Source: Ignavibacteriota bacterium
GTDB taxonomy: Bacteria > Bacteroidota > Ignavibacteria > UBA10030
Length of the DNA: 64,000 nucleotides
Assembly: GCA_963727825.1 (NCBI GenBank)
Contig: CAVSHO010000010.1
Location: 96,001-160,000 of the forward strand
Direction: 5' to 3'
A program made the translations under genes and the position numbers. Shown here piece after piece: positions 1 to 64,000 of the stretch. The notes under the pieces are model-generated. The model did not search any database, had not been told where the DNA came from, and saw only the letters and a list, made by a program, of their open reading frames with translations. Within the stretch, counting starts at the first letter, position 1. Every line of letters starts with the position of its first letter.

Positions 1-186
1 CTGTATAAGAATTTTTGTCAAAATACCTTGTACCGGTGAAGGAATTTCAGAATCAACCTTATCCGTGCTGATCTCGAGAATCGTTTCTTCTTTCTCGACC
101 TTTTCGCCTACCTTTTTTATCCAGCGGATTATTGTTCCTTCAAAAATACTTTCACCCATTTTCGGCATGATGATTTCAACTTGCAT
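1..186 (-). CDS. 2-oxoacid dehydrogenase E2 (dihydrolipoamide acyltransferase), N-terminal lipoyl domain; runs off the window edge
   Basis: Manual translation MQVEIIMPKMGESIFEGTIIRWIKKVGEKVEKEETILEISTDKVDSEIPSP contains the lipoyl-lysine motif TDKV; lies directly downstream of E1. Confidence 0.85.
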   Translation of the reverse strand, partial: MQVEIIMPKMGESIFEGTIIRWIKKVGEKVEKEETILEISTDKVDSEIPSPVQGILTKILIQ

Positions 187-197
187 AAGTATTTCTC

Positions 198-2246
198 TCA
201 ATAACGAGCGAGCTGTTCAAGTGCTGCAAGTATTTTTTGTTTGTTAGGCAGAACAGCATCTTCAAGCGGCGGGCTATAAGGTACGGGAGCATCTAAAGCA
301 GCAATTCGAACAACTGGTGCATCGAGATATTCAAAACAATTCGTAGTTATGAGCGCTGCAATCTCTGCCCCAAATCCACCTGTGAGAGTATCTTCATGAA
401 TGATTGCAACTCTATTCGTTTTCTTCGCTGATTTGTAGATTGTGTCTTCATCCAGTGGATTCAGTGTGCGCAGGTCAATGACTTCTACGCTCACACCGCT
501 TGCCTCCATCGTTCGTGCTGCTTCTAATGATTGCTGCACCATTGCTCCATAGGTGATAATTGTTATATCGTTTCCCTCACGCCGTAATGCTGCAACACCA
601 AACGGCACCATATAATTTGCATCAGGCTCGAGACTGGAAGCATATCCTTGCCGGTACAATGCTTTGTGTTCCATAAAAATCACAGGATCATCTCCGCGAA
701 TTGCAGATTTCAATAATCCTTTTGCGTCGGCAGCTGTGGATGGAAAAGCCAATCGAATTCCGGGAATATGCGCCATAAATCCTTCGATACTCTGACTGTG
801 GTAAAGCCCTCCATGAATATATCCGCCAACCGGGACCCTGATTACCATAGGGCAGGACCATGAACCATTTGAACGATAGCGCATCATTGCTAATTCATTC
901 CTGATCTGCATAAATGCGGGCCAAATATAGTCCCCAAACTGAATTTCTGTAACAGGAGTCCACCCATTTAATGCCATTCCAATTGCAGCGCCGACAATGC
1001 TTGCTTCTGCCAGTTGTGAGTTGAATGTCCGTTCGCTTCCGTATTTTGTCAGCAATCCTTTTGTTGCTGTAAAAACTCCGCCTTTTCCATCGGCAATATC
1101 TTCGCCGAACGTTACCATCTTTGGATTGGTTCCCATTTCTTCGTCCAAAGCATGGTTGATGGCATCTATCATAACAATTCTGTTTCCCGTATGTGTTGGC
1201 TCAACAAATTCCTTCGGCGGATGAGTGTAAGAGCTTCCATAGAGATTATACAAAACTGTTGAAGGATCCGGAAGCGATTGACTTTCTGCCCATTCTGCGG
1301 CATCATCGACGGTGCGCTTCACTTCTTCCTTCATCTTACGTGCTTCATCATCAAGCAAATATCCTTGCTCCATAAGGAAGCGAGCTAATCTTGGAATTGG
1401 ATCGCGCTGACGATCTAGCTCTATGTCTTCTGCTGTACGATATTTGCGATGATCGTCTGACGAGGAATGCGGCAGAAGACGAACGACATGTGCATGAATC
1501 AATGCTGGACCATTGTTTCCTCGCGCACGCTGCACAGCTTTTTGCATAGCCACGTATGTTTCTACGATATCAGTACCATCACATTGAAAACGTTCAAGCC
1601 CTTTGAAACCCTTTGTCACTTCGTAAATCGAACCACCGGCGGTCTGGGCAGTCACAGGAACCGAAATTGCTAGTTTGTTATCCTGAATAAAGAAAATCAC
1701 AGGCAGCGCTTCACGCGCTGCCCAGTTTATCGCCTCAAAAAATTCACCTTCGCTTGTCGCCCCTTCTCCGGAAGAGACATAGATGACCTCATTCAACTTT
1801 TCTTTCTTGACTGTTAGCGCAACTCCAACCGCTTGTAGAAATTGCGTTCCCGTGGGGCTGGACTGCGCAATAATTCGCAGCTGCTTCTTATTAAAATGCC
1901 CCGGCATTTGTCGAGCTCCACTCGCTGGGTCGTCTTCACGATGGAATGCAGCAAGAAAAATATCTTCCGGTGTCAAACCATATTGAAGAACAAAGGCCTG
2001 GTCACGGTAATAAGGAAAAGCCCAGTCGTATCCCGGCTGTAATGCCGCTGCTGCCGCAATTTGTGCTGCTTCATGCCCTGCTCCCCCGATGTGGAAAAAA
2101 GACTTCCCTTGTTTCAGGATCATTAATTGCTTTTCATCAATCCGACGGGAAAGAAGCATAATTCGATATGCATGAATCAAATCTTCTTTAGACAATCCAA
2201 TGACATGCACATCACTTGTTTTTCCTGGTTGCGTCGCACCTCTCAC
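198..2246 (-). CDS. 2-oxoacid (probably branched-chain) dehydrogenase E1, fused alpha/beta subunits
   Basis: TPP-binding GEGATSEG...DNK, HSSSDD, and beta-type FGEDI..GGVF..T and LYHSQS motifs in one 682-aa ORF. Confidence 0.92.
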   Translation of the reverse strand: MRGATQPGKTSDVHVIGLSKEDLIHAYRIMLLSRRIDEKQLMILKQGKSFFHIGGAGHEAAQIAAAAALQPGYDWAFPYYRDQAFVLQYGLTPEDIFLAAFHREDDPASGARQMPGHFNKKQLRIIAQSSPTGTQFLQAVGVALTVKKEKLNEVIYVSSGEGATSEGEFFEAINWAAREALPVIFFIQDNKLAISVPVTAQTAGGSIYEVTKGFKGLERFQCDGTDIVETYVAMQKAVQRARGNNGPALIHAHVVRLLPHSSSDDHRKYRTAEDIELDRQRDPIPRLARFLMEQGYLLDDEARKMKEEVKRTVDDAAEWAESQSLPDPSTVLYNLYGSSYTHPPKEFVEPTHTGNRIVMIDAINHALDEEMGTNPKMVTFGEDIADGKGGVFTATKGLLTKYGSERTFNSQLAEASIVGAAIGMALNGWTPVTEIQFGDYIWPAFMQIRNELAMMRYRSNGSWSCPMVIRVPVGGYIHGGLYHSQSIEGFMAHIPGIRLAFPSTAADAKGLLKSAIRGDDPVIFMEHKALYRQGYASSLEPDANYMVPFGVAALRREGNDITIITYGAMVQQSLEAARTMEASGVSVEVIDLRTLNPLDEDTIYKSAKKTNRVAIIHEDTLTGGFGAEIAALITTNCFEYLDAPVVRIAALDAPVPYSPPLEDAVLPNKQKILAALEQLARY

Positions 2247-2295
2247 GTCTGCTGAGGCTCCTTAAAAGTCATGAACAAACTTTATTGCTGATATC

Positions 2296-3033
2296 TCAAT
2301 CAACTGGCATACTCCGAGACAATTTATTCTCTTTGTACAGACATGGATGAAATTCCATAACCGTCGAGCTCAATTTTTCTCTTTCTATCCAATTAGGTTG
2401 ACATTCAAACACATCCGCAAAAGATTTCACTATCGACTTCTGGACAGATTCGATGGAAACTTCTCGATCCATCGTTCGCTGCATCGATGTTACGCCTTTA
2501 TGAAAGATGCCGCATGGAATGATTCGATCGAATTTCGATAAATCTGTATTAACATTGAGTGCGAATCCATGCATTGTTATCCATCGGTTCACCTTCACTC
2601 CGATGGCAGCTATCTTCTCGTTGTTCACCCAAACACCCGTCAAGTCTTTTTCCCGCTGCCCATAAATTCCGAAAGCAGCAAGCGCACGGATAATCACTTC
2701 TTCCAGGCTACGCAAATAGCGATGAATATCTAAAAAGTAATTATGAAGATCGATGATGGGATAACAGACAATCTGTCCGGGACCGTGGTACGTGATATCG
2801 CCGCCACGATCAATATGGAAAACTTCCGTACCAGAAATTTTTAGTTCTCCATCTGATGCCAGCAGATGATTGTCGTTCGTTGATTTGCCGAGGGTATAGA
2901 CATGTTCATGCTCGGTCAAAAGGAGTATATCCTGGATGCTGTTCGAATGCCGTAAAGTCCATACGTCTTGTTGAAGCTTCCACACCTCTGCGTACCGTGT
3001 GCGACCAAGGTTAGAAATAAGAAGAGGGATCAA
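2296..3033 (-). CDS. lipB: lipoyl(octanoyl) transferase
   Basis: EHEHVYTLG, RGGDITYHGPGQ, KIAAIG, HGFALN and IIPCG motifs. Confidence 0.95.
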   Translation of the reverse strand: MIPLLISNLGRTRYAEVWKLQQDVWTLRHSNSIQDILLLTEHEHVYTLGKSTNDNHLLASDGELKISGTEVFHIDRGGDITYHGPGQIVCYPIIDLHNYFLDIHRYLRSLEEVIIRALAAFGIYGQREKDLTGVWVNNEKIAAIGVKVNRWITMHGFALNVNTDLSKFDRIIPCGIFHKGVTSMQRTMDREVSIESVQKSIVKSFADVFECQPNWIEREKLSSTVMEFHPCLYKENKLSRSMPVD

Positions 3034-3054
3034 TATACTTCTCTTACTATATTT

Positions 3055-4449
3055 TTATATATGAATCGCAACATCAAATGCTTGCCCTGCTGCTTCCATA
3101 ACTGCTTCTGATAATGTTGGATGTGCATGCATCGTATTGTGCAGTTCTTCCCACGTTGTCTCAAGAGCTTTGGCAATTCCAAGTTCTGCAATTATTTCTG
3201 TCGCTTCAGAACAAATAATATGCGCACCGAGCAGTTCGCTGTACTTTTCATCAAAAATCAGTTTCACAGTTCCCTCAGTTTCGCCGATTGCCATTGCTTT
3301 CCCGAGAGGACGAAAAGGAAAACGTCCAATTTTTACTTTGTATCCTTTTGCAATTGCCGCATCTTCAGTTAATCCAACACTTGCAACTTGCGGCTGGCAA
3401 TATGTGCAGCTTGGAATATTTGTTTTATCGATGCCATGTTTCGCTTTTCCTGCAATGTGATCGATCGATATAATTCCTTCATGCGATGCAACATGTGCAA
3501 GCAACGGGGGCCCTGCTACATCGCCGACTGCATAGATCCCGTCTATATTCGTTTTCCCAAATTCATTCACTGCAATAAAGCCGCGATCTGTTTTAATGCC
3601 GAGTGCTTCTAATCCGAGATTTTCTACATTTGCCTGAACGCCAACAGCCATCAACGCTATGTCCGCAATGATGTCTTTCTTCCCTTCCTGATCAGAAACC
3701 GTTACTGTAACGATATCATCGATTTTCACACCCTCAACCTTTGTACTTGTGAGAATATCAATACCAGATTTCTTCAAACTTGCATCGAGAATCTTAGTGA
3801 TCTCTTTATCCTCCATCGGTAGAATTGATGGCAGCATCTCCACAATCGTCACTTTTGTGCCGAAAGAATTATAGAAGTAAGCAAATTCGACACCTATGGC
3901 ACCGCCGCCAATGATGATCATCGACTTAGGTTGCTCCGGCAATGTCATTGCTTCGGAACTTGTAATAATCTTTTTCCGGTCTATGGTAATTCCTGGAAGT
4001 GGGCGCGGTCTGCCGCCGGTTGCAATAACAATATTCTTCGTTTTTATAGTATCGGTGATCTTGCCGTCTTTTGTTACTTCAATCGAATTTCTTCCAGTCA
4101 GTTTTGCAGTTCCAGAGACAATTTCAATTTTATTCTTCCTCATTAGGTACTCAACACCTTTGGAAACGCGATTAGCAATTCCGCGGCTTCGTGCAATAAT
4201 TTTAGGAAAATCGTAAGACAACCCAGTATGAGTTATTCCGAACTCTTGCGATTTCTTAAAAGCATTATAAAGTTCCGCACTCTTAAGCAACGCTTTCGAT
4301 GGAATACATCCCCAATTTAGGCACACACCGCCAAGCTTTTCCCGTTCAATTAAACCGACTTTCATGCCCAGCTGAGCGGCACGAATTGCAGCCACATATC
4401 CTCCAGGACCGCCGCCAATCACTGTCACATCATATTGCCGTTCTGCCAT
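3055..4449 (-). CDS. lpdA: dihydrolipoyl dehydrogenase (E3)
   Basis: GGGPGGY FAD motif, redox CLNWGCIP, C-terminal HPTLSE. Confidence 0.96.
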   Translation of the reverse strand: MAERQYDVTVIGGGPGGYVAAIRAAQLGMKVGLIEREKLGGVCLNWGCIPSKALLKSAELYNAFKKSQEFGITHTGLSYDFPKIIARSRGIANRVSKGVEYLMRKNKIEIVSGTAKLTGRNSIEVTKDGKITDTIKTKNIVIATGGRPRPLPGITIDRKKIITSSEAMTLPEQPKSMIIIGGGAIGVEFAYFYNSFGTKVTIVEMLPSILPMEDKEITKILDASLKKSGIDILTSTKVEGVKIDDIVTVTVSDQEGKKDIIADIALMAVGVQANVENLGLEALGIKTDRGFIAVNEFGKTNIDGIYAVGDVAGPPLLAHVASHEGIISIDHIAGKAKHGIDKTNIPSCTYCQPQVASVGLTEDAAIAKGYKVKIGRFPFRPLGKAMAIGETEGTVKLIFDEKYSELLGAHIICSEATEIIAELGIAKALETTWEELHNTMHAHPTLSEAVMEAAGQAFDVAIHI

Positions 4450-4801
4450 AGGATTTCTTCCAAATGAGAAGGTTTCGACCGTTTCTTAATAATATAGCCA
4501 GAAATGCCCCGAAAGGCAAAACAGCCAATCGCGCCACTTCATGTATTCTCGTTTATTAACGATTAATAATGGCATCTAAGTTCCCTTCCATGATCGATAT
4601 TATTTTTTGCAATCATCACGAAATTGTTGCTTTTCGACAACAAGCGAACCTCGCAACGATAACCTACTAAGCACCGGCGAATTTGATTCCCATCATCATT
4701 ACACATCCAATATTAGAATAAATATTTCCCATAATTTAATTTTCGATTTCCGATTGATTCTTTTTTACTTTTCAGGTATGTTAAAATAAAAATATAAGCG
4801 G

Positions 4802-5263
4802 ATGTCTGAAGCACCACAGCGCATTTCCATAAGCAACCGCAAAGCGCGGCACGAATATTTTATTCTCGAAGCGTTGGAAGCTGGTATTGTTCTCACCGGC
4901 ACCGAGGTAAAATCGTTACGCAAAGGCAATGCAAATTTACAGGATAGTTATGCTGAATTGCGTAGCGGTGAAGTGTGGTTGGAAGGAATGCATATAAGTC
5001 CATACGAGCAAGGCAACATCAATAATCATGATCCTCGCCGTAGACGGAAGCTCCTCTTACAAAAGAAACAAATACGTAAGCTTATCGTCGGGATGAAGGA
5101 AAAAGGATTGACACTCATTCCATTGTCGGTATATTTTAAAGGACCCTACGCAAAAGTCGAGCTGGCATTGGCGCGCGGCAAGAAGAGTTATGATAAGCGT
5201 GATGCAATTGCCAAACGTGATGCAGAGCGTGACATTGCAAGAGCGAGAAGGAGTAGAACTTAA
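4802..5263 (+). CDS. smpB: SsrA-binding protein
   Basis: NRKARHEY, EAGIVLTGTEVKSLR and GKKSYDKR motifs. Confidence 0.97.
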   Translation: MSEAPQRISISNRKARHEYFILEALEAGIVLTGTEVKSLRKGNANLQDSYAELRSGEVWLEGMHISPYEQGNINNHDPRRRRKLLLQKKQIRKLIVGMKEKGLTLIPLSVYFKGPYAKVELALARGKKSYDKRDAIAKRDAERDIARARRSRT

Positions 5264-5266
5264 GAA

Positions 5267-6472
5267 TTGTTCCCAACCATTAATGAACAAATGGATGTTA
5301 TCAAGCGCGGTGCTTCGGAAATCATTCCGGAAGAAGACCTCGTCAAAAAGCTTGAGCACTCCATCAAAACAAATAAACCACTCAACATCAAACTTGGCTG
5401 CGACCCAAGCCGTCCTGATTTACATTTAGGTCATTCTGTTGTTCTTAGAAAACTTCGGCAGTTTCAGGATCTCGGTCATATTGCAATTCTCATCATCGGC
5501 GATTTTACTGGAATGATTGGCGATCCTTCGGGAAAGAGCAAGACACGGCCATCGTTGACACTTGAAGAAACACATCGTAACGGTCAATCTTATTTCGAAC
5601 AAGCGGAAAAAATACTTTCTAAACAAAGAGTATCGATGCAATATAATTCTGATTGGTTGAACAAAATGAGCTTTGCGGATGTTATTCGACTCGCCAGCAA
5701 GTACACAGTAGCTCGGATGTTGGAGCGGGATGATTTTACAGTTCGCTACAAAGCAGGCGAGCCAATCAGCGTACACGAATTTCTCTATCCCCTGGCACAA
5801 GCTATGGATTCGGTTGCTATCCATTCAGATGTCGAGCTTGGAGGAACAGATCAAAAATTCAATCTTTTAGTCGGAAGGGATATTCAGCGGGAATATAGTC
5901 AGGAACCGCAGGTTATTTTGACTATGCCGATCCTTGTTGGTACTGACGGTGTCGAGAAAATGAGCAAATCGTTAGATAACTATATTGGCATAAGCGATTC
6001 ACCGAAGGAAATATTTGGAAAAACGCTTAGCATTCCTGACAAATTGATTTACCAGTATTTTGAATTGGTCACAGATGTACCGAAGTTGGAATTAGCCGGA
6101 ATCAAATCCTCTTTAGAGGATATAAAAAATAATCCGCGGGATATAAAACGGCAACTTGCACGAACGCTTGTGCGGATGTATCATTCTCAGATTTCAGCGG
6201 ATGATGCTGAAAAAGAATTTGACAAGATATTTATTCAAAAAAGTATTCCGGACAATATTGAAGAATTCAAACTGATTAAATCAATCAATATTATTGCTTT
6301 GATGACTGAGGCAAAACTTGCTGTTTCAAAAGGCGAAGCGCGGCGGCTCGTCGATCAAGGCGGTGTCAGCATCGATGATGAGCGAGTTACCGATCCCAAC
6401 ATGCTCGTGCCGGATAAGGACGAGTTTATACTCAAAGTCGGGAAGCGGCGTTTTCTAAAAGTTAAACGTTAA
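5267..6472 (+). CDS. tyrS: tyrosine--tRNA ligase
   Basis: HLGH and KMSKS class I motifs, GGTDQKFN, C-terminal S4-like domain; TTG start. Confidence 0.96.
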
Positions 6473-6500
6473 TTATTCACTATTTGGCGGAGAAAATAAA

Positions 6501-7046
6501 TTGTTCACCCCCACTAAAATATTTTTCACAAAAGGCGTTGGACGCCATAGAGATTACCTGCAATCTTTTGAACTTGCCTTACGCGACGCAGGAATTGAAA
6601 TCTGTAATCTCGTTTCTGTTTCCAGCATATATCCGCCAGGCTGCAAACGTATTCCGAAGGATGAAGGCATCAAGCAATTAAGCTCAGGTCAAATTACTTT
6701 TTGTGTGATGGCACGTAATGCTACAAACGAACCCAATCGTCTCATAGCCGCGTCGATCGGAGTTGCACAGCCTGCCGACGATTCTGTTTATGGATATCTT
6801 TCAGAGCACCATCCTTTTGGCGAGACCGATGAGCGTGCCGGTGAGTATGCAGAAGACCTTGCAGCTTCCATGCTTGCTACAACACTTGGAGTGCAGTTTG
6901 ATCCGAATACTGAATGGGATGAGCGGGAAAAAATATTCAAAATGTCCGGCAAGATTGTCCGCACATTCAACGTAACTCAATCTGCCGAAGGCGATAAGAA
7001 TGGTTTATGGACGTCGGTAGTTGCGGCTGCGATGTTACTACCGTAG
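6501..7046 (+). CDS. pdaD: pyruvoyl-dependent arginine decarboxylase
   Basis: [23 protein letters not shown] (Ser-Ser self-cleavage site) and GYLSEHH. Confidence 0.88.
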
Positions 7047-7198
7047 CATCCGTTTGCTAATTAAATCCCACATTTGCACTCGTACCATGTTATCATCGCT
7101 TGCAGTGCCATCTTAGACATCCCGCTACATTAGAATTAATATTGAAAGCGGGTTAGAATAGCCGCAAGCTAGGCAGTAAAAGGTTTATATAGTTGCTA

Positions 7199-7555
7199 TT
7201 ATTTTGCCAATAGCCAATGTATAGCAGCCGATTTGTCAGGGAAGACCTTAAGCAATGCACCGCGATTTATTGCAGTATTTTCGAAAAATTTATTCTTAAA
7301 CACTTTTTGATATACAATCGCTATTTTGACATTGCGAAGAACAGATGCAATATATTCCCCAAGGTCAAAGCGATCCATCTCCGGTGGAGGCCCTGAAACT
7401 AGAGACAAATCAGCTAAAACACGACTACATCTGTAATTCTTTATTTCAGCAGGGACTGTGTCGATGAAAGCCTTCAATTCATCTGTAATCCACTTTCCAG
7501 TAACCGTGCAAGCCAGATAGTCAGATTCCGATTGGAAATCGATCGATAAGTTCAT
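7199..7555 (-). CDS. small hypothetical protein, STAS/SpoIIAA-like
   Basis: ATG at 7555 preceded by AAAGGAG; pattern VLADLS...KIAIV...FFENTAINRG..LKVF.D...AIHWL is typical of SpoIIAA-like small proteins. Confidence 0.6.
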   Translation of the reverse strand: MNLSIDFQSESDYLACTVTGKWITDELKAFIDTVPAEIKNYRCSRVLADLSLVSGPPPEMDRFDLGEYIASVLRNVKIAIVYQKVFKNKFFENTAINRGALLKVFPDKSAAIHWLLAK

Positions 7556-7572
7556 TACTAGCTCCTTTCGCT

Positions 7573-7639
7573 GCCTAACGGATAGCATTTAAGTCCCGAT
7601 TCGGCAAATTAATATTTCCCAATCAAATCGTTGTTAGCC
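7573..7639 (-). mobile_element. degenerate attC-like site (GGCTAAC...GTTAGGC) in front of the small gene
   Basis: The minus strand reads GGCTAAC, ~53 nt, GTTAGGC, then RBS and ATG. Internal L-box pairing is poor. Confidence 0.35.
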
Positions 7640-7656
7640 AGAAGCCTGAAATTGTA

Positions 7657-7680
7657 ATCCCGTCTTGCGGGATTTTTATT
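7657..7680. terminator. hairpin, probable intrinsic terminator
   Basis: aatcccg-tcttg-cgggatt followed by tttatt, downstream of cysE. Confidence 0.5.
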
Positions 7681-7690
7681 TCGTTTTTAT

Positions 7691-7768
7691 TTATGTCATG
7701 AATTCTATTTCTAAAGATGTGTTTCCTATTGTTTTCAGAACAGATTTCGTTCTTATAATTATTTTCAT
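7691..7768 (-). pseudogene. 25-codon remnant resembling the N-terminus of cysteine synthase
   Basis: MKIIIRTKSVLKTIGNTSLEIEFMT* starts 7 nt after the cysE stop; SVLKTIGNTSL resembles the CysK/CysM start motif S(I/V)LxxIGNTPL. Confidence 0.55.
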
Positions 7769-7775
7769 TTTTTGG

Positions 7776-8627
7776 TCAAATACTGAAATCGATTGGAGCA
7801 CCAGTCAATTCTTTCGGACGTACCGTGACTTTGCTTTCTTGATAGACAGATGAAAAAGGTGGTACGCTCGCTGTAAGCCAAACATTGCCTCCGATTACGC
7901 TATGACGGCCAACAACAGTCTCCCCGCCGAGAATAATTGCTTGTGCATAAATCACCACATTATCTTCAATGGTTGGATGGCGTTTTGATTTAGCAAACTT
8001 TTTGTCCACGCTCAGCGCCCCAAGTGTCACGCCTTGATACATTTTAACGTTATCACCAATGATTGAAGATTCACCAATTACAATACCTGTTCCATGATCA
8101 ATTGCAAATGACGAACCAATTTGCGCACCCGGATGAATATCAATTCCGGTCATTTGATGAGCATATTCTGTGATCAAGCGCGGGAATATCGGAACATGCA
8201 TTAAATAAAATTCATGCGCTAAGCGATAATACGCTATAGCTGTGAATCCTGGATATGCAAGTATGACTTCATCAATACTCTCTGCGGCCGGATCACCACT
8301 AGTGATTGCTTCAGCATCAAGCCAGAGTTTGTCGTGAATATTTGGAAGCGCAAGCATAAACTGCGTCACTATCGAATCCAAATTTAAAGGCATACCTTTC
8401 AATATTGGAATAAGCAAGCGTTTTAAATCACGTTCTAACAATACAAGGCGCGATTCAATTTCCTCCGTTGTATAGAATCCTTCCTTGCAAAAGTGTGGAA
8501 ATAAAACGGCAAGCATATTATCAATAAATTCTTGAGTCCCCTTTTTCATCTGGAATCCTAAAGAATGATCGTCGCGCCGTTCTTTCAAGGTTTTTGCGAA
8601 CTCGTTATATTTCATTTCGGTATTCAT
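7776..8627 (-). CDS. cysE: serine O-acetyltransferase (EpsC/CysE type)
   Basis: GDPAA..IDEVILAYPG, GIDIHPGA, IDHGTGIVIGE, YQGVTLG and KRHPTI motifs. Confidence 0.93.
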   Translation of the reverse strand: MNTEMKYNEFAKTLKERRDDHSLGFQMKKGTQEFIDNMLAVLFPHFCKEGFYTTEEIESRLVLLERDLKRLLIPILKGMPLNLDSIVTQFMLALPNIHDKLWLDAEAITSGDPAAESIDEVILAYPGFTAIAYYRLAHEFYLMHVPIFPRLITEYAHQMTGIDIHPGAQIGSSFAIDHGTGIVIGESSIIGDNVKMYQGVTLGALSVDKKFAKSKRHPTIEDNVVIYAQAIILGGETVVGRHSVIGGNVWLTASVPPFSSVYQESKVTVRPKELTGAPIDFSI

Positions 8628-8693
8628 TTCTTATCCTTTTCAAATTAAATAATGTAATAGTAATAATGCATTATATTTCAAATAGGTTCCAAT

Positions 8694-8732
8694 AAAAAAG
8701 CTCATCCTGATTAATCTGGACGAGCTTTTTTT
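8694..8732 (-). terminator. intrinsic terminator in the cysE 5' leader (attenuator)
   Basis: Minus-strand AAAAAAAGCUCGUCCAGA-UUAA-UCAGGAUGAGC-UUUUUU, ~65 nt upstream of the cysE ATG. Confidence 0.8.
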
Positions 8733-8755
8733 CATAAAAACAAAATTATAAATAT

Positions 8756-8869
8756 TCACAGCGTTTGTTTGTAATTGGCTCGTCCATTCATAGAAAAGCG
8801 ACAACAATTACACTGAAGCAGTTTTTTAACTTCATTTCCTTCAATATATTGCGAATTAATAATCTTCAT
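8756..8869 (-). CDS. putative Cys-rich leader peptide (37 aa)
   Basis: MKIINSQYIEGNEVKKLLQCNCCRFSMNGRANYKQTL*; three TGT codons within four codons (8801-8812), just upstream of the leader terminator. Confidence 0.6.
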   Translation of the reverse strand: MKIINSQYIEGNEVKKLLQCNCCRFSMNGRANYKQTL

Positions 8870-8885
8870 ATCGAAATCTACTAGA

Positions 8886-9052
8886 AGCTATCTTAAAAAT
8901 ACTATTCGCTGTCAGACTAAGCTTGCCTGCCCACTGAAAAAATTCTTTTGCAGGCGGATCGAAGTCTGATCTGTGGCATATTCCGTCACCCTTCGTGCTT
9001 CGACTTTGCTCAACATGACTCAGGGTGACTTAGAATCATTTTTGGGATGGTT
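8886..9052. repeat. composite REP-like palindromic element
   Basis: gtcagact...agtctga (8911-8969) and gtcaccct...cagggtgac (8985-9029), each with an inner hairpin; imperfect outer inverted repeats. Confidence 0.55.
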
Positions 9053-9142
9053 TATAGATTTAATATGTATAAAGAAATAATTCAATTCAAGGGCTCGATG
9101 TATTTTTTGCACAATACAACGTTTGTTCTATTGCTTTCTTGG

Positions 9143-10747
9143 TTAGCTTCTCTTTTGATTCCACCAATGCTCCATTACATCTGTAATATCCGTCTTCTTA
9201 CCAGATTGTTTCCACTTATCGAAGAATTTAACATCCATGCTGTGCGGGGTTGGTTTTGGAAAATCAATTTGTACACGTTGCGGGATTGGAATAGCATCTC
9301 CAATAATAATTGCCTCACCCTGACGTAAAAGTGGAACGACACTATCCAAGCCACTAAATGAATCAGGTACAAGGCGGCGGATATATGCCTGATCTGTTGG
9401 GTTGAGAAGTCGTAGGATTATAAAATTGTTGCATTGCGAAAGAATCGTTTCTGATATATCCGACGGCCGTTGACTGACAATCATACAGCTAACGCCATAT
9501 TTTCTTCCTTCTTTTGCTATTCGCTCAACCGTGCGTCGCGCTGCTTTCGATCCATCTGTTGAGGTCGAGAGATAATTGTGTGCTTCTTCAAAAACAAGCA
9601 GTATCGGTAAATCATTTCGTTGAGGATTCCAAAAGTTAAAATCGAAAGTCGCTCGCGCTATGAGAGCTGAAATTGTCTTTACAACGTCGGAAGGCACGCC
9701 GCTCATATCCCAAATCGTGATCCTCGCCTTGCTGGCAAGTCCAAACAATGTCATAAATAACGGAACTACAGATTCTGTCTCTACGCAAATATTGGGTTGA
9801 AACATAAATGCATAACGAGGGTCGTTCATTTTATTATCGAGGCGTATCAATAAACGAGAAAATTTGCCGAAATATGTTCCTTCTTTCATTCCGACTGGAC
9901 TTGTAATCTTTTCAGTATCCATAAAATGCAGCTTCGAACGAATTTCTTTTAAATCGTAAGCTACCGGTGAATCGATCGTAATGACATCCGCAAGTGTTGG
10001 ATTCTTCGCTTTCTTCGCAGCGTAAATAAGATCCTGCAAAACAGCTCCTTGGATCGATGCATTTTCATCTGACGGTTCAACAAACATTTCTAACATCTCT
10101 TCAGCGTTCATCAGCCAGAATGGAAGTTCCAGCGATGCGATCTCACAATACTGTCCAGTTTCGGGAAATGCTTGTCGATATTCATTGTGAAGATCGAGTA
10201 AAACAATATGCGTATCCGCGAATTGAGCAACTTTTTGGAGAATGGAAGCGACAGAATATGACTTGCCGGCACCACTTGAGCCAAGAACTGCAAGATGTTT
10301 TCCAAAAAATTTATTCGGGTCCAAGTATGCACGCTCATTTTCGAATAGCGAAAGCTGCCCGACAGAGAAATTGTATTGCTGATATGCGGCAAATATTGAT
10401 TTAATGTCTTTATCTTCCAATAAATAGACGATCATATCAACCGTAGGCATAACCGAGACGCCAGTCTCATATTTTCCTTTCCGAATTGTCCCTACTAGTG
10501 TTACTGTCATCAAATATCGAATAAAACTTACTCCATCTTCACGGGTCTCTTCTTTCTTGATACCTGAAACCATGCCGATAATATAAATGGCACCAATAGG
10601 AATTAGCACATAGGAGCCGATCTGGCCGATATAATAAATCCTTTCACCGATCTTCTTGGTCATATTCGTAATTTCTCTGTCAAGAAGAACAACGATTGTT
10701 GCATTGACAACTTCTTTCACAATCCCTAGCTGTTTTTGTTCCCACAT
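9143..10747 (-). CDS. HerA/FtsK-superfamily ATPase (DUF87 type) with N-terminal HAS-barrel-like domain
   Basis: Walker A GSSGAGKS, LLDLHNEY, Walker B LLVFEEAH, IAKEGRKYG and SQRPS motifs. Confidence 0.88.
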   Translation of the reverse strand: MWEQKQLGIVKEVVNATIVVLLDREITNMTKKIGERIYYIGQIGSYVLIPIGAIYIIGMVSGIKKEETREDGVSFIRYLMTVTLVGTIRKGKYETGVSVMPTVDMIVYLLEDKDIKSIFAAYQQYNFSVGQLSLFENERAYLDPNKFFGKHLAVLGSSGAGKSYSVASILQKVAQFADTHIVLLDLHNEYRQAFPETGQYCEIASLELPFWLMNAEEMLEMFVEPSDENASIQGAVLQDLIYAAKKAKNPTLADVITIDSPVAYDLKEIRSKLHFMDTEKITSPVGMKEGTYFGKFSRLLIRLDNKMNDPRYAFMFQPNICVETESVVPLFMTLFGLASKARITIWDMSGVPSDVVKTISALIARATFDFNFWNPQRNDLPILLVFEEAHNYLSTSTDGSKAARRTVERIAKEGRKYGVSCMIVSQRPSDISETILSQCNNFIILRLLNPTDQAYIRRLVPDSFSGLDSVVPLLRQGEAIIIGDAIPIPQRVQIDFPKPTPHSMDVKFFDKWKQSGKKTDITDVMEHWWNQKRS

Positions 10748-10787
10748 AGTCTTTCCCGGTTATTTAGACGTTAAAGAAGATGTCCTC

Positions 10788-11912
10788 TTAGTTTTCACCA
10801 GGAGGATTCACTGGCAGTGTGAAACGAAATACTGTCAATTTTTTAGGCTCACTTTCCGCCGTAATACTGCCGCCATGTGCTTCAACAATTAGTTTACAGA
10901 TTGCAAGTCCTAACCCGGTTCCTTTTGCCTGCACAATTTCTGAAGCAATTCCTTGTTTGTAACGTTCGAAAATCGTTGGTAATTCTTCCGGTAGGATTCC
11001 TATGCCGGTGTTACTAATAGCCGTCCATACACATTCACCTGCATTAGTGCTCTCATGCATTTTTCCTATTACAATCTGAACAGTTCCGTTTGATGAAGTG
11101 AATTTTAGCGCATTGCTGAGAATATTAGCAAATACTTGCGATATTTTATTTGCATCAGCAGAAATAAGTGGCAGATTGTCTTCAAGCACGAGCTTGATGT
11201 GAATACTCTTCTGTTTGAATTGAGGATTCATCTGTTTCATTATTCTATCTGCTATTTTGCCAATGCTAACAAGGTCGCGGCTCAAATTCATCTTACCGGC
11301 CTCAAACTTTGAAAGATCGAGCATATCATTAATCAAATGGAGTAATCGTTTGGTAGCTTCTTCCGCGGATGTGAGCAATTCCCGATGTACTTCTTGTATC
11401 GGTTCGCCCCTGAGCAATGGTTCTTCTAATAACTCAAGTATACTGCTGACACCACCTATTGGACTCCGCATATCGTGTATGAGCATTGCCATAAAGTCTG
11501 CTTTTGTTCGCTCAAGTTCAATTTCCATTTTCTTGAGTCGAACGAGTGAACGCGCGCGCACTAATAATTCGTCTGTGTCAATAGGCTTGGTTAAATACTC
11601 TTCTGCCCCAAGTAAAAGACCTTGTTCAATACTTAAAGCGTCTTTTCTTTTCGCCGTGAGAAAGATTACGGGAATATCAGCACTTTTTTTTGATGCACGC
11701 AGATGTTTCAGCGTCTCAAACCCATCCATCTCTGGCATTTGAATATCTAAAAGAATGACATCAGGATGATGCTGTGCTGCAAGTTGCAGACATTCTTTGC
11801 CGCTGCTCGCACGCAGCATTCGAACCGGTTTCCGCTTGAGAGCAAATTCGAGCAAATCAAGGTTATCCTCTGTGTCATCCACAACGAGAATAGTAGGTTC
11901 AATAGTTTCCAT
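10788..11912 (-). CDS. hybrid response regulator-histidine kinase (REC-HisKA-HATPase)
   Basis: LVVDD/LLDIQMP receiver, HDMRSP H-box, NALKFT N-box, GTGLGL G2-box. Confidence 0.93.
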   Translation of the reverse strand: METIEPTILVVDDTEDNLDLLEFALKRKPVRMLRASSGKECLQLAAQHHPDVILLDIQMPEMDGFETLKHLRASKKSADIPVIFLTAKRKDALSIEQGLLLGAEEYLTKPIDTDELLVRARSLVRLKKMEIELERTKADFMAMLIHDMRSPIGGVSSILELLEEPLLRGEPIQEVHRELLTSAEEATKRLLHLINDMLDLSKFEAGKMNLSRDLVSIGKIADRIMKQMNPQFKQKSIHIKLVLEDNLPLISADANKISQVFANILSNALKFTSSNGTVQIVIGKMHESTNAGECVWTAISNTGIGILPEELPTIFERYKQGIASEIVQAKGTGLGLAICKLIVEAHGGSITAESEPKKLTVFRFTLPVNPPGEN

Positions 11913-11931
11913 AGAATATTCCGCTCTTTCT

Positions 11932-14799
11932 TTATCTATGTGATTGAGAAATAATTTTTTTAATCGTACTCGAAATAAGTTCCTTCGAGAAGTGTCCTTT
12001 ATCTATAAAATCTTGAATGTTTCTATTCAAATTTCGGCGTTGATCGATTGTAATATCGGCTCCTGATAGAATCACAATCGGAAGATTGTGCCATCGTTCT
12101 TGAGACCGCAACTGTTCAACAACTGCAAATCCATCGATACCTGGCATTATAAGATCGAGAATTATTAATGATGGATTAATGGTTTCAATATTCTTCAGTG
12201 AATCTTCACCGCTATACAAAGCTACAGCTTTATATCCTTCAACTTCAAGTAAAATCTTTAACGAATCGGCAAAATCTTGGTTATCATCGACGATCATAAT
12301 TGGCTGTTTGCTGGAATGGCAAGCGCGATCTACAATACTTAATATTTCCTTTGGTTCAGAAGGTTTTGTAACTACTTCCAGTGCACCAAGTGAAAGCGCC
12401 AGTGGACGATTTTCGACCACTGAATGAATGATAACAGGAATATCGCTCGTTTCTGGATTGCTTTTTAATTCCCGCAATACTTGCCAGCCATCCTTCTCCG
12501 GCATCATAATATCCAAGGTAATAACTGCGGGATGGAGTTCCTGTGCCAATCGAATGCCTTCATCTCCAGAATTAACACCTCTGACAGAATATCCTTCCGG
12601 AATCAAATAGCGACGGAGCAAATCAATAACTTCTGGATCATCATCTATACAGAGGACAAGAACGCCGGTTGATGATGCAGGCGATTTTTCTGATACAGAT
12701 TTTGAAGTTAGTTCAACAACAGCACTTTTTATAGCCGGCGTTTCGTCAATTGGTTTTGGTAACCTTTCATCAGGAATCACCGGAGGAATCACCAGAGTGA
12801 AAGTAGAACCCTTTCCGAATTCACTACGCACTGTCAAGTTTCCACCAAGAAGGAGAGCATATTTCTTAGCAATCGCGAGACCCAACCCAGTGCCTTTGTA
12901 CTTTCTAGCATTACTCGAATCTATCTGCTGAAACTCCTCAAACACTCGGTCAAGATTCTGTGCTTCAATACCAATACCGTCATCTTTGACAGAAATTGAA
13001 ATCATACTATTATGTTTTTTAGCAGTAACTGTAATAGCCCCATGCTCTGTGAACTTCGCAGCATTACTCAAGAGGTTCAAGAGGATTTGCTTAACCTTGA
13101 GTGTATCAGTATTTAACATTGGCAAATCCGGTTCAATTTCTTGCAAAAGCTTTACGTCTTTCCCCATCAACATAGGTTCAACGGTCACCATTGCATTTGA
13201 GACGATATTCGCAACTTCATCTGAACTCATATTGATTGGCGTTCTGCCTGCTTCAATTTTTGAGAAATCAAGAATATCGTTAATGAGCTCAAGCAAGTGC
13301 TTACCGTTCTTTAAAACTTTTTCTAATGCCTTTGCTTGATCGGCAGTAAGTGGATCACCCTGTTGTGCCAGTAAAACTGATGTAAAGCCGATAATGGAAT
13401 TCAGAGGAGTTCGTAATTCATGAGACATGTTCGAAAGGAAGTCAGACTTTACCCGATACGCTTTCTGTAATTCCGCATTTTTGCTATTTAGTTCATTATT
13501 CTTTGTTGCAATTTCGCTTGAAAGTTTCTTTGTTGATTCTAGATTCATAGCATTGGTAATTGCGACACCGATTTGCGGAGCGGAATTATCCATAAGCTCT
13601 CGCCTTTGTACATCAAAGGATTTCATTGATCCCAATACAATCACACCAATAAGATTTTCTTGGAATAAAACAGGTACCGCCAGAATGTATGCAGGGACAA
13701 CATTCACGAGACCCGTATCAATTATAAAATCCTTAGCGGCAACGAAATCGCTGATTTCAATAGTTTGCTTCATCGCGGCACACTGGCCTGGGATTCCTTC
13801 CCCCATTTTGTACTCTATTCTATTATTGACGTTTTGAAGGGCGTATCCACTGACTAACCTTAATATCTTTGAATCAGTATCAAGAAGATACAGTGCACCA
13901 ATAGAAGCACCAGTGTGCAAACACAATATTTGCAAACTGGCTTGTTCTAAGGTTGTTAAAGATTCATGCTCGTTCAACGCTGTTAATATTTCTGAATATG
14001 CTGTTAAACGGTTGTAATTATTTTGAAGCATTTTGGACATTTGGTTGAAATCATTCGCCAAATCTCCAAACTCATCTCGTTGGCGCAGCATAATAGGCTC
14101 ATAAATACCTTTCATAATATTCTGCGTACCACCGCGTAATCGTTCTACTGGTTTTGTAATAGATCGTGTCAAGATAAAACCGAGAGCGATAGCAAAAATT
14201 GCAATTAGCACATTCACCAAAACAACAAACGATGCTATATTCTTTGACAAGCCAATAGAGTACTCAATATTCTTCGGCACTGATGTCAATCGTTGTTGAT
14301 ATAATGTACGTATCAGCGTTTGAGCTGTTTCAAGATACCGATTCAACGATTGTTGACGACCTAAGGAACTAATCTCCTTTCCAAGTTCATCACTCTTCAG
14401 ACCAGAAGAAGCAAGTAATATCTTTTTTTCTCCAATATTTGTAACCCAAGCATAGAAGGAAGTTCGTATTTGTTTCAATGTTTGCAGATTGATCGAATCA
14501 ACATAGCTTTTCTGAAGGGCAACAATTTCATTATCAAATTCCTTTAGACACTCATCGTATGCAGTTCTTTTCTCTGGAAGACCCGTGTACATATATCCAT
14601 CGGCAGTGGATTGGATATCGACGATCAAATCCCTCATACGATCCAAGTTGGATGTCGTTGTTATATCTACGGATGCTTGAGAATATTTTTCCTGAATTTG
14701 CAACAAAAAGTAGCGAGTAACATATGTAGTAGCGGAAAGAATAATTAGGAGAAGAGCGAAATAGAAGGTCACTTTCCAAAACAATTTAGAAGAAAACAT
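11932..14799 (-). CDS. membrane hybrid sensor kinase (periplasmic sensor-HAMP-GAF-HisKA-HATPase-REC-REC)
   Basis: Two TM segments, HAMP (DEFGDLANDFN), GAF (GEGIPGQCA), SHELRTPL, NAAKFT, two receiver domains. Confidence 0.93.
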   Translation of the reverse strand: MFSSKLFWKVTFYFALLLIILSATTYVTRYFLLQIQEKYSQASVDITTTSNLDRMRDLIVDIQSTADGYMYTGLPEKRTAYDECLKEFDNEIVALQKSYVDSINLQTLKQIRTSFYAWVTNIGEKKILLASSGLKSDELGKEISSLGRQQSLNRYLETAQTLIRTLYQQRLTSVPKNIEYSIGLSKNIASFVVLVNVLIAIFAIALGFILTRSITKPVERLRGGTQNIMKGIYEPIMLRQRDEFGDLANDFNQMSKMLQNNYNRLTAYSEILTALNEHESLTTLEQASLQILCLHTGASIGALYLLDTDSKILRLVSGYALQNVNNRIEYKMGEGIPGQCAAMKQTIEISDFVAAKDFIIDTGLVNVVPAYILAVPVLFQENLIGVIVLGSMKSFDVQRRELMDNSAPQIGVAITNAMNLESTKKLSSEIATKNNELNSKNAELQKAYRVKSDFLSNMSHELRTPLNSIIGFTSVLLAQQGDPLTADQAKALEKVLKNGKHLLELINDILDFSKIEAGRTPINMSSDEVANIVSNAMVTVEPMLMGKDVKLLQEIEPDLPMLNTDTLKVKQILLNLLSNAAKFTEHGAITVTAKKHNSMISISVKDDGIGIEAQNLDRVFEEFQQIDSSNARKYKGTGLGLAIAKKYALLLGGNLTVRSEFGKGSTFTLVIPPVIPDERLPKPIDETPAIKSAVVELTSKSVSEKSPASSTGVLVLCIDDDPEVIDLLRRYLIPEGYSVRGVNSGDEGIRLAQELHPAVITLDIMMPEKDGWQVLRELKSNPETSDIPVIIHSVVENRPLALSLGALEVVTKPSEPKEILSIVDRACHSSKQPIMIVDDNQDFADSLKILLEVEGYKAVALYSGEDSLKNIETINPSLIILDLIMPGIDGFAVVEQLRSQERWHNLPIVILSGADITIDQRRNLNRNIQDFIDKGHFSKELISSTIKKIISQSHR

Positions 14800-15301
14800 A
14801 AAAACCTCATTATAACAAATGCATTATGATTACAAAATTGTAATATTTACTTCCGGTAAAAATAGATGCTACACTTCAGAATATTTTAATTTAGTTATAA
14901 TATATCCGGCCAATGCCACTTGGTCGTTTTTTTTCAATAATAAACTCTGTATATGTAACTATCGGCAGTAGTATCCTTGTCAATTTACAGCAAGGCACGT
15001 CGAAATGCAAGTACATATCTTGATGTTGGATTTGATGCAAAAACCAAGATTAGAAGAATCAACAATAGGATAATAATAAGCGAAGAAATGCACAGCATTA
15101 AGATAAAGAACTGGCAATTATCTTCTGATGAATCTTTTCGTTATCATTTTTTCTATCGTCCCATTCGAGTTTTGCCGTCACTTAACGCTTGCTTTTCCCC
15201 TTCCTTTATAATAATACTCTTGTCACCACTATATGATTATGCCTACCATAGATGAGCATCTTTTTTGCTATAATAATCACTGCACTAAAAAACCATCCAT
15301 T

Positions 15302-16711
15302 TTAAAAACCAAAATATTTTTTTGCATTATTGTAACTAATATCCTCAACTAAACCACCGATGAGTTTTAGATCATTTGGAATGAGACCCTTTTCGATTTC
15401 ACTGCCCAAAATATTGCATAATAACCGCCGAAAATATTCATGGCGTGGATATGAGAGAAAACTTCTTGAATCCGTAAGCATACCGACAAATTGACTCAAT
15501 ATGCTTTGATTAGAAAGTGTGTCAATTTGTTTTCGCATTCCGTCTAGTTGATCAAGGAACCACCAACTCGAACCATATTGCAATTTACCAGCAACGCTTC
15601 CATCCTGGAAATTTCCAATCATAGTTGCTATTAATTCGTTATCTCTAGGATTAAGATTGTAGATGATCGTCTTGGGAAGCTTATTTTCTATGTCCAGCCT
15701 ATCAAGAAATTTTGCCAACGATCTCGCAATTTCAAAATCACCGATAGAATCGTAACCGGTATCAGGGCCAAGCGCGCGCATCATACGGGTATTGTTGTTT
15801 CGCAAAGCGCCCAGATGAAGCTGCTGAATCCACCCTCGCTCACAATCCATTAGACCAAATTCATGCAACATTGCCGATTTGAATTTCAATATTTCAATCA
15901 AATCAAGATTTTTTCTCTTACGTAGCTTCTTGAAAATAGATTTGATTTCCGATTCCGTATAATCTTCGGCATATATTGTCTCAAGGCCATGATCCGAAAC
16001 TCGGCAGCCATGTAAATGGAAGAAAGCATGTCTCGCACGAATCGCCGTAATCAATGAATCAAAGTCTTTTATATCAACTCCTGATGCAGTTTCTAATTTC
16101 TGGATGTAGGATAGGAATGCTTCCACATTTTCCACTGCCATAGCTTTGTCCGGGCGGAAAGCAGGCAGCATCTTCGTGAAACCATTTCCTTCCTTTGCAT
16201 ATGCCTCGTGATATTCAAGAGAATCAATCGGATCGTCAGTCGTACAAATCACCTCGACATTCATCCGTTTTGCAATTCCCTGTGTTGTAAAACCTGGAGT
16301 CGCAAGTTCGGTATTACACTTTTCCCAAATCACTTTTGCCGTTTTCTCATTCAACATCATATCAGAAATTCCGAATGGACGATTCAATTCTAAATGTGTC
16401 CAATGAAACAAAGGATTACGGATAGTCTTAGGCACTGTGCACGCCCACAATTCAAACTTTTCCCAATCCGAAGCATTACCCGTAATGAATCGTTCATCCA
16501 CGCCGCATGTGCGCATTGCCCGCCATTTGTAATGATCTCCGGCAAGCCAGATCTGTGTCATATTTTCAAATTGCCGATTCTGCGCAACTTCTTTTGGCGA
16601 GATATGACAATGGTAGTCAATAATTGGAAGCGACTCCGCAAATGTGTGATAAAGCTTGGATGCGGTTTTAGTGTCCAGCAAGAAATTTTCATGAATAAAC
16701 TTCTTTTTCAT
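15302..16711 (-). CDS. uxaC: glucuronate/galacturonate isomerase
   Basis: IIDYHCH, GDHYKWRAMR, WWFLDQ and DSRSFLSYPRHEYFRR motifs. Confidence 0.96.
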   Translation of the reverse strand: MKKKFIHENFLLDTKTASKLYHTFAESLPIIDYHCHISPKEVAQNRQFENMTQIWLAGDHYKWRAMRTCGVDERFITGNASDWEKFELWACTVPKTIRNPLFHWTHLELNRPFGISDMMLNEKTAKVIWEKCNTELATPGFTTQGIAKRMNVEVICTTDDPIDSLEYHEAYAKEGNGFTKMLPAFRPDKAMAVENVEAFLSYIQKLETASGVDIKDFDSLITAIRARHAFFHLHGCRVSDHGLETIYAEDYTESEIKSIFKKLRKRKNLDLIEILKFKSAMLHEFGLMDCERGWIQQLHLGALRNNNTRMMRALGPDTGYDSIGDFEIARSLAKFLDRLDIENKLPKTIIYNLNPRDNELIATMIGNFQDGSVAGKLQYGSSWWFLDQLDGMRKQIDTLSNQSILSQFVGMLTDSRSFLSYPRHEYFRRLLCNILGSEIEKGLIPNDLKLIGGLVEDISYNNAKKYFGF

Positions 16712-16746
16712 AATACCTTCCTTGTTATTACTTGAACAGCTTTCAA

Positions 16747-17580
16747 CTACTTTAATCCATCCATTGAAACATTGTCCATATCATCAAACACTTGGTTTTC
16801 GCCGCCCATTGCCCAGATAAAGCTGTAGTTTCGCGTGCCACCGCCGGAATGAATAGACCAGCTCGGATTTAACACAGCTTGTTCGTTACGCATTATAATA
16901 TGGCGTGTTTCGTCTGGCTGTCCCATCAAATGCACAACAAGCGCATCCGGTGCAACATTGAAATACATGTACACTTCAGAGCGGCGCTGGTGAGTATGCG
17001 AAGGCATCGTGTTCCAAATGCTTCCTTCTTCGAGTTCTGTTAATCCCATCACCAACTGACAACTTTGTATACCTTTGGCATGGATCATCCTATTTAAGGT
17101 CCGTTTATTTGCATCCTTTTGACTTCCAAGGTAGGCATGTTCGGCATCGGCAAGCGAAGCGTGTGTGGTTGGATATTCTTTATGCGCAGGATAACTGACA
17201 AAATAGAATTTTGCCGGTGACTTCGAGGACTTGCTTGCGAAGGTCACTTCTTTTGTACCGCGCCCGATGTAAAGCACATCCTTTAATGCCATTCTAAATT
17301 CTTTACCATCAACCGTGATCGTACCATCACCACCGATGTTAATAACACCAACTTCGCGTCGTTCGCAGAAATTTTCTGCCGACATTTCTTTTTTTGTAGC
17401 AAGCAGTTTCAATTTTACTTTCACCGGTACAGCAGAACCGGTAATCGAACGATCGATATCAGAATACGTCATCGGTACTTTATCCGGCACGAAGAGATTA
17501 TTAATTAAATATGCCTTACGCAATTCTTCGGTCGTCATCTTTTGAAACCCTTGCGGGTCTGTTGAATATCTCACATCCAT
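16747..17580 (-). CDS. kduI: 5-dehydro-4-deoxy-D-glucuronate isomerase
   Basis: ERREVGVINIGG, SCQLVMG, WNTMPSHTH.RRSEVY and SWSIHSG motifs. Confidence 0.95.
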   Translation of the reverse strand: MDVRYSTDPQGFQKMTTEELRKAYLINNLFVPDKVPMTYSDIDRSITGSAVPVKVKLKLLATKKEMSAENFCERREVGVINIGGDGTITVDGKEFRMALKDVLYIGRGTKEVTFASKSSKSPAKFYFVSYPAHKEYPTTHASLADAEHAYLGSQKDANKRTLNRMIHAKGIQSCQLVMGLTELEEGSIWNTMPSHTHQRRSEVYMYFNVAPDALVVHLMGQPDETRHIIMRNEQAVLNPSWSIHSGGGTRNYSFIWAMGGENQVFDDMDNVSMDGLK

Positions 17581-17604
17581 AGTCTTATTTCCTTTTTAAG
17601 GTTC

Positions 17605-18360
17605 TTATCGAGCCATCCAACCGCCATCAACAACAAGGACATGGCCGTTCACATAATCCGATGCAGGTGATGCTAAAAAGATTGCTGCACCCTGCACATC
17701 GGCCGGTAGACCCCAGCGACCTGCAGGAATACGATCTAAAATTGCTTTCGCGCGTTCTTCATCCTGACGCAGTGCTTTTGTGTTGTTTGTTGCCATATAT
17801 CCAGGAGCAATAGCATTGATGGTGATACCATCTTTTGCCCATTCGTTTGCCATCGATTTCGTAATTTGCGCAACTGCGCCTTTGCTCGCTGCATACGATG
17901 GGACAAAAATACCGCCTTGGAACGCCAGCAGCGATGAAATATTGATAATCTTTCCGTACTTGCGCTTGATCATATCACGTGCGCACGCTTGCGAGAGGAA
18001 AAAAACTGTTTTGGAATTTATTTGCATTACTTCATCCCAATCTTTTTCGGAGAAATCTATTGCCGGAGTGCGGCGAATGATTCCGGCATTATTTATCAGT
18101 ATATCGATTTTACCAAATGTTTTTATTGTCTTCTCAACGACCGTTGTGATCGATTCCATTTTCATCAGATCCAATTCCAGCATCAACGTTTTCCTGCCCA
18201 TCTTTTTAATCAATTCCTCTGTTTCGGTAGAAGGAACATAATCTACCAGCACAAGATCCGCTCCGGCTTCTGCTAATCCAAGAGACATCCCTTGTCCTAA
18301 CCCTGTGCTTGAGCCAGTTACAACAGCCACTTTTCCACTTAAATCAAATAGATTGTTCAT
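17605..18360 (-). CDS. kduD: 2-dehydro-3-deoxy-D-gluconate 5-dehydrogenase
   Basis: SDR with NNAGIIRR, YAASK and VDGGWMAR; adjacent to kduI. Confidence 0.92.
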   Translation of the reverse strand: MNNLFDLSGKVAVVTGSSTGLGQGMSLGLAEAGADLVLVDYVPSTETEELIKKMGRKTLMLELDLMKMESITTVVEKTIKTFGKIDILINNAGIIRRTPAIDFSEKDWDEVMQINSKTVFFLSQACARDMIKRKYGKIINISSLLAFQGGIFVPSYAASKGAVAQITKSMANEWAKDGITINAIAPGYMATNNTKALRQDEERAKAILDRIPAGRWGLPADVQGAAIFLASPASDYVNGHVLVVDGGWMAR

Positions 18361-18669
18361 GGTTATTCCTCAACAATAATACGTGCAGAACAAATAATTA
18401 TCCAACTCTGTATTGAAGTATTGAAATTAGCATCAATTCAGCAATCAGTATAATTGCTCACATAAAAATAATATACCAATAATCTTTTTTAAGAGAAATA
18501 GCTACAATTATTGAGAATGCCTGTGCTTTACTCATACAAACCCAAAAAGCAGGCAAATGTTAAAAAAAATCTTGATGCATAAATTAAACTCGTCGCTATC
18601 TTGGCTTTGTCGCTTGTAAAACTATATCGGATCAGCACCAACATGTTCTGTTGCTTTCTATTGTGAACA

Positions 18670-19936
18670 TTAATTGGTTGTAAAATGCCAGATAGGCCCA
18701 CGAAGTGTACCCGTTTCGGTAACTTCATCAACACGCCAGTAGTACACCGTTTTTGTTTTTAGCTTGTCAAAATTAAAAGAAGCAGTTCTTTGGTTCTTTC
18801 TGAACTTTGGAGTTGGGCTATTTCCAAAATACACATTATGCGAGATTGCATTTCTTGCAGCCACCCATTTCAGAGTGACTGATTTATTCTGAATTTGCCT
18901 TGCGCCATCTATTGGCCGCGGTAAAAACACCATCGGCAGAACCGACGGCATTGTTTCTTCCGGATCCCATTTGCCGTCGAATGTCCACTTTGCAGTCGAT
19001 CTCATTTTCTTTCGGAGCGGTTTCGGCTTTTTCTAAATTATCATTGAACCAGGCAAAGTCGCCGCCATCACGGTGACAGTTGAAATAATAGTGCCGGTCC
19101 CCCCATTTCCATATTGTTCTACTACCTTTAGGCCAATAGATTGGAGTATCTGCCATTGCTTTAGAGAACTGGCAATCGAGTAAAAATATTTGTCCATCCC
19201 GATGGTTTCGCCCAAGTGCAAATCCCTGCACGCCATCAAAAGAAGAATATCGAATAACAAATTTCTGCCTCCTATCTGCATCACCGTCGTGCCAGATACT
19301 CGCAGAAAGATTATGTCCGTAAAATCTGCTATCAGTTATGTAGCACCATCCACGCGGGCAGACATAATCTACCCAACCCTCAAAATAACAATTAGCATGG
19401 TAATACATGCCATTCTTTTTATTCCAAAGACTGAGTGTATCTCCGCCATCGGCTATAACATTGCAATTTAAAATTACGATGTGTGTTCCACCACCACGAA
19501 TTGCAAATTGATGTTCTTCGGTATTATGTAAAGAACCATAATTATTATAGACAGTAAGATTAGCCAATGTAATGTCTGTAACGAAAGAATCGATGTTGAC
19601 AACTGCTGTACCCCAGTCCCATCTCATATCCAAAACTGTTTTATTTATATCCATCCTTAGTTGTGCATAGACAATGCGCGTGCTGTCCCGGTCTTCGCCA
19701 ACAAGTGTAATGAAACTTTTGGTTATAAATAACTTTTCGTGGTAAACACCATTACGGATTAGAATTATGACATTCTTTTTATTATCCGCAGGCACGGAAT
19801 CAATCGCATCTTGAATTTTTAAGAACTGTCCGCTTCCATCTTGCGCGACAATTATGTTCGCCTTATCTTTTGCCGACATGAACGAAGAAAATATACAGAC
19901 GACCAGAATGACAATAAAAGCGATTATATTTTTCAT
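18670..19936 (-). CDS. pectinesterase (CE8) with C-terminal FN3-like domain; +1 frameshift near 18995-18998
   Basis: Signal peptide, VAQDGSGQF..IQDAI, GGDTL, YFEGWVDYV, FALGR. Removing one base joins ...KENEI to (T/D)AKWTFDGKWDP of ORF 18670..19005. Confidence 0.8.
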
Positions 19937-19961
19937 ATTATTTCGCCAGAATTAATTCAAT

Positions 19962-21646
19962 TTACTCTTGCTTTACTGCATTAGCCTTCACGTTTTTCTC
20001 AAGTTCAATTTCCTTTTCCACTTGCTTTAGATCGACACCAATCAAACGAATATTTTCCGACTTCTCACCGAAGACCTTTAGGAATAGATCAACTGGTGCA
20101 GGATAGATTCCGCCTTTGATAGTAACATTTCGGCTTTGAATAATATTAAATACATCTCCTGATTGTGGAACAATCCTGCAATTATTCATTTGTACACCAT
20201 CTGCATCGGCAATGAATACACCTCGTTTTGATGTAATGGAAACATTTTCGAGTAACATATTCTTGATCGACAATTCAGGAAGGCCGTTAATTACAATTGC
20301 ACGATCTGCGCCATTGCAAACGATATTCTTGACGAAGAAATTCTTAAACTGCGGTGTTCTGTCCGTTACAAGTTCTGCATTTCTTATAGTCAAGTCTTTC
20401 CTGGCTTCCACAATAGGAGAACCGCCGGAATAATACATATCAAAGAGAATCGCATCGGTCGCGATCTCTCGCATCTGAATCCCATCGATGAATATCTTCT
20501 CGATTACTCCGCCTCTTCCGCGCGCAGATTTAAAGCGAAGCCCCACATCTGTACCGCTAAAAACGCAGTTTCGGACGGAAACATTACGTGCACCGCCGTA
20601 GCTTTCACTCCCAATAACGAAACCCCCATGAGCATGATAGACCACACAGTCCGCAACTACAATATTCTCACAGGCTGGGCCCGGTTGCTGACCGGATGCT
20701 ATGGTACCAGGCTTTAGACATATTCCGTCATCACCTACATCGATCATACAATTATAGATCACTACGTTACGGCACGCCGAAGGATCTATGGCATCTGTAT
20801 TTTTTCCAAAGACCGGTGCGAGCACCTTCACATTGCGGATAATCAAATTTTCGCATTGCTGAGGAATGATATGGTACCTTGGCGAGTTTTCGAAAGTTGG
20901 ACCATCAAGCAAGATACCATTGCACTCGATAAAGTTAACGAGATTGGGTCGAAGATATTCTTTTGTCGATTCGTAATCAGCTATTGATAGTATCTTCTTT
21001 GCATCTATACTTTCTTTTAAAATTTTTCGGCTCCCATAGCTTCCTTTGAAGGCCACCATTCCCCGCCATCAGCCGACACAACACCACCTGAGGCAACAAG
21101 AGCTTTCCACTGAGACTCTGTTAAATCCTCTTTTAAAACATAGCGCCAACCTTCTCCAGCTCCGTTGAAGATACCATCACCGGTAATCGCAATATTCTTT
21201 GCCTTATAAGCAGAGATTAGCTGAGCTCTTCCATACCTGTTTTGTTTACCCCCTGGACTTTCAACAAACGGATAATCATTAATATTCTTGCTGAACTGAA
21301 CAAGCGCTCCTTTTTCCACATGGAGATTGATATTGCTTTCAAGTTTAATTGGCCCGGTAAGCCATGTGCCGGCTGGAACAACAACGGTTCCACCGCCGCC
21401 TATCGCGCATGCACTAATAGCATCAGCAAAAGCTTTTGTGTTCATGGTATACCCATCAGGGACTGCACCAAACTCTACAATGCTGACACTGCGCAGTGGA
21501 AACAGCGGCTCAACCATCTCAGGCATCGCAAATGGAAGGTTGGAAAGAAAATCCTTCAATTGTTTTTGATCTCCAGCAACAGATCTCATTACAAATAGAA
21601 AAACGAATATAACCACAATTTTTTTTCGCGACATTGCTTGTTTCAT
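19962..21646 (-). CDS. GH28 polygalacturonase-like glycoside hydrolase; 1-base deletion near 21019-21022
   Basis: N-part FGAVPDG...GTWLTGPI; C-part catalytic NTDAID, GDDGICLK, HGGFVIGSE, RFKS. Adding one T gives AEKFLKESID. Confidence 0.82.
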
Positions 21647-21670
21647 TTCATATGGTCCTTTATTTAAAGG

Positions 21671-21733
21671 GTAGAAATCATCGCCTACACAAATAACATT
21701 GGGATCAGAATAATCGGCAAAGATGATTGGATT
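21671..21733 (-). pseudogene. GH43 N-terminal motif remnant
   Basis: Intergenic frame reads NPIIFADYSDPNVICVGDDFY, matching the GH43 start motif NPxxxxDxxDPxxxRVGDDYY. Confidence 0.6.
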
Positions 21734-21755
21734 CGTATTGAAAGGTTTAATTCGA

Positions 21756-23282
21756 TCAATGAACCGTTGAATTGGCATTTTTAAGAAGCCATTCAAATAA
21801 ATTCTTACCTGCTTTGGCGTTTTCATATTCAACAGGAAGCCTCCGTGAATCAAAATATTCATTATAAAGCCAAGGATCGCCCACCGCAAAGACCAATCCC
21901 TTGCCTACTCGTGCAGAGGCCATTAGAACGAGACCATTCTCTGTCAGGATTGACTTGGCAGGTTTTTCAATTTTAAGCGAACAAATCTCCTTCATAAATA
22001 TTTGTTTCACATCTTTGAAGATCGGATGTGATGGAAGATGATCACTCTTTCCAGTCTGAAAATTATTACCAATTACTTTATGGTAAGAATCTTCATTAAA
22101 ATGAATACCGAAATGTTCTGCCAATTTGTTGAAATGTTCAAACTCGGCATTTCCTTTATCATTCTCCATCATTACGAACACACCGCCCCGCTCAACCCAC
22201 GGAACAATAACGTTGATCGCATCCTCCGACATGTAATTTGGTTTATCGGTCTCGTCCGGCGTATCTGGATCGACAATAATGTACACACTGCAATGGTTCA
22301 ATACGGAATCAGTCGGAGTGCATTGAAGCGTATCAAGATCAGCACCAAGAAGATCGATGCTTCTCCCTAAAAGAGAAAATCCGCTGTTTGTTGTATCCTC
22401 CCAAATATAATGCCAGCGTTCACGCACACCATCTTTTCTCACGCGCCATTCATTATTAAAAAAATAATCAAGCCCAACAACTTTTCCAGTGCCTACCAGA
22501 TTGTTAGTTTGCACAGAAACAAGCTCGTTTTCTAACGGCAAGTGTAATTCTTTTATACCTTCAACGACAAGTGACGCCATCTGGATAGCGCCTTGTCTCG
22601 TGAAATGTGTGTTGTCTCGACGAAGCCCGTTAAAATTACGAAATTCGTTTTTAACACCCTTAAGATATAAGGGTTTCGATTGTTCATCACCAAGAGATAC
22701 TACCATCTTCTTGGATTTTTCAAACATATCGATAAGGGGAACGTTTTCTTCCTTTGCAACCTCTTTCATTGCAGCCGGATAATCACCGTGCGTTCCAACA
22801 TATTGACCAGTTGAATCAAACTCTCGCCGCGTAATTGGAGTCAGAATAATTGGAATTGCTTTTTTCTCGCGGGCATCCCGAATATATTTCACAAGATTGT
22901 TCTTGTAATCGGGGCGTGCTGCTGCATAACGTGCAGTATCTGTTATCTTTGCATCATTATGACCGAATTGAATAAAGACATAGTCACCTGGCTGAAGTTG
23001 ACCATAAACTGCTGCCCATAGGCCTTGAGTGATAAAACTCTTCGTACTGCGGCCATTTACCGCGTGATTAAAGATCTTAACATTCTGTGAAAAAAATAAT
23101 GGAAACACTTGTCCCCACCCATGTTCTGGATTATCAACAAGAGGTTTATCCGACATCGTGGAATCGCCAACGAGAAAGATACGTGTCTGAGTCTGAGGAA
23201 GCCATGCAACGAAAAGAATAAGTATAGTGAGTGAGAAAAGAACCATTAATAATTTTCGTATTTCTGTATTTTTCATACACAC
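21756..23282 (-). CDS. SGNH rhamnogalacturonan/pectin acetylesterase (CE12-like) fused to a C-terminal glutamine-amidotransferase-like domain
   Basis: GDSTM, NGRSTKSF, QFGHND and DNTH SGNH blocks; second domain YIIVDPD...GDPWLYNEY. Confidence 0.82.
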   Translation of the reverse strand: MCMKNTEIRKLLMVLFSLTILILFVAWLPQTQTRIFLVGDSTMSDKPLVDNPEHGWGQVFPLFFSQNVKIFNHAVNGRSTKSFITQGLWAAVYGQLQPGDYVFIQFGHNDAKITDTARYAAARPDYKNNLVKYIRDAREKKAIPIILTPITRREFDSTGQYVGTHGDYPAAMKEVAKEENVPLIDMFEKSKKMVVSLGDEQSKPLYLKGVKNEFRNFNGLRRDNTHFTRQGAIQMASLVVEGIKELHLPLENELVSVQTNNLVGTGKVVGLDYFFNNEWRVRKDGVRERWHYIWEDTTNSGFSLLGRSIDLLGADLDTLQCTPTDSVLNHCSVYIIVDPDTPDETDKPNYMSEDAINVIVPWVERGGVFVMMENDKGNAEFEHFNKLAEHFGIHFNEDSYHKVIGNNFQTGKSDHLPSHPIFKDVKQIFMKEICSLKIEKPAKSILTENGLVLMASARVGKGLVFAVGDPWLYNEYFDSRRLPVEYENAKAGKNLFEWLLKNANSTVH

Positions 23283-23331
23283 CTTTAATCGCTTTTTTTT
23301 TTTATGTGAGACATTGATAAAACGAATAAAT

Positions 23332-24534
23332 CTATTGTTTTAATTCCAGAGCAGCCAAAATGAATGGACATATAGCTTTGAAGTCATTTGTGCGCTGTTT
23401 TTCACCGATATAATATTCATAGCTTCCATCACGGTACGGATTGCCGCCTAAACCGGCACCCTGGCACGCGTGATGGAGACTCACAATTCCTTTTTCATCC
23501 ACCGTCACCATCGAATCAAGAATGCCTTTGAAAGATTCCTGTGCAGCTGTCAAATATGCTTTATCTAAATACCCTTTGTTAGCTCCTTTTGCTAATGCAT
23601 ATACGAAAATGCAGGAAGCAGATGACTCTAAATAATTCCCAGCTCGATTTCCTTGGTCAACGATCTGAAACCATAGTTTAGACTTTGGTTCACGGAATTT
23701 AAGCAATGCGTTTGAAAGTCGCTGAAAAATTGCGATCAACTCTTTCCTTTTGGCATGATCCTGAGGCAGATAATCTAAAACATCTATTAATGCCCACGCA
23801 TACCATCCGATTGCACGACCCCAAAAATACGAAGAACAGCCCGTTTGTTTATTTGCCCAGGGCATTTGCTTGCTTTCATCCCAGGCGTGATATAATAACC
23901 CGGTTTTCGAATCCCGCGCATGTTGTTCCATCCAAATAAACTGATTTGCAATGTCATCGAAGTCTGCTGGTTCATGGAACATCTGAGCGTACTCAGCATA
24001 GAACGGTTCTGCCATATATAAGCCATCTAACCACATCTGGTACGGATAAATCTTTTTATGCCAGAAGCCGCCTTCGTTGGTTCTCGGTTGTTGCGTCAAT
24101 TGTTTACGTAATGTGTCGGCAGCTATTTTATATTTCTTATCGTCTGTCGCTTTATATAGAGCAAGCAAATTTCTGCCCGTAGCAATATTGTCAAGAGTGA
24201 ATGATAAATATTCATATGTACCTATGGATCCATCTTCCTGAACATATAAATCGATGTGCTTTTTGATGTAGTCCAAATATTCTTTCTTAGGAGTAGTAAG
24301 ATAGAGTTGATAGACTCCCTGCAACACTACGCCACGCTCATAATCCCATCGGGCACTTTTCGCAACTCCAGGATACTTAAGAGTATCCGCATTTTGTGTC
24401 ATAAGAGAATGGACGATGCGCACCGACCAAGGAATCTGGCTACTGCTATCAGCCAAACCGCCGCATTGAGCACAAAGACTGATCAGACATAGAGTTGCAA
24501 GTCCAAGGATATTTCGCAATAGATTCTTTTTCAT
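23332..24534 (-). CDS. GH105/GH88 unsaturated rhamnogalacturonyl hydrolase
   Basis: GGFWHKKIYPYQMWLDGLYMA, LLYHAWDE, FWGRAIGW and YLESSAS; likely start MKKNLL with signal peptide. Confidence 0.9.
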   Translation of the reverse strand: MKKNLLRNILGLATLCLISLCAQCGGLADSSSQIPWSVRIVHSLMTQNADTLKYPGVAKSARWDYERGVVLQGVYQLYLTTPKKEYLDYIKKHIDLYVQEDGSIGTYEYLSFTLDNIATGRNLLALYKATDDKKYKIAADTLRKQLTQQPRTNEGGFWHKKIYPYQMWLDGLYMAEPFYAEYAQMFHEPADFDDIANQFIWMEQHARDSKTGLLYHAWDESKQMPWANKQTGCSSYFWGRAIGWYAWALIDVLDYLPQDHAKRKELIAIFQRLSNALLKFREPKSKLWFQIVDQGNRAGNYLESSASCIFVYALAKGANKGYLDKAYLTAAQESFKGILDSMVTVDEKGIVSLHHACQGAGLGGNPYRDGSYEYYIGEKQRTNDFKAICPFILAALELKQ

Positions 24535-24595
24535 TGTTTTTATGTACTGTTGAATAAGGGAACTATATATCAAATGGTTAAGTGAACTTAATGGT

Positions 24596-25984
24596 TTATT
24601 TTACTGCCATAGATATTTTAACGCTAATCAAACTTAGATTCGTCACGTTATCTAAAACATTGGTTTCGGCAACATTATTGAACATACAGTTTACGATGTT
24701 CACATTTGCAACAGGCGATCTTTCATAACCGCGAATCCAAATTGCGAATTTACTCTTGTTACTTTCAATATTTTTTAATTCCACATTCCGCACAATCGGT
24801 GTAAAACTTCCTGCATCGCCTTCTTCATAATAAAAGTCTATCTGCATCACCGCATCGGCAACTTGCTCAACCTTGATATTTCGGAAATAAACATTTTCCA
24901 CTACTCCACCTCGAACAGAATTTGTTTTAATACGAAGCATGCGTTCAAGATTCGGGCTATCCATTGTATCATTTTCTGCATAAACATTTTGGATGCCGCC
25001 GGAGCATTCGCTCCCCAATGACACTCCGCCATGGCCATTCTTCATTCGACATCCTTGAACAATGATATTTGCACAAGGGACATTCACTCGCCGGCCATCG
25101 CTATTCCGCCCGGATTTAATCGCAATACAATCATCACCCGTATTAAAGAAACAATTCCTGATTAAAACATCGGTGCATGATTCGGGATCGCATCCATCAT
25201 TATTCGGGCCTAGGCCTTCTGTCGTGACACCAAGGACGGAGACATTAGTACATAAAACAGGATTTAAAAACCACATTGGAGAATTCCTAAACCTTACTCC
25301 CACAACCAGAACATTTTTACATCTATACGGCTCAAAGAAATTAGGGCGAAGATACGAGCCTTCTCCAAAGATTCGCTGCGCGACAGGAACATTCTTCTCT
25401 CCCATTTCATTGAGTTTAGCGCGGGCTTCTTTTTGGTTTGGCTTATCCGAATTTTTACTTCCCTTCCAACTCCACCAGTTATTGTCAGCACCTTGCCCGT
25501 CAAGAACTCCTTCACCTGTAACCGCAATATTGTCCTGCTCAAATGCATAGATCAGCGGAGAATAATTCATACACTCCACTCCTTCCCATCGTGCATACAC
25601 CACAGGCAAATATTTTCTTGGATCAGTGTAAAATTTAACAACAGCTCCTTTTGAAATATACAAGTTGACATTACTAAGTAAGCGAAGAGCGCCAGTAAGA
25701 TACACTCCCTTCGGCACAACGACTCTTCCACCTCCTGCTGCATTGCATTTTTCGATAGCTTTTTTGAATGCGCTAGTGCAATCTGTTTTATCATCGCCAA
25801 TTGCACCATATTTTGTTATAATAAAATCTTTTTGAGGAAAAGCAGGAGGAGAAATTCTTTTTAATATCGCAGGATATTCATCCCATCCCTGGAGAATAGG
25901 TGCCGTTTGTTGAGCAGCGACATAACAAATTGCCAACAGACAACATAGAAAAGTAATAACAAAACTTCGTCGGACAAAACTCAT
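24596..25984 (-). CDS. GH28 exo-polygalacturonase-like glycoside hydrolase
   Basis: NNDGCDPE, GDDCIAIKSG, GHGGVSLGSE and RIKTN motifs; signal peptide. Confidence 0.92.
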   Translation of the reverse strand: MSFVRRSFVITFLCCLLAICYVAAQQTAPILQGWDEYPAILKRISPPAFPQKDFIITKYGAIGDDKTDCTSAFKKAIEKCNAAGGGRVVVPKGVYLTGALRLLSNVNLYISKGAVVKFYTDPRKYLPVVYARWEGVECMNYSPLIYAFEQDNIAVTGEGVLDGQGADNNWWSWKGSKNSDKPNQKEARAKLNEMGEKNVPVAQRIFGEGSYLRPNFFEPYRCKNVLVVGVRFRNSPMWFLNPVLCTNVSVLGVTTEGLGPNNDGCDPESCTDVLIRNCFFNTGDDCIAIKSGRNSDGRRVNVPCANIIVQGCRMKNGHGGVSLGSECSGGIQNVYAENDTMDSPNLERMLRIKTNSVRGGVVENVYFRNIKVEQVADAVMQIDFYYEEGDAGSFTPIVRNVELKNIESNKSKFAIWIRGYERSPVANVNIVNCMFNNVAETNVLDNVTNLSLISVKISMAVK

Positions 25985-26087
25985 AGGTGGCGTTTTTTAT
26001 TCACTTCTTTTGTTTTAGTATATAGAATCGATATCTCTTTTACAGCTATCATTTTAATACCAATATTTTTTGCATATCTAATAACTT

Positions 26088-27714
26088 TTATTTTATTAGA
26101 AGCATTTTGTGCGTTTGCAAGAATGGTTGACGCGTCCCAGTCTGTGCAGATAACCGGGTAAAGTACAAACCGCTGGACATCCTGGATGCGTTCCATTGAA
26201 TAGAATAATTGCCCGGCTGCATTTGTTCATTCACGAGGATTGCGACTTCCTGTCCAAGTGTGTTATATATGCTCAACTTCACAATACTAACTGCCGGCAC
26301 ACTATATTTTATTTCAGTGGACGGATTAAATGGATTGGGATAATTTTGGTATAGAGTAAACGCATTAGGTATCGATGTATTAGTCTGATTATTAACGCCG
26401 GTAACAAAATTTGATTCGAAGCACCCCAAATCCGGAGCATTGCCGATGTATGCTAAGCCGACGTCGGTTCCTTTATTGACAAATTGACTTGTCGAAACGA
26501 GATGCATAAAGGTGATATCCGGCAAACTTCCATCTGACTTACGTGGTCCACGGACACCTGTAGTATCAATACTGATAAAATCTGCCACAATCGCGCCAGT
26601 AAAAGGGCTTGCCCAACTGTTTGTTGCAACAACCACAGGAGTCGGATTCGGACACAGCTGAACTCCATAGGTTGATCCTAATGAAATACAGTTCTCCACT
26701 GTCAATACTTTGCCTGCAGATGTTGCCAGCGTTTCTGGAAATGCATAATTATACTTGTCACCACTTGACGTTGAACCATTTCCATTATTAAATGCCGTAC
26801 AATTCAATAATGTAACAGAACCTCGATTATGATTTTGGTCGAACCCTTTTGCTTTGTTATAAAATGCGAGGCATTTTATCAGGGTCATATTATGCTTGAG
26901 AAGCCTTAGTCCAAGCACGGTATCGCATCCGCCAGTTTTAAATCCATTACCGTTGCCAGTTCCCATGGTAATTCCATCCTTGTAATATCCATTCATAAAC
27001 GACCAGCAATTTACCAACGTATCCGTAACATCATCCGAGGGCCTTAAATAACCATCCCAACCATCGTCAGAATTTTGCCAAGATCTGCATCCATAGAAAT
27101 AATTATTTGTTCCAACATCTAATTTTGGTGAAAAGCCATCTGCATTACCATCATAACTTGACCGAAGTAGAGTCTCTGTTATTATATGAATCACAATTGA
27201 TAAATCTATTATAAGATGCGCCTGATGCCAATTGAACTCCAGTATTTCTATTTTCAAAAGAGGTGCAAAACTCGATATCGTTATAATTTCCGCTGCTGAT
27301 TTTAATACCATTATGCGGTGCCCCTTTGCAGTCAAATCCTTTGATGTACCAATAACTGCCGTTAATCTTCAGTCCATCAGCACTCGTTCCTGTCATAGCA
27401 GAAAAATCGAGAAGTACGCGTTCTCCCGGATATGCGAAGAGATTGCACCTGAGTGATGTACTCAAGCCCGATGTTGTAAGTGTGATTGCTGTTGATGATC
27501 CTGTATATGAATATATACCACCGCGCACATATATGGTATCGCCGGCAACAATAATGCCAAGGGCTTTAGAAATTGTCAGAAATGGAGAAGTAATCGTACC
27601 GGAGTTTATATCATTGCCAGTCGTGGAGACAAAATATTGAGTCGCAGAGTTTGCCGTAAATATTGCGGAAAGGAGGGAAAAAACCATAACAAAACGTTGC
27701 ATGATTAATCTCAT
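26088..27714 (-). CDS. PL9-like pectate lyase with T9SS-type C-terminal sorting domain; +1 frameshift near 27162
   Basis: N-part YFVSTTGND...GDTIYVRGG...NCDSYNNRD; C-part DGNADGF, NSDDGWD, GNGNGFKTGG, YQNYPNPFNPST. Removing one G gives RDSTSSSYDGNADG. Confidence 0.82.
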
Positions 27715-28193
27715 ATTGTCCCTTTCTATTCTCGTACTCATAATCAGATTATTTTTATACTTAGTCAATCAAAATTGTGTGAGAAACAAAATTCCATATC
27801 TGGAAGAAGCAAATGAGAGTTAAGGCAGCTGCGATGGAATTAGATATTTACGTTATCAATCCAAAATTCGCAAATCTATATTATTCTTGAGTGAATATGC
27901 AAAATTTTTCTATAAATCATTTGATATTGTCAAATATCCTCTGTATCTTACTATTGTTAAATAACAGTACACCGTTATGGCTCCCTCGGGAGACCTTTTC
28001 TGTAGAGTAAGTCCTGTGTTGAGTCGTCTGTTGGTGGTTCCATTCAATCACATAGTTTGAACACCTCCATAAAGATGTTACCGACTTCTTTGGGCCGTAT
28101 CCAACCAGTAAAAGTGTTTTAAGAGTCGGAAGTACGGCGTACAACCTGCCGGCGGTCTGCCGGTGTTACAATCTTTATGAAAGGATATGTTCC

Positions 28194-28397
28194 ATGGAAA
28201 AAGGAACAGTCAAATGGTTTAATGGAGCCAAAGGTTTTGGTTTCATTTCACGTGCAAGCGGCGAAGATGTATTCGTCCACTTCAAAGCTATCACCAGCAA
28301 TGGCTACAAGACACTCAATGAGGGTGACAAAGTAGAGTTTGAAGTTCAGCAAGGACCGAAAGGCCTCCAAGCTGCAAACGTTACGGTAGTTTCGTAA
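28194..28397 (+). CDS. cold-shock protein
   Basis: GTVKWFN..KGFGFI (RNP1) and DVFVHF (RNP2). Confidence 0.96.
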
Positions 28398-28421
28398 GAA
28401 ACCATTTAGCGTTGTAAAACG

Positions 28422-28450
28422 AAACCCCGTCGATAAGACGGGGTTTTTTG
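28422..28450 (+). terminator. intrinsic terminator after the cold-shock gene
   Basis: aaaccccgtc-gataa-gacggggttt followed by a T-run. Confidence 0.85.
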
Positions 28451-28461
28451 TTTCATGCCAA

Positions 28462-29454
28462 TCAGCTTTTTTCAATACGTTGCATTTGCATAGCAGGATA
28501 TCGTTCACCAGAAGCAACGCCTGCCGGTAATGCCTCGTTTATTTTCTTAACTTCTTCCGAAGTCAAATAGACATCCACCGCTTTAATATTTTCCCGAAGA
28601 TAATTCAATTTCTTTGTGCCCGGGATTGGAACAATATCTTCCCCCTGTGCTAAGCACCATGCAAGCGCTAATTGAGCCGGAGTGCATTTATTTGCTGCAG
28701 CAAACTTTTCGACCGTTTGAACTATCTGTAAATTCTTTTTGAAGTTCTCTTCAAGAAATCGCGGATGGTTGCTCTTTCGGAAATCGCCTTCTGTAAAATC
28801 TGAAAGTGATTTAAATCTTCCCGTTAAAAAACCTCTCCCCAATGGACTATAGGGCACAAATCCGATCCCTAATGAACGACAGGTTGGAAGAATTTCCTTT
28901 TCGACATCTCTGGTCCAGAGAGAATATTCTGTCTGCAATGCGGTGATAGGATGGACTCCATATGCCTTCTTGATGGTCGCAGGCCGTGCTTCTGATAGTC
29001 CGAGGAAACGAACCTTTCCTTCGCGCACAAGTTCTGACATTGCTCCGACGGTTTCTTCAATAGGAGTATTCGGGTCAACTCGATGTTGATAATAGAGATC
29101 GATTAAATCGATTTTCAATCGGCGCAGACTGGCTTCACAAGCCGACTTGACATATTCAGGCTTGCCATTAATTCCTAAAAAACTTTTATCAGCGCCGCGC
29201 ACATTCCCAAATTTCGTAGCGATGAATAATGAGTCACGTTTATCTTTGATGGCTTTCCCAAGCAGTTCTTCATTATGTCCGATACCGTACATATCAGCTG
29301 TATCGAAAAAGGTAATACCAAGATCGATCGCTTCATGAATCACAGATATGGATTCAGTATCGTTTCCCTTTCCATAGAACTCCGACATTCCCATACATCC
29401 CAGGCCAATAGCCGAAACAACAGGCCCATTTTTTCCAAGTACTCGTAATTTCAT
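28462..29454 (-). CDS. aldo/keto reductase
   Basis: [34 protein letters not shown] and PIPGT motifs. Confidence 0.95.
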
Positions 29455-29540
29455 TATATGGTTTCCTTTTCATAATTAACTTAGAAACAAAATACTAATA
29501 CTAATTCTCTAACAATAATTCAAACCCTGTTCGTTCCTAA

Positions 29541-31034
29541 TTATCGCGTGTCAATTTTAAAAACAAATGTCGTTTCATTTTTATTGTTTCTTGGATTGAG
29601 TCGATAGAATATATCATCAAGAAAGCTTGGTTCAATCCGCTGCTCAAGCGTAAACTTTAATTTAAGCGCATATTCTGTCTGTTGTACACGCTGATCGATA
29701 TCTTCCAATCCAAAAAAGATTATATAATTTGGATGAAAAGTACCATTGTCAAGCATTGTTTTCGCTTGAGTAAGTTGTAAATCATTATTGATCTCACATG
29801 TTGGAACCGGATACACCCCAGCATAGAACATTGGCGGTTGTGTTACGCCTAATTTTCCACCCACCATCACAATCCCACTTATTGGTTTATCGTATAGAGT
29901 ATACATCGCTTCAACTCTGGACTTCTTACTATAGTAAGTCGTAAATGGAATCAGAAGAATAAAATTTATTACCCAGAACCACGCCCACAGAGATTTTAAT
30001 GCAGTGCGATGATGCGACCAGAATGCTGAACCCTTCACAAATTCTTCCCACCCGACAATGCTTAACAGTAAAATCAGAGGCACAACTGGAAAAATGAACC
30101 GTTCCTGCTTGTTTGGGAAAAGAGAATGCGAGATAAAAAATACCATCACCGGTAGCACAATCAATAAAGTCTTTCGCCAATTCCTGCAAAACCCATATAA
30201 CAAAAAGAAACTCATTGGTGGAATTAAAGCACCAAGTACTAACAAGAAATAATTATACACCGGTCCTGTTGTATAGTCATATCCGTGTGTAGCGTTATAG
30301 CGCATATATTCCTGGAAAGAAGCGAACGGGTACCCCCATGCGAAAATATCCGCGCTGCCCTGAATCATCAATGCTGTTAAAAGAAATCCAGCTATCAGAA
30401 GTGCCAAATTTTTGAATTCCTTCCTGAAGAGGAATACCAATCCCAATGTACCTGTTATGGACAATGTTTGATAACGAAACACAAATGCAAGCCCGAACCA
30501 CACGCCAGCAACAAATGCATTCCGCAATTTTTCTTTGGAAGTCACTGCATAGAAAAAACCTGCCATAAGCGGAGGAATACAGACCATCTCGATAAGATTG
30601 CGGACACTAAGGAAAGGAAATGCCCAGAAGAGTGCTAGAATAAGCCCGGTTTTCTTTGCGGTCTGCTTGTCACTTATTACCTCGGCAATCTTATAACCGA
30701 AATATACAACCAGCAATGAATAGATCGCATGAAGAAAGCGCACAATATACATTTTTACCTGCGGATCTTGAATTCCAACAGTCTCGCATCCATTAAGGAG
30801 AATATAATGTATGAATGGATAAACGATACTGTGCCCATGCACTCCTGCCCGACTCGTCCAGTACGTTATGTATTTCATAATAATAAATGGCTGCTCGATG
30901 GGGCCAAAGTGGTCATCGTGCATTCCATACCCCTTAGAGAAAACAGCAGCGATAAAACGTGGGATGGAAGCAATCAGAATGATTGCAAGCAATGGGTGTT
31001 CGTTCCAGAAACGCTTCAATAAATTAACCATCAA
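29541..31034 (-). CDS. polytopic membrane GT-C-type glycosyltransferase (PMT/Alg9-like)
   Basis: About 10 hydrophobic segments, N-terminal HDDH acidic motif, KQERFIFP motif. Confidence 0.75.
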   Translation of the reverse strand: MMVNLLKRFWNEHPLLAIILIASIPRFIAAVFSKGYGMHDDHFGPIEQPFIIMKYITYWTSRAGVHGHSIVYPFIHYILLNGCETVGIQDPQVKMYIVRFLHAIYSLLVVYFGYKIAEVISDKQTAKKTGLILALFWAFPFLSVRNLIEMVCIPPLMAGFFYAVTSKEKLRNAFVAGVWFGLAFVFRYQTLSITGTLGLVFLFRKEFKNLALLIAGFLLTALMIQGSADIFAWGYPFASFQEYMRYNATHGYDYTTGPVYNYFLLVLGALIPPMSFFLLYGFCRNWRKTLLIVLPVMVFFISHSLFPNKQERFIFPVVPLILLLSIVGWEEFVKGSAFWSHHRTALKSLWAWFWVINFILLIPFTTYYSKKSRVEAMYTLYDKPISGIVMVGGKLGVTQPPMFYAGVYPVPTCEINNDLQLTQAKTMLDNGTFHPNYIIFFGLEDIDQRVQQTEYALKLKFTLEQRIEPSFLDDIFYRLNPRNNKNETTFVFKIDTR

Positions 31035-31232
31035 AACTCTGCCTTGCTAGTTTTAATCGGAAAATTCTAGTACGGTATTTTTACACCAATAGTAACATAA
31101 TCTTAGGTCATCTGATTGTAGTAATCAGTTACCATGAAATCAAGCATTAGGTTCATTTTTGAAATAACTGAACTTCTCTGTATCTTATATATAATTCAGA
31201 GTGATTATAAATGAACTGGAGTTATTGATTCG

Positions 31233-31880
31233 ATGATACAAGCTGTGCTATTTGATCTTGACGGAGTATTAGTTTCAACCGACGAATATCATTATCGCTC
31301 ATGGAAAAAGTTGTCTGATGAAGAAGGATTTGATTTTTTCGATCAGGAGTTTAACCACAAATTTCGCGGTGTGGCTAGAATGGAATGCGTGGAAATAATA
31401 ACGAAAGCATCCGGAAAGAACTACTCTCCCGAGCAGAAACAGGAACTCGCTGATAGAAAGAACAGGTATTTCGCAGAGTCACTTTTATCGGTAACCACGG
31501 AAGTGCTTTTGCCCGGCGCTCTTTCTGCATTACACGAATTAAAAAGTCGTGGAATCAAGACAGCTGTTGCATCCAACAGCCGCAATGCTGTGACTATCAT
31601 CAGACAAGTAAAGATTGAGCATTTATTGGATGCAATCGTAGATGGGTACCAGATCGAGAATTCCAAACCTGACCCCGAGGTTTTTCTACTTGCCGCAAAA
31701 AATGTCGGCATTTCCCCCGCATATTGTCTTGTCGTTGAAGATGCTGTTGCTGGAATCGAATCCGCAAAACGCGCGGGCATGAAAGTTTTAGGCATCGGTA
31801 CGAAGGAACGGCTTCCTAATGCCAATATAGTCGTTCCAGATCTCTCTGCTATTTCAGTTGATGAATTATTAAAAATGTAA
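31233..31880 (+). CDS. beta-phosphoglucomutase family HAD hydrolase
   Basis: FDLDGV, ASNS, KPDPEVF and VEDA..G HAD motifs. Confidence 0.88.
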   Translation: MIQAVLFDLDGVLVSTDEYHYRSWKKLSDEEGFDFFDQEFNHKFRGVARMECVEIITKASGKNYSPEQKQELADRKNRYFAESLLSVTTEVLLPGALSALHELKSRGIKTAVASNSRNAVTIIRQVKIEHLLDAIVDGYQIENSKPDPEVFLLAAKNVGISPAYCLVVEDAVAGIESAKRAGMKVLGIGTKERLPNANIVVPDLSAISVDELLKM

Positions 31881-31957
31881 GTTATTGAATAAAATGCTCT
31901 CGTATCTTTAGAAAAGTAATAATTAACTCTTTCTCAATCTTATAAAGGAGTTTTTTC

Positions 31958-34006
31958 ATGAAGATCTATTCTACTGTATTTGCAACCATCATTGCTTTTA
32001 TTGTCGCCGGTGAGGCATTATGCCAAAACACTCAACCGCAGACAAAAGCGATTGATCCGGCGAATTTGGATCTTTCTATAAAGCCATGCGATGACTTTTT
32101 CCATTATGCTAATGGTACGTGGATGAAAAATAATCCAATCCCCGCAGCCTACGATCAATGGGGAAGCTTTAATATTCTTGCCGATCACAATAGCGATGTG
32201 CTTCATGAAATTCTCGAAGACGCAGCTAAGGATAAATCTGCTCCCACAGGAAGCAATAAACAAAAGATTGGCGACTTTTATGCCACAGGTATGGACTCTG
32301 CCTCGATTGAAGCACTGGGAATGAAACCTATCGCAGGAGAACTGGACCGCATTGGAGCGATCAAAAATATGACGGATGTGCAGGGAGAAATCGATCGTCT
32401 TCATTCTGTGAATCTGAATCCTCTTTTCGGCTTTGGCTCTGAACAAGATCCGAAGAATAGTAATGAAGTCATCGGCGAGATTCACCAGGGAGGTCTCGGG
32501 CTGCCTGAACGTGATTACTATTTTTCAGAAGAATCTCGCTCCAAACGAATTCGTGAAGAATATGTAAAGCATATGACGGCGATGTTTAAATTGATAGGTG
32601 ATGATACAACAAAGGCGGCTGCTTCCGCACAATCAGTGATGGCTTTTGAAACACAGCTCGCAAAGGAATCGCGTAAACTTGTTGATCTACGCGATCCTGA
32701 TAAGAATTATAATAAAATGACACAGGAACAGCTTGCAGCGCTCGCTCCTGCTTTCGATTGGAAACGATATTTTACCGATTTGGGATGGTCAAATCCAGGA
32801 AACGTTGATGTCGGTCAGCCAGAGTTTTTTAAAGAAGTGAATACCATGCTGGGAACCATTCCTATTGAGACATGGAAAAATTATCTCCGCTGGAGAGTGG
32901 TGAGCAACTCTGCAAACGCTTTAAGTTCCGCATTTGTAGCAGAAAATTTCCATTTCCGCGGAACGATAATGACCGGTACAAAAGAAATGCAGCCGCGGTG
33001 GAAACGTATCCGGGGTGTAATTGATGGTCTCTTAGGAGAAGCTGTTGGTGAAGTATATGTTGCAAAAGCATTTCCTCCGGAAGCAAAGGCTCGTGCATTA
33101 GAATTGGTCAATAATATTAAACTCGCGCTGCGTGAGCATATTAATAATATTACGTGGATGGATAATACAACAAAACAGGCAGCACTTAAAAAGCTTGATG
33201 CGATTATGGTGAAGATTGGATATCCCGACAAATGGCGGGATTATAGCAAACTCAGTATCGATCGAAAATCCTATCTGGAAAATGTACGGCAGGCAGCACA
33301 TTTTGCCATACAGCGTGAAATTAATAAGATTGGCAAACCGGTGGACAGAACCGAATGGGAAATGTCACCACAGATTGTAAATGCATATTATGATCCATCA
33401 ATGAATGAAATCGTATTTCCAGCAGGAATTCTTCAACCTCCGTTCTTCGATTTCAAGGCAGATGATGCCGTGAACTACGGCGGCATTGGCGTTGTTATCG
33501 GCCACGAAATTTCTCATGGCTTCGACGACCAAGGAAGCAAATTTGACGCAGAAGGAAATTTGAAGATGTGGTGGACACCTGAGACACGCAAGAAATTCGA
33601 TGAACGAACGGGAATTCTCGCTCACCAGTTCGATAGCTTTATCCCAATTGATTCACTTCACGTTAACGGAACAGCTACACTCGGCGAAAACATCGGCGAC
33701 CTGGGCGGACTTGCCATTTCCTATACAGCTCTGGAGAATACACTCAAAGGAAAGAATGTTGAACCCATTGATGGCTTTACACCGGAACAAAGATTCTTCC
33801 TTTCGTTTGCACAATTGTGGCGGCAGAATGTGCGCCCGGAACGGCTTCGGATGCTCGTAAAAGTCGACGTTCACTCACCAGGTGAGTTCCGGGTCAATGG
33901 TCCGCTGCCAAATCTTCAAGCATTCTATGATGCATTTGGATGCGGTCAAGATGGAAAAATGTATTTAGCTCCAGAAAAACGCGCGTTGATCTGGAATCTA
34001 AAGTAG
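31958..34006 (+). CDS. M13 family (neprilysin/PepO-like) zinc metallopeptidase, exported
   Basis: PCDDFFHYANG, VNAYY, GHEISHGFD (HEXXH), GENIGD; signal peptide. Confidence 0.95.
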   Translation: MKIYSTVFATIIAFIVAGEALCQNTQPQTKAIDPANLDLSIKPCDDFFHYANGTWMKNNPIPAAYDQWGSFNILADHNSDVLHEILEDAAKDKSAPTGSNKQKIGDFYATGMDSASIEALGMKPIAGELDRIGAIKNMTDVQGEIDRLHSVNLNPLFGFGSEQDPKNSNEVIGEIHQGGLGLPERDYYFSEESRSKRIREEYVKHMTAMFKLIGDDTTKAAASAQSVMAFETQLAKESRKLVDLRDPDKNYNKMTQEQLAALAPAFDWKRYFTDLGWSNPGNVDVGQPEFFKEVNTMLGTIPIETWKNYLRWRVVSNSANALSSAFVAENFHFRGTIMTGTKEMQPRWKRIRGVIDGLLGEAVGEVYVAKAFPPEAKARALELVNNIKLALREHINNITWMDNTTKQAALKKLDAIMVKIGYPDKWRDYSKLSIDRKSYLENVRQAAHFAIQREINKIGKPVDRTEWEMSPQIVNAYYDPSMNEIVFPAGILQPPFFDFKADDAVNYGGIGVVIGHEISHGFDDQGSKFDAEGNLKMWWTPETRKKFDERTGILAHQFDSFIPIDSLHVNGTATLGENIGDLGGLAISYTALENTLKGKNVEPIDGFTPEQRFFLSFAQLWRQNVRPERLRMLVKVDVHSPGEFRVNGPLPNLQAFYDAFGCGQDGKMYLAPEKRALIWNLK

Positions 34007-34025
34007 AAAATATTTTGAGATATTG

Positions 34026-34061
34026 ATCCCGTCTTTTGTCCCTCAAGAGACGGGATTTTTT
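34026..34061 (+). terminator. intrinsic terminator
   Basis: atcccgtct...agacgggat followed by a T-run. Confidence 0.75.
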
Positions 34062-34089
34062 CTATAGCAGCAAATTCCTATGGTAAGAG

Positions 34090-34163
34090 TGACCCCGGCG
34101 TGACTCGAACACGCGACCCACAGCTTAGAAGGCTGTTGCTCTATCCACCTGAGCTACGGGGCC
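34090..34163 (-). tRNA. tRNA-Arg(UCU)
   Basis: GGCCCCG-TAGCTCAGGTGGATAGAGC-A-ACAGC-CTTCTAA-GCTGT-GGGTC-GCGTG-TTCGAGT-CACGC-CGGGGTC-A folds as a cloverleaf with anticodon TCT; CCA not encoded. Confidence 0.96.
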
Positions 34164-34274
34164 AAATATATTTTCCAATGAACGCTTAGTCCCGCTCGCG
34201 CAGTGCGCGGCGGGATTCTCATTCTGACACTGAACTTACCTGCACTTCGTTTAGTAAATTCAGTCAGAATGGAA

Positions 34275-34312
34275 AAGGCTGTTGCTCTATCCACCTGAGC
34301 TACGGGGCCAAA
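34275..34312 (-). repeat. 38-bp exact direct repeat of the tRNA-Arg 5' half
   Basis: aaggctgttgctctatccacctgagctacggggccaaa occurs at both 34129-34166 and 34275-34312. Confidence 0.9.
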
Positions 34313-34458
34313 ATATCTGATAATGAGCACCAGTTTTAGACAAATGCATATTACGAAAAATTCAATTTTGATTCAATGTCCGTCGTCCATGCATAATAAG
34401 AAAGGCTCAGATATTTCCGAGCCTTCTCAATACTACGAGAACCAATGAAACAATGCTA

Positions 34459-34854
34459 TTAAGGTTTTATATCCTTTTCAACAAATGAAATATAATCATC
34501 AGTCGTTCTTGCCAAACGCTCGGCAAGATTAACGAGAATTTTTTTTGTCACATCGGGATACTCTGCAATTAGCTGGTCCAGAGGCATATCAAAATGAACT
34601 GCTTTTGTCGGTTCAAGCGCGATCAGCGAAACAGTGCACGGCGTATTAAGGATAAAACTCAATTCTCCAAATACTATTCCCCGCTCATTAAATTCTGCAA
34701 CCTGCCGGTCGTGTTTATAAACACCGATTCTCCCTTCCAATAATATATACCATCCATTCGGCTTTTCTCCCTCGGTCGTAATCTGCTCTAGCTCGGCAAA
34801 TGTTCGAATGTTACTGGAGTATTCCGACATATTTTTTTCTATAGAATTATCCAT
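34459..34854 (-). CDS. cyclic-nucleotide-binding domain protein
   Basis: EGEKPNGWYILLEG.IGV and VFGELSFI; no HTH domain. Confidence 0.8.
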   Translation of the reverse strand: MDNSIEKNMSEYSSNIRTFAELEQITTEGEKPNGWYILLEGRIGVYKHDRQVAEFNERGIVFGELSFILNTPCTVSLIALEPTKAVHFDMPLDQLIAEYPDVTKKILVNLAERLARTTDDYISFVEKDIKP

Positions 34855-34947
34855 TGTGCCTTTCTCCTTGTAGAACCAATGCTATATGTAATGTTAGCGA
34901 TTCCATTGGAATAATCCACGTATTTCACAAGCTCAATTTATTTTTGT

Positions 34948-36012
34948 TCACAAAGATATAGCTTGAATTGATTTAATCACATCTTCAACTTGAATTTCCT
35001 TCATACATCGGAAATGACTTTCCGGACATTCTTCACGGCCGATATGAGAGCAAGGCCTGCAATATAATCCATCCCGTTCCACTACTGCATTTTCTGTCCC
35101 TACCGGGAAAAAACCGAATTCGCGCACAGTTGAGCCAAAGATCGCAACCACTTTTTTCTTCATTGCAGCGGCAATATGCATCAGACCTGAGTCGTTGGTC
35201 ACGATAATTGTGCATGCGTCCATCGCAATCGCGCTTTCAAGAAGCGATAATTCGCCGCTGAGATTGATTGCACTTACTTCTTTACTTAATGAATTTATTG
35301 TTTTAGCGATAAAAGAACATTTTTCTTTATCTTGTTGTCCACCGAATAGAAGTATCTTTGCGTCATAATCCTTTGATAGTTTTGCGCCTAATTCTGCAAA
35401 ACGTCCCAGCGGCCAGCACTTGGTTGCATGCTTTGCTGATGGACAGAATCCGATCATCATGCCAGACTTTTGAACACTTAATTTTTTCATTTTGGCTGAA
35501 GCTTGCGCACGGATCTCATCTGAAATGTGCAACTCAAGGCCTTTGCCATCATTCTCAATCCTATACTTTTGTAAAGGCTCTATGTATCTGTCGGCAACGG
35601 ATATTACACCTCGGTAGAAATTCTTTTTCAATCGAATAAGCATCGTTCTTGAAAATATCCGCTTATTTATAACGACAACATCATTGGCTCCTAGCATCCA
35701 TCGAAGATAGCGGCTCCGTAAACTATTATGGATATCAATAACAAGATTATAGTGTTCTGCGCGAAGTTGATTTTTGAGCTTACGCAGTCCGGCAAGCCCA
35801 GTCTTCGCATCAAACTCATATATGCTGTTGAGATTTTTGTTATTGCAAATAAGTTCAGTGTATTCTTTCCGTACTATAAAATCTATTTTGGAAGATGGAA
35901 AACTTGCATGAAGCACGCGCATCAACGGCGTTGCCAATACGATGTCGCCTATTGAGCTAAATCGAATGATAAGTATTTTTTTAGGGGCGATCATATTGTG
36001 CTGAAAGTACAA
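34948..36012 (-). CDS. GT9 lipopolysaccharide heptosyltransferase (WaaF-like)
   Basis: KILIIRFSSIGDIVL, KCWP, TNDSGLMHIAAA; true start probably MIAPKK (~35992). Confidence 0.9.
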   Translation of the reverse strand: MYFQHNMIAPKKILIIRFSSIGDIVLATPLMRVLHASFPSSKIDFIVRKEYTELICNNKNLNSIYEFDAKTGLAGLRKLKNQLRAEHYNLVIDIHNSLRSRYLRWMLGANDVVVINKRIFSRTMLIRLKKNFYRGVISVADRYIEPLQKYRIENDGKGLELHISDEIRAQASAKMKKLSVQKSGMMIGFCPSAKHATKCWPLGRFAELGAKLSKDYDAKILLFGGQQDKEKCSFIAKTINSLSKEVSAINLSGELSLLESAIAMDACTIIVTNDSGLMHIAAAMKKKVVAIFGSTVREFGFFPVGTENAVVERDGLYCRPCSHIGREECPESHFRCMKEIQVEDVIKSIQAISL

Positions 36013-36212
36013 TGTTTTTAATGGAGGTGCAAACTTTCGTCTTCTGAATAAATCCTCTTATTAAAATTGGATGTTTTTTCCAATCGGCCCATTTAACTGC
36101 AATGTGGTTATCTAAGATTCTTGAATCTCGCCAATTTTTTCCGCATTTTGATTTAGTGAGCAGTTCTTCCTTGATATTAGGAAAAGACTTTTTTATTTGA
36201 TGGAACCCTAAG

Positions 36213-36977
36213 ATGATACTTATTTATCCAGCAATCGAAATCAGCCACAAATGTAGTGTCGAAATCGTTCACGGCATTTCAGGATCGGAACATATATACT
36301 CTGTAGACCCAGTTCAGTTGGCTGTGATGTTGCGAGGCGAAAATGCCAAGACATTACATGTTGTCGATGTGGATGGAGTTGCTGAAGGACGAATTGTGAA
36401 CGAAGATGTTATCAGAAGAATGGTCAAAGCTGTTGATATTCCAATTGAAATGGGTGGCGGCTTGAGGTCTTACGATGAGATAAAAAAAGTATTAAACCTC
36501 GGTGTATATCGTGTAACAATTGCTACGGCAGCCGTGGAGCAGCCCGGTTTAATTGAGCGGCTTTTGAAAGAATTTGGTACACGAAAAATTGACATCGCAA
36601 TAATTTCGGAAGGCGGAAAAGTCACAATCAAAGGTGGTGCAACACCAACTGAGATCTCGCCATTAGAACTTGCATTAAAAATGGTGCGCATTGGTGTTTC
36701 CCGAATTTTATATGGTGAACGCGAGAATGGCGATCTCGATAGATCATTGCCATACGATACGCTTAAGGAACTTGCGATTAAAACCGGAGTTCGAATTACG
36801 GCCCGCGGTGGTGTTTCCGACTATAGAGATTTAATGCGAATTCAGGAACTGGAAAAATACGGCGTCGATTCTGTCGTTATTGGGAAACCATTGTACGAGA
36901 ATCGTTTTCCATGTCAGGCACTTTGGCGCTTAAACGAATTAGCACTCACCGATCTTGGACCAACGCGAAGAATATAA
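36213..36977 (+). CDS. HisA-family TIM-barrel protein (divergent)
   Basis: YPAIEI, LHVVDVDG, MGGGLRS, ARGGV and VVIGKPLYE follow the HisA layout; the catalytic Asp positions look substituted. Confidence 0.78.
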   Translation: MILIYPAIEISHKCSVEIVHGISGSEHIYSVDPVQLAVMLRGENAKTLHVVDVDGVAEGRIVNEDVIRRMVKAVDIPIEMGGGLRSYDEIKKVLNLGVYRVTIATAAVEQPGLIERLLKEFGTRKIDIAIISEGGKVTIKGGATPTEISPLELALKMVRIGVSRILYGERENGDLDRSLPYDTLKELAIKTGVRITARGGVSDYRDLMRIQELEKYGVDSVVIGKPLYENRFPCQALWRLNELALTDLGPTRRI

Positions 36978-37959
36978 ATGACTATCACTATCATCGGACA
37001 TATCTGTAAAGACATCATCCATCTGCCCGGCGAAAAAGACGTTCCAGGAGGAATCATTCGGTGGAATAATGTTCACGCTACTAGCTCTTGCCAACTTGAT
37101 GAGTGAGAGGGATTGCGTCCAGCCAGTTTTTGGAGTTGGGCAGGCTGATTACGATATGTTGATAGAACAATTGAAACCGTATAAAAATATTGATGTGAGC
37201 GGCATTTTCAAATTTAAGGGTCCAACAAATCAGGTACACCTCTTTTATCAGAATGATGCTCAGACACGAATTGAATGTTCACAAAATATTTCTGCCCCGA
37301 TTCCGTTCAATCGTATCAAGCCATACTTAGACGGTAACGGTGTGCTAATTAATATGATTTCAGGAGCGGACATTACGCTTGAAACACTTGGATATATTCG
37401 GATGGAAGTTCGTGAGCGAGGTATTCCGATCCATTTTGATTTCCATTCGCTCACGCTTGGCACGGATCAGGAGTCTAAGCGCTTCCGCCGCCCTATCACC
37501 GACTGGCGGCGATGGTGCTTTATGTTGAATTCGATTCAGATGAGTGAAGAAGAAGCACTCGGATTATCAGCAGAACGATACGATGAGAAAACACTGACCA
37601 ACCATTTAATGACATTAATGGTCGAGACACTGCTCATTACACGAAGCGAGCGCGGAGTAACTGCGGTTGTGCAGGATATTCATAAGAAGCTGACACAGAA
37701 GGATATTGCCGGTGTTTCGCTCGGCAACGCGATAAATACAATTGGATGTGGAGATGTATTCGGCGCAGCATTTTTATACCAATATCTTAAGTCCAAAGAC
37801 AGCTTTGTTGCTGCAGAGTTTGCCAATAAAGTTGCAGCACTGAATGCAACATTTAAAAACATTAAGGAGCTTGAAGGATTGCGTTCGAATTTGGAACAAA
37901 TGGGAATTACTATTTCTAAACCAGTAACGAATGGAAAAAGCCCCAACGGCTCTCAGTAG
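36978..37959 (+). CDS. PfkB-family carbohydrate kinase; +1 frameshift near 37044
   Basis: ATG directly after the HisA-like stop gives [14 protein letters not shown]; removing one C continues ..[12 protein letters not shown] into ORF 37069; C-terminal [13 protein letters not shown]. Confidence 0.75.
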
Positions 37960-37976
37960 CCGAGGAGATTAGTAAT

Positions 37977-38825
37977 ATGATTCTAAAAGAACGAATCGAA
38001 TTATACTACCTGCAAGAAATCGACAAAATAGATAGGCATGAAGCGATTCAAACTTTCAATGAGTTCAAATTCTTTTTAAACAACGGAGAAATCCGCGCTG
38101 CATCTCCTTCTATGAAAGAAGAAAATAAATCCGGATGGATTGTCAATGATTGGGTGAAAAAAGGAATTCTGCTCAGCTTCCGGCTTGGCGAACTTGCGGA
38201 TAATTCTATTAACGAGCATTTCAGATATTTTGATAAGAACACATATCCGCTTAAGAAATTTACGCTCGATAATCAAGTTCGAATTGTGCCAGGAGGCTCA
38301 GCTATTCGCGATGGATCGTACATAGCGCCGGGTGTTGTAATAATGCCGCCAGCGTACATCAATGTTGGCGCATATGTTGACAGTAAAACGATGATCGATT
38401 CTCATGTGCTTGTCGGTTCATGCGCACAAATTGGAAAGCGCGTTCACTTAAGCGCTGCCGCACAAATAGGTGGTGTGCTGGAACCGGTCGGCGAGTTGCC
38501 AGTTATCATTGAAGATGATGTGTTCGTCGGCGGAAATACAGGCATTTATGAAGGTACTATTGTCAAACATCGAGCAATTATTGCAGCAGGTGTGATTCTC
38601 ACCGGCTCCACTCCCGTTTATGATTTGGTAAACGAAAAGATTTATCGCCGGACGAAAGAATTACCTCTCATCATTCCTGAAAATGCAGTAGTCGTTCCCG
38701 GCAGCCGAGCTATTGACGCACCCTTTGCAAAAGAAAATCGCATCGCGCTTTATACACCAATCATTATTAAGTACCGCGACGGAAAATCAGACGCGGCAAC
38801 AGTATTAGAAGAAAGTCTTAGATGA
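37977..38825 (+). CDS. dapD: tetrahydrodipicolinate N-succinyltransferase
   Basis: [30 protein letters not shown] and IGGVLEP motifs. Confidence 0.93.
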
Positions 38826-39733
38826 AACGTATTCTTATCTGCGGCGCGAATGGATTGCTCGGCCAGCGGCTTTCACTAATGCTTAGCACGCAAAACGATT
38901 ACGAGGTTTTAAATACATCAGTTGAACGTTCATTTGTGTATGACAACAGATTATTTGATTATAACCAATTGGATATAACTAATCGTAGCGATGTAAAAAG
39001 TCTTATATCAAGTTTTCAGCCAAATGTGATTTTGAATGCAGCAGCAGCAACCAATGTCGATTGGTGCGAATCGAACCGCGAGGAGGCATGGAAAGTCAAC
39101 GTAACTGCCGTTGAAAATTTAGCAGAGGCATCGCGTAAAGTTGGTGCTCAACTTATTCACGTTTCTACCGATTATGTTTTCGACGGTAAAAACGGTCCGT
39201 ACGATGAAACAGCGAAGCCTAATCCCCTGGGATATTATGGTAAAACGAAACTCGCTAGCGAAAATACTATCCGAAGTGCAACGATTCAACATACAATTGT
39301 ACGAGCAATGGTTGTGTACGGCAGTGGAATCGACGTGAAAGCAAACTTCGCTCTTTGGATTATCAAGAATTTAAAAGTTGGCAAGCAAATTACTGTTGTC
39401 GATGATCAGTTTGGCAATCCGACGTATGTTGGCGATCTTGCAATGGCAATGATTAAAGCATTTGAGCTGAATCGCGAAGGTATTTTTCATGTCGGCGGTG
39501 GAGATCAATTAAGTCGTTACGATTTTGCTTTACAGGCAGCTGAAGTGTTCAACCTCGATGCGTCATTGATCAAGCGGATCAAGACAAGTGATTTAAAGCA
39601 AGCTTCTCCGCGCCCAATGATATCCGGTTTTATAACATTGAAAGCCGAAACTCAACTTGGTATGCGTTTTCTCAGCGTAAAAGAAGGATTGACACTGCTA
39701 AAACATGAACTTCAAAGCAATGGCAGAAATTAA
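38822..39733 (+). CDS. rfbD: dTDP-4-dehydrorhamnose reductase
   Basis: [20 protein letters not shown] and DQFGNPT motifs. Confidence 0.9.
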
Positions 39734-39754
39734 ATAATAAAGGTAATAACCCTT

Positions 39755-41020
39755 ATGCTAGACTTGAAATTTATTCGTGAAAACCGCGACCTCGTTCAAA
39801 ACGGCGCCGAAGCAAAAGGCATTATTATTAATCTTGACGCAATCTTTATCCTTGACGACAAACGCCGCGCACTTATACAAGAAGGCGATGCACTCAAAGC
39901 AAAACGCAATCTGGTTTCTGCACAAGTTGGTAAAATAAAGAAACAGGGCGGAGATGCAAGCTCAGTTATTGCAGAAATGGAATCGGTAAAAAATAGAATT
40001 CAAGAAATAGATCCTGAGATACGTTATATAGAAACGAATCTAAATTCTCTTCTTCTTACTGTACCAAACATCCCGCATCCATCAGTGCCGATTGGGCAAA
40101 CTCCAGCGGACAACAAGGAGATTTTTCGATGGGGCGAGATGATCGAAACCGATTTCCCGCTAAAGCCGCATTGGGAATTGGCAGAAAAGCTAAGCATCAT
40201 CGATTTCGATCGTGGCGCAAAAGTGTCCGGCGCAGGATTTCCATTCTATGTTGGTAAGGGCGCAACGCTGGAACGCGCACTTATCAATTTCTTCCTCGAT
40301 CAAGCGACCGAACGCGGATACAAAGAACTTATGCCGCCCATCGTCGTGAATGAAGACAGCACTCGAGGCACTGGACAAATCCCAGATAAAGAAGATTTGA
40401 TGTACATTGTCGAACGAGACAAGCTCTATATGATTCCGACAGCAGAGGTCCCTGTAACAAACTTCCATCGAGAAGAACAATTAAACGAAAAAGATTTACC
40501 GATTTGTTATGCCGCTTATACCCCGTGCTTCCGACGTGAAGCAGGTTCATACGGAAAAGATGTACGGGGCCTCAATCGTCTTCATCAATTTGATAAAGTA
40601 GAGTTAGTAAAGTTTGTTCATCCATCAAAATCGTACGATGAGTTGGAATCGCTGCGGCAAGATGCAGAATACCTCCTCCAACTTCTCGGCCTTCCCTATC
40701 ATACACTTTTAATGTGCACAGGTGATATGGGATTTACTCAAGCAAAAAAGTACGATCTTGAAGTTTGGGCACCGGGTCAGAAGAAATGGTTAGAAGTGTC
40801 ATCTTGCAGCAATTTTGAATCATTCCAGGCACGGCGTATGAACATAAAATTCCGACCCGGGAACGGCGGGAAGCCAGAAATTGTTCACACATTGAACGGA
40901 TCTGGTCTGGCGCTTCCACGAGTCGTTGCGGCCCTTATTGAACATTATCAAACACCGGAAGGGAAAGTTATCATTCCGAAGGCGCTTCACCCCTACACAA
41001 AGTTTGAAGTGATTGGATGA
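39755..41020 (+). CDS. serS: serine--tRNA ligase
   Basis: MLDLKFIR, IPTAEVP, FRREAGS, EVSSCSN and TLNGSGLA motifs. Confidence 0.97.
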   Translation: MLDLKFIRENRDLVQNGAEAKGIIINLDAIFILDDKRRALIQEGDALKAKRNLVSAQVGKIKKQGGDASSVIAEMESVKNRIQEIDPEIRYIETNLNSLLLTVPNIPHPSVPIGQTPADNKEIFRWGEMIETDFPLKPHWELAEKLSIIDFDRGAKVSGAGFPFYVGKGATLERALINFFLDQATERGYKELMPPIVVNEDSTRGTGQIPDKEDLMYIVERDKLYMIPTAEVPVTNFHREEQLNEKDLPICYAAYTPCFRREAGSYGKDVRGLNRLHQFDKVELVKFVHPSKSYDELESLRQDAEYLLQLLGLPYHTLLMCTGDMGFTQAKKYDLEVWAPGQKKWLEVSSCSNFESFQARRMNIKFRPGNGGKPEIVHTLNGSGLALPRVVAALIEHYQTPEGKVIIPKALHPYTKFEVIG

Positions 41021-41110
41021 TAGACCATTTTCAATTGACGATTTCGATTTCGAATTTTGTGTTATCAATTATTTTTCATTTTTCACTTTTTTATTGACCT
41101 TTTAACTTGA

Positions 41111-42872
41111 ATGCGACCGCTACTTCGTCTTAAACCATATCTACTTCGCTACAAAAAGACTCTCCTTTTTGGATTGCTAACGGTCATAGGAAGCAACGTA
41201 TTTACCGTTGTTCAGCCGATGTTTCTCGGTAAAGCTGTTGATGAATTGAAGCGCGGTATTGAGCTACGCACATTAGTCTCCGGCGACTTGCTAATGTGGG
41301 CTGGCCTCATTGTCAGTTTCTCCCTCATCGCCGGTATATTTACATTCCTGACTCGTCAAACGATTATCGTTATTTCACGGCATATCGAATTCGATTTACG
41401 CAACGATCTTCTTTCACATCTTCAAAAATTATCCTATTCATATTTCCAAAACAAGCCAACCGGCGATTTAATGGCGCATGCCACCAACGATATTAGCGCT
41501 GTGCGGAACGTCGTCGGCCCCGGTATTATGTATCCATCCGATACATTCATGACACTGACATTTATCCTGATTATGATGTTTATGAACGATTGGCAGCTCA
41601 CGCTTCTTGTGCTCATTCCAATGCCGTTTACTTCATATGTCGTGTATCGGTTAGGCAAGCTCGTGAATAAAATATTCACAGATCGGCAGGAACAATTTTC
41701 ATTGCTCACTACACGCGCGCAGGAAACACTCTCTGGTGTTCGTATCGTAAAAGCATACGTACGCGAAGAATACGAAGAAGAACGATTCCATAAACTCAGT
41801 TGGGATTATTTAAAAAAGAACCTCGTTCTTGCAAAGGTGCAGTCTATTATGTGGCCGTTGATGTTCGTGCTTGTTAGTCTATCGCTCATTATCACTATCT
41901 ATTTTGGTGGATTAAAAGTGATTGATGGACGAATGACTATTGGAACGCTGACAGCATTTATGGCATATCTAAGCATGCTAATTTGGCCGATGATTGCTTT
42001 TGGCTGGGTAACAAATATTTTGCAGCAAGGCGCCGCTTCTATGGGTCGATTATCTACAATTTTTGACACAGAACCAGAAATAAAAGATACCGAGGCAACA
42101 AATCATTCTCATCGATCACGTTGAAGGTGATATAGAATTCCGTTCTGTTTCCTTCTCGCATAAGAATGCGGGGCAACCAACTTTAAAAAACATCAATCTC
42201 AAGATTGATTCTGGCATGACAGTCGCAATTGTTGGATATACAGGAACGGGAAAATCGACGTTGGTCAATCTTATTCCACGCCTCTATGATATCACAAACG
42301 GCGAATTGCTCATCGATGGGAATGATATCCGAAAAATTCCACTTGATGTGCTTCGTTCCAATATCGGATTTGTACCACAAGAAACATTTCTTTTCTCTGA
42401 GACGATAGCCGAAAATATTCGATATGGTGTGGATATTTTCACTGAAGAAGACTTAAAATCGGCAGCAAATATTTCTCAGATTGCCAAAGATGTTTTAGAA
42501 TTTCCAAAACAGTTCGAAACAACCATTGGTGAACGCGGCATCACACTTTCCGGCGGACAAAAACAACGTACAAGTATTGCTCGCGCCATCATGCGCCAAC
42601 CAAAAATATTAATTCTTGACGACGCGCTTTCTGCTGTTGATACTTACACTGAAGAGAGAATTCTTCAACGCCTTCGTGAATTTATGAGGGGTAGAACAAG
42701 TATCATTATCAGTCATCGCATTTCAACAGTGAAGGATGCCGATTTAATTGTCGTACTCCAAAACGGAGAAATTGTTGAGCGCGGCACACACGATGAATTG
42801 GTAGAATTAAATGGAATTTATTCGGAACTGCACAGGAAACAGTTACTAGAGCAAGAGCTGGAGACGATGTAG
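41111..42872 (+). CDS. ABC exporter (TMD+NBD, MdlA-like); +1 frameshift near 42110
   Basis: TMD ORF 41111..42124 and NBD ORF 42216..42872 ([13 protein letters not shown]) join as ..[13 protein letters not shown].. if one C is removed. Confidence 0.85.
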
Positions 42873-42903
42873 ATATTCCGAATGCAAAATACTTCAATGA
42901 AAA

Positions 42904-43290
42904 ATGAAAAAAGGGTTAAATGACATGACCGGAAAACCGTATGATATTCAGCAACGGATTTTTTTATTCGGGTTAAGTATCATCAGATTTTCTGAACAAC
43001 TTCCCCATAGTCAAGTTGGGAAGATTTTATGCAACCAGTTGGTACGCTCAGGAACATCTATCGGTGCCAATATGGAAGAAGTGACAGCCGCCTCTAGTAA
43101 ACAAGATTTTATCTACAAAGCAACCATCTCTCTTCGTGAAGCAAGAGAAAGCAACTATTGGCTCCGGCTCATCAAAGAAAGTAGAATTGTCAGTTCACCA
43201 CAGTAAGATGAGCTAATCACAGAATCAATTGAATTGATGAAAATTCTCGGAGCTATAGTCAGCAAAGCACGCGGTAAAAGAAAGGTTTAG
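42904..43290 (+). pseudogene. four-helix-bundle protein (23S rRNA IVP/S23-like) with in-frame TAA at 43204-43206
   Basis: NQLVRSGTSIGANMEE...SKQDFIYK..ISLREARESNYWL; after TAA the same frame continues DELITESIELMKILGAIVSKARGKRKV*. Confidence 0.8.
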
Positions 43291-43338
43291 TTGTTATTAT
43301 TATTTTTCATTGTTTTATTTCTAATTATTAATTGAACT

Positions 43339-45135
43339 ATGCAAGAAGAAGAAGTTTTAGGCAAAGCATACGATGGACGTCTCATGCGGCGGCTTATCAA
43401 ATATTTAAAGCCATACCGCTGGCATGTTGCGCTTGGCATTGTACTTAGTTTGCTGGTCAGCGCTATGGAAGCAGTGCGTCCATACTTTACAAAAATTGCA
43501 GTGGATAAGAATATTGCACAGGGTGATAAACACGGTTTGCTTATAACAATACTACTCTTTCTCGCAATTATGATCGTGCGTGCATTCATCCAATATGCCA
43601 ACGCATACTTAACACAATGGATTGGACAACGCACAATTTTTGATCTTCGGATGGAAGTTTTTCAACATCTCCAAAAACTTTCGCTTACGTTCTACGACCG
43701 CAATCCGATCGGCAGACTGATCACCCGTTTAACAAATGATGTAGAAGTACTGAACGAAATGTTCTCCTCCGGCATTGTAATGGTTTTCAGCGATGTTTTT
43801 ACAATCGTGGGTATTCTATATTTTATGTTTTCAATGAACTGGAAGTTAGCATTCGTGACATTGAGTGTACTGCCGTTTCTTTTTTATGGTACATTTCTTT
43901 TCCGCAGAAAAGCTCGAGAAACATACCGCGATGTGCGCATTCAGATTGCCCGCATCAATACATTCATGCAAGAGCACATCACAGGTATGCTTGTGGACCA
44001 AATTTTCAATCGTGAAAATAAGTCATATTCAAAGTTTACGGATGTCAACGCTGCACACAGAGATGCAAATATTAGATCTATATTTTACTATGCTGTTTTT
44101 TATCCGAGTGTAGATCTCATCGGCGCAGTGGCAGTCGGATTAATTATCTGGTATGCTGGACATAATGCTTTGGAAGGAGTTGTATCAGTAGGAACAGTAA
44201 TGGCATTTGTCCAATTCAACGAGATGTTCTGGCGCCCCATCCGCGATCTTTCAGAAAAATACAACATCCTCCAGACTGCAATGGCATCTTCAGAAAGACT
44301 CTTTCAGCTGTTGGACGACAAAACAGTCCTGAACATTTCACCTACACTTCTTTCATTGAAGCATGTCCGCGGTGACATCGAATTTCGTAATGTCTATTTT
44401 ACATATAACCCTCCGGCCGATAATGAGCGGCTGCCTAATTGGATTCTAAAGAATATTTCCTTCAGTATTAAACAAGGGCAAACTGTAGCAATCGTCGGGC
44501 ATACCGGCGCCGGCAAAACGACAATCATCAACTTGCTAAGCCGGTTTTACGATATTCAGCAGGGTGAAATTCTAATTGACGACATTAATATTAAAGAAGT
44601 CAGTCCGAAAGATCTGCGCAAACACATTGCTGTTGTACTGCAAGATGTGTTTCTTTTTTCCGGCGATATCCAGAGCAACATCCATCTGGGCGATGAAACA
44701 ATTCCAATTGAACGCGTGAAGGCTGCTGCGCGTATGGTTGGCGCAAATCGATTCATTGATGCGTTGCCGAATACATATGCCGCTGAGGTAAAAGAACGCG
44801 GTGCTACACTTTCCGTCGGGCAAAAGCAATTGCTCTCATTTGCACGCGCACTCGCTTTCAACCCACGAATTCTTGTGTTGGACGAAGCAACATCGAGTGT
44901 TGATACTGAAACCGAACAATTAATTCAGCATGCAATCAAAAAGATGCTTCAAGGACGAACATCTATCGTCATCGCACACCGGCTCTCGACAATTCAAAGC
45001 GCCGATAAAATCATTGTTTTACATAAAGGCGAAATCCGAGAGATGGGCAATCATCAAGAATTACTTGCACTGAATGGTATTTATCGAAAACTTTACGAGC
45101 TTCAATACAAAGAACAAGAAATCAAATCCAATTGA
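43339..45135 (+). CDS. ABC exporter (TMD+NBD, MdlB-like)
   Basis: GHTGAGKT, LSVGQKQ, LDEATS and IAHRLST motifs; partner of the upstream ABC gene. Confidence 0.93.
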   Translation: MQEEEVLGKAYDGRLMRRLIKYLKPYRWHVALGIVLSLLVSAMEAVRPYFTKIAVDKNIAQGDKHGLLITILLFLAIMIVRAFIQYANAYLTQWIGQRTIFDLRMEVFQHLQKLSLTFYDRNPIGRLITRLTNDVEVLNEMFSSGIVMVFSDVFTIVGILYFMFSMNWKLAFVTLSVLPFLFYGTFLFRRKARETYRDVRIQIARINTFMQEHITGMLVDQIFNRENKSYSKFTDVNAAHRDANIRSIFYYAVFYPSVDLIGAVAVGLIIWYAGHNALEGVVSVGTVMAFVQFNEMFWRPIRDLSEKYNILQTAMASSERLFQLLDDKTVLNISPTLLSLKHVRGDIEFRNVYFTYNPPADNERLPNWILKNISFSIKQGQTVAIVGHTGAGKTTIINLLSRFYDIQQGEILIDDINIKEVSPKDLRKHIAVVLQDVFLFSGDIQSNIHLGDETIPIERVKAAARMVGANRFIDALPNTYAAEVKERGATLSVGQKQLLSFARALAFNPRILVLDEATSSVDTETEQLIQHAIKKMLQGRTSIVIAHRLSTIQSADKIIVLHKGEIREMGNHQELLALNGIYRKLYELQYKEQEIKSN

Positions 45136-45145
45136 GATACAAGCT

Positions 45146-45748
45146 ATGATGCAAGACTCTCATTTATCGGAGGGTACATTTGTTGTAGTGGACGTTGAGA
45201 CAACCGGTCTTAGTCCCGTAGAAGATCGGATCACCGAAATTGCAATGATGAAAGTGAAGAACGGTGTTCTATTGGATGAATTTTCAACACTGATTAATCC
45301 GCTGGTAACAATACCTGCATCAATAACTAGTTTAACTGGAATTGATAACCTGATGGTATCGGATGCACCAACCGCGAGAGAAGTAACACCGGCGATTGCA
45401 GAATTTTTAGGCAATGCAATTTTCGTGGCACACAATGCTCAATTCGATTGGGGATTTGTTTCACAAACTACGATGCGCGAACGGGGAATTGAAATTACTA
45501 ATCCGCAGTTGTGCACAGTTAAACTTAGTCGTATTATTTTACCGAGCCTGCCCAGCAAATCACTTGGCCCGGTAACCACAGCATTGAACATTACAATTCC
45601 CGAACGCCATCGCGCTTCCGGAGATGCATATGCTACTGCGCTTGTGCTTATTAAATTCATTTCTTACGTTCAACGCAAACACGATATTCATCTCGTAAGC
45701 GAGTTGCTTCGGTTTCAGAATGGGTGGTCGCCTATCTCTTCAAAATAG
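45146..45748 (+). CDS. DEDDh 3'-5' exonuclease (DNA Pol III epsilon-like)
   Basis: VVDVETTG, VAHNAQFD and HRASGDA motifs; start probably MMQDSH. Confidence 0.9.
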   Translation: MMQDSHLSEGTFVVVDVETTGLSPVEDRITEIAMMKVKNGVLLDEFSTLINPLVTIPASITSLTGIDNLMVSDAPTAREVTPAIAEFLGNAIFVAHNAQFDWGFVSQTTMRERGIEITNPQLCTVKLSRIILPSLPSKSLGPVTTALNITIPERHRASGDAYATALVLIKFISYVQRKHDIHLVSELLRFQNGWSPISSK

Positions 45749-46090
45749 TACCTCTTGTTACTCCATATTATTTGGCTGCTTATGTTCCACAGTCTTTCTT
45801 CCTCAATTGAATAATTCCTAAAATACAACCAAAGCTTTTTTAGTCAATGTTGCACCCTTATGTAATAAAAACACCATCTCATAGCCAATATTAAGTGTGT
45901 CAATTAAACATCAAGTTTTGAACTTTAACCCTCTCTTCACTCAATCTCCAATTGTAGAATCTTCATTAGTATAGATCGCAATAGCTGCGATTATACGCTG
46001 AAATCGATGATAAACCCACGGTATCCACCTTGTGCCATTTTCTGGAAGAAAGATACAAAGGAGTGAGACGAAAGTCTCAAGGAGGATACA

Positions 46091-48097
46091 ATGGAAACAG
46101 CAGCAAGCAGCATCAATATAATCCCGTTTATTCCGTCAACCGCAACCGCGGCACGATCGGCAATATCATCAAACAGGCATAATTTCCCAAATATTAATCT
46201 GTGGAATACCCCAAAGATTTTTTCATCCATTTGGGAAAATTCGAATGAAGGAATGAGATTAACAGATAGCAACGGCATTATTGTTGCCGTCAATCCTGCA
46301 TATTGCCGGCTTGTAGGAAGGACTTCTGAAGAACTTACCGGTCACATATTTACCAGTATTTACGCCGAAGCGGAAAACCGTGAGAAAATGCTGCGTACCT
46401 ATGAATCACACTTTAAAAAGCATGAAGCGGAACCTCAATATGAACGAAGATTGGTACTTTGGACAAACCACACTATCAATGTTGAAATAAATGATTCCTA
46501 TGTAGAGACAGACGATGGACGCATGTTATTACTTTCACGATTTCGTGATATTACTATCGAAAAGCTCACTCAAAATGCTCTTGCGGAAAGCGAATCAAAG
46601 TACCGCGGCCTTTTTGCAAACTCGGTAATGCCGATGTTTCAAAGCAGTGCCGAAGGGAAATTGGTAAATGCCAATCGCGCTATGCTTAAACTGCTCGGGA
46701 ACAACAATTTCTATGAGCTGGCAGACCTCGATATCGCGCGCGACGTATATTCTTATTCAGAGGAACGCAAATTAGTAATAGAGACTTTGCAAAAAAAAGG
46801 ATATGTGATTAATGCAGAATTGAAACTAAAAAGAAAAAACGGAAAGATCCTTACCGTGCTGGAAAATTCCCGTACTTTGCATGATGAAAACGGAAAAATA
46901 ATCGGTTATGAAGGTGTGTTGGAAGATATCACTGCACGCAAGGCGATGGAAAAGAAATTACAGGAATATGTCTGGGCACTGGAAAAATCCAAGAATGCAC
47001 TTGCAGAATTGAATGCGAAAAAGGATAAACTATTTTCTATCCTATCACATGATCTTCGTTCTCCATTCAGCAGTATCTTGGGATTCTGCGACATACTTTT
47101 AAAAGAAAACGATCAGCTCACAGCCGAAGATCGATTGCAATTTGTAGCATATATCCAAGAAGGAGCACAGGATCAACTTGCGCTAGTTAATAAGTTACTC
47201 GATTGGTCACGGCTAGAATCCGGACATGCTCGATTTGAACAGACAGAAATCGATTTACAGGATATCGTTAAAAAGAGTGTCAACTCTTTATTAGGACTTG
47301 CACATCAGAAACAGGTGAAACTGCAAACAACACTGCCAGCAAATGTGGCGGTGCGAGGCGATAGACACATGCTAGGTCAGGTTTTTGGGAATCTCATCGG
47401 AAATTCTCTGAAGTTCACGCCAGCAGGCGGCACAATTACTGTAGAATTGATTGAAGAAAAAAGCGATAAGTGGGTAATCGGAGTTCGCGACACGGGTATT
47501 GGCATACCTGAAGGAGACGTACACAAGCTATTCAAGATCGAAGAGAAATATACACGTAAAGGAATACAGGGTGAAAAAGGAACAGGACTTGGTCTGCCGG
47601 TTGTTCACGAAATTGTTTTGAAACATAATGGCACGATTGAAGTGCAAGGTAATCCTGGAACCGGTACACTTTTCCTTGTCACTCTTCCTAAAAGTAGGCT
47701 GGATAAAAATGAGAACGTTCTAGTAGTCGATGACGAAAATGGGATGCGAATGCTGCATACACGGTATATTAAACGAGTGCTTCCGGATGTGAATGTATTG
47801 CATGCAACGGATGGTGCGGGAGCGTTACAACTGGCACATGAATTCAATCTAAAAGTGATTATTTCTGATAACGATATGCCAGACATCAATGGCGAAGAGC
47901 TTGTACGTAACTTGAAATCAGATCCGTTGACCGCCAATATTCCAATCATCATCATCACCGGACAGGATTCAGATGCAAATCGCGAAGCACTTAAGCAGTA
48001 TGGCGCAACTGAGGTTCTGACGAAACCAATCGCGCCGGAACAACTTGCTGAAATCTTAAATAATATTGAAGCTGGTGAGGTTACTATAGCCGTTTAA
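46091..48097 (+). CDS. cytoplasmic hybrid histidine kinase (PAS-PAS-HisKA-HATPase-REC)
   Basis: Two PAS domains (VNPAYCRLVG; ANRAMLKLLG..EDITARK), SHDLRSP, NSLKFT, GTGLGL, C-terminal receiver; RBS AAGGAGG. Confidence 0.93.
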   Translation: METAASSINIIPFIPSTATAARSAISSNRHNFPNINLWNTPKIFSSIWENSNEGMRLTDSNGIIVAVNPAYCRLVGRTSEELTGHIFTSIYAEAENREKMLRTYESHFKKHEAEPQYERRLVLWTNHTINVEINDSYVETDDGRMLLLSRFRDITIEKLTQNALAESESKYRGLFANSVMPMFQSSAEGKLVNANRAMLKLLGNNNFYELADLDIARDVYSYSEERKLVIETLQKKGYVINAELKLKRKNGKILTVLENSRTLHDENGKIIGYEGVLEDITARKAMEKKLQEYVWALEKSKNALAELNAKKDKLFSILSHDLRSPFSSILGFCDILLKENDQLTAEDRLQFVAYIQEGAQDQLALVNKLLDWSRLESGHARFEQTEIDLQDIVKKSVNSLLGLAHQKQVKLQTTLPANVAVRGDRHMLGQVFGNLIGNSLKFTPAGGTITVELIEEKSDKWVIGVRDTGIGIPEGDVHKLFKIEEKYTRKGIQGEKGTGLGLPVVHEIVLKHNGTIEVQGNPGTGTLFLVTLPKSRLDKNENVLVVDDENGMRMLHTRYIKRVLPDVNVLHATDGAGALQLAHEFNLKVIISDNDMPDINGEELVRNLKSDPLTANIPIIIITGQDSDANREALKQYGATEVLTKPIAPEQLAEILNNIEAGEVTIAV

Positions 48098-48351
48098 CTA
48101 ATATAAATCTTCCTCTCAGGCCTTTCCACGGATGCCTCATCAAGAGCAATCTTGAACCGTGGAAAGGCTCCTCCTTAAATATTTGACAAATAATTACAAA
48201 TTATTGTGTTTATGCGATTCAGATCTATGAAATATGGTTTGCTGGGCTATTTGAACTAAAAATGAATTTTCTAACCGGCGGCTTTTTAAAAGCCTCTCTT
48301 CCGCATTTTGAGAACTACTGCTACCCTTAGGCGTAAGAAAACAATTTACAT

Positions 48352-49050
48352 TTACTGAAGAAGATTTATTGCTGGAAGAAACCAAGCATAAAGTGCCCAG
48401 AGGGAGAAACCGACAGAGAGGGGAATTGAAAGGTTGTCATCAACTTTAATTGGAAGCGCTTCAACGACAGTGCCGATTGCCGCTGCAATAAAGCCGATTA
48501 TGTATTCTATCGGTAGTTGATCAATCTTTGGCGCGACTAGAATCACGAGTACAGCGGAAACAAAAAAAGCTGACGATCCTTCAAGACTTTTAGCAAGGAA
48601 ACGATGTTTGCCGAATCGCCTGCCAATAAGTGCCGAAGTTGTATCAGAGATTATGAGAATAGTAAAGGCGTTAATTGCGATGACTTTGGGAAATAATATT
48701 ACACATAAAAGTGCCGAGATAAGCACATTCGAAGCACCGCTTAATCTTTTTTTGTTGATATCGGTTTCATGCCGCCGCAGAAGCCAGCCAAACCATTTAT
48801 AAAACCATCGGGCAACAGTTGGGATATAATATCGCCCTATATCAATAATTATGCATACCGCTGTAATTGGGACAAGCAGATAAATTGCTGATCGCTTAGA
48901 GATAAAAAAATAAACAGTTGGGATTGAAAGAGAAAAAAGATGAATTGCTTTCCGAACCAACTCATGCTTGTATTCGATAGTTGCAGTATGATCAAGATGC
49001 CTTAACTCACTACCGCTCAAATTTAATTTCTCGTTACCGGTGTGAAGCAC
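48352..49050 (-). CDS. dolichol/phytol kinase-like (cytidylyltransferase family) membrane protein
   Basis: [29 protein letters not shown] and DDNLSIP motifs; GTG at 49050 overlaps the TAG of the corrected ftsH frame. Confidence 0.8.
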
Positions 49051-51198
49051 TATGATTTCTTCTCTTCGCTTATCGGCGGTTGAGGAGGCACAGTCACCTG
49101 TGCTTGTGGCGGTTTCGCTTCCGGTACCTTCAGCTGGAGATGATATTATATGATTCACATGTTTGTCAACAGGCGGCAATTCCTCTCCGCGAATAATTTT
49201 ATCTATTTCCTCGGAATCAAGGATTTCGCGCTCAAGCAACGCATTTGCCAGACGATGAAGAATCTTTGCATTTTCTTTTAGAATTTTATCAGCCCGCTTC
49301 ATTGCCCGCGTTACAATTAACCGCACTTCAGCATCGATAGCAATTGCCGTGTTTTCACTGAAGTTACGAGTTTTCGTAACTTCACGTCCTAAAAAGAGTT
49401 CTTCTTCTTTTGCTCCGTAAGCAAGTGGGCCAAGTTTATCGCTCATGCCCCATTCACATACCATTTTACGCGCAAGTTCGGTAGCGCGTTCAATGTCGTT
49501 ACCGGCTCCCGTAGTAAATTGGTCGAAGACTAACTTTTCTGCCGCGCGCCCGCCAAGAGCATAAGTGATCATTGCTTCAAGATATTCGCGTGAGTATGTA
49601 TGCTTCTCGTCGATTGGTAAATACGTTGTAACTCCTAGTGCACGCCCGCGTGGTATAATTGTCACCTTATGGACAGGATCGGCTTCAGGCAAACACCGAG
49701 CAACCAACACGTGACCTGATTCATGATACGAAGTCACTTTCTTTTCTTTGTCGGAAATAAGCATACTTTTCCGCTCAGTTCCCATCATCACTTTATCTTT
49801 AGCTTCTTCAAAGTGATGCATCGTCACGGCTTTACTGTTCTGTCGTGCAGCAAGCAATGCAGCTTCATTCACAAGATTGGCAATATCGGCACCAGATAAA
49901 CCCGGTGTTCCTTTTGCCAGAACATCCAATCGAACATCTCCATCGAGCGGAATATTTTTCGTATGCACACGGAAAATTCCCTCGCGACCTTTCACATCTG
50001 GCCGATCAACAACTATCTGTCGATCAAATCGACCAGGTCGCAATAGCGCAGGATCAAGAACGTCCGGACGATTTGTTGCTGCAATAATTATAACACCTGT
50101 GTTTTGTTCGAAGCCATCCATCTCTACCAATAATTGGTTAAGTGTCTGCTCGCGCTCGTCGTGCCCGCCGCCAATTCCGGCACCGCGATGCCTGCCCACC
50201 GCATCGATCTCATCGATAAAGATTATGCAGGGAGCGCTTCTTTTCCCTTGCTCAAATAAATCTCTCACGCGGCTTGCACCTACGCCAACGAACATTTCCA
50301 CAAAGTCTGCACCACTGATAGAGAAGAACGGAACGCCTGCTTCTCCTGCGACGGCGCGTGCAAGTAATGTTTTGCCAGTACCTGGAGGTCCAAGTAACAA
50401 CACACCTTTAGGAATTTTCCCGCCTAACCGTTGAAATTTCGCTGGCTCGCGCAGAAACTCAATAATCTCCTGTAATTCTAATTTAGCTTCATCCGCACCT
50501 GCAACATCAGTGAATGTCACCTGCATTAATCCTTCTGTCAACAGTTTTGCGCGGCTCTTTCCAAACGAGAACAATCCTTTCGCTCCTCCCGCTCCTCCGC
50601 CCGCACCGGCTTGCATCCTCCGGAAAATGAACAACCAAACTCCAATAAGTATAATCCATGGAAGAATACTGATCGCGGCATTCATCCATGTATTGTCTTC
50701 CTTTTCAACTCGGAACTTCAGACCTTTTGTCGTCCATGACGTTACGAGTGCATCATCAAGATTCGTGTATGGAAGTGTCAGTGTAATACGTGTTGCATTG
50801 CGTGCAGTCTTGCCGCTGGCCGTTTGAATATCTATCGGTTCTTTGAGTTTTCCATGAAAATCAAAGACGGCATACCCGCTAATCTTCACTGATGCATCGC
50901 TGAATTTTTGATCGTTCAGTAATTGTTGAAATGTTGTAAAGTTTATTTCGTACTCTGTTTCTTCATTTGTACGAAACATCCACATGAAAAAAATTACTGC
51001 AAGAATAATTGCGACCCAGCTCAATATGACTTTTCCAAATTTTGCCCACGGTGACATCTCTTCTCGTTGCTGTTTCATCTGCCGTTTTGGAAAGAGTTGA
51101 GGTGTTGTACGTTTTTTCTGAGGTGCGTTCTGATTCTTCTTTTCTTTGTTTTCGTCTTGCATATCGTTTTTCATTTCAAACTCCAATTTCGGGCTCAC
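49050..51198 (-). CDS. ftsH: ATP-dependent zinc metalloprotease FtsH; apparent +1 frameshift near 49127
   Basis: Two TMs, [23 protein letters not shown]. The corrected tail reads [29 protein letters not shown]. Start may be ATG 51174. Confidence 0.92.
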
Positions 51199-51200
51199 AC

Positions 51201-51764
51201 TTACTCTGGCTTAATGATTCCTTTTGGAGCAAGCCTATAAATTGACTTCAAGTTACGAACTTTTTGCGCGTAGTCCAAGCCATAGCCGATTACGAAATCT
51301 GGTGGAATCTCGAATCCAACATAATCAACCGGAAAGTCGATTTTCGGCACACCTTTCTTTAATAAGAGGGAAACGAGCTTAAGTGACTTCGGCTTTTCTT
51401 TTTCAATGATGTTCTTAATGAAGGCAATAGATAATCCAGAATCGACAATGTCCTCCACAACAAGTATATCACGCCCAGCAACCTCGCAATTCAAATTTTT
51501 TAATAGTTTCACTTGTCCAGAAGAAATTTTGGCATCGCCATAGCTGGATAGCTTAAAGAAATCCATTTCGCAATCGACGCTGACCTCTCGAATAAGATCG
51601 GCAAGAAAAATGAACGAACCGTTCAACACACCAATGAAGATAGGTGTCTTTCCTGCATAGTCGGCATTAATGCACACTGCAAGTTCTTTTATGCGTTTCC
51701 GTATTTGCTCTTCAGTGATGAAAAGTTCAAATGTATCGCCATTGATTTTAATAAATTCATCCAT
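51201..51764 (-). CDS. hpt: hypoxanthine phosphoribosyltransferase
   Basis: [17 protein letters not shown] and FVIGYGLD motifs; tilS-hpt-ftsH synteny. Confidence 0.95.
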
Positions 51765-53148
51765 GGTAAGCTCTTGTTGATGGTTGACAGGTAAGCCGAA
51801 TTGCTGTTTGCGTTCGATCAGTCAATTTGAATCTATCATCTAACCGTTTACCGCAAATCCATACGATAGTGCCATCGGATTCCAAAACGGGAATGGAGGA
51901 TTTTTGATATCGCGGTACTTTTTGGTCGGTAAAGAAATCACTCAATTTCTTTTTCGTTTTCATCCCGAGCGGAATAAACCAATCACCGGCTTGCCACGGC
52001 CTAAGGATAAGTTGTTTACCTAATCGTTCGGCATCGATGTATTCCACTTCGTGTGTCCCGGCATATGTGGAAGGTACGTTTTCCGGCGAGCTGATTGAAA
52101 CAAGATAATCTTTATAGTCGTAGCTTTTACCGAATTCAACTTGCCTGATATTTGGCTGTTCATTGTCATTGACTTTGATAACGATATAATTTCGATCGCG
52201 GTATGCTGCCCATTTACTATTTAATTCCACAATTCGGCCTGTTGGCTGAGTGCAGAGCCGGTGCAGCGCATCAACTTTCTTTTCTGTCGGTTCAATTTTC
52301 ATCTGATTAAGAAGTTGAACAAAAATTTCATCCCATAGAAAATCCGGTTCCGATTTCAGTTTTTTTACACTCAACTTTAAGTAGTTTTGTGTATCTATCT
52401 GGATGACAGAATGAAATGTCCTATCAACAATCTTCCGCATTTTTTTGTTCACGTCTTGCATTATTTCAGCAATATGATTTAAAGTATGGATAATGCTAGG
52501 ATTATTTTCTTGCAGCACCGGAAGAATGTTGTGCCGCAGTTCATTCCTTCGATATGCAAGTGAAAGATTTGACGAATCGTTCCGAAATTTGATCCCCTGC
52601 TCTGCCGCATATGTGCTAATCTCTTTTCGTGTTGCAAATAGTAGCGGACGAATAATACATCCCAATTCGCGCTTCGGTGGAATTCCAGCTAAACCATGAA
52701 TACCTGTTCCTCGCACAATGTTGAGAAGTACTGTTTCGGCATTATCATCTGCATGATGCGCGGTTGCCACTGTATCTGCATTAATCTTCAATCTAACTTG
52801 TTCAAAACAATCATATCGGAGCATACGTGCAGCAAGTTGTTTTGAAAGTTTATGATCGTGGGCATACGACATCACATTGATTCGCTCACAATAGAATGGA
52901 ATGTGATAGAAATCCGACATCTCTTTAACAAATTTTTCATCATCCATCGATTCTTTGCCGCGCAATTGGTGATTGATGTGAATAACTGAAAGACGCAGTT
53001 TCATTTGCTCACGCAATTTTGAGAACAGATGAAGCATAACCATCGAATCAATGCCGCCGCTTATCGCAAGAAGTATGGATTGCCCTGACGACACCAACTT
53101 TTGGCGTTGAATAAACCTTACAAGCTTTGTTTCAAATGAATTCATCAT
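51757..53148 (-). CDS. tilS: tRNA(Ile)-lysidine synthetase
   Basis: SGGIDS PP-loop, HINHQLR, TAHHADDNAET, IRPLL, DSSN..RNELR. Confidence 0.95.
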   Translation of the reverse strand: MMNSFETKLVRFIQRQKLVSSGQSILLAISGGIDSMVMLHLFSKLREQMKLRLSVIHINHQLRGKESMDDEKFVKEMSDFYHIPFYCERINVMSYAHDHKLSKQLAARMLRYDCFEQVRLKINADTVATAHHADDNAETVLLNIVRGTGIHGLAGIPPKRELGCIIRPLLFATRKEISTYAAEQGIKFRNDSSNLSLAYRRNELRHNILPVLQENNPSIIHTLNHIAEIMQDVNKKMRKIVDRTFHSVIQIDTQNYLKLSVKKLKSEPDFLWDEIFVQLLNQMKIEPTEKKVDALHRLCTQPTGRIVELNSKWAAYRDRNYIVIKVNDNEQPNIRQVEFGKSYDYKDYLVSISSPENVPSTYAGTHEVEYIDAERLGKQLILRPWQAGDWFIPLGMKTKKKLSDFFTDQKVPRYQKSSIPVLESDGTIVWICGKRLDDRFKLTDRTQTAIRLTCQPSTRAYHG

Positions 53149-53179
53149 ATACGAGAACCAAGTCAGGCAATACTGGCTT

Positions 53180-53210
53180 AAAAAAAAACTTGACTTAAAT
53201 TCAAGTCAAG
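53180..53210 (-). terminator. hairpin plus U-tract downstream of the TAC operon
   Basis: Minus strand CTTGACTT-gaattt-AAGTCAAG followed by nine Ts. Confidence 0.55.
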
Positions 53211-53379
53211 ATGAGGCTGTTACGCTTTTAAGATACTGGTTTTTGGAAGGAAAGACAAGACGATGGAATGACTATGGGTGCAAGGTTTTTGAATATCGAG
53301 GTAAATAAAGATTAGGAAGAAATCTCTTTATTTTGTTGAATCAATAGTAGAGCGCCGTGGTTCTCTGCATACTCAAGAA

Positions 53380-53850
53380 TTATTTCCCCTTTTTTCTCTT
53401 CTTCTGCACTACGGCTTGAGAGGAATATTTTTTTTCAAGAAGCTCGATAAAATTGACAGTTGGCAGGAGAAATTTTCCATGCAATGATGTTCCCGTTGCT
53501 TGCCCTACAATTCCACGCGCAATCGCATAGGTCATTGCAAGACCGTTCGGGCCAAGCAAGGTAGATATTTTGTCTTCTGAAATCGACTTGTCAAATTCAA
53601 CAAAGGCCTGCAAGGCAATTCTTATACGATATGGTGCTCGTTTGAATGCTTCTTCGGAAGAATTGATATCAACTTGTAAATCGATTCGAAACACCGGTTC
53701 AAGTTCTTGCTTCTTGAAATCAAAGTTGATTCCAATTTGTCCTTCATAAGGTTTGTTCTTGGAGCCATCGAATTCTGTGTTTGCCTGGAGATGCAGACCC
53801 AGCAAAACATAATCTCTAAGCTGCATTGGGGAGATTGGATTCATATTCAT
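53380..53850 (-). CDS. SecB-like chaperone of a TAC module
   Basis: C-terminal PNGLAMTYAIARGIVGQAT...FLLPTVNF matches the SecB-fold pattern; overlaps the antitoxin 3' end. Confidence 0.78.
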   Translation of the reverse strand: MNMNPISPMQLRDYVLLGLHLQANTEFDGSKNKPYEGQIGINFDFKKQELEPVFRIDLQVDINSSEEAFKRAPYRIRIALQAFVEFDKSISEDKISTLLGPNGLAMTYAIARGIVGQATGTSLHGKFLLPTVNFIELLEKKYSSQAVVQKKRKKGK

Positions 53851-54205
53851 CCTTCAATGAAACAGAAGTATTGAAACCTTCATTGTTAATATGCCTATAG
53901 GAAAAATGATAGAACCGTTGAACATCTGCATTCCGCGGTTTGAGTGCAATATCGAGTTCCTTTCCCAGAGCCAATGCAACCTCAAGAAGTTTTTTCAATG
54001 TCAGATTCTCGGTGCCATTCAACAGTTTCGTAATATAGGCATTCGAACAATTCAACTGTTTGGCAAGCTGTGTCCGTGTGAACTTCTTTCTTTCCATTTC
54101 CCCGACAAGTTGTTCATTGATATCAATGAGCAGCCCTTCCAGAATGTATTCGGGATCGTCCTTATACTGTTCAGCAAGTTTCCGATATCGGTCGATAAGT
54201 GCCAT
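53816..54205 (-). CDS. XRE-family HTH antitoxin (HigA-like) with C-terminal extension
   Basis: TRTQLAKQLNCSNAYITKLLNGTENLTLKKL HTH followed by a ~35-aa tail ending in ..PNAA. Confidence 0.82.
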   Translation of the reverse strand: MALIDRYRKLAEQYKDDPEYILEGLLIDINEQLVGEMERKKFTRTQLAKQLNCSNAYITKLLNGTENLTLKKLLEVALALGKELDIALKPRNADVQRFYHFSYRHINNEGFNTSVSLKDEYESNLPNAA

Positions 54206-54214
54206 GGCTGTGCC

Positions 54215-54586
54215 TTATGTTAAATTGTTCACGATTTCTTTATAAATGCGTTGCGCTTTTTCTAATTCAGCAGGTGGTAAATCTTGTCTCTTTTTGATAT
54301 ATCCATGTGTCAGGACAATCGTTCGTTTTAATGAACGTGGAAGATAAAAACAAAGAATTCTAACCTGAAATGATTTAAACGCATAAATCGGTTTCTCTTC
54401 AAATCGAAATTTTTCTTTGTTTCTGATTTCTCCGCTCCGCGCAAATTCTTCAAGCAAACGAAGCGTTTTCTTACGATCAGAGAGTATAAGCCCCTCAAGA
54501 AAGTCTACAGCAAGTGCCTCACCTCGCGGGTTAATATATGCATAGATGTCAGCGTTTTGACCTGGGATGTATAATTCAATCGCCAC
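54215..54586 (-). CDS. RelE/HigB-family toxin (Gp49-like)
   Basis: IYAFKS.QVRILCF...IVLTHGYIKK.Q..PPAELEKA pattern; toxin-first gene order. Confidence 0.82.
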   Translation of the reverse strand: MAIELYIPGQNADIYAYINPRGEALAVDFLEGLILSDRKKTLRLLEEFARSGEIRNKEKFRFEEKPIYAFKSFQVRILCFYLPRSLKRTIVLTHGYIKKRQDLPPAELEKAQRIYKEIVNNLT

Positions 54587-54590
54587 TATG

Positions 54591-54619
54591 AATTTAACCT
54601 ATAAGTTAAACGATGTCAA
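54591..54619 (-). promoter_or_regulatory. sigma70 promoter with internal palindromic operator for the TAC operon
   Basis: TTGACA-17 nt-TAAATT ending 4 nt before the GTG start; palindrome TTTAAC-ttatag-GTTAAA at 54593-54610. Confidence 0.72.
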
Positions 54620-54740
54620 GTACTTTTTCGTTCCAGAACTGCCCATCTTTATTACCCTAAGCTGTATGTGATTTGCACTCACGAACTCCTTTTAACAGCC
54701 AACAATTGTTTTGGTCGGGAGAATATCTCCCTCCCAGCTT

Positions 54741-54759
54741 TGGTGAGCCTGTCAAACCA
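54741..54759. repeat. single REP-like palindrome
   Basis: tggtgagcctgtcaaacca just after the R-M gene stop; resembles the 8911-9029 palindromes in style. Confidence 0.4.
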
Positions 54760-54769
54760 CCTCCAATTT

Positions 54770-57700
54770 TTATCTCTTCTCCATCTCCCGCACAATCTTC
54801 ATCGTCTTAACGCTTACCGTGCAGACTTTTTTCAGCAACTCTATCACTTCTTTTTTGTAATCAGAAAATTTGTAGGAGTTAAACTTCTCAGCAATTGTCG
54901 GATCGCTAGGCGTGCTTTCTTTGTATTGATCCAAAACCCATTCCAGTGCGCTGCGGTTACCGAGTTTGTATTCCCACGCTTCTTTTGGGACGCCTGTCAA
55001 TGTCGTTTCATCGTCAATTATAATTGCGCCATTTTCTTTATCGGCTTTGAGTTTGGGTTTCAGCGAAACCTTCCGAAGGTCTCTACGATTCGCTGTGATC
55101 TTCGGAAGGTTAAACGGTTTTGCCTTCTCATAATTCACATGCAAATCCATCAATTGCTTGCCCCATTCTGCCCATTGCCAGAAATCGTCGTACAGCGGTA
55201 CACGCGGAAATTCGCGTTTGAGATTAATTTCATATTTCTTCCGGTAGGCAGGATTGTGCAGCACGGCATAGACATAATGGAAGATATCTTCTTTGGTAAT
55301 CGTCGTAACCTTGCGAAGGTTCTTAGCGGTTGCGCTTGTAACCTTCGCAAGGTTTTCTTCATACTTCTTTCTAAACTGCTCTAAACCCCAATCCGTTATA
55401 TTCTCCACGCGCGTGCCGTCGTTTGCAAAGCGATAAAGCGAAATACATTGTCCATTGGGTGTCAATTGAAGATGCGGAATATACTTTGTAGCTAATGTAT
55501 GAAATGGTTTTTCCATTCCAACGCCATTAAAACAAATGCAAATATTTTTCTTTTCAAAGTATTCTCCAAACATTTCAGTATGATTGGATGTCAATCGATC
55601 ATTCCAATATTTATCTGCATAATAGTACAAAACAGTATATGGGCGGAAATGTGATTTAACAATTAACTTCTTATCAAATTTTGGTTCTATTCTATTATCG
55701 AATTTCCTCTTTAAAGTTTCACTCCATTTAATTGTATCTGGATAGGATTTATTCCTTTTTTTGAGCAATTCAATAATTGTTCGGTTTTCATATAAAAATT
55801 TCTTTTTCAAATTCTCCGAAGAAACATCATATACCCATTCATCGCGATTTGAAACCGTTCCGGGTGATGAAACAGCGAAAATCGATTCATCTCCTACCGT
55901 TGCGATCATTTTATCCCAATCGTTGTCCGAAATATTAATCCAGTTGTTATTTTTATCCGGCTGGACGGTCTCAAATGTTATTTGCTTTAACGGATTGCTT
56001 GAAAGCCATCCAAGTTTTTCTTCCTTCCTCCAAAAATCATCCATTGAGGTATAACGGATAAGACACTTCGTATTATCGCGATTTTCTTTCCTCACTAAGA
56101 ACATCAACGCAACGCCCGTTTGAATACCAAAAACATTGTGTGTTGTTCCAGCAATTTTAGGATTCTGTCTTACATCGCTTTTCGTGTCGATGATGTAGGC
56201 ATAATCAAAATCGTTATAGACACACTTGCGAAATCCGTCAAATGTCCTGCTGTCGATAAACGAGCGATTGGTAATGAACGCAACGACACCATTTTCATCT
56301 AACCGATCAAATGCCCAGCGGTAAAATCGTGCATACATATCGTACAGTTTTGTTTTCTGAGCAGTGCTGTATTTGATAAACGTATCTTTAATCCGTTTAT
56401 CGATGACCGGGTACTCACGATTCTTATTATTCTCATTTTCATTTTGCTGGTTTGCATTATACGGCGGGTTGCCGATAATCACTGAGATTTTCTTTTTGTT
56501 CTGCCGTTTTATGCGCTCTACATTTTCCGCGCTTACGGCAAACAGCCCTTCCTGTTTGTGCCGGTATCCGAATCCCATATTATCCAGCGTATCTACAAAG
56601 CATAGATTTTGAAACTCGGCATACTGCTCCATCTTCTGTTTGTAGGTAAATTCGATGTTCAGGTTGGCAATGTAATAAGGGAGAATTGCCACCTCGTTGG
56701 CATGGAGTTCGTTTTTGTATTTGTATTCCAGCTTGTCGTTGCGTATGTGATCGATAATATCGCAGATGAACGTCCCCGTGCCGGTGGCGGGATCGAGAAT
56801 TTCTACGTCCTTGTCTTCCAAGAACTTGCCGAAGTGTTTGTGCAAAAGATGGTCAGTGCTTTCTACCATAAAGCGCACAATTTCGTTGGGTGTATAAACC
56901 ACGCCGAGCCGGTCGGCGGCTTTGGGATTATAGCTTTTGTAAAACGTTTCGTAAACAGCTTTGAGGAATTTCTGTTTCTCGTGGTGGTCGGCAATTCCCG
57001 CCGCCGCTGCGTTGATCGCCTGATAATAATGCTGAATGCGGTTGAGTGTTTTCTTGCGCACATCGGCAATAAAAAAAGTGTCCACTACTTTTTCCAACGC
57101 CTTTGCCACATTGTTTTCGCGGTGGAAGTACGGCTCATCGAACACGGTGTTGAAAATATCCGCGGTGAGAATATGCTGGATCATCATTTCGGTAATATCA
57201 CCGAGCGTAATCTGCGGGTTTATCGCCTCTTTGCATATCTCGAAGAACTCGTCGCGTGCTTCGACATAGAACTTGTTGTGCTTCTCGGCTTGCGCCATTA
57301 CATTCCGAAGCGTTTCAGTTACATTCGGCACATCTTCTTTAAAGAGTTCAATTGCCTTCCGGAAGGTTTCCACTTCCGGTCGCTGGTAGCTGACGAATTC
57401 TTTTAGAATTCTATCTAACGCATCGGCATCACTGAAAGAGGCACGATCAACTTCAATGCCGCTTTGAATCAGGACGGCGGTGTTGCTATCTTCAAAGAGA
57501 ATATTAACATCTGGATAACCTTTTTCAAATTTCTTTTGGATTTCTTCATCGATGTCATCGGCTTCGTCTTTACTTTCCCAATAACCCCAATCCTGACGCA
57601 AACTGTCCTTGAGCGTGCCGTCCGGTTTTACTTTTCTACCGAGCTTGCCTTTTACCCAAACTTGCGGAACCAGCATCAATTCTTTTTGCTGTGCGTAGTC

Positions 57701-57817
57701 GTTGAGCAGTGTATAGAATGCCTGACTGACGGTAGATTCCATTTTTGTGCCGCCGCGCTGCTTGAGTTTTTCTACTTCCTGATAATAGTGTTGTATGCTG
57801 TTTGTCGTCATAAACAA
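54770..57817 (-). CDS. single-chain restriction-modification enzyme (type IIG / helicase-less type ISP-like): nuclease, N6-adenine MTase, specificity domain
   Basis: PD...ESK nuclease-like N-terminus, LGVVYTP, ILDPATGTGTF (motif I), GNPPY (motif IV), C-terminal DIFHYVYAVLH..YR..Y..NLKREFPRVP and YKLGNRSALEWV. Confidence 0.88.
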   Translation of the reverse strand: MFMTTNSIQHYYQEVEKLKQRGGTKMESTVSQAFYTLLNDYAQQKELMLVPQVWVKGKLGRKVKPDGTLKDSLRQDWGYWESKDEADDIDEEIQKKFEKGYPDVNILFEDSNTAVLIQSGIEVDRASFSDADALDRILKEFVSYQRPEVETFRKAIELFKEDVPNVTETLRNVMAQAEKHNKFYVEARDEFFEICKEAINPQITLGDITEMMIQHILTADIFNTVFDEPYFHRENNVAKALEKVVDTFFIADVRKKTLNRIQHYYQAINAAAAGIADHHEKQKFLKAVYETFYKSYNPKAADRLGVVYTPNEIVRFMVESTDHLLHKHFGKFLEDKDVEILDPATGTGTFICDIIDHIRNDKLEYKYKNELHANEVAILPYYIANLNIEFTYKQKMEQYAEFQNLCFVDTLDNMGFGYRHKQEGLFAVSAENVERIKRQNKKKISVIIGNPPYNANQQNENENNKNREYPVIDKRIKDTFIKYSTAQKTKLYDMYARFYRWAFDRLDENGVVAFITNRSFIDSRTFDGFRKCVYNDFDYAYIIDTKSDVRQNPKIAGTTHNVFGIQTGVALMFLVRKENRDNTKCLIRYTSMDDFWRKEEKLGWLSSNPLKQITFETVQPDKNNNWINISDNDWDKMIATVGDESIFAVSSPGTVSNRDEWVYDVSSENLKKKFLYENRTIIELLKKRNKSYPDTIKWSETLKRKFDNRIEPKFDKKLIVKSHFRPYTVLYYYADKYWNDRLTSNHTEMFGEYFEKKNICICFNGVGMEKPFHTLATKYIPHLQLTPNGQCISLYRFANDGTRVENITDWGLEQFRKKYEENLAKVTSATAKNLRKVTTITKEDIFHYVYAVLHNPAYRKKYEINLKREFPRVPLYDDFWQWAEWGKQLMDLHVNYEKAKPFNLPKITANRRDLRKVSLKPKLKADKENGAIIIDDETTLTGVPKEAWEYKLGNRSALEWVLDQYKESTPSDPTIAEKFNSYKFSDYKKEVIELLKKVCTVSVKTMKIVREMEKR
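55067..55111. repeat. 45-bp in-frame palindrome inside the R-M gene
   Basis: aaccttccgaaggtc-N15-gatcttcggaaggtt (14/15 inverted match). Confidence 0.85.
55307..55354. repeat. 48-bp in-frame palindrome inside the R-M gene
   Basis: aaccttgcgaaggtt-N18-aaccttcgcaaggtt (15/15 inverted match). Confidence 0.88.
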
Positions 57818-57900
57818 CTATCGCTTAGTAATTTTGTTGGAGTGCTTGTCACCGTTAATCTACCGAACCCTTAGCTTTTATGCAATGTTGTCTCCTTAAT

Positions 57901-57938
57901 AAAACAAAAACCCCAATGCTCTATTAAACACTGGGGAT
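57901..57938 (-). terminator. probable intrinsic terminator after the PUR-like gene
   Basis: Minus strand CCCCAGTG...CATTGGGG followed by TTTTTGTTTT. Confidence 0.6.
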
Positions 57939-57987
57939 TAGGGATACTAACGCGCTATTGGGGAGACCGGTGCAAGATCACTTTTCA

Positions 57988-58422
57988 CTACTTCAGATGC
58001 CCGACTGCCTCTTCCACTGCTCCAACAAAATCATTTGCAGCATTGTTGAACACAGCAATACTTCGCCTTGATAATTTGTTCGGGTCTTCTTTTGACGGCT
58101 GGCTTTCGCTAATTGAGAAATAGCGCGATTTGTTCTTTGCTTCTTTCACATCTACGTAATATGTGATCTTCCCTGACTTCATTTTCCTCGTGAACTCACC
58201 TTCACCATCAATTACTGTTTTCGCTTCTTTCAATGCACTGATGAATTCATCTGCCACGCTGCCAAAGACGGTTACGCTGCGTTTCGCAAATTGCTTTTCT
58301 CCTTCCTTCGGCGGCTGGCTTGCTGTAACAGTGAGATATTTCTTGTTGTTCTTCGCCTCTTTCACATCCATGAAATAGGTGGTAGAGCCCGCTTTGAGCG
58401 TTTTGCTGAATAGTGCATCCAT
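57988..58422 (-). CDS. PUR-family (DUF3276-like) nucleic-acid-binding protein with two tandem repeats
   Basis: FSKTLKAG.TTYFMDVKEAKN..KYLTVTASQP and FTRKMKSG.ITYYVDVKEAKN..RYFSISESQP, each followed by a beta strand and helix. Confidence 0.8.
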   Translation of the reverse strand: MDALFSKTLKAGSTTYFMDVKEAKNNKKYLTVTASQPPKEGEKQFAKRSVTVFGSVADEFISALKEAKTVIDGEGEFTRKMKSGKITYYVDVKEAKNKSRYFSISESQPSKEDPNKLSRRSIAVFNNAANDFVGAVEEAVGHLK

Positions 58423-58640
58423 GACATTACTCCCTAATTGATATTATTGATTTGTGAATTAGTAAAACGTAGTTAAAAATAAATACAGCACGTTCAACTT
58501 AATTGACAGAACAAAAATGCCAATACTGAAATCATGAAAGATGAATGACCCAGAATATCCAATGAATCGTAGTAATAAGGGATAGCTTTAGTAGTATCAC
58601 CCCGAAAAAAACTACAGTTTTTAAAGAGAAATGTCAAGAA

Positions 58641-58684
58641 TAAAAAACGCCCCTCAAACCTTGCGGCTGAGAGGCGCCTGTTTT
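58641..58684 (-). terminator. terminator after groEL
   Basis: Minus strand GCGCCTCTCA...TGAGGGGCG followed by TTTTTT. Confidence 0.65.
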
Positions 58685-58756
58685 AACATTGGTATGTTAT
58701 TTGTCAGAAGTTGAAATCAATCATACTTAATACTTTTGACTTCAAACTTTAACTTT

Positions 58757-60397
58757 TTAGTACATATCTCCGCCCATACCACCACCCGGAGGCATTGGAG
58801 GCATAGAATCCTTCTTCTCCGGTTTCTCTACTATGGTTGCTTCTGTTGTCAACAATAAGCCGGCAACACTGGACGCGTTTTCAATTGCAATACGGGCAAC
58901 CTTAGTCGGGTCGATAACACCGGACTTCACGAGGTTTTCGTACTTTTCTGTCTGCGCATTGAAACCGTAATCATCTTTGCCATTCTTTACTTCGTTCACA
59001 ACGACAGCGCCGTCATAACCGGCATTTGCGGCAATCTGGCGAAGCGGCTCTTCCAAAACACGGCGGATAATATTTACGCCCGTCTTCTGGTCAAGATTTT
59101 CCGTCTTTACTTCATCAAGCTTTTTCACACAACGAAGGAATGCAACGCCACCGCCTGGAATGATACCTTCCTCGACCGCTGCCCGTGTGGCATGAAGTGC
59201 GTCTTCTACACGCGCTTTCTTTTCCTTCATCTCTACTTCTGTTGATGCACCAATTTTAAGTACGGCAACACCTCCAGAAAGTTTTGCGAGGCGTTCCTGC
59301 AATTTTTCCTTGTCGTAATCGGATGTGGTCTTATCAATCTGCTGTTTGATTTCGTTGATGCGCTTTTTGATATCTTCCTTCTTGCCGGCACCTTGCACAA
59401 TCGTCGTATTGTCTTTATCGATTGTGACACGGTTGGCAGTTCCAAGATATGCAAGCGTCGCATTCTCAAGCTTATAGCCCTTTTCTTCGGAGATAACTTG
59501 ACCGCCGGTGAGGATAGCAATATCTTCCAGCATTGCTTTGCGACGATCGCCGAAGCCCGGAGCTTTCACTGCGCAAATGCGAAGTGTGCCTCGTAACTTG
59601 TTCACTACCAATGTAGCAAGCGCTTCGCCTTCCACCTCTTCCGAGATGATTAGCAGGCTTTTTCCGGCTTGAGCAATTTTTTCTAATATTGGCAGCAAAT
59701 CCTTCATGGCACTTATTTTCTTGTCATGAATTAGGATGTATGGATTTTCAAGAACGGTTTCCATTCTATCTGCATCGGTTACAAAATATGGCGACAGATA
59801 ACCGCGGTCGAACTGCATCCCTTCGACAACCTCTAAAGTTGTCTCAGTGCCTTTTGCTTCTTCAACTGTAATGACGCCATCTTTGCCAACTTTTGCCATA
59901 GCATTGGCAATCAATTCGCCAATAGCACTGTCATTGTTTGCAGAGATGGAACCAACTTGTGCAATCTTTTCTTTATCATCACCAACAGTCTTGCTGATTT
60001 CTTTGAGACCTTCGACGACTTTTTTCACAGCTAGATCGATTCCGCGTTTCAAATCCATCGGATTAGCGCCGGCAGTTACGTTCTTCAATCCTTCGCGCAC
60101 AATTGCTTGTGCAAGAATTGTTGCGGTCGTAGTGCCATCACCAGCAACATCGGATGTCTTTGAGGCGACTTCGCGAACCATCTGTGCGCCCATGTTTTCG
60201 ATAGGATCAGAAAGTTCGATTTCTTTCGCCACTGTCACACCATCTTTAGTAATTGTTGGTGCGCCAAATTTTTTATCTATTACAACGTTGCGCCCTTTGG
60301 GTCCAAGTGTCACCTTCACTGCATTTGCGAGTTGATCAACACCCTTCTTTAAAGCGGCACGCGCTTCAGTTTCATAATTAATTAATTTCGATGCCAT
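58757..60397 (-). CDS. groEL: chaperonin GroEL
   Basis: [22 protein letters not shown]-type tail; real start MASKLI with RBS AAGGAG. Confidence 0.98.
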
Positions 60398-60416
60398 ATT
60401 CTTTTTCTCCTTTTTC

Positions 60417-60707
60417 TTACTTTGGCATAATGGCAAAGATATCACTTTCGCGCATGAGCAAAAGTTCTTCACCTTCCATTGTGACTTCAGTTCCGGAATA
60501 CTTTCCGTACAGAACCTTATTGCCGACCTTCACTTCCATCGGGATAGTTTTTCCATCATCGGAAACTCTTCCTGGGCCAACAGCAATCACTTCGCCCCAT
60601 ACCGGCTTCTCTTTTGCCGTATCTGGTACGATAATACCGCCTTTTGTCATTTCTTCGGCTTTAGACGGTTTTACAACAACACGATCCGCCAATGGTTTGA
60701 GCATCAT
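60417..60707 (-). CDS. groES: co-chaperonin GroES
   Basis: [24 protein letters not shown]; RBS AGGAGGT before ATG 60707. Confidence 0.97.
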
Positions 60708-60751
60708 AAAACGACCTCCTTTTGATTGTTTATTTGTACCTTTTAAATGAA

Positions 60752-60778
60752 TTAGCACTCTATATCTATGAGTGCTAA
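60752..60778. promoter_or_regulatory. CIRCE element (HrcA operator)
   Basis: Perfect TTAGCACTC-N9-GAGTGCTAA upstream of groES. Confidence 0.97.
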
Positions 60779-60820
60779 TATAACGTTCTTTGGCGTTAAA
60801 GTCAAGGTGAAAAATAAGAA

Positions 60821-61375
60821 TTACAGATTTGCCTTAATACGGTGGAAGAAATGACCAGCAATTCTATCAATAATCACAAGTAAGACAATTGCTAGTAACG
60901 CAAAGGTGATGGTTTGTGAATGTGATACATCTACGTTTTGAGGATGAATTTTCGGCGTTAAATAGCCACTAAGTTGCTGACTACCTATTTGGATAATTTT
61001 AACAAATTCAATAACCGGTTCAATCTTTGTAGGACTATTGTTTTTAAAAGCATGAGCATCTGTGAATGAAAATGCATACCAGAAAAAAGCAAGAGCTAAT
61101 GCCATTGCAATAACATTGCCCATATTATTAAGAATCCATTCATACCATTTTTTCTTTTTTGAAGGTATAACATCATTGAGAACGTTCTGTGTAAAATTAA
61201 TCGAGGGCTTGACGAGCTGTATTTTTTGCGATATTCTTACGATTGATTTCTGCAGCTCGACTTCTTTTTGACAAGTCTGGCAAGATTTTAAATGAATCAA
61301 ATATAATTCTATTTCGCTTTGTGGTATATCACCATCAGCTATTCTACAGATAACGTCAAAAGAAAGGTGGTTCAT
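60821..61375 (-). CDS. putative zinc-finger (ZAS-type) membrane anti-sigma factor
   Basis: N-terminal H...HLKSCQTC (HxxxCxxC), two TM segments, directly downstream of the ECF sigma gene. Confidence 0.78.
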
Positions 61376-61390
61376 TTTTTAATATCCTTC

Positions 61391-61975
61391 TTATTCATTT
61401 ATTACAAGAGAATGATCCATTCTCTTTACTATTGCCTCTCGCAGCATTGCCCGTGCCCGAAAGAGCCTTGCCTTGACTGTACCCAGCGGTAATCCGGTTA
61501 CTTGAACGATTTCTTCATAACTCATTTCTTGAATAGTAAATAATGTAAATGTACTTCCATAAACAACTGGTAATTTTTTTACTTCCTCGCAGACAATTTT
61601 CGTAAATTCGTCGGATTCCATTCTCAAGTCGGGTTGCAATTCATCCGACTCGATCTCCATTTGCGGTCTATCTTCACCCACTATATCAAGTGAAATATGA
61701 TATTTTCCGCTCCTTTTTTTAACTGCTGTTGCGCATGTATTGTAAACTATTCGATAGAACCACGTTGAGAAATTTGATCTCCATTCGAATGAAGATAATG
61801 CACGATATACACGCACAAAAGCATCCTGTAATGCTTCTTCGGCCTCTTCACGGTTTTTTAGAATTCTGAATGCCAGAGTCATTGCTTTAGCTTTATGCTT
61901 ATCAACAAGAATTCCGAAGGATCGCACATCGCCATCCAGGACACGTTGGATTATCTCTTTATCCGTATCACTCAT
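61391..61975 (-). CDS. ECF RNA polymerase sigma factor (SigW/RpoE-like)
   Basis: EAEEALQDAF, FSTWFYRIVYN and MSYEEI....LPLGTVKARLFRAR motifs. Confidence 0.94.
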   Translation of the reverse strand: MSDTDKEIIQRVLDGDVRSFGILVDKHKAKAMTLAFRILKNREEAEEALQDAFVRVYRALSSFEWRSNFSTWFYRIVYNTCATAVKKRSGKYHISLDIVGEDRPQMEIESDELQPDLRMESDEFTKIVCEEVKKLPVVYGSTFTLFTIQEMSYEEIVQVTGLPLGTVKARLFRARAMLREAIVKRMDHSLVINE

Positions 61976-62004
61976 CTGAATCTACCGGCATTCATAAGAA
62001 CTTA

Positions 62005-62068
62005 GACCCAATTTTTCGTATTTAGGTTTCAGAACTTTTCCTGAAACCTTTTCTTCAAACTTCAGGTC
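62005..62068. promoter_or_regulatory. two divergent ECF-type promoters, TGAAACC-N16-GGTC
   Basis: Minus strand: -35 at 62025-62031, -10 at 62005-62008. Plus strand: -35 at 62042-62048, -10 at 62065-62068. Confidence 0.75.
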
Positions 62069-62123
62069 AAAGTTACTAAAGCAGACAATCAACATCAATC
62101 ACAAATAACGCAGGAGAAAAACA

Positions 62124-62486
62124 ATGCAAGAAGATATTATTATTCCTATTGTTATCTTTGGAGGGGCGGCATTAGTGTTATGGACCTATTTTGATGGCCG
62201 TCATAAAGAACGAATGGCAATGATCGAAAAGGGAGTCAATCCTGCTGATTTCAAATCAGGCACTCCATTCCGGCTATGGCAAGGGAGTGTGCTCAGCAAT
62301 CTTAAATGGGGACTCCTATTTGTTTTTATTGGCATTGGATTACTCGTCGGTCAGCAACTTGAATATTACTTTGGATTTCATGAAGGATCGGCTATTTTTG
62401 GAAGTATGTTGATTACAGGCGGTCTTGCTTTAATCATCTTTTATTTCATTGCATCAAGGAAAATGAAAGAAAAGCAAGATGACTAA
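62124..62486 (+). CDS. small membrane protein (DUF6249-like)
   Basis: RHKERMAMIEKG, LKWGLL..G.G.GL, three TM segments; RBS AGGAG. Confidence 0.8.
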   Translation: MQEDIIIPIVIFGGAALVLWTYFDGRHKERMAMIEKGVNPADFKSGTPFRLWQGSVLSNLKWGLLFVFIGIGLLVGQQLEYYFGFHEGSAIFGSMLITGGLALIIFYFIASRKMKEKQDD

Positions 62487-62510
62487 GGATAATCTCGCTC
62501 ATTCTCAACG

Positions 62511-62550
62511 AAAGCCGTTCCCGATACTAATCGGGATCGGCTTTTATTTT
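62511..62550 (+). terminator. intrinsic terminator
   Basis: aaagccgttcccgat-acta-atcgggatcggcttt followed by tatttt. Confidence 0.8.
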
Positions 62551-62942
62551 GTACTCATTAATATTTTTGCTTCTCACGCAACACCTTGAAAGAAACAATC
62601 GTATAAATATTCATATTTCTGACAATACTATTCTTAACAATTCTTATAAAGAATATTCCGGCAATTATATTCTCATCCTGTGGGTTTAAGGATCATAATA
62701 CGCTATAGGATAAAATCGATTTGATAGATTCCAATCATTTACAAAAATCAATAAAACTATTGTATTCATTTATAACTGAATTAGGAATGAACAATAATTA
62801 TTTTGATCCAAAATAAGATAGACAAAATATACAACTAAGTTTAAGCTTACGATATGAAATTATTATTTAGTATGAGAAAGAAAATTTTGCATAGGCATTT
62901 CTGCCTGTTAGATTAAGATAAACAACAAGCATGGAGACAATA

Positions 62943-64000
62943 ATGAAAAATATAATTACTGCTTTTATAATTACTATTTTTTTTACTCCGGCAGTATATC
63001 CGCAAAATTATTCAGATGAACCAGATTCGACTTACCTCGAATGTTCTCATGGAGGATTTGGTCTTGTCTATCAAAACAACGGCATTTACTTCGGCAATTC
63101 CCAAAATAATAACGGTATCAGGTTCAATTTTATTGATTGCGGAATTGAAAATATAAATGGGATAAATATTACTCTCTGGAAGCCGCAGCCAAATCCAGGC
63201 TCAGAAATAAATGGCATTGCTTTGGGCTTGATGCCTAGTGCCGGTGACATGAACGGCCTTTCTATCGGCCTGGGGGCAGTTATTGCAGAAAGAAGCATGA
63301 ATGGATTAAACCTTGGAATTTTGGCAAATGTATCTAAGGGAGAAATAAACGGACTAAATATTTCTGGGCTTGCATCTGTCGGGGGAAAGGATATTTCCGG
63401 GATTAACCTTGGCGGCCTTGCACTTGTTTCGAAAAGGAATTTAAAAGGCATAAACATTGGCGGATTAGCCTCGGTGGCACAAGGCGAAATATTAGGAATT
63501 AATTTTGGAACGATTGCCCTTGTATCACAAAAAAATATTTACGGGGTCAATATAGGAGGACTTGCATCGGTTGCACAGAAGAATATTTATGGATTAAATT
63601 TTGGAGGATTAGCTTTGGTTGCACAGAAAGATATTTACGGAATAAATTCTGCAGGGCTGGCAATCGTTTCTCAGCAGGAAATAACCGGAATAAATGTAGC
63701 GGGACTTGCACTTGTCGCACAAGAGGGAATAACGGGGATAAATTTCGGTGGAATTGCCATTGTTGGAGGCAAGAAAGAATTGACCGGGTTAAATTTTACT
63801 ATCGGAAAATTGTATGCCGGAACCGCTGTTACAGGACTTAACATTGCAGGTTATAATGTAGAAACATCTAACCTTACCGGGATTAATGTTATTGCCGGCT
63901 GGGTGAAGACTGATAACTTAACCGGTTTATCAATATCATCTTTTCACAAGATAGCGGGATTGCAACAGGGACTAGTTATTGGAATAGTAAATATTGCCGA
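62943..64000 (+). CDS. exported glycine-rich repeat protein (LA_2272-like), runs off the window edge
   Basis: Absent from the ORF track because it has no stop in the window. MKNIITAFIITIFFTPAVYPQ signal peptide, then ~10 copies of a 16-aa unit such as GINIGGLASVAQGEIL. Confidence 0.82.
   Translation, partial: MKNIITAFIITIFFTPAVYPQNYSDEPDSTYLECSHGGFGLVYQNNGIYFGNSQNNNGIRFNFIDCGIENINGINITLWKPQPNPGSEINGIALGLMPSAGDMNGLSIGLGAVIAERSMNGLNLGILANVSKGEINGLNISGLASVGGKDISGINLGGLALVSKRNLKGINIGGLASVAQGEILGINFGTIALVSQKNIYGVNIGGLASVAQKNIYGLNFGGLALVAQKDIYGINSAGLAIVSQQEITGINVAGLALVAQEGITGINFGGIAIVGGKKELTGLNFTIGKLYAGTAVTGLNIAGYNVETSNLTGINVIAGWVKTDNLTGLSISSFHKIAGLQQGLVIGIVNIA

Follow-up and report, generated by a model that had tools for sequence, protein, structure and literature searches.

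A predicted cysteine-codon transcription attenuator upstream of cysE in an Ignavibacteriota bacterium

How might a member of the Ignavibacteria match serine acetyltransferase production to its supply of cysteine? The question is raised by the window, the whole 64,000-nucleotide stretch of contig CAVSHO010000010.1 analyzed here. The cysE gene in this window is preceded by a short upstream open reading frame (uORF), Cys codons within it and three overlapping helices, with conserved spacing and linkage to cysteine and sulfur genes. Judging from sequence comparison and folding, we think it likely that this leader is a ribosome-mediated transcription attenuator that senses charged tRNA-Cys and controls cysE (cysE-cysK in most relatives). 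From the same features we infer transcription from about position 9055, translation of the uORF, ribosome stalling, termination and a response to cysteine. The elements of the leader and the gene behind it are, in the direction of transcription:

8756..8869, minus strand: leader uORF of 37 aa, MKIINSQYIEGNEVKKLLQCNCCRFSMNGRANYKQTL, an ATG ORF with an in-frame counterpart in the genus leaders
8801..8812, minus strand: control codons Cys-Asn-Cys-Cys (TGT AAT TGT TGT), the only conserved peptide columns
8771..8811, minus strand: predicted protector (1:2) helix between the Cys codons and the antiterminator strand, from the minimum free energy fold of 8690-8830 and a consensus fold of 7 leaders
8778..8786, minus strand: antiterminator 5' strand UGGACGAGC (region 2), within the uORF and the exact complement of region 3
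8717..8725, minus strand: terminator 5' arm and antiterminator 3' strand GCUCGUCCA (region 3), from folding and genus comparison
8694..8731, minus strand: intrinsic terminator hairpin with a U6 tail (3:4), conserved in the genus
7776..8627, minus strand: cysE, serine O-acetyltransferase, from PDB and NCBIfam matches

The product of cysE is 283 aa long and matches serine O-acetyltransferases in the PDB (E 2e-63); among NCBIfam profiles it reaches the cut-off of NF041874 and falls below that of TIGR01172. The other 15 genus genomes all carry this gene. Within the fetched flank, cysK follows it in 11 of the 16 genus loci, and in G006 it follows at 385 nt. In the genome studied here cysK is separated from cysE, and a metY-like gene upstream of cysK has been lost. 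The place that cysK occupies in relatives is taken by a 129-aa ORF (7199-7588) with no NCBIfam match. Upstream of the leader, a gene for a HerA-like ATPase (9143-10747 in the window) is found throughout the genus. One relative, G008 (L021/L029), has an intact leader and a cysE match broken by a stop or frameshift.

A preliminary description of this DNA had proposed a minus-strand uORF of 37 aa with Cys-Asn-Cys-Cys at 8801-8812, a U-tailed terminator at 8694-8732, and a 9-nt segment complementary to the 5' arm of that terminator. All three are borne out. The uORF runs from 8869 to 8756, and its control residues are Cys20-Asn-Cys22-Cys23, with TGT at each of the three Cys positions. No Shine-Dalgarno-like run was found before the ATG, and an NCBIfam profile search with the peptide gave no family match. 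The terminator hairpin was located at 8731-8694 with a folding energy of -19.5 kcal/mol (z -5.77; 0/200 shuffles as good), and the uORF stop lies 33 nt from its core. Segment UGGACGAGC (8786-8778), whose first base is 14 nt past the last Cys codon, is exactly complementary to GCUCGUCCA (8725-8717); a 9-nt complement to the terminator arm arose in 3/5000 dinucleotide shuffles of the leader. The protector helix is a fold prediction made without a shuffle control. Folding both conformers, as had been suggested, gave -35.8 kcal/mol for the full leader with the terminator and -25.7 kcal/mol with the antiterminator enforced, a difference of 10 kcal/mol in favour of the terminator fold.

A standard promoter and terminator scan returned nothing on the minus strand and missed the hairpin because of its loop and bulge rules; custom scans found both elements. 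The Rfam scan of the cysE leader produced no match at gathering level, the nearest being a weak Thr_leader match over 8691-8779 (23.9 bits, E 0.34; gathering 55). A T-box was considered and rejected, as RF00230 had no match in the genome or in 6000-12000 of the window. No Rrf2-type palindrome lay near cysE, and the window held 4 weak matches to it vs 14 expected.

Upstream of the uORF we located a candidate promoter and, between the two, an inserted repeat:

9085..9090, minus strand: predicted -35 hexamer TTGAAT, from a motif scan; 8/12 consensus matches, below the tool cut-off
9062..9067, minus strand: predicted -10 hexamer CATATT, from a motif scan; its place with respect to the herA-like stop is the same in relatives
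8896..9045, minus strand: multicopy palindromic (REP/MITE-like) repeat of ~150 nt, from blastn

In scans of the genus leaders a sigma70-like motif (TTG-RAW, 17 nt, YATATT) occurred upstream of the uORF in 12 of 16, and from this motif the transcript of the window leader would start near 9055. The preliminary description had considered a cysE transcript that starts downstream of the terminator; the predicted promoter lies upstream of both the uORF and the terminator. Measured from the promoter motif only, the predicted start is ~185 nt from the uORF ATG here vs about 40-70 nt in most relatives, and the promoter-to-cysE distance is 463 nt here vs 263-346 nt in relatives. The repeat is missing from the cysE leaders of the 15 relatives. 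A blastn search with it gave 14 pieces, its own included, spread over 6 contigs of the genome and corresponding to about 8 further copies. It folds at -40.7 kcal/mol and has no U tract, and an ORF within it stops 43 nt before the leader uORF.

The preliminary description had suggested aligning related cysE upstream regions in search of conserved Cys codons and covarying pairs. Within the genus the Cys cluster, the uORF frame, the terminator and the antiterminator complementarity are all conserved. When 15 of the 16 genus leaders (L017 left out) were aligned on their last Cys, the last three aligned positions were Cys in 14/15, 13/15 and 15/15 leaders, and every other column reached at most 8/15. 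Because Cys residues form the only conserved columns of the uORF, the codons appear to matter rather than the peptide. A strict cluster, defined as three or more Cys within a stretch of six codons and a CC pair among them, is present in 14/16 leaders. The other two carry degenerate clusters, Cys-Tyr-Cys after a deletion in G006 and Trp-Cys-Cys in G007, and the number of Cys codons per uORF ranges from 2 to 5 across the genus. Among the control codons of these kin, which are not independent of one another, TGT accounts for 43/58, with a genome-wide TGT share of 49.7% and a single tRNA-Cys(GCA); the preference for UGU may reflect wobble reading or RNA pairing.

All 16 genus leaders retain the terminator, which has 99.2% of 128 cells paired and falls into long-loop and short-loop subtypes. 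The five pairs of the antiterminator core are kept in 13, 16, 16, 16 and 15 of the 16 leaders, their changes being mostly to G-U, and in the short-terminator subtype the antiterminator comprises only 5 bp. The expectation of covarying pairs thus held for the terminator, in which two pairs show two-sided changes (0/500 shuffles as high), but not for the antiterminator within the genus, where two-sided covariation was not significant (26/500 and 143/500 shuffles reach the observed values).

These elements suggest how the leader could operate. After initiation the uORF would be translated, and when Cys-tRNA is scarce the ribosome would wait on the UGU codons, covering region 1. The stalled ribosome would leave region 2 free to capture the emerging terminator arm, and RNA polymerase would read on into cysE. 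When cysteine is plentiful, the ribosome would cross region 2 and reach the stop just ahead of the terminator core; alternatively, it would leave the uORF and the 1:2 helix would form. The terminator would then fold and transcription would end at about 8694.

We modelled this sequence of events at 24 loci of the class with the ribosome as a barrier, so that only the RNA from its leading edge (A site +13) to the polymerase was folded. The mean probability that the terminator arm is captured was 0.88 with the ribosome at the last Cys codon and 0.29 at the stop, against 0.62 in shuffles. Capture was higher at Cys than at the stop in 23/24 loci, and 13/24 exceeded their own shuffles at p<=0.05; G007 (L017) was reversed and L142 weak. 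For the window leader the modelled probability was 1.00 through the Cys codons vs 0.39 at the stop, dropping below 0.5 four codons after the last Cys, and in most genus leaders predicted antitermination ends 2-4 codons past the last Cys. Another, footprint-only model, which allowed pairing across the ribosome and in which the arm chosen at several loci was badly positioned, gave no switch for the window leader, the antiterminator there being present in every state with P 1.00. Since the antiterminator forms in every state once pairing across the ribosome is allowed, termination in cysteine excess would rely on the barrier or on timing.

Similar leaders were found beyond the genus. A cysE of the same type is present in 63 of the 301 genomes of the class sample. 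In the genus and class sample together, a Cys-cluster uORF lies within 420 nt before cysE in 41 of 80 loci, two of the 41 being inside an upstream gene and probably due to chance. Other residues scored at the same 80 loci gave Trp 0, His 1, Met 2, Asp 2, Glu 6, Tyr 7, Phe 13 and Lys 20. Because kin are not independent, these class counts and the wider locus counts below are descriptive. Leaders of the terminator type occur in the genus (g1), at seven loci of family f17 and at one of f30; in all 24 modelled loci the Cys run is followed by 10-17 codons, and 30-36 nt separate the stop from the terminator core. Family f17 uses a different pairing, GCGAAGG:CCUUCGU, with 49/49 cells paired; 4/7 pairs vary, only to G-U or A-U, and no two-sided covariation of the antiterminator was seen in this family. 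In a second arrangement the uORF has its Cys run at the stop or close to it, 57-134 nt ahead of cysE, and no terminator was found (L018, L019, L022-L024 and L121-L137 are loci of this kind). This terminator-less type accounts for 11/16 loci in f22, 3/3 in f9 and 1/2 in f28 and is also seen in two other genera of f1. Family f13 had a Cys-cluster uORF in 0/11 cysE loci.

In 4/5 genomes that have cysE inside a sulfate-assimilation operon, it is the first gene of the operon that the leader and terminator precede. In f17 loci L153-L156 the terminator-type Cys leader heads what we take, from sequence motifs, to be a sulfite reductase-(rhodanese)-cysH-tauE-cysE-cysK operon. Twelve leaderless cysE loci (L157-L168) showed no convincing Cys leader up to 14 kb upstream, and the same was true of L152. 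Outside the class, 60 of 70 matching loci were fetched, and a Cys uORF was present at 7/60, five of them with a terminator; control residues at these 60 loci gave Tyr 6, Glu 5, Met 3, Asp 2, His 1 and Trp 0, which makes the Cys count alone weak. Each of the five distant terminator loci, from other classes, has its own antiterminator complement, and in the barrier model all five gave higher capture at Cys than at the stop (0.76-1.00 vs 0.08-0.37), three of them significantly. The antiterminator and terminator pairing is therefore retained with other sequences in unrelated lineages, namely family f17 and these five loci. Together with the conserved Cys cluster, frame, terminator and complementarity in the genus and the predicted upstream promoter, this pattern in the sequences supports the cysteine attenuator that the preliminary description had put forward.

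The genome studied here contains further leaders with tandem control codons. One, of a different family, also carries Cys codons and precedes cysK (L169:912-1280; G000:C10, cysK at 241066). It has a near-consensus promoter, a 51-codon uORF with Cys3, ~110 nt of conserved structured RNA and then a U-tailed hairpin. The family is present in 6/16 genus genomes with a Cys tract that varies over 3-7 codons by in-frame 9-nt steps. Relatives carry it at the head of metY-cysK; a deletion of metY in the present genome puts it before cysK. This leader had no Rfam match, the barrier model showed no consistent switching for it, and part of it presumably resembles the P2/kink-turn hairpin of SAM-I. Trp3 leader peptides with U-tailed hairpins precede trpE-like and trpB-like genes (C9:596050-596420 and C9:295076-295380, the latter on the minus strand) and share their geometry with the cysE leader. 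Because these Trp3 leaders with terminators precede trp genes, the organism appears, from its sequence, to use classical attenuation. Three copies of cysS (C4:8855, C5:8854 and C7:194922), two with identical upstream DNA, are probably assembly duplication or contamination (genome contamination 6.55%); the genome-wide uORF scan found no Cys leader of this kind before them.

Several other explanations of the locus were weighed. An ordinary leader terminator preceded by an accidental small ORF is exceedingly improbable. Comparable uORFs (ATG start, at least three Cys in five codons, a CC pair) occur in 14 of 1060 leaders in this genome (1.3%), cysE and cysK both included, and terminator arms often resemble upstream sequence, as the shuffle mean shows; chance of this sort would not, however, account for conservation over genus, family and class relative to amino-acid controls, or for a leader that moves with the operon head. 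The family could also be genuine and this copy a constitutive or degenerate premature terminator that no longer switches, for example owing to the repeat insertion. The structured repeat between promoter and uORF is peculiar to this genome, cysK is apart from cysE, the metY-like gene is lost, and degenerate copies do exist (G006, G007). Yet this copy has kept its uORF, the three Cys codons in it and an antiterminator with 9 perfect bp, and ranks among the best of the genus; the repeat lacks a U tract, and its ORF ends ahead of the uORF; we give this explanation little credence.

A third proposal keeps the uORF and changes the signal: the nascent Cys-rich peptide itself would sense metal, thiol or redox state and arrest the ribosome, in the manner of CutF. 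CxCC and CCCC motifs are able to bind metals. Copper sensing by a nascent leader is described for CutF in the available part of its report (PMC9973294). We nevertheless find peptide sensing very unlikely, given that Cys is the only conserved residue, varies in number from 2 to 5 and is accompanied by no signal peptide; moreover, in most genus leaders the predicted antitermination is over 2-4 codons past the last Cys, when the Cys residues would still be deep in the exit tunnel, and the targets are cysteine-synthesis genes. The remaining alternative accepts cysteine sensing by the uORF and places the output, wholly or additionally, in translational coupling, Rho access or RNA decay. Such outputs probably do serve the terminator-less relatives described above (f9, f22, f28 and two f1 genera). 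The mycobacterial poly-Cys case is translational (bioRxiv 10.1101/834739, as far as its available text goes), and the modelled switch disappears if RNA pairs across the ribosome. At the window locus, on the other hand, 131 nt separate the uORF stop from the cysE start, none of the predicted helices includes the cysE ribosome-binding site, and the terminator and antiterminator, each of them conserved, differ in concert from lineage to lineage. We consider a non-terminator output unlikely here and retain the transcription attenuator as the preferred reading.

For Trp, His, Thr, Leu, Ile/Val and Phe, classical attenuators with a terminator are established. If the present reading is correct, the terminator type described here fills the cysteine gap among classical amino-acid attenuators. 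So far, to judge from the portions of the literature at hand, the cysteine case that has been tested, in mycobacteria, works on translation, and a leader with a terminator has only been predicted, before cysS in Rhodobacterales. The principle of attenuation is textbook knowledge, and there is an earlier prediction of a Cys version in another group; the value of this locus is a clean, testable case on biosynthetic genes. On a broader scale, we lean slightly towards a cysteine regulon in Ignavibacteria-like and other Bacteroidota that uses ribosome-read Cys leaders of at least three architectures: with a terminator, terminator-less, and long and structured (metY-cysK). The terminator type would have been rebuilt with unrelated pairing sequences in several lineages and would be the first directly testable transcription attenuator of cysteine biosynthesis. 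The sulfur regulation of the phylum is poorly described, and the cysE leader is well conserved, simple and short enough for a reporter; it is also a possible genetically encoded cysteine sensor. Orthologous cysE genes have leaders with a terminator and leaders without one, and comparing the two could reveal how a single codon sensor comes to be coupled to different outputs.

In the same phylum, leader attenuators of ilvE, hisG and pheA are reported for Flavobacterium psychrophilum in the available part of PMC9723704, and no cys leader is given there ('cys' 0 matches in supplementary file 8). Term searches for Cys leaders in the accessible text of PMC7366714, PMC4833913, PMC2965389, PMC13714241, PMC8079986 and PMC11109978 also found none. 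The preliminary description knew of no such leader in this group, and indeed the literature outside subscription journals yielded none for Bacteroidota or Ignavibacteria. Its novelty is nonetheless narrowed by the prediction, as summarized in the available text of Brewer et al. 2021 (PMC8632094), of uORFC-8-2, in which tandem Cys codons and a terminator precede cysS in Rhodobacterales. That computational prediction shares with the cysE leader the tandem Cys codons in a uORF, the intrinsic terminator and the proposed stalling-dependent readthrough. By its description, with which the comparison was made, it belongs to Alphaproteobacteria, concerns cysS only and has two Cys codons, mostly UGC. 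The leaders described here, in contrast, belong to Bacteroidota-side lineages, precede cysE, cysK or sulfate operons, and have 2-5 codons, mostly UGU, with an explicit antiterminator; the window leader precedes cysE and does not share the placement before cysS.

Cys-codon runs without terminators provide a second comparison. Actinobacterial cys leader peptides have Cys runs before cys operons and no conserved terminator hairpins (Seliverstov et al. 2005, PMC1262725, in the sections available); their Cys codons lie close to the stop, as in the terminator-less type of f9, f22 and f28, which they resemble. The mycobacterial Ms5788A polycysteine sORF, which is leaderless, was examined experimentally and acts translationally, by SD occlusion and not by transcription termination (Canestrari et al., bioRxiv 10.1101/834739, in its available part). 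The Cys-codon run before cysteine genes is common to both systems, and in mycobacteria it was shown, according to the same text, to gauge charged tRNA-Cys. Unlike those sORFs, the uORF here is led, judging from the promoter motif, and is followed by a terminator, and its Cys tract pairs with region 2 and not with a downstream SD region.

The closest parallels in design are the classical leader-peptide transcription attenuators of trp (E. coli), his (Salmonella), thr, leu, ilv and pheA (surveyed in the available text of bioRxiv 10.1101/834739). The cysE leader has end-product codons, an intrinsic terminator and, under the barrier assumption, a mutually exclusive antiterminator. As in the classical systems, a short uORF with end-product codons, 1:2, 2:3 and 3:4 helices and a terminator precede a biosynthetic gene. 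The cysE leader differs from them in its signal, Cys, in sharing no sequence homology with them, and in its layout, in which the antiterminator strand lies inside the uORF and is separated from the terminator arm by a loop of 50-60 nt.
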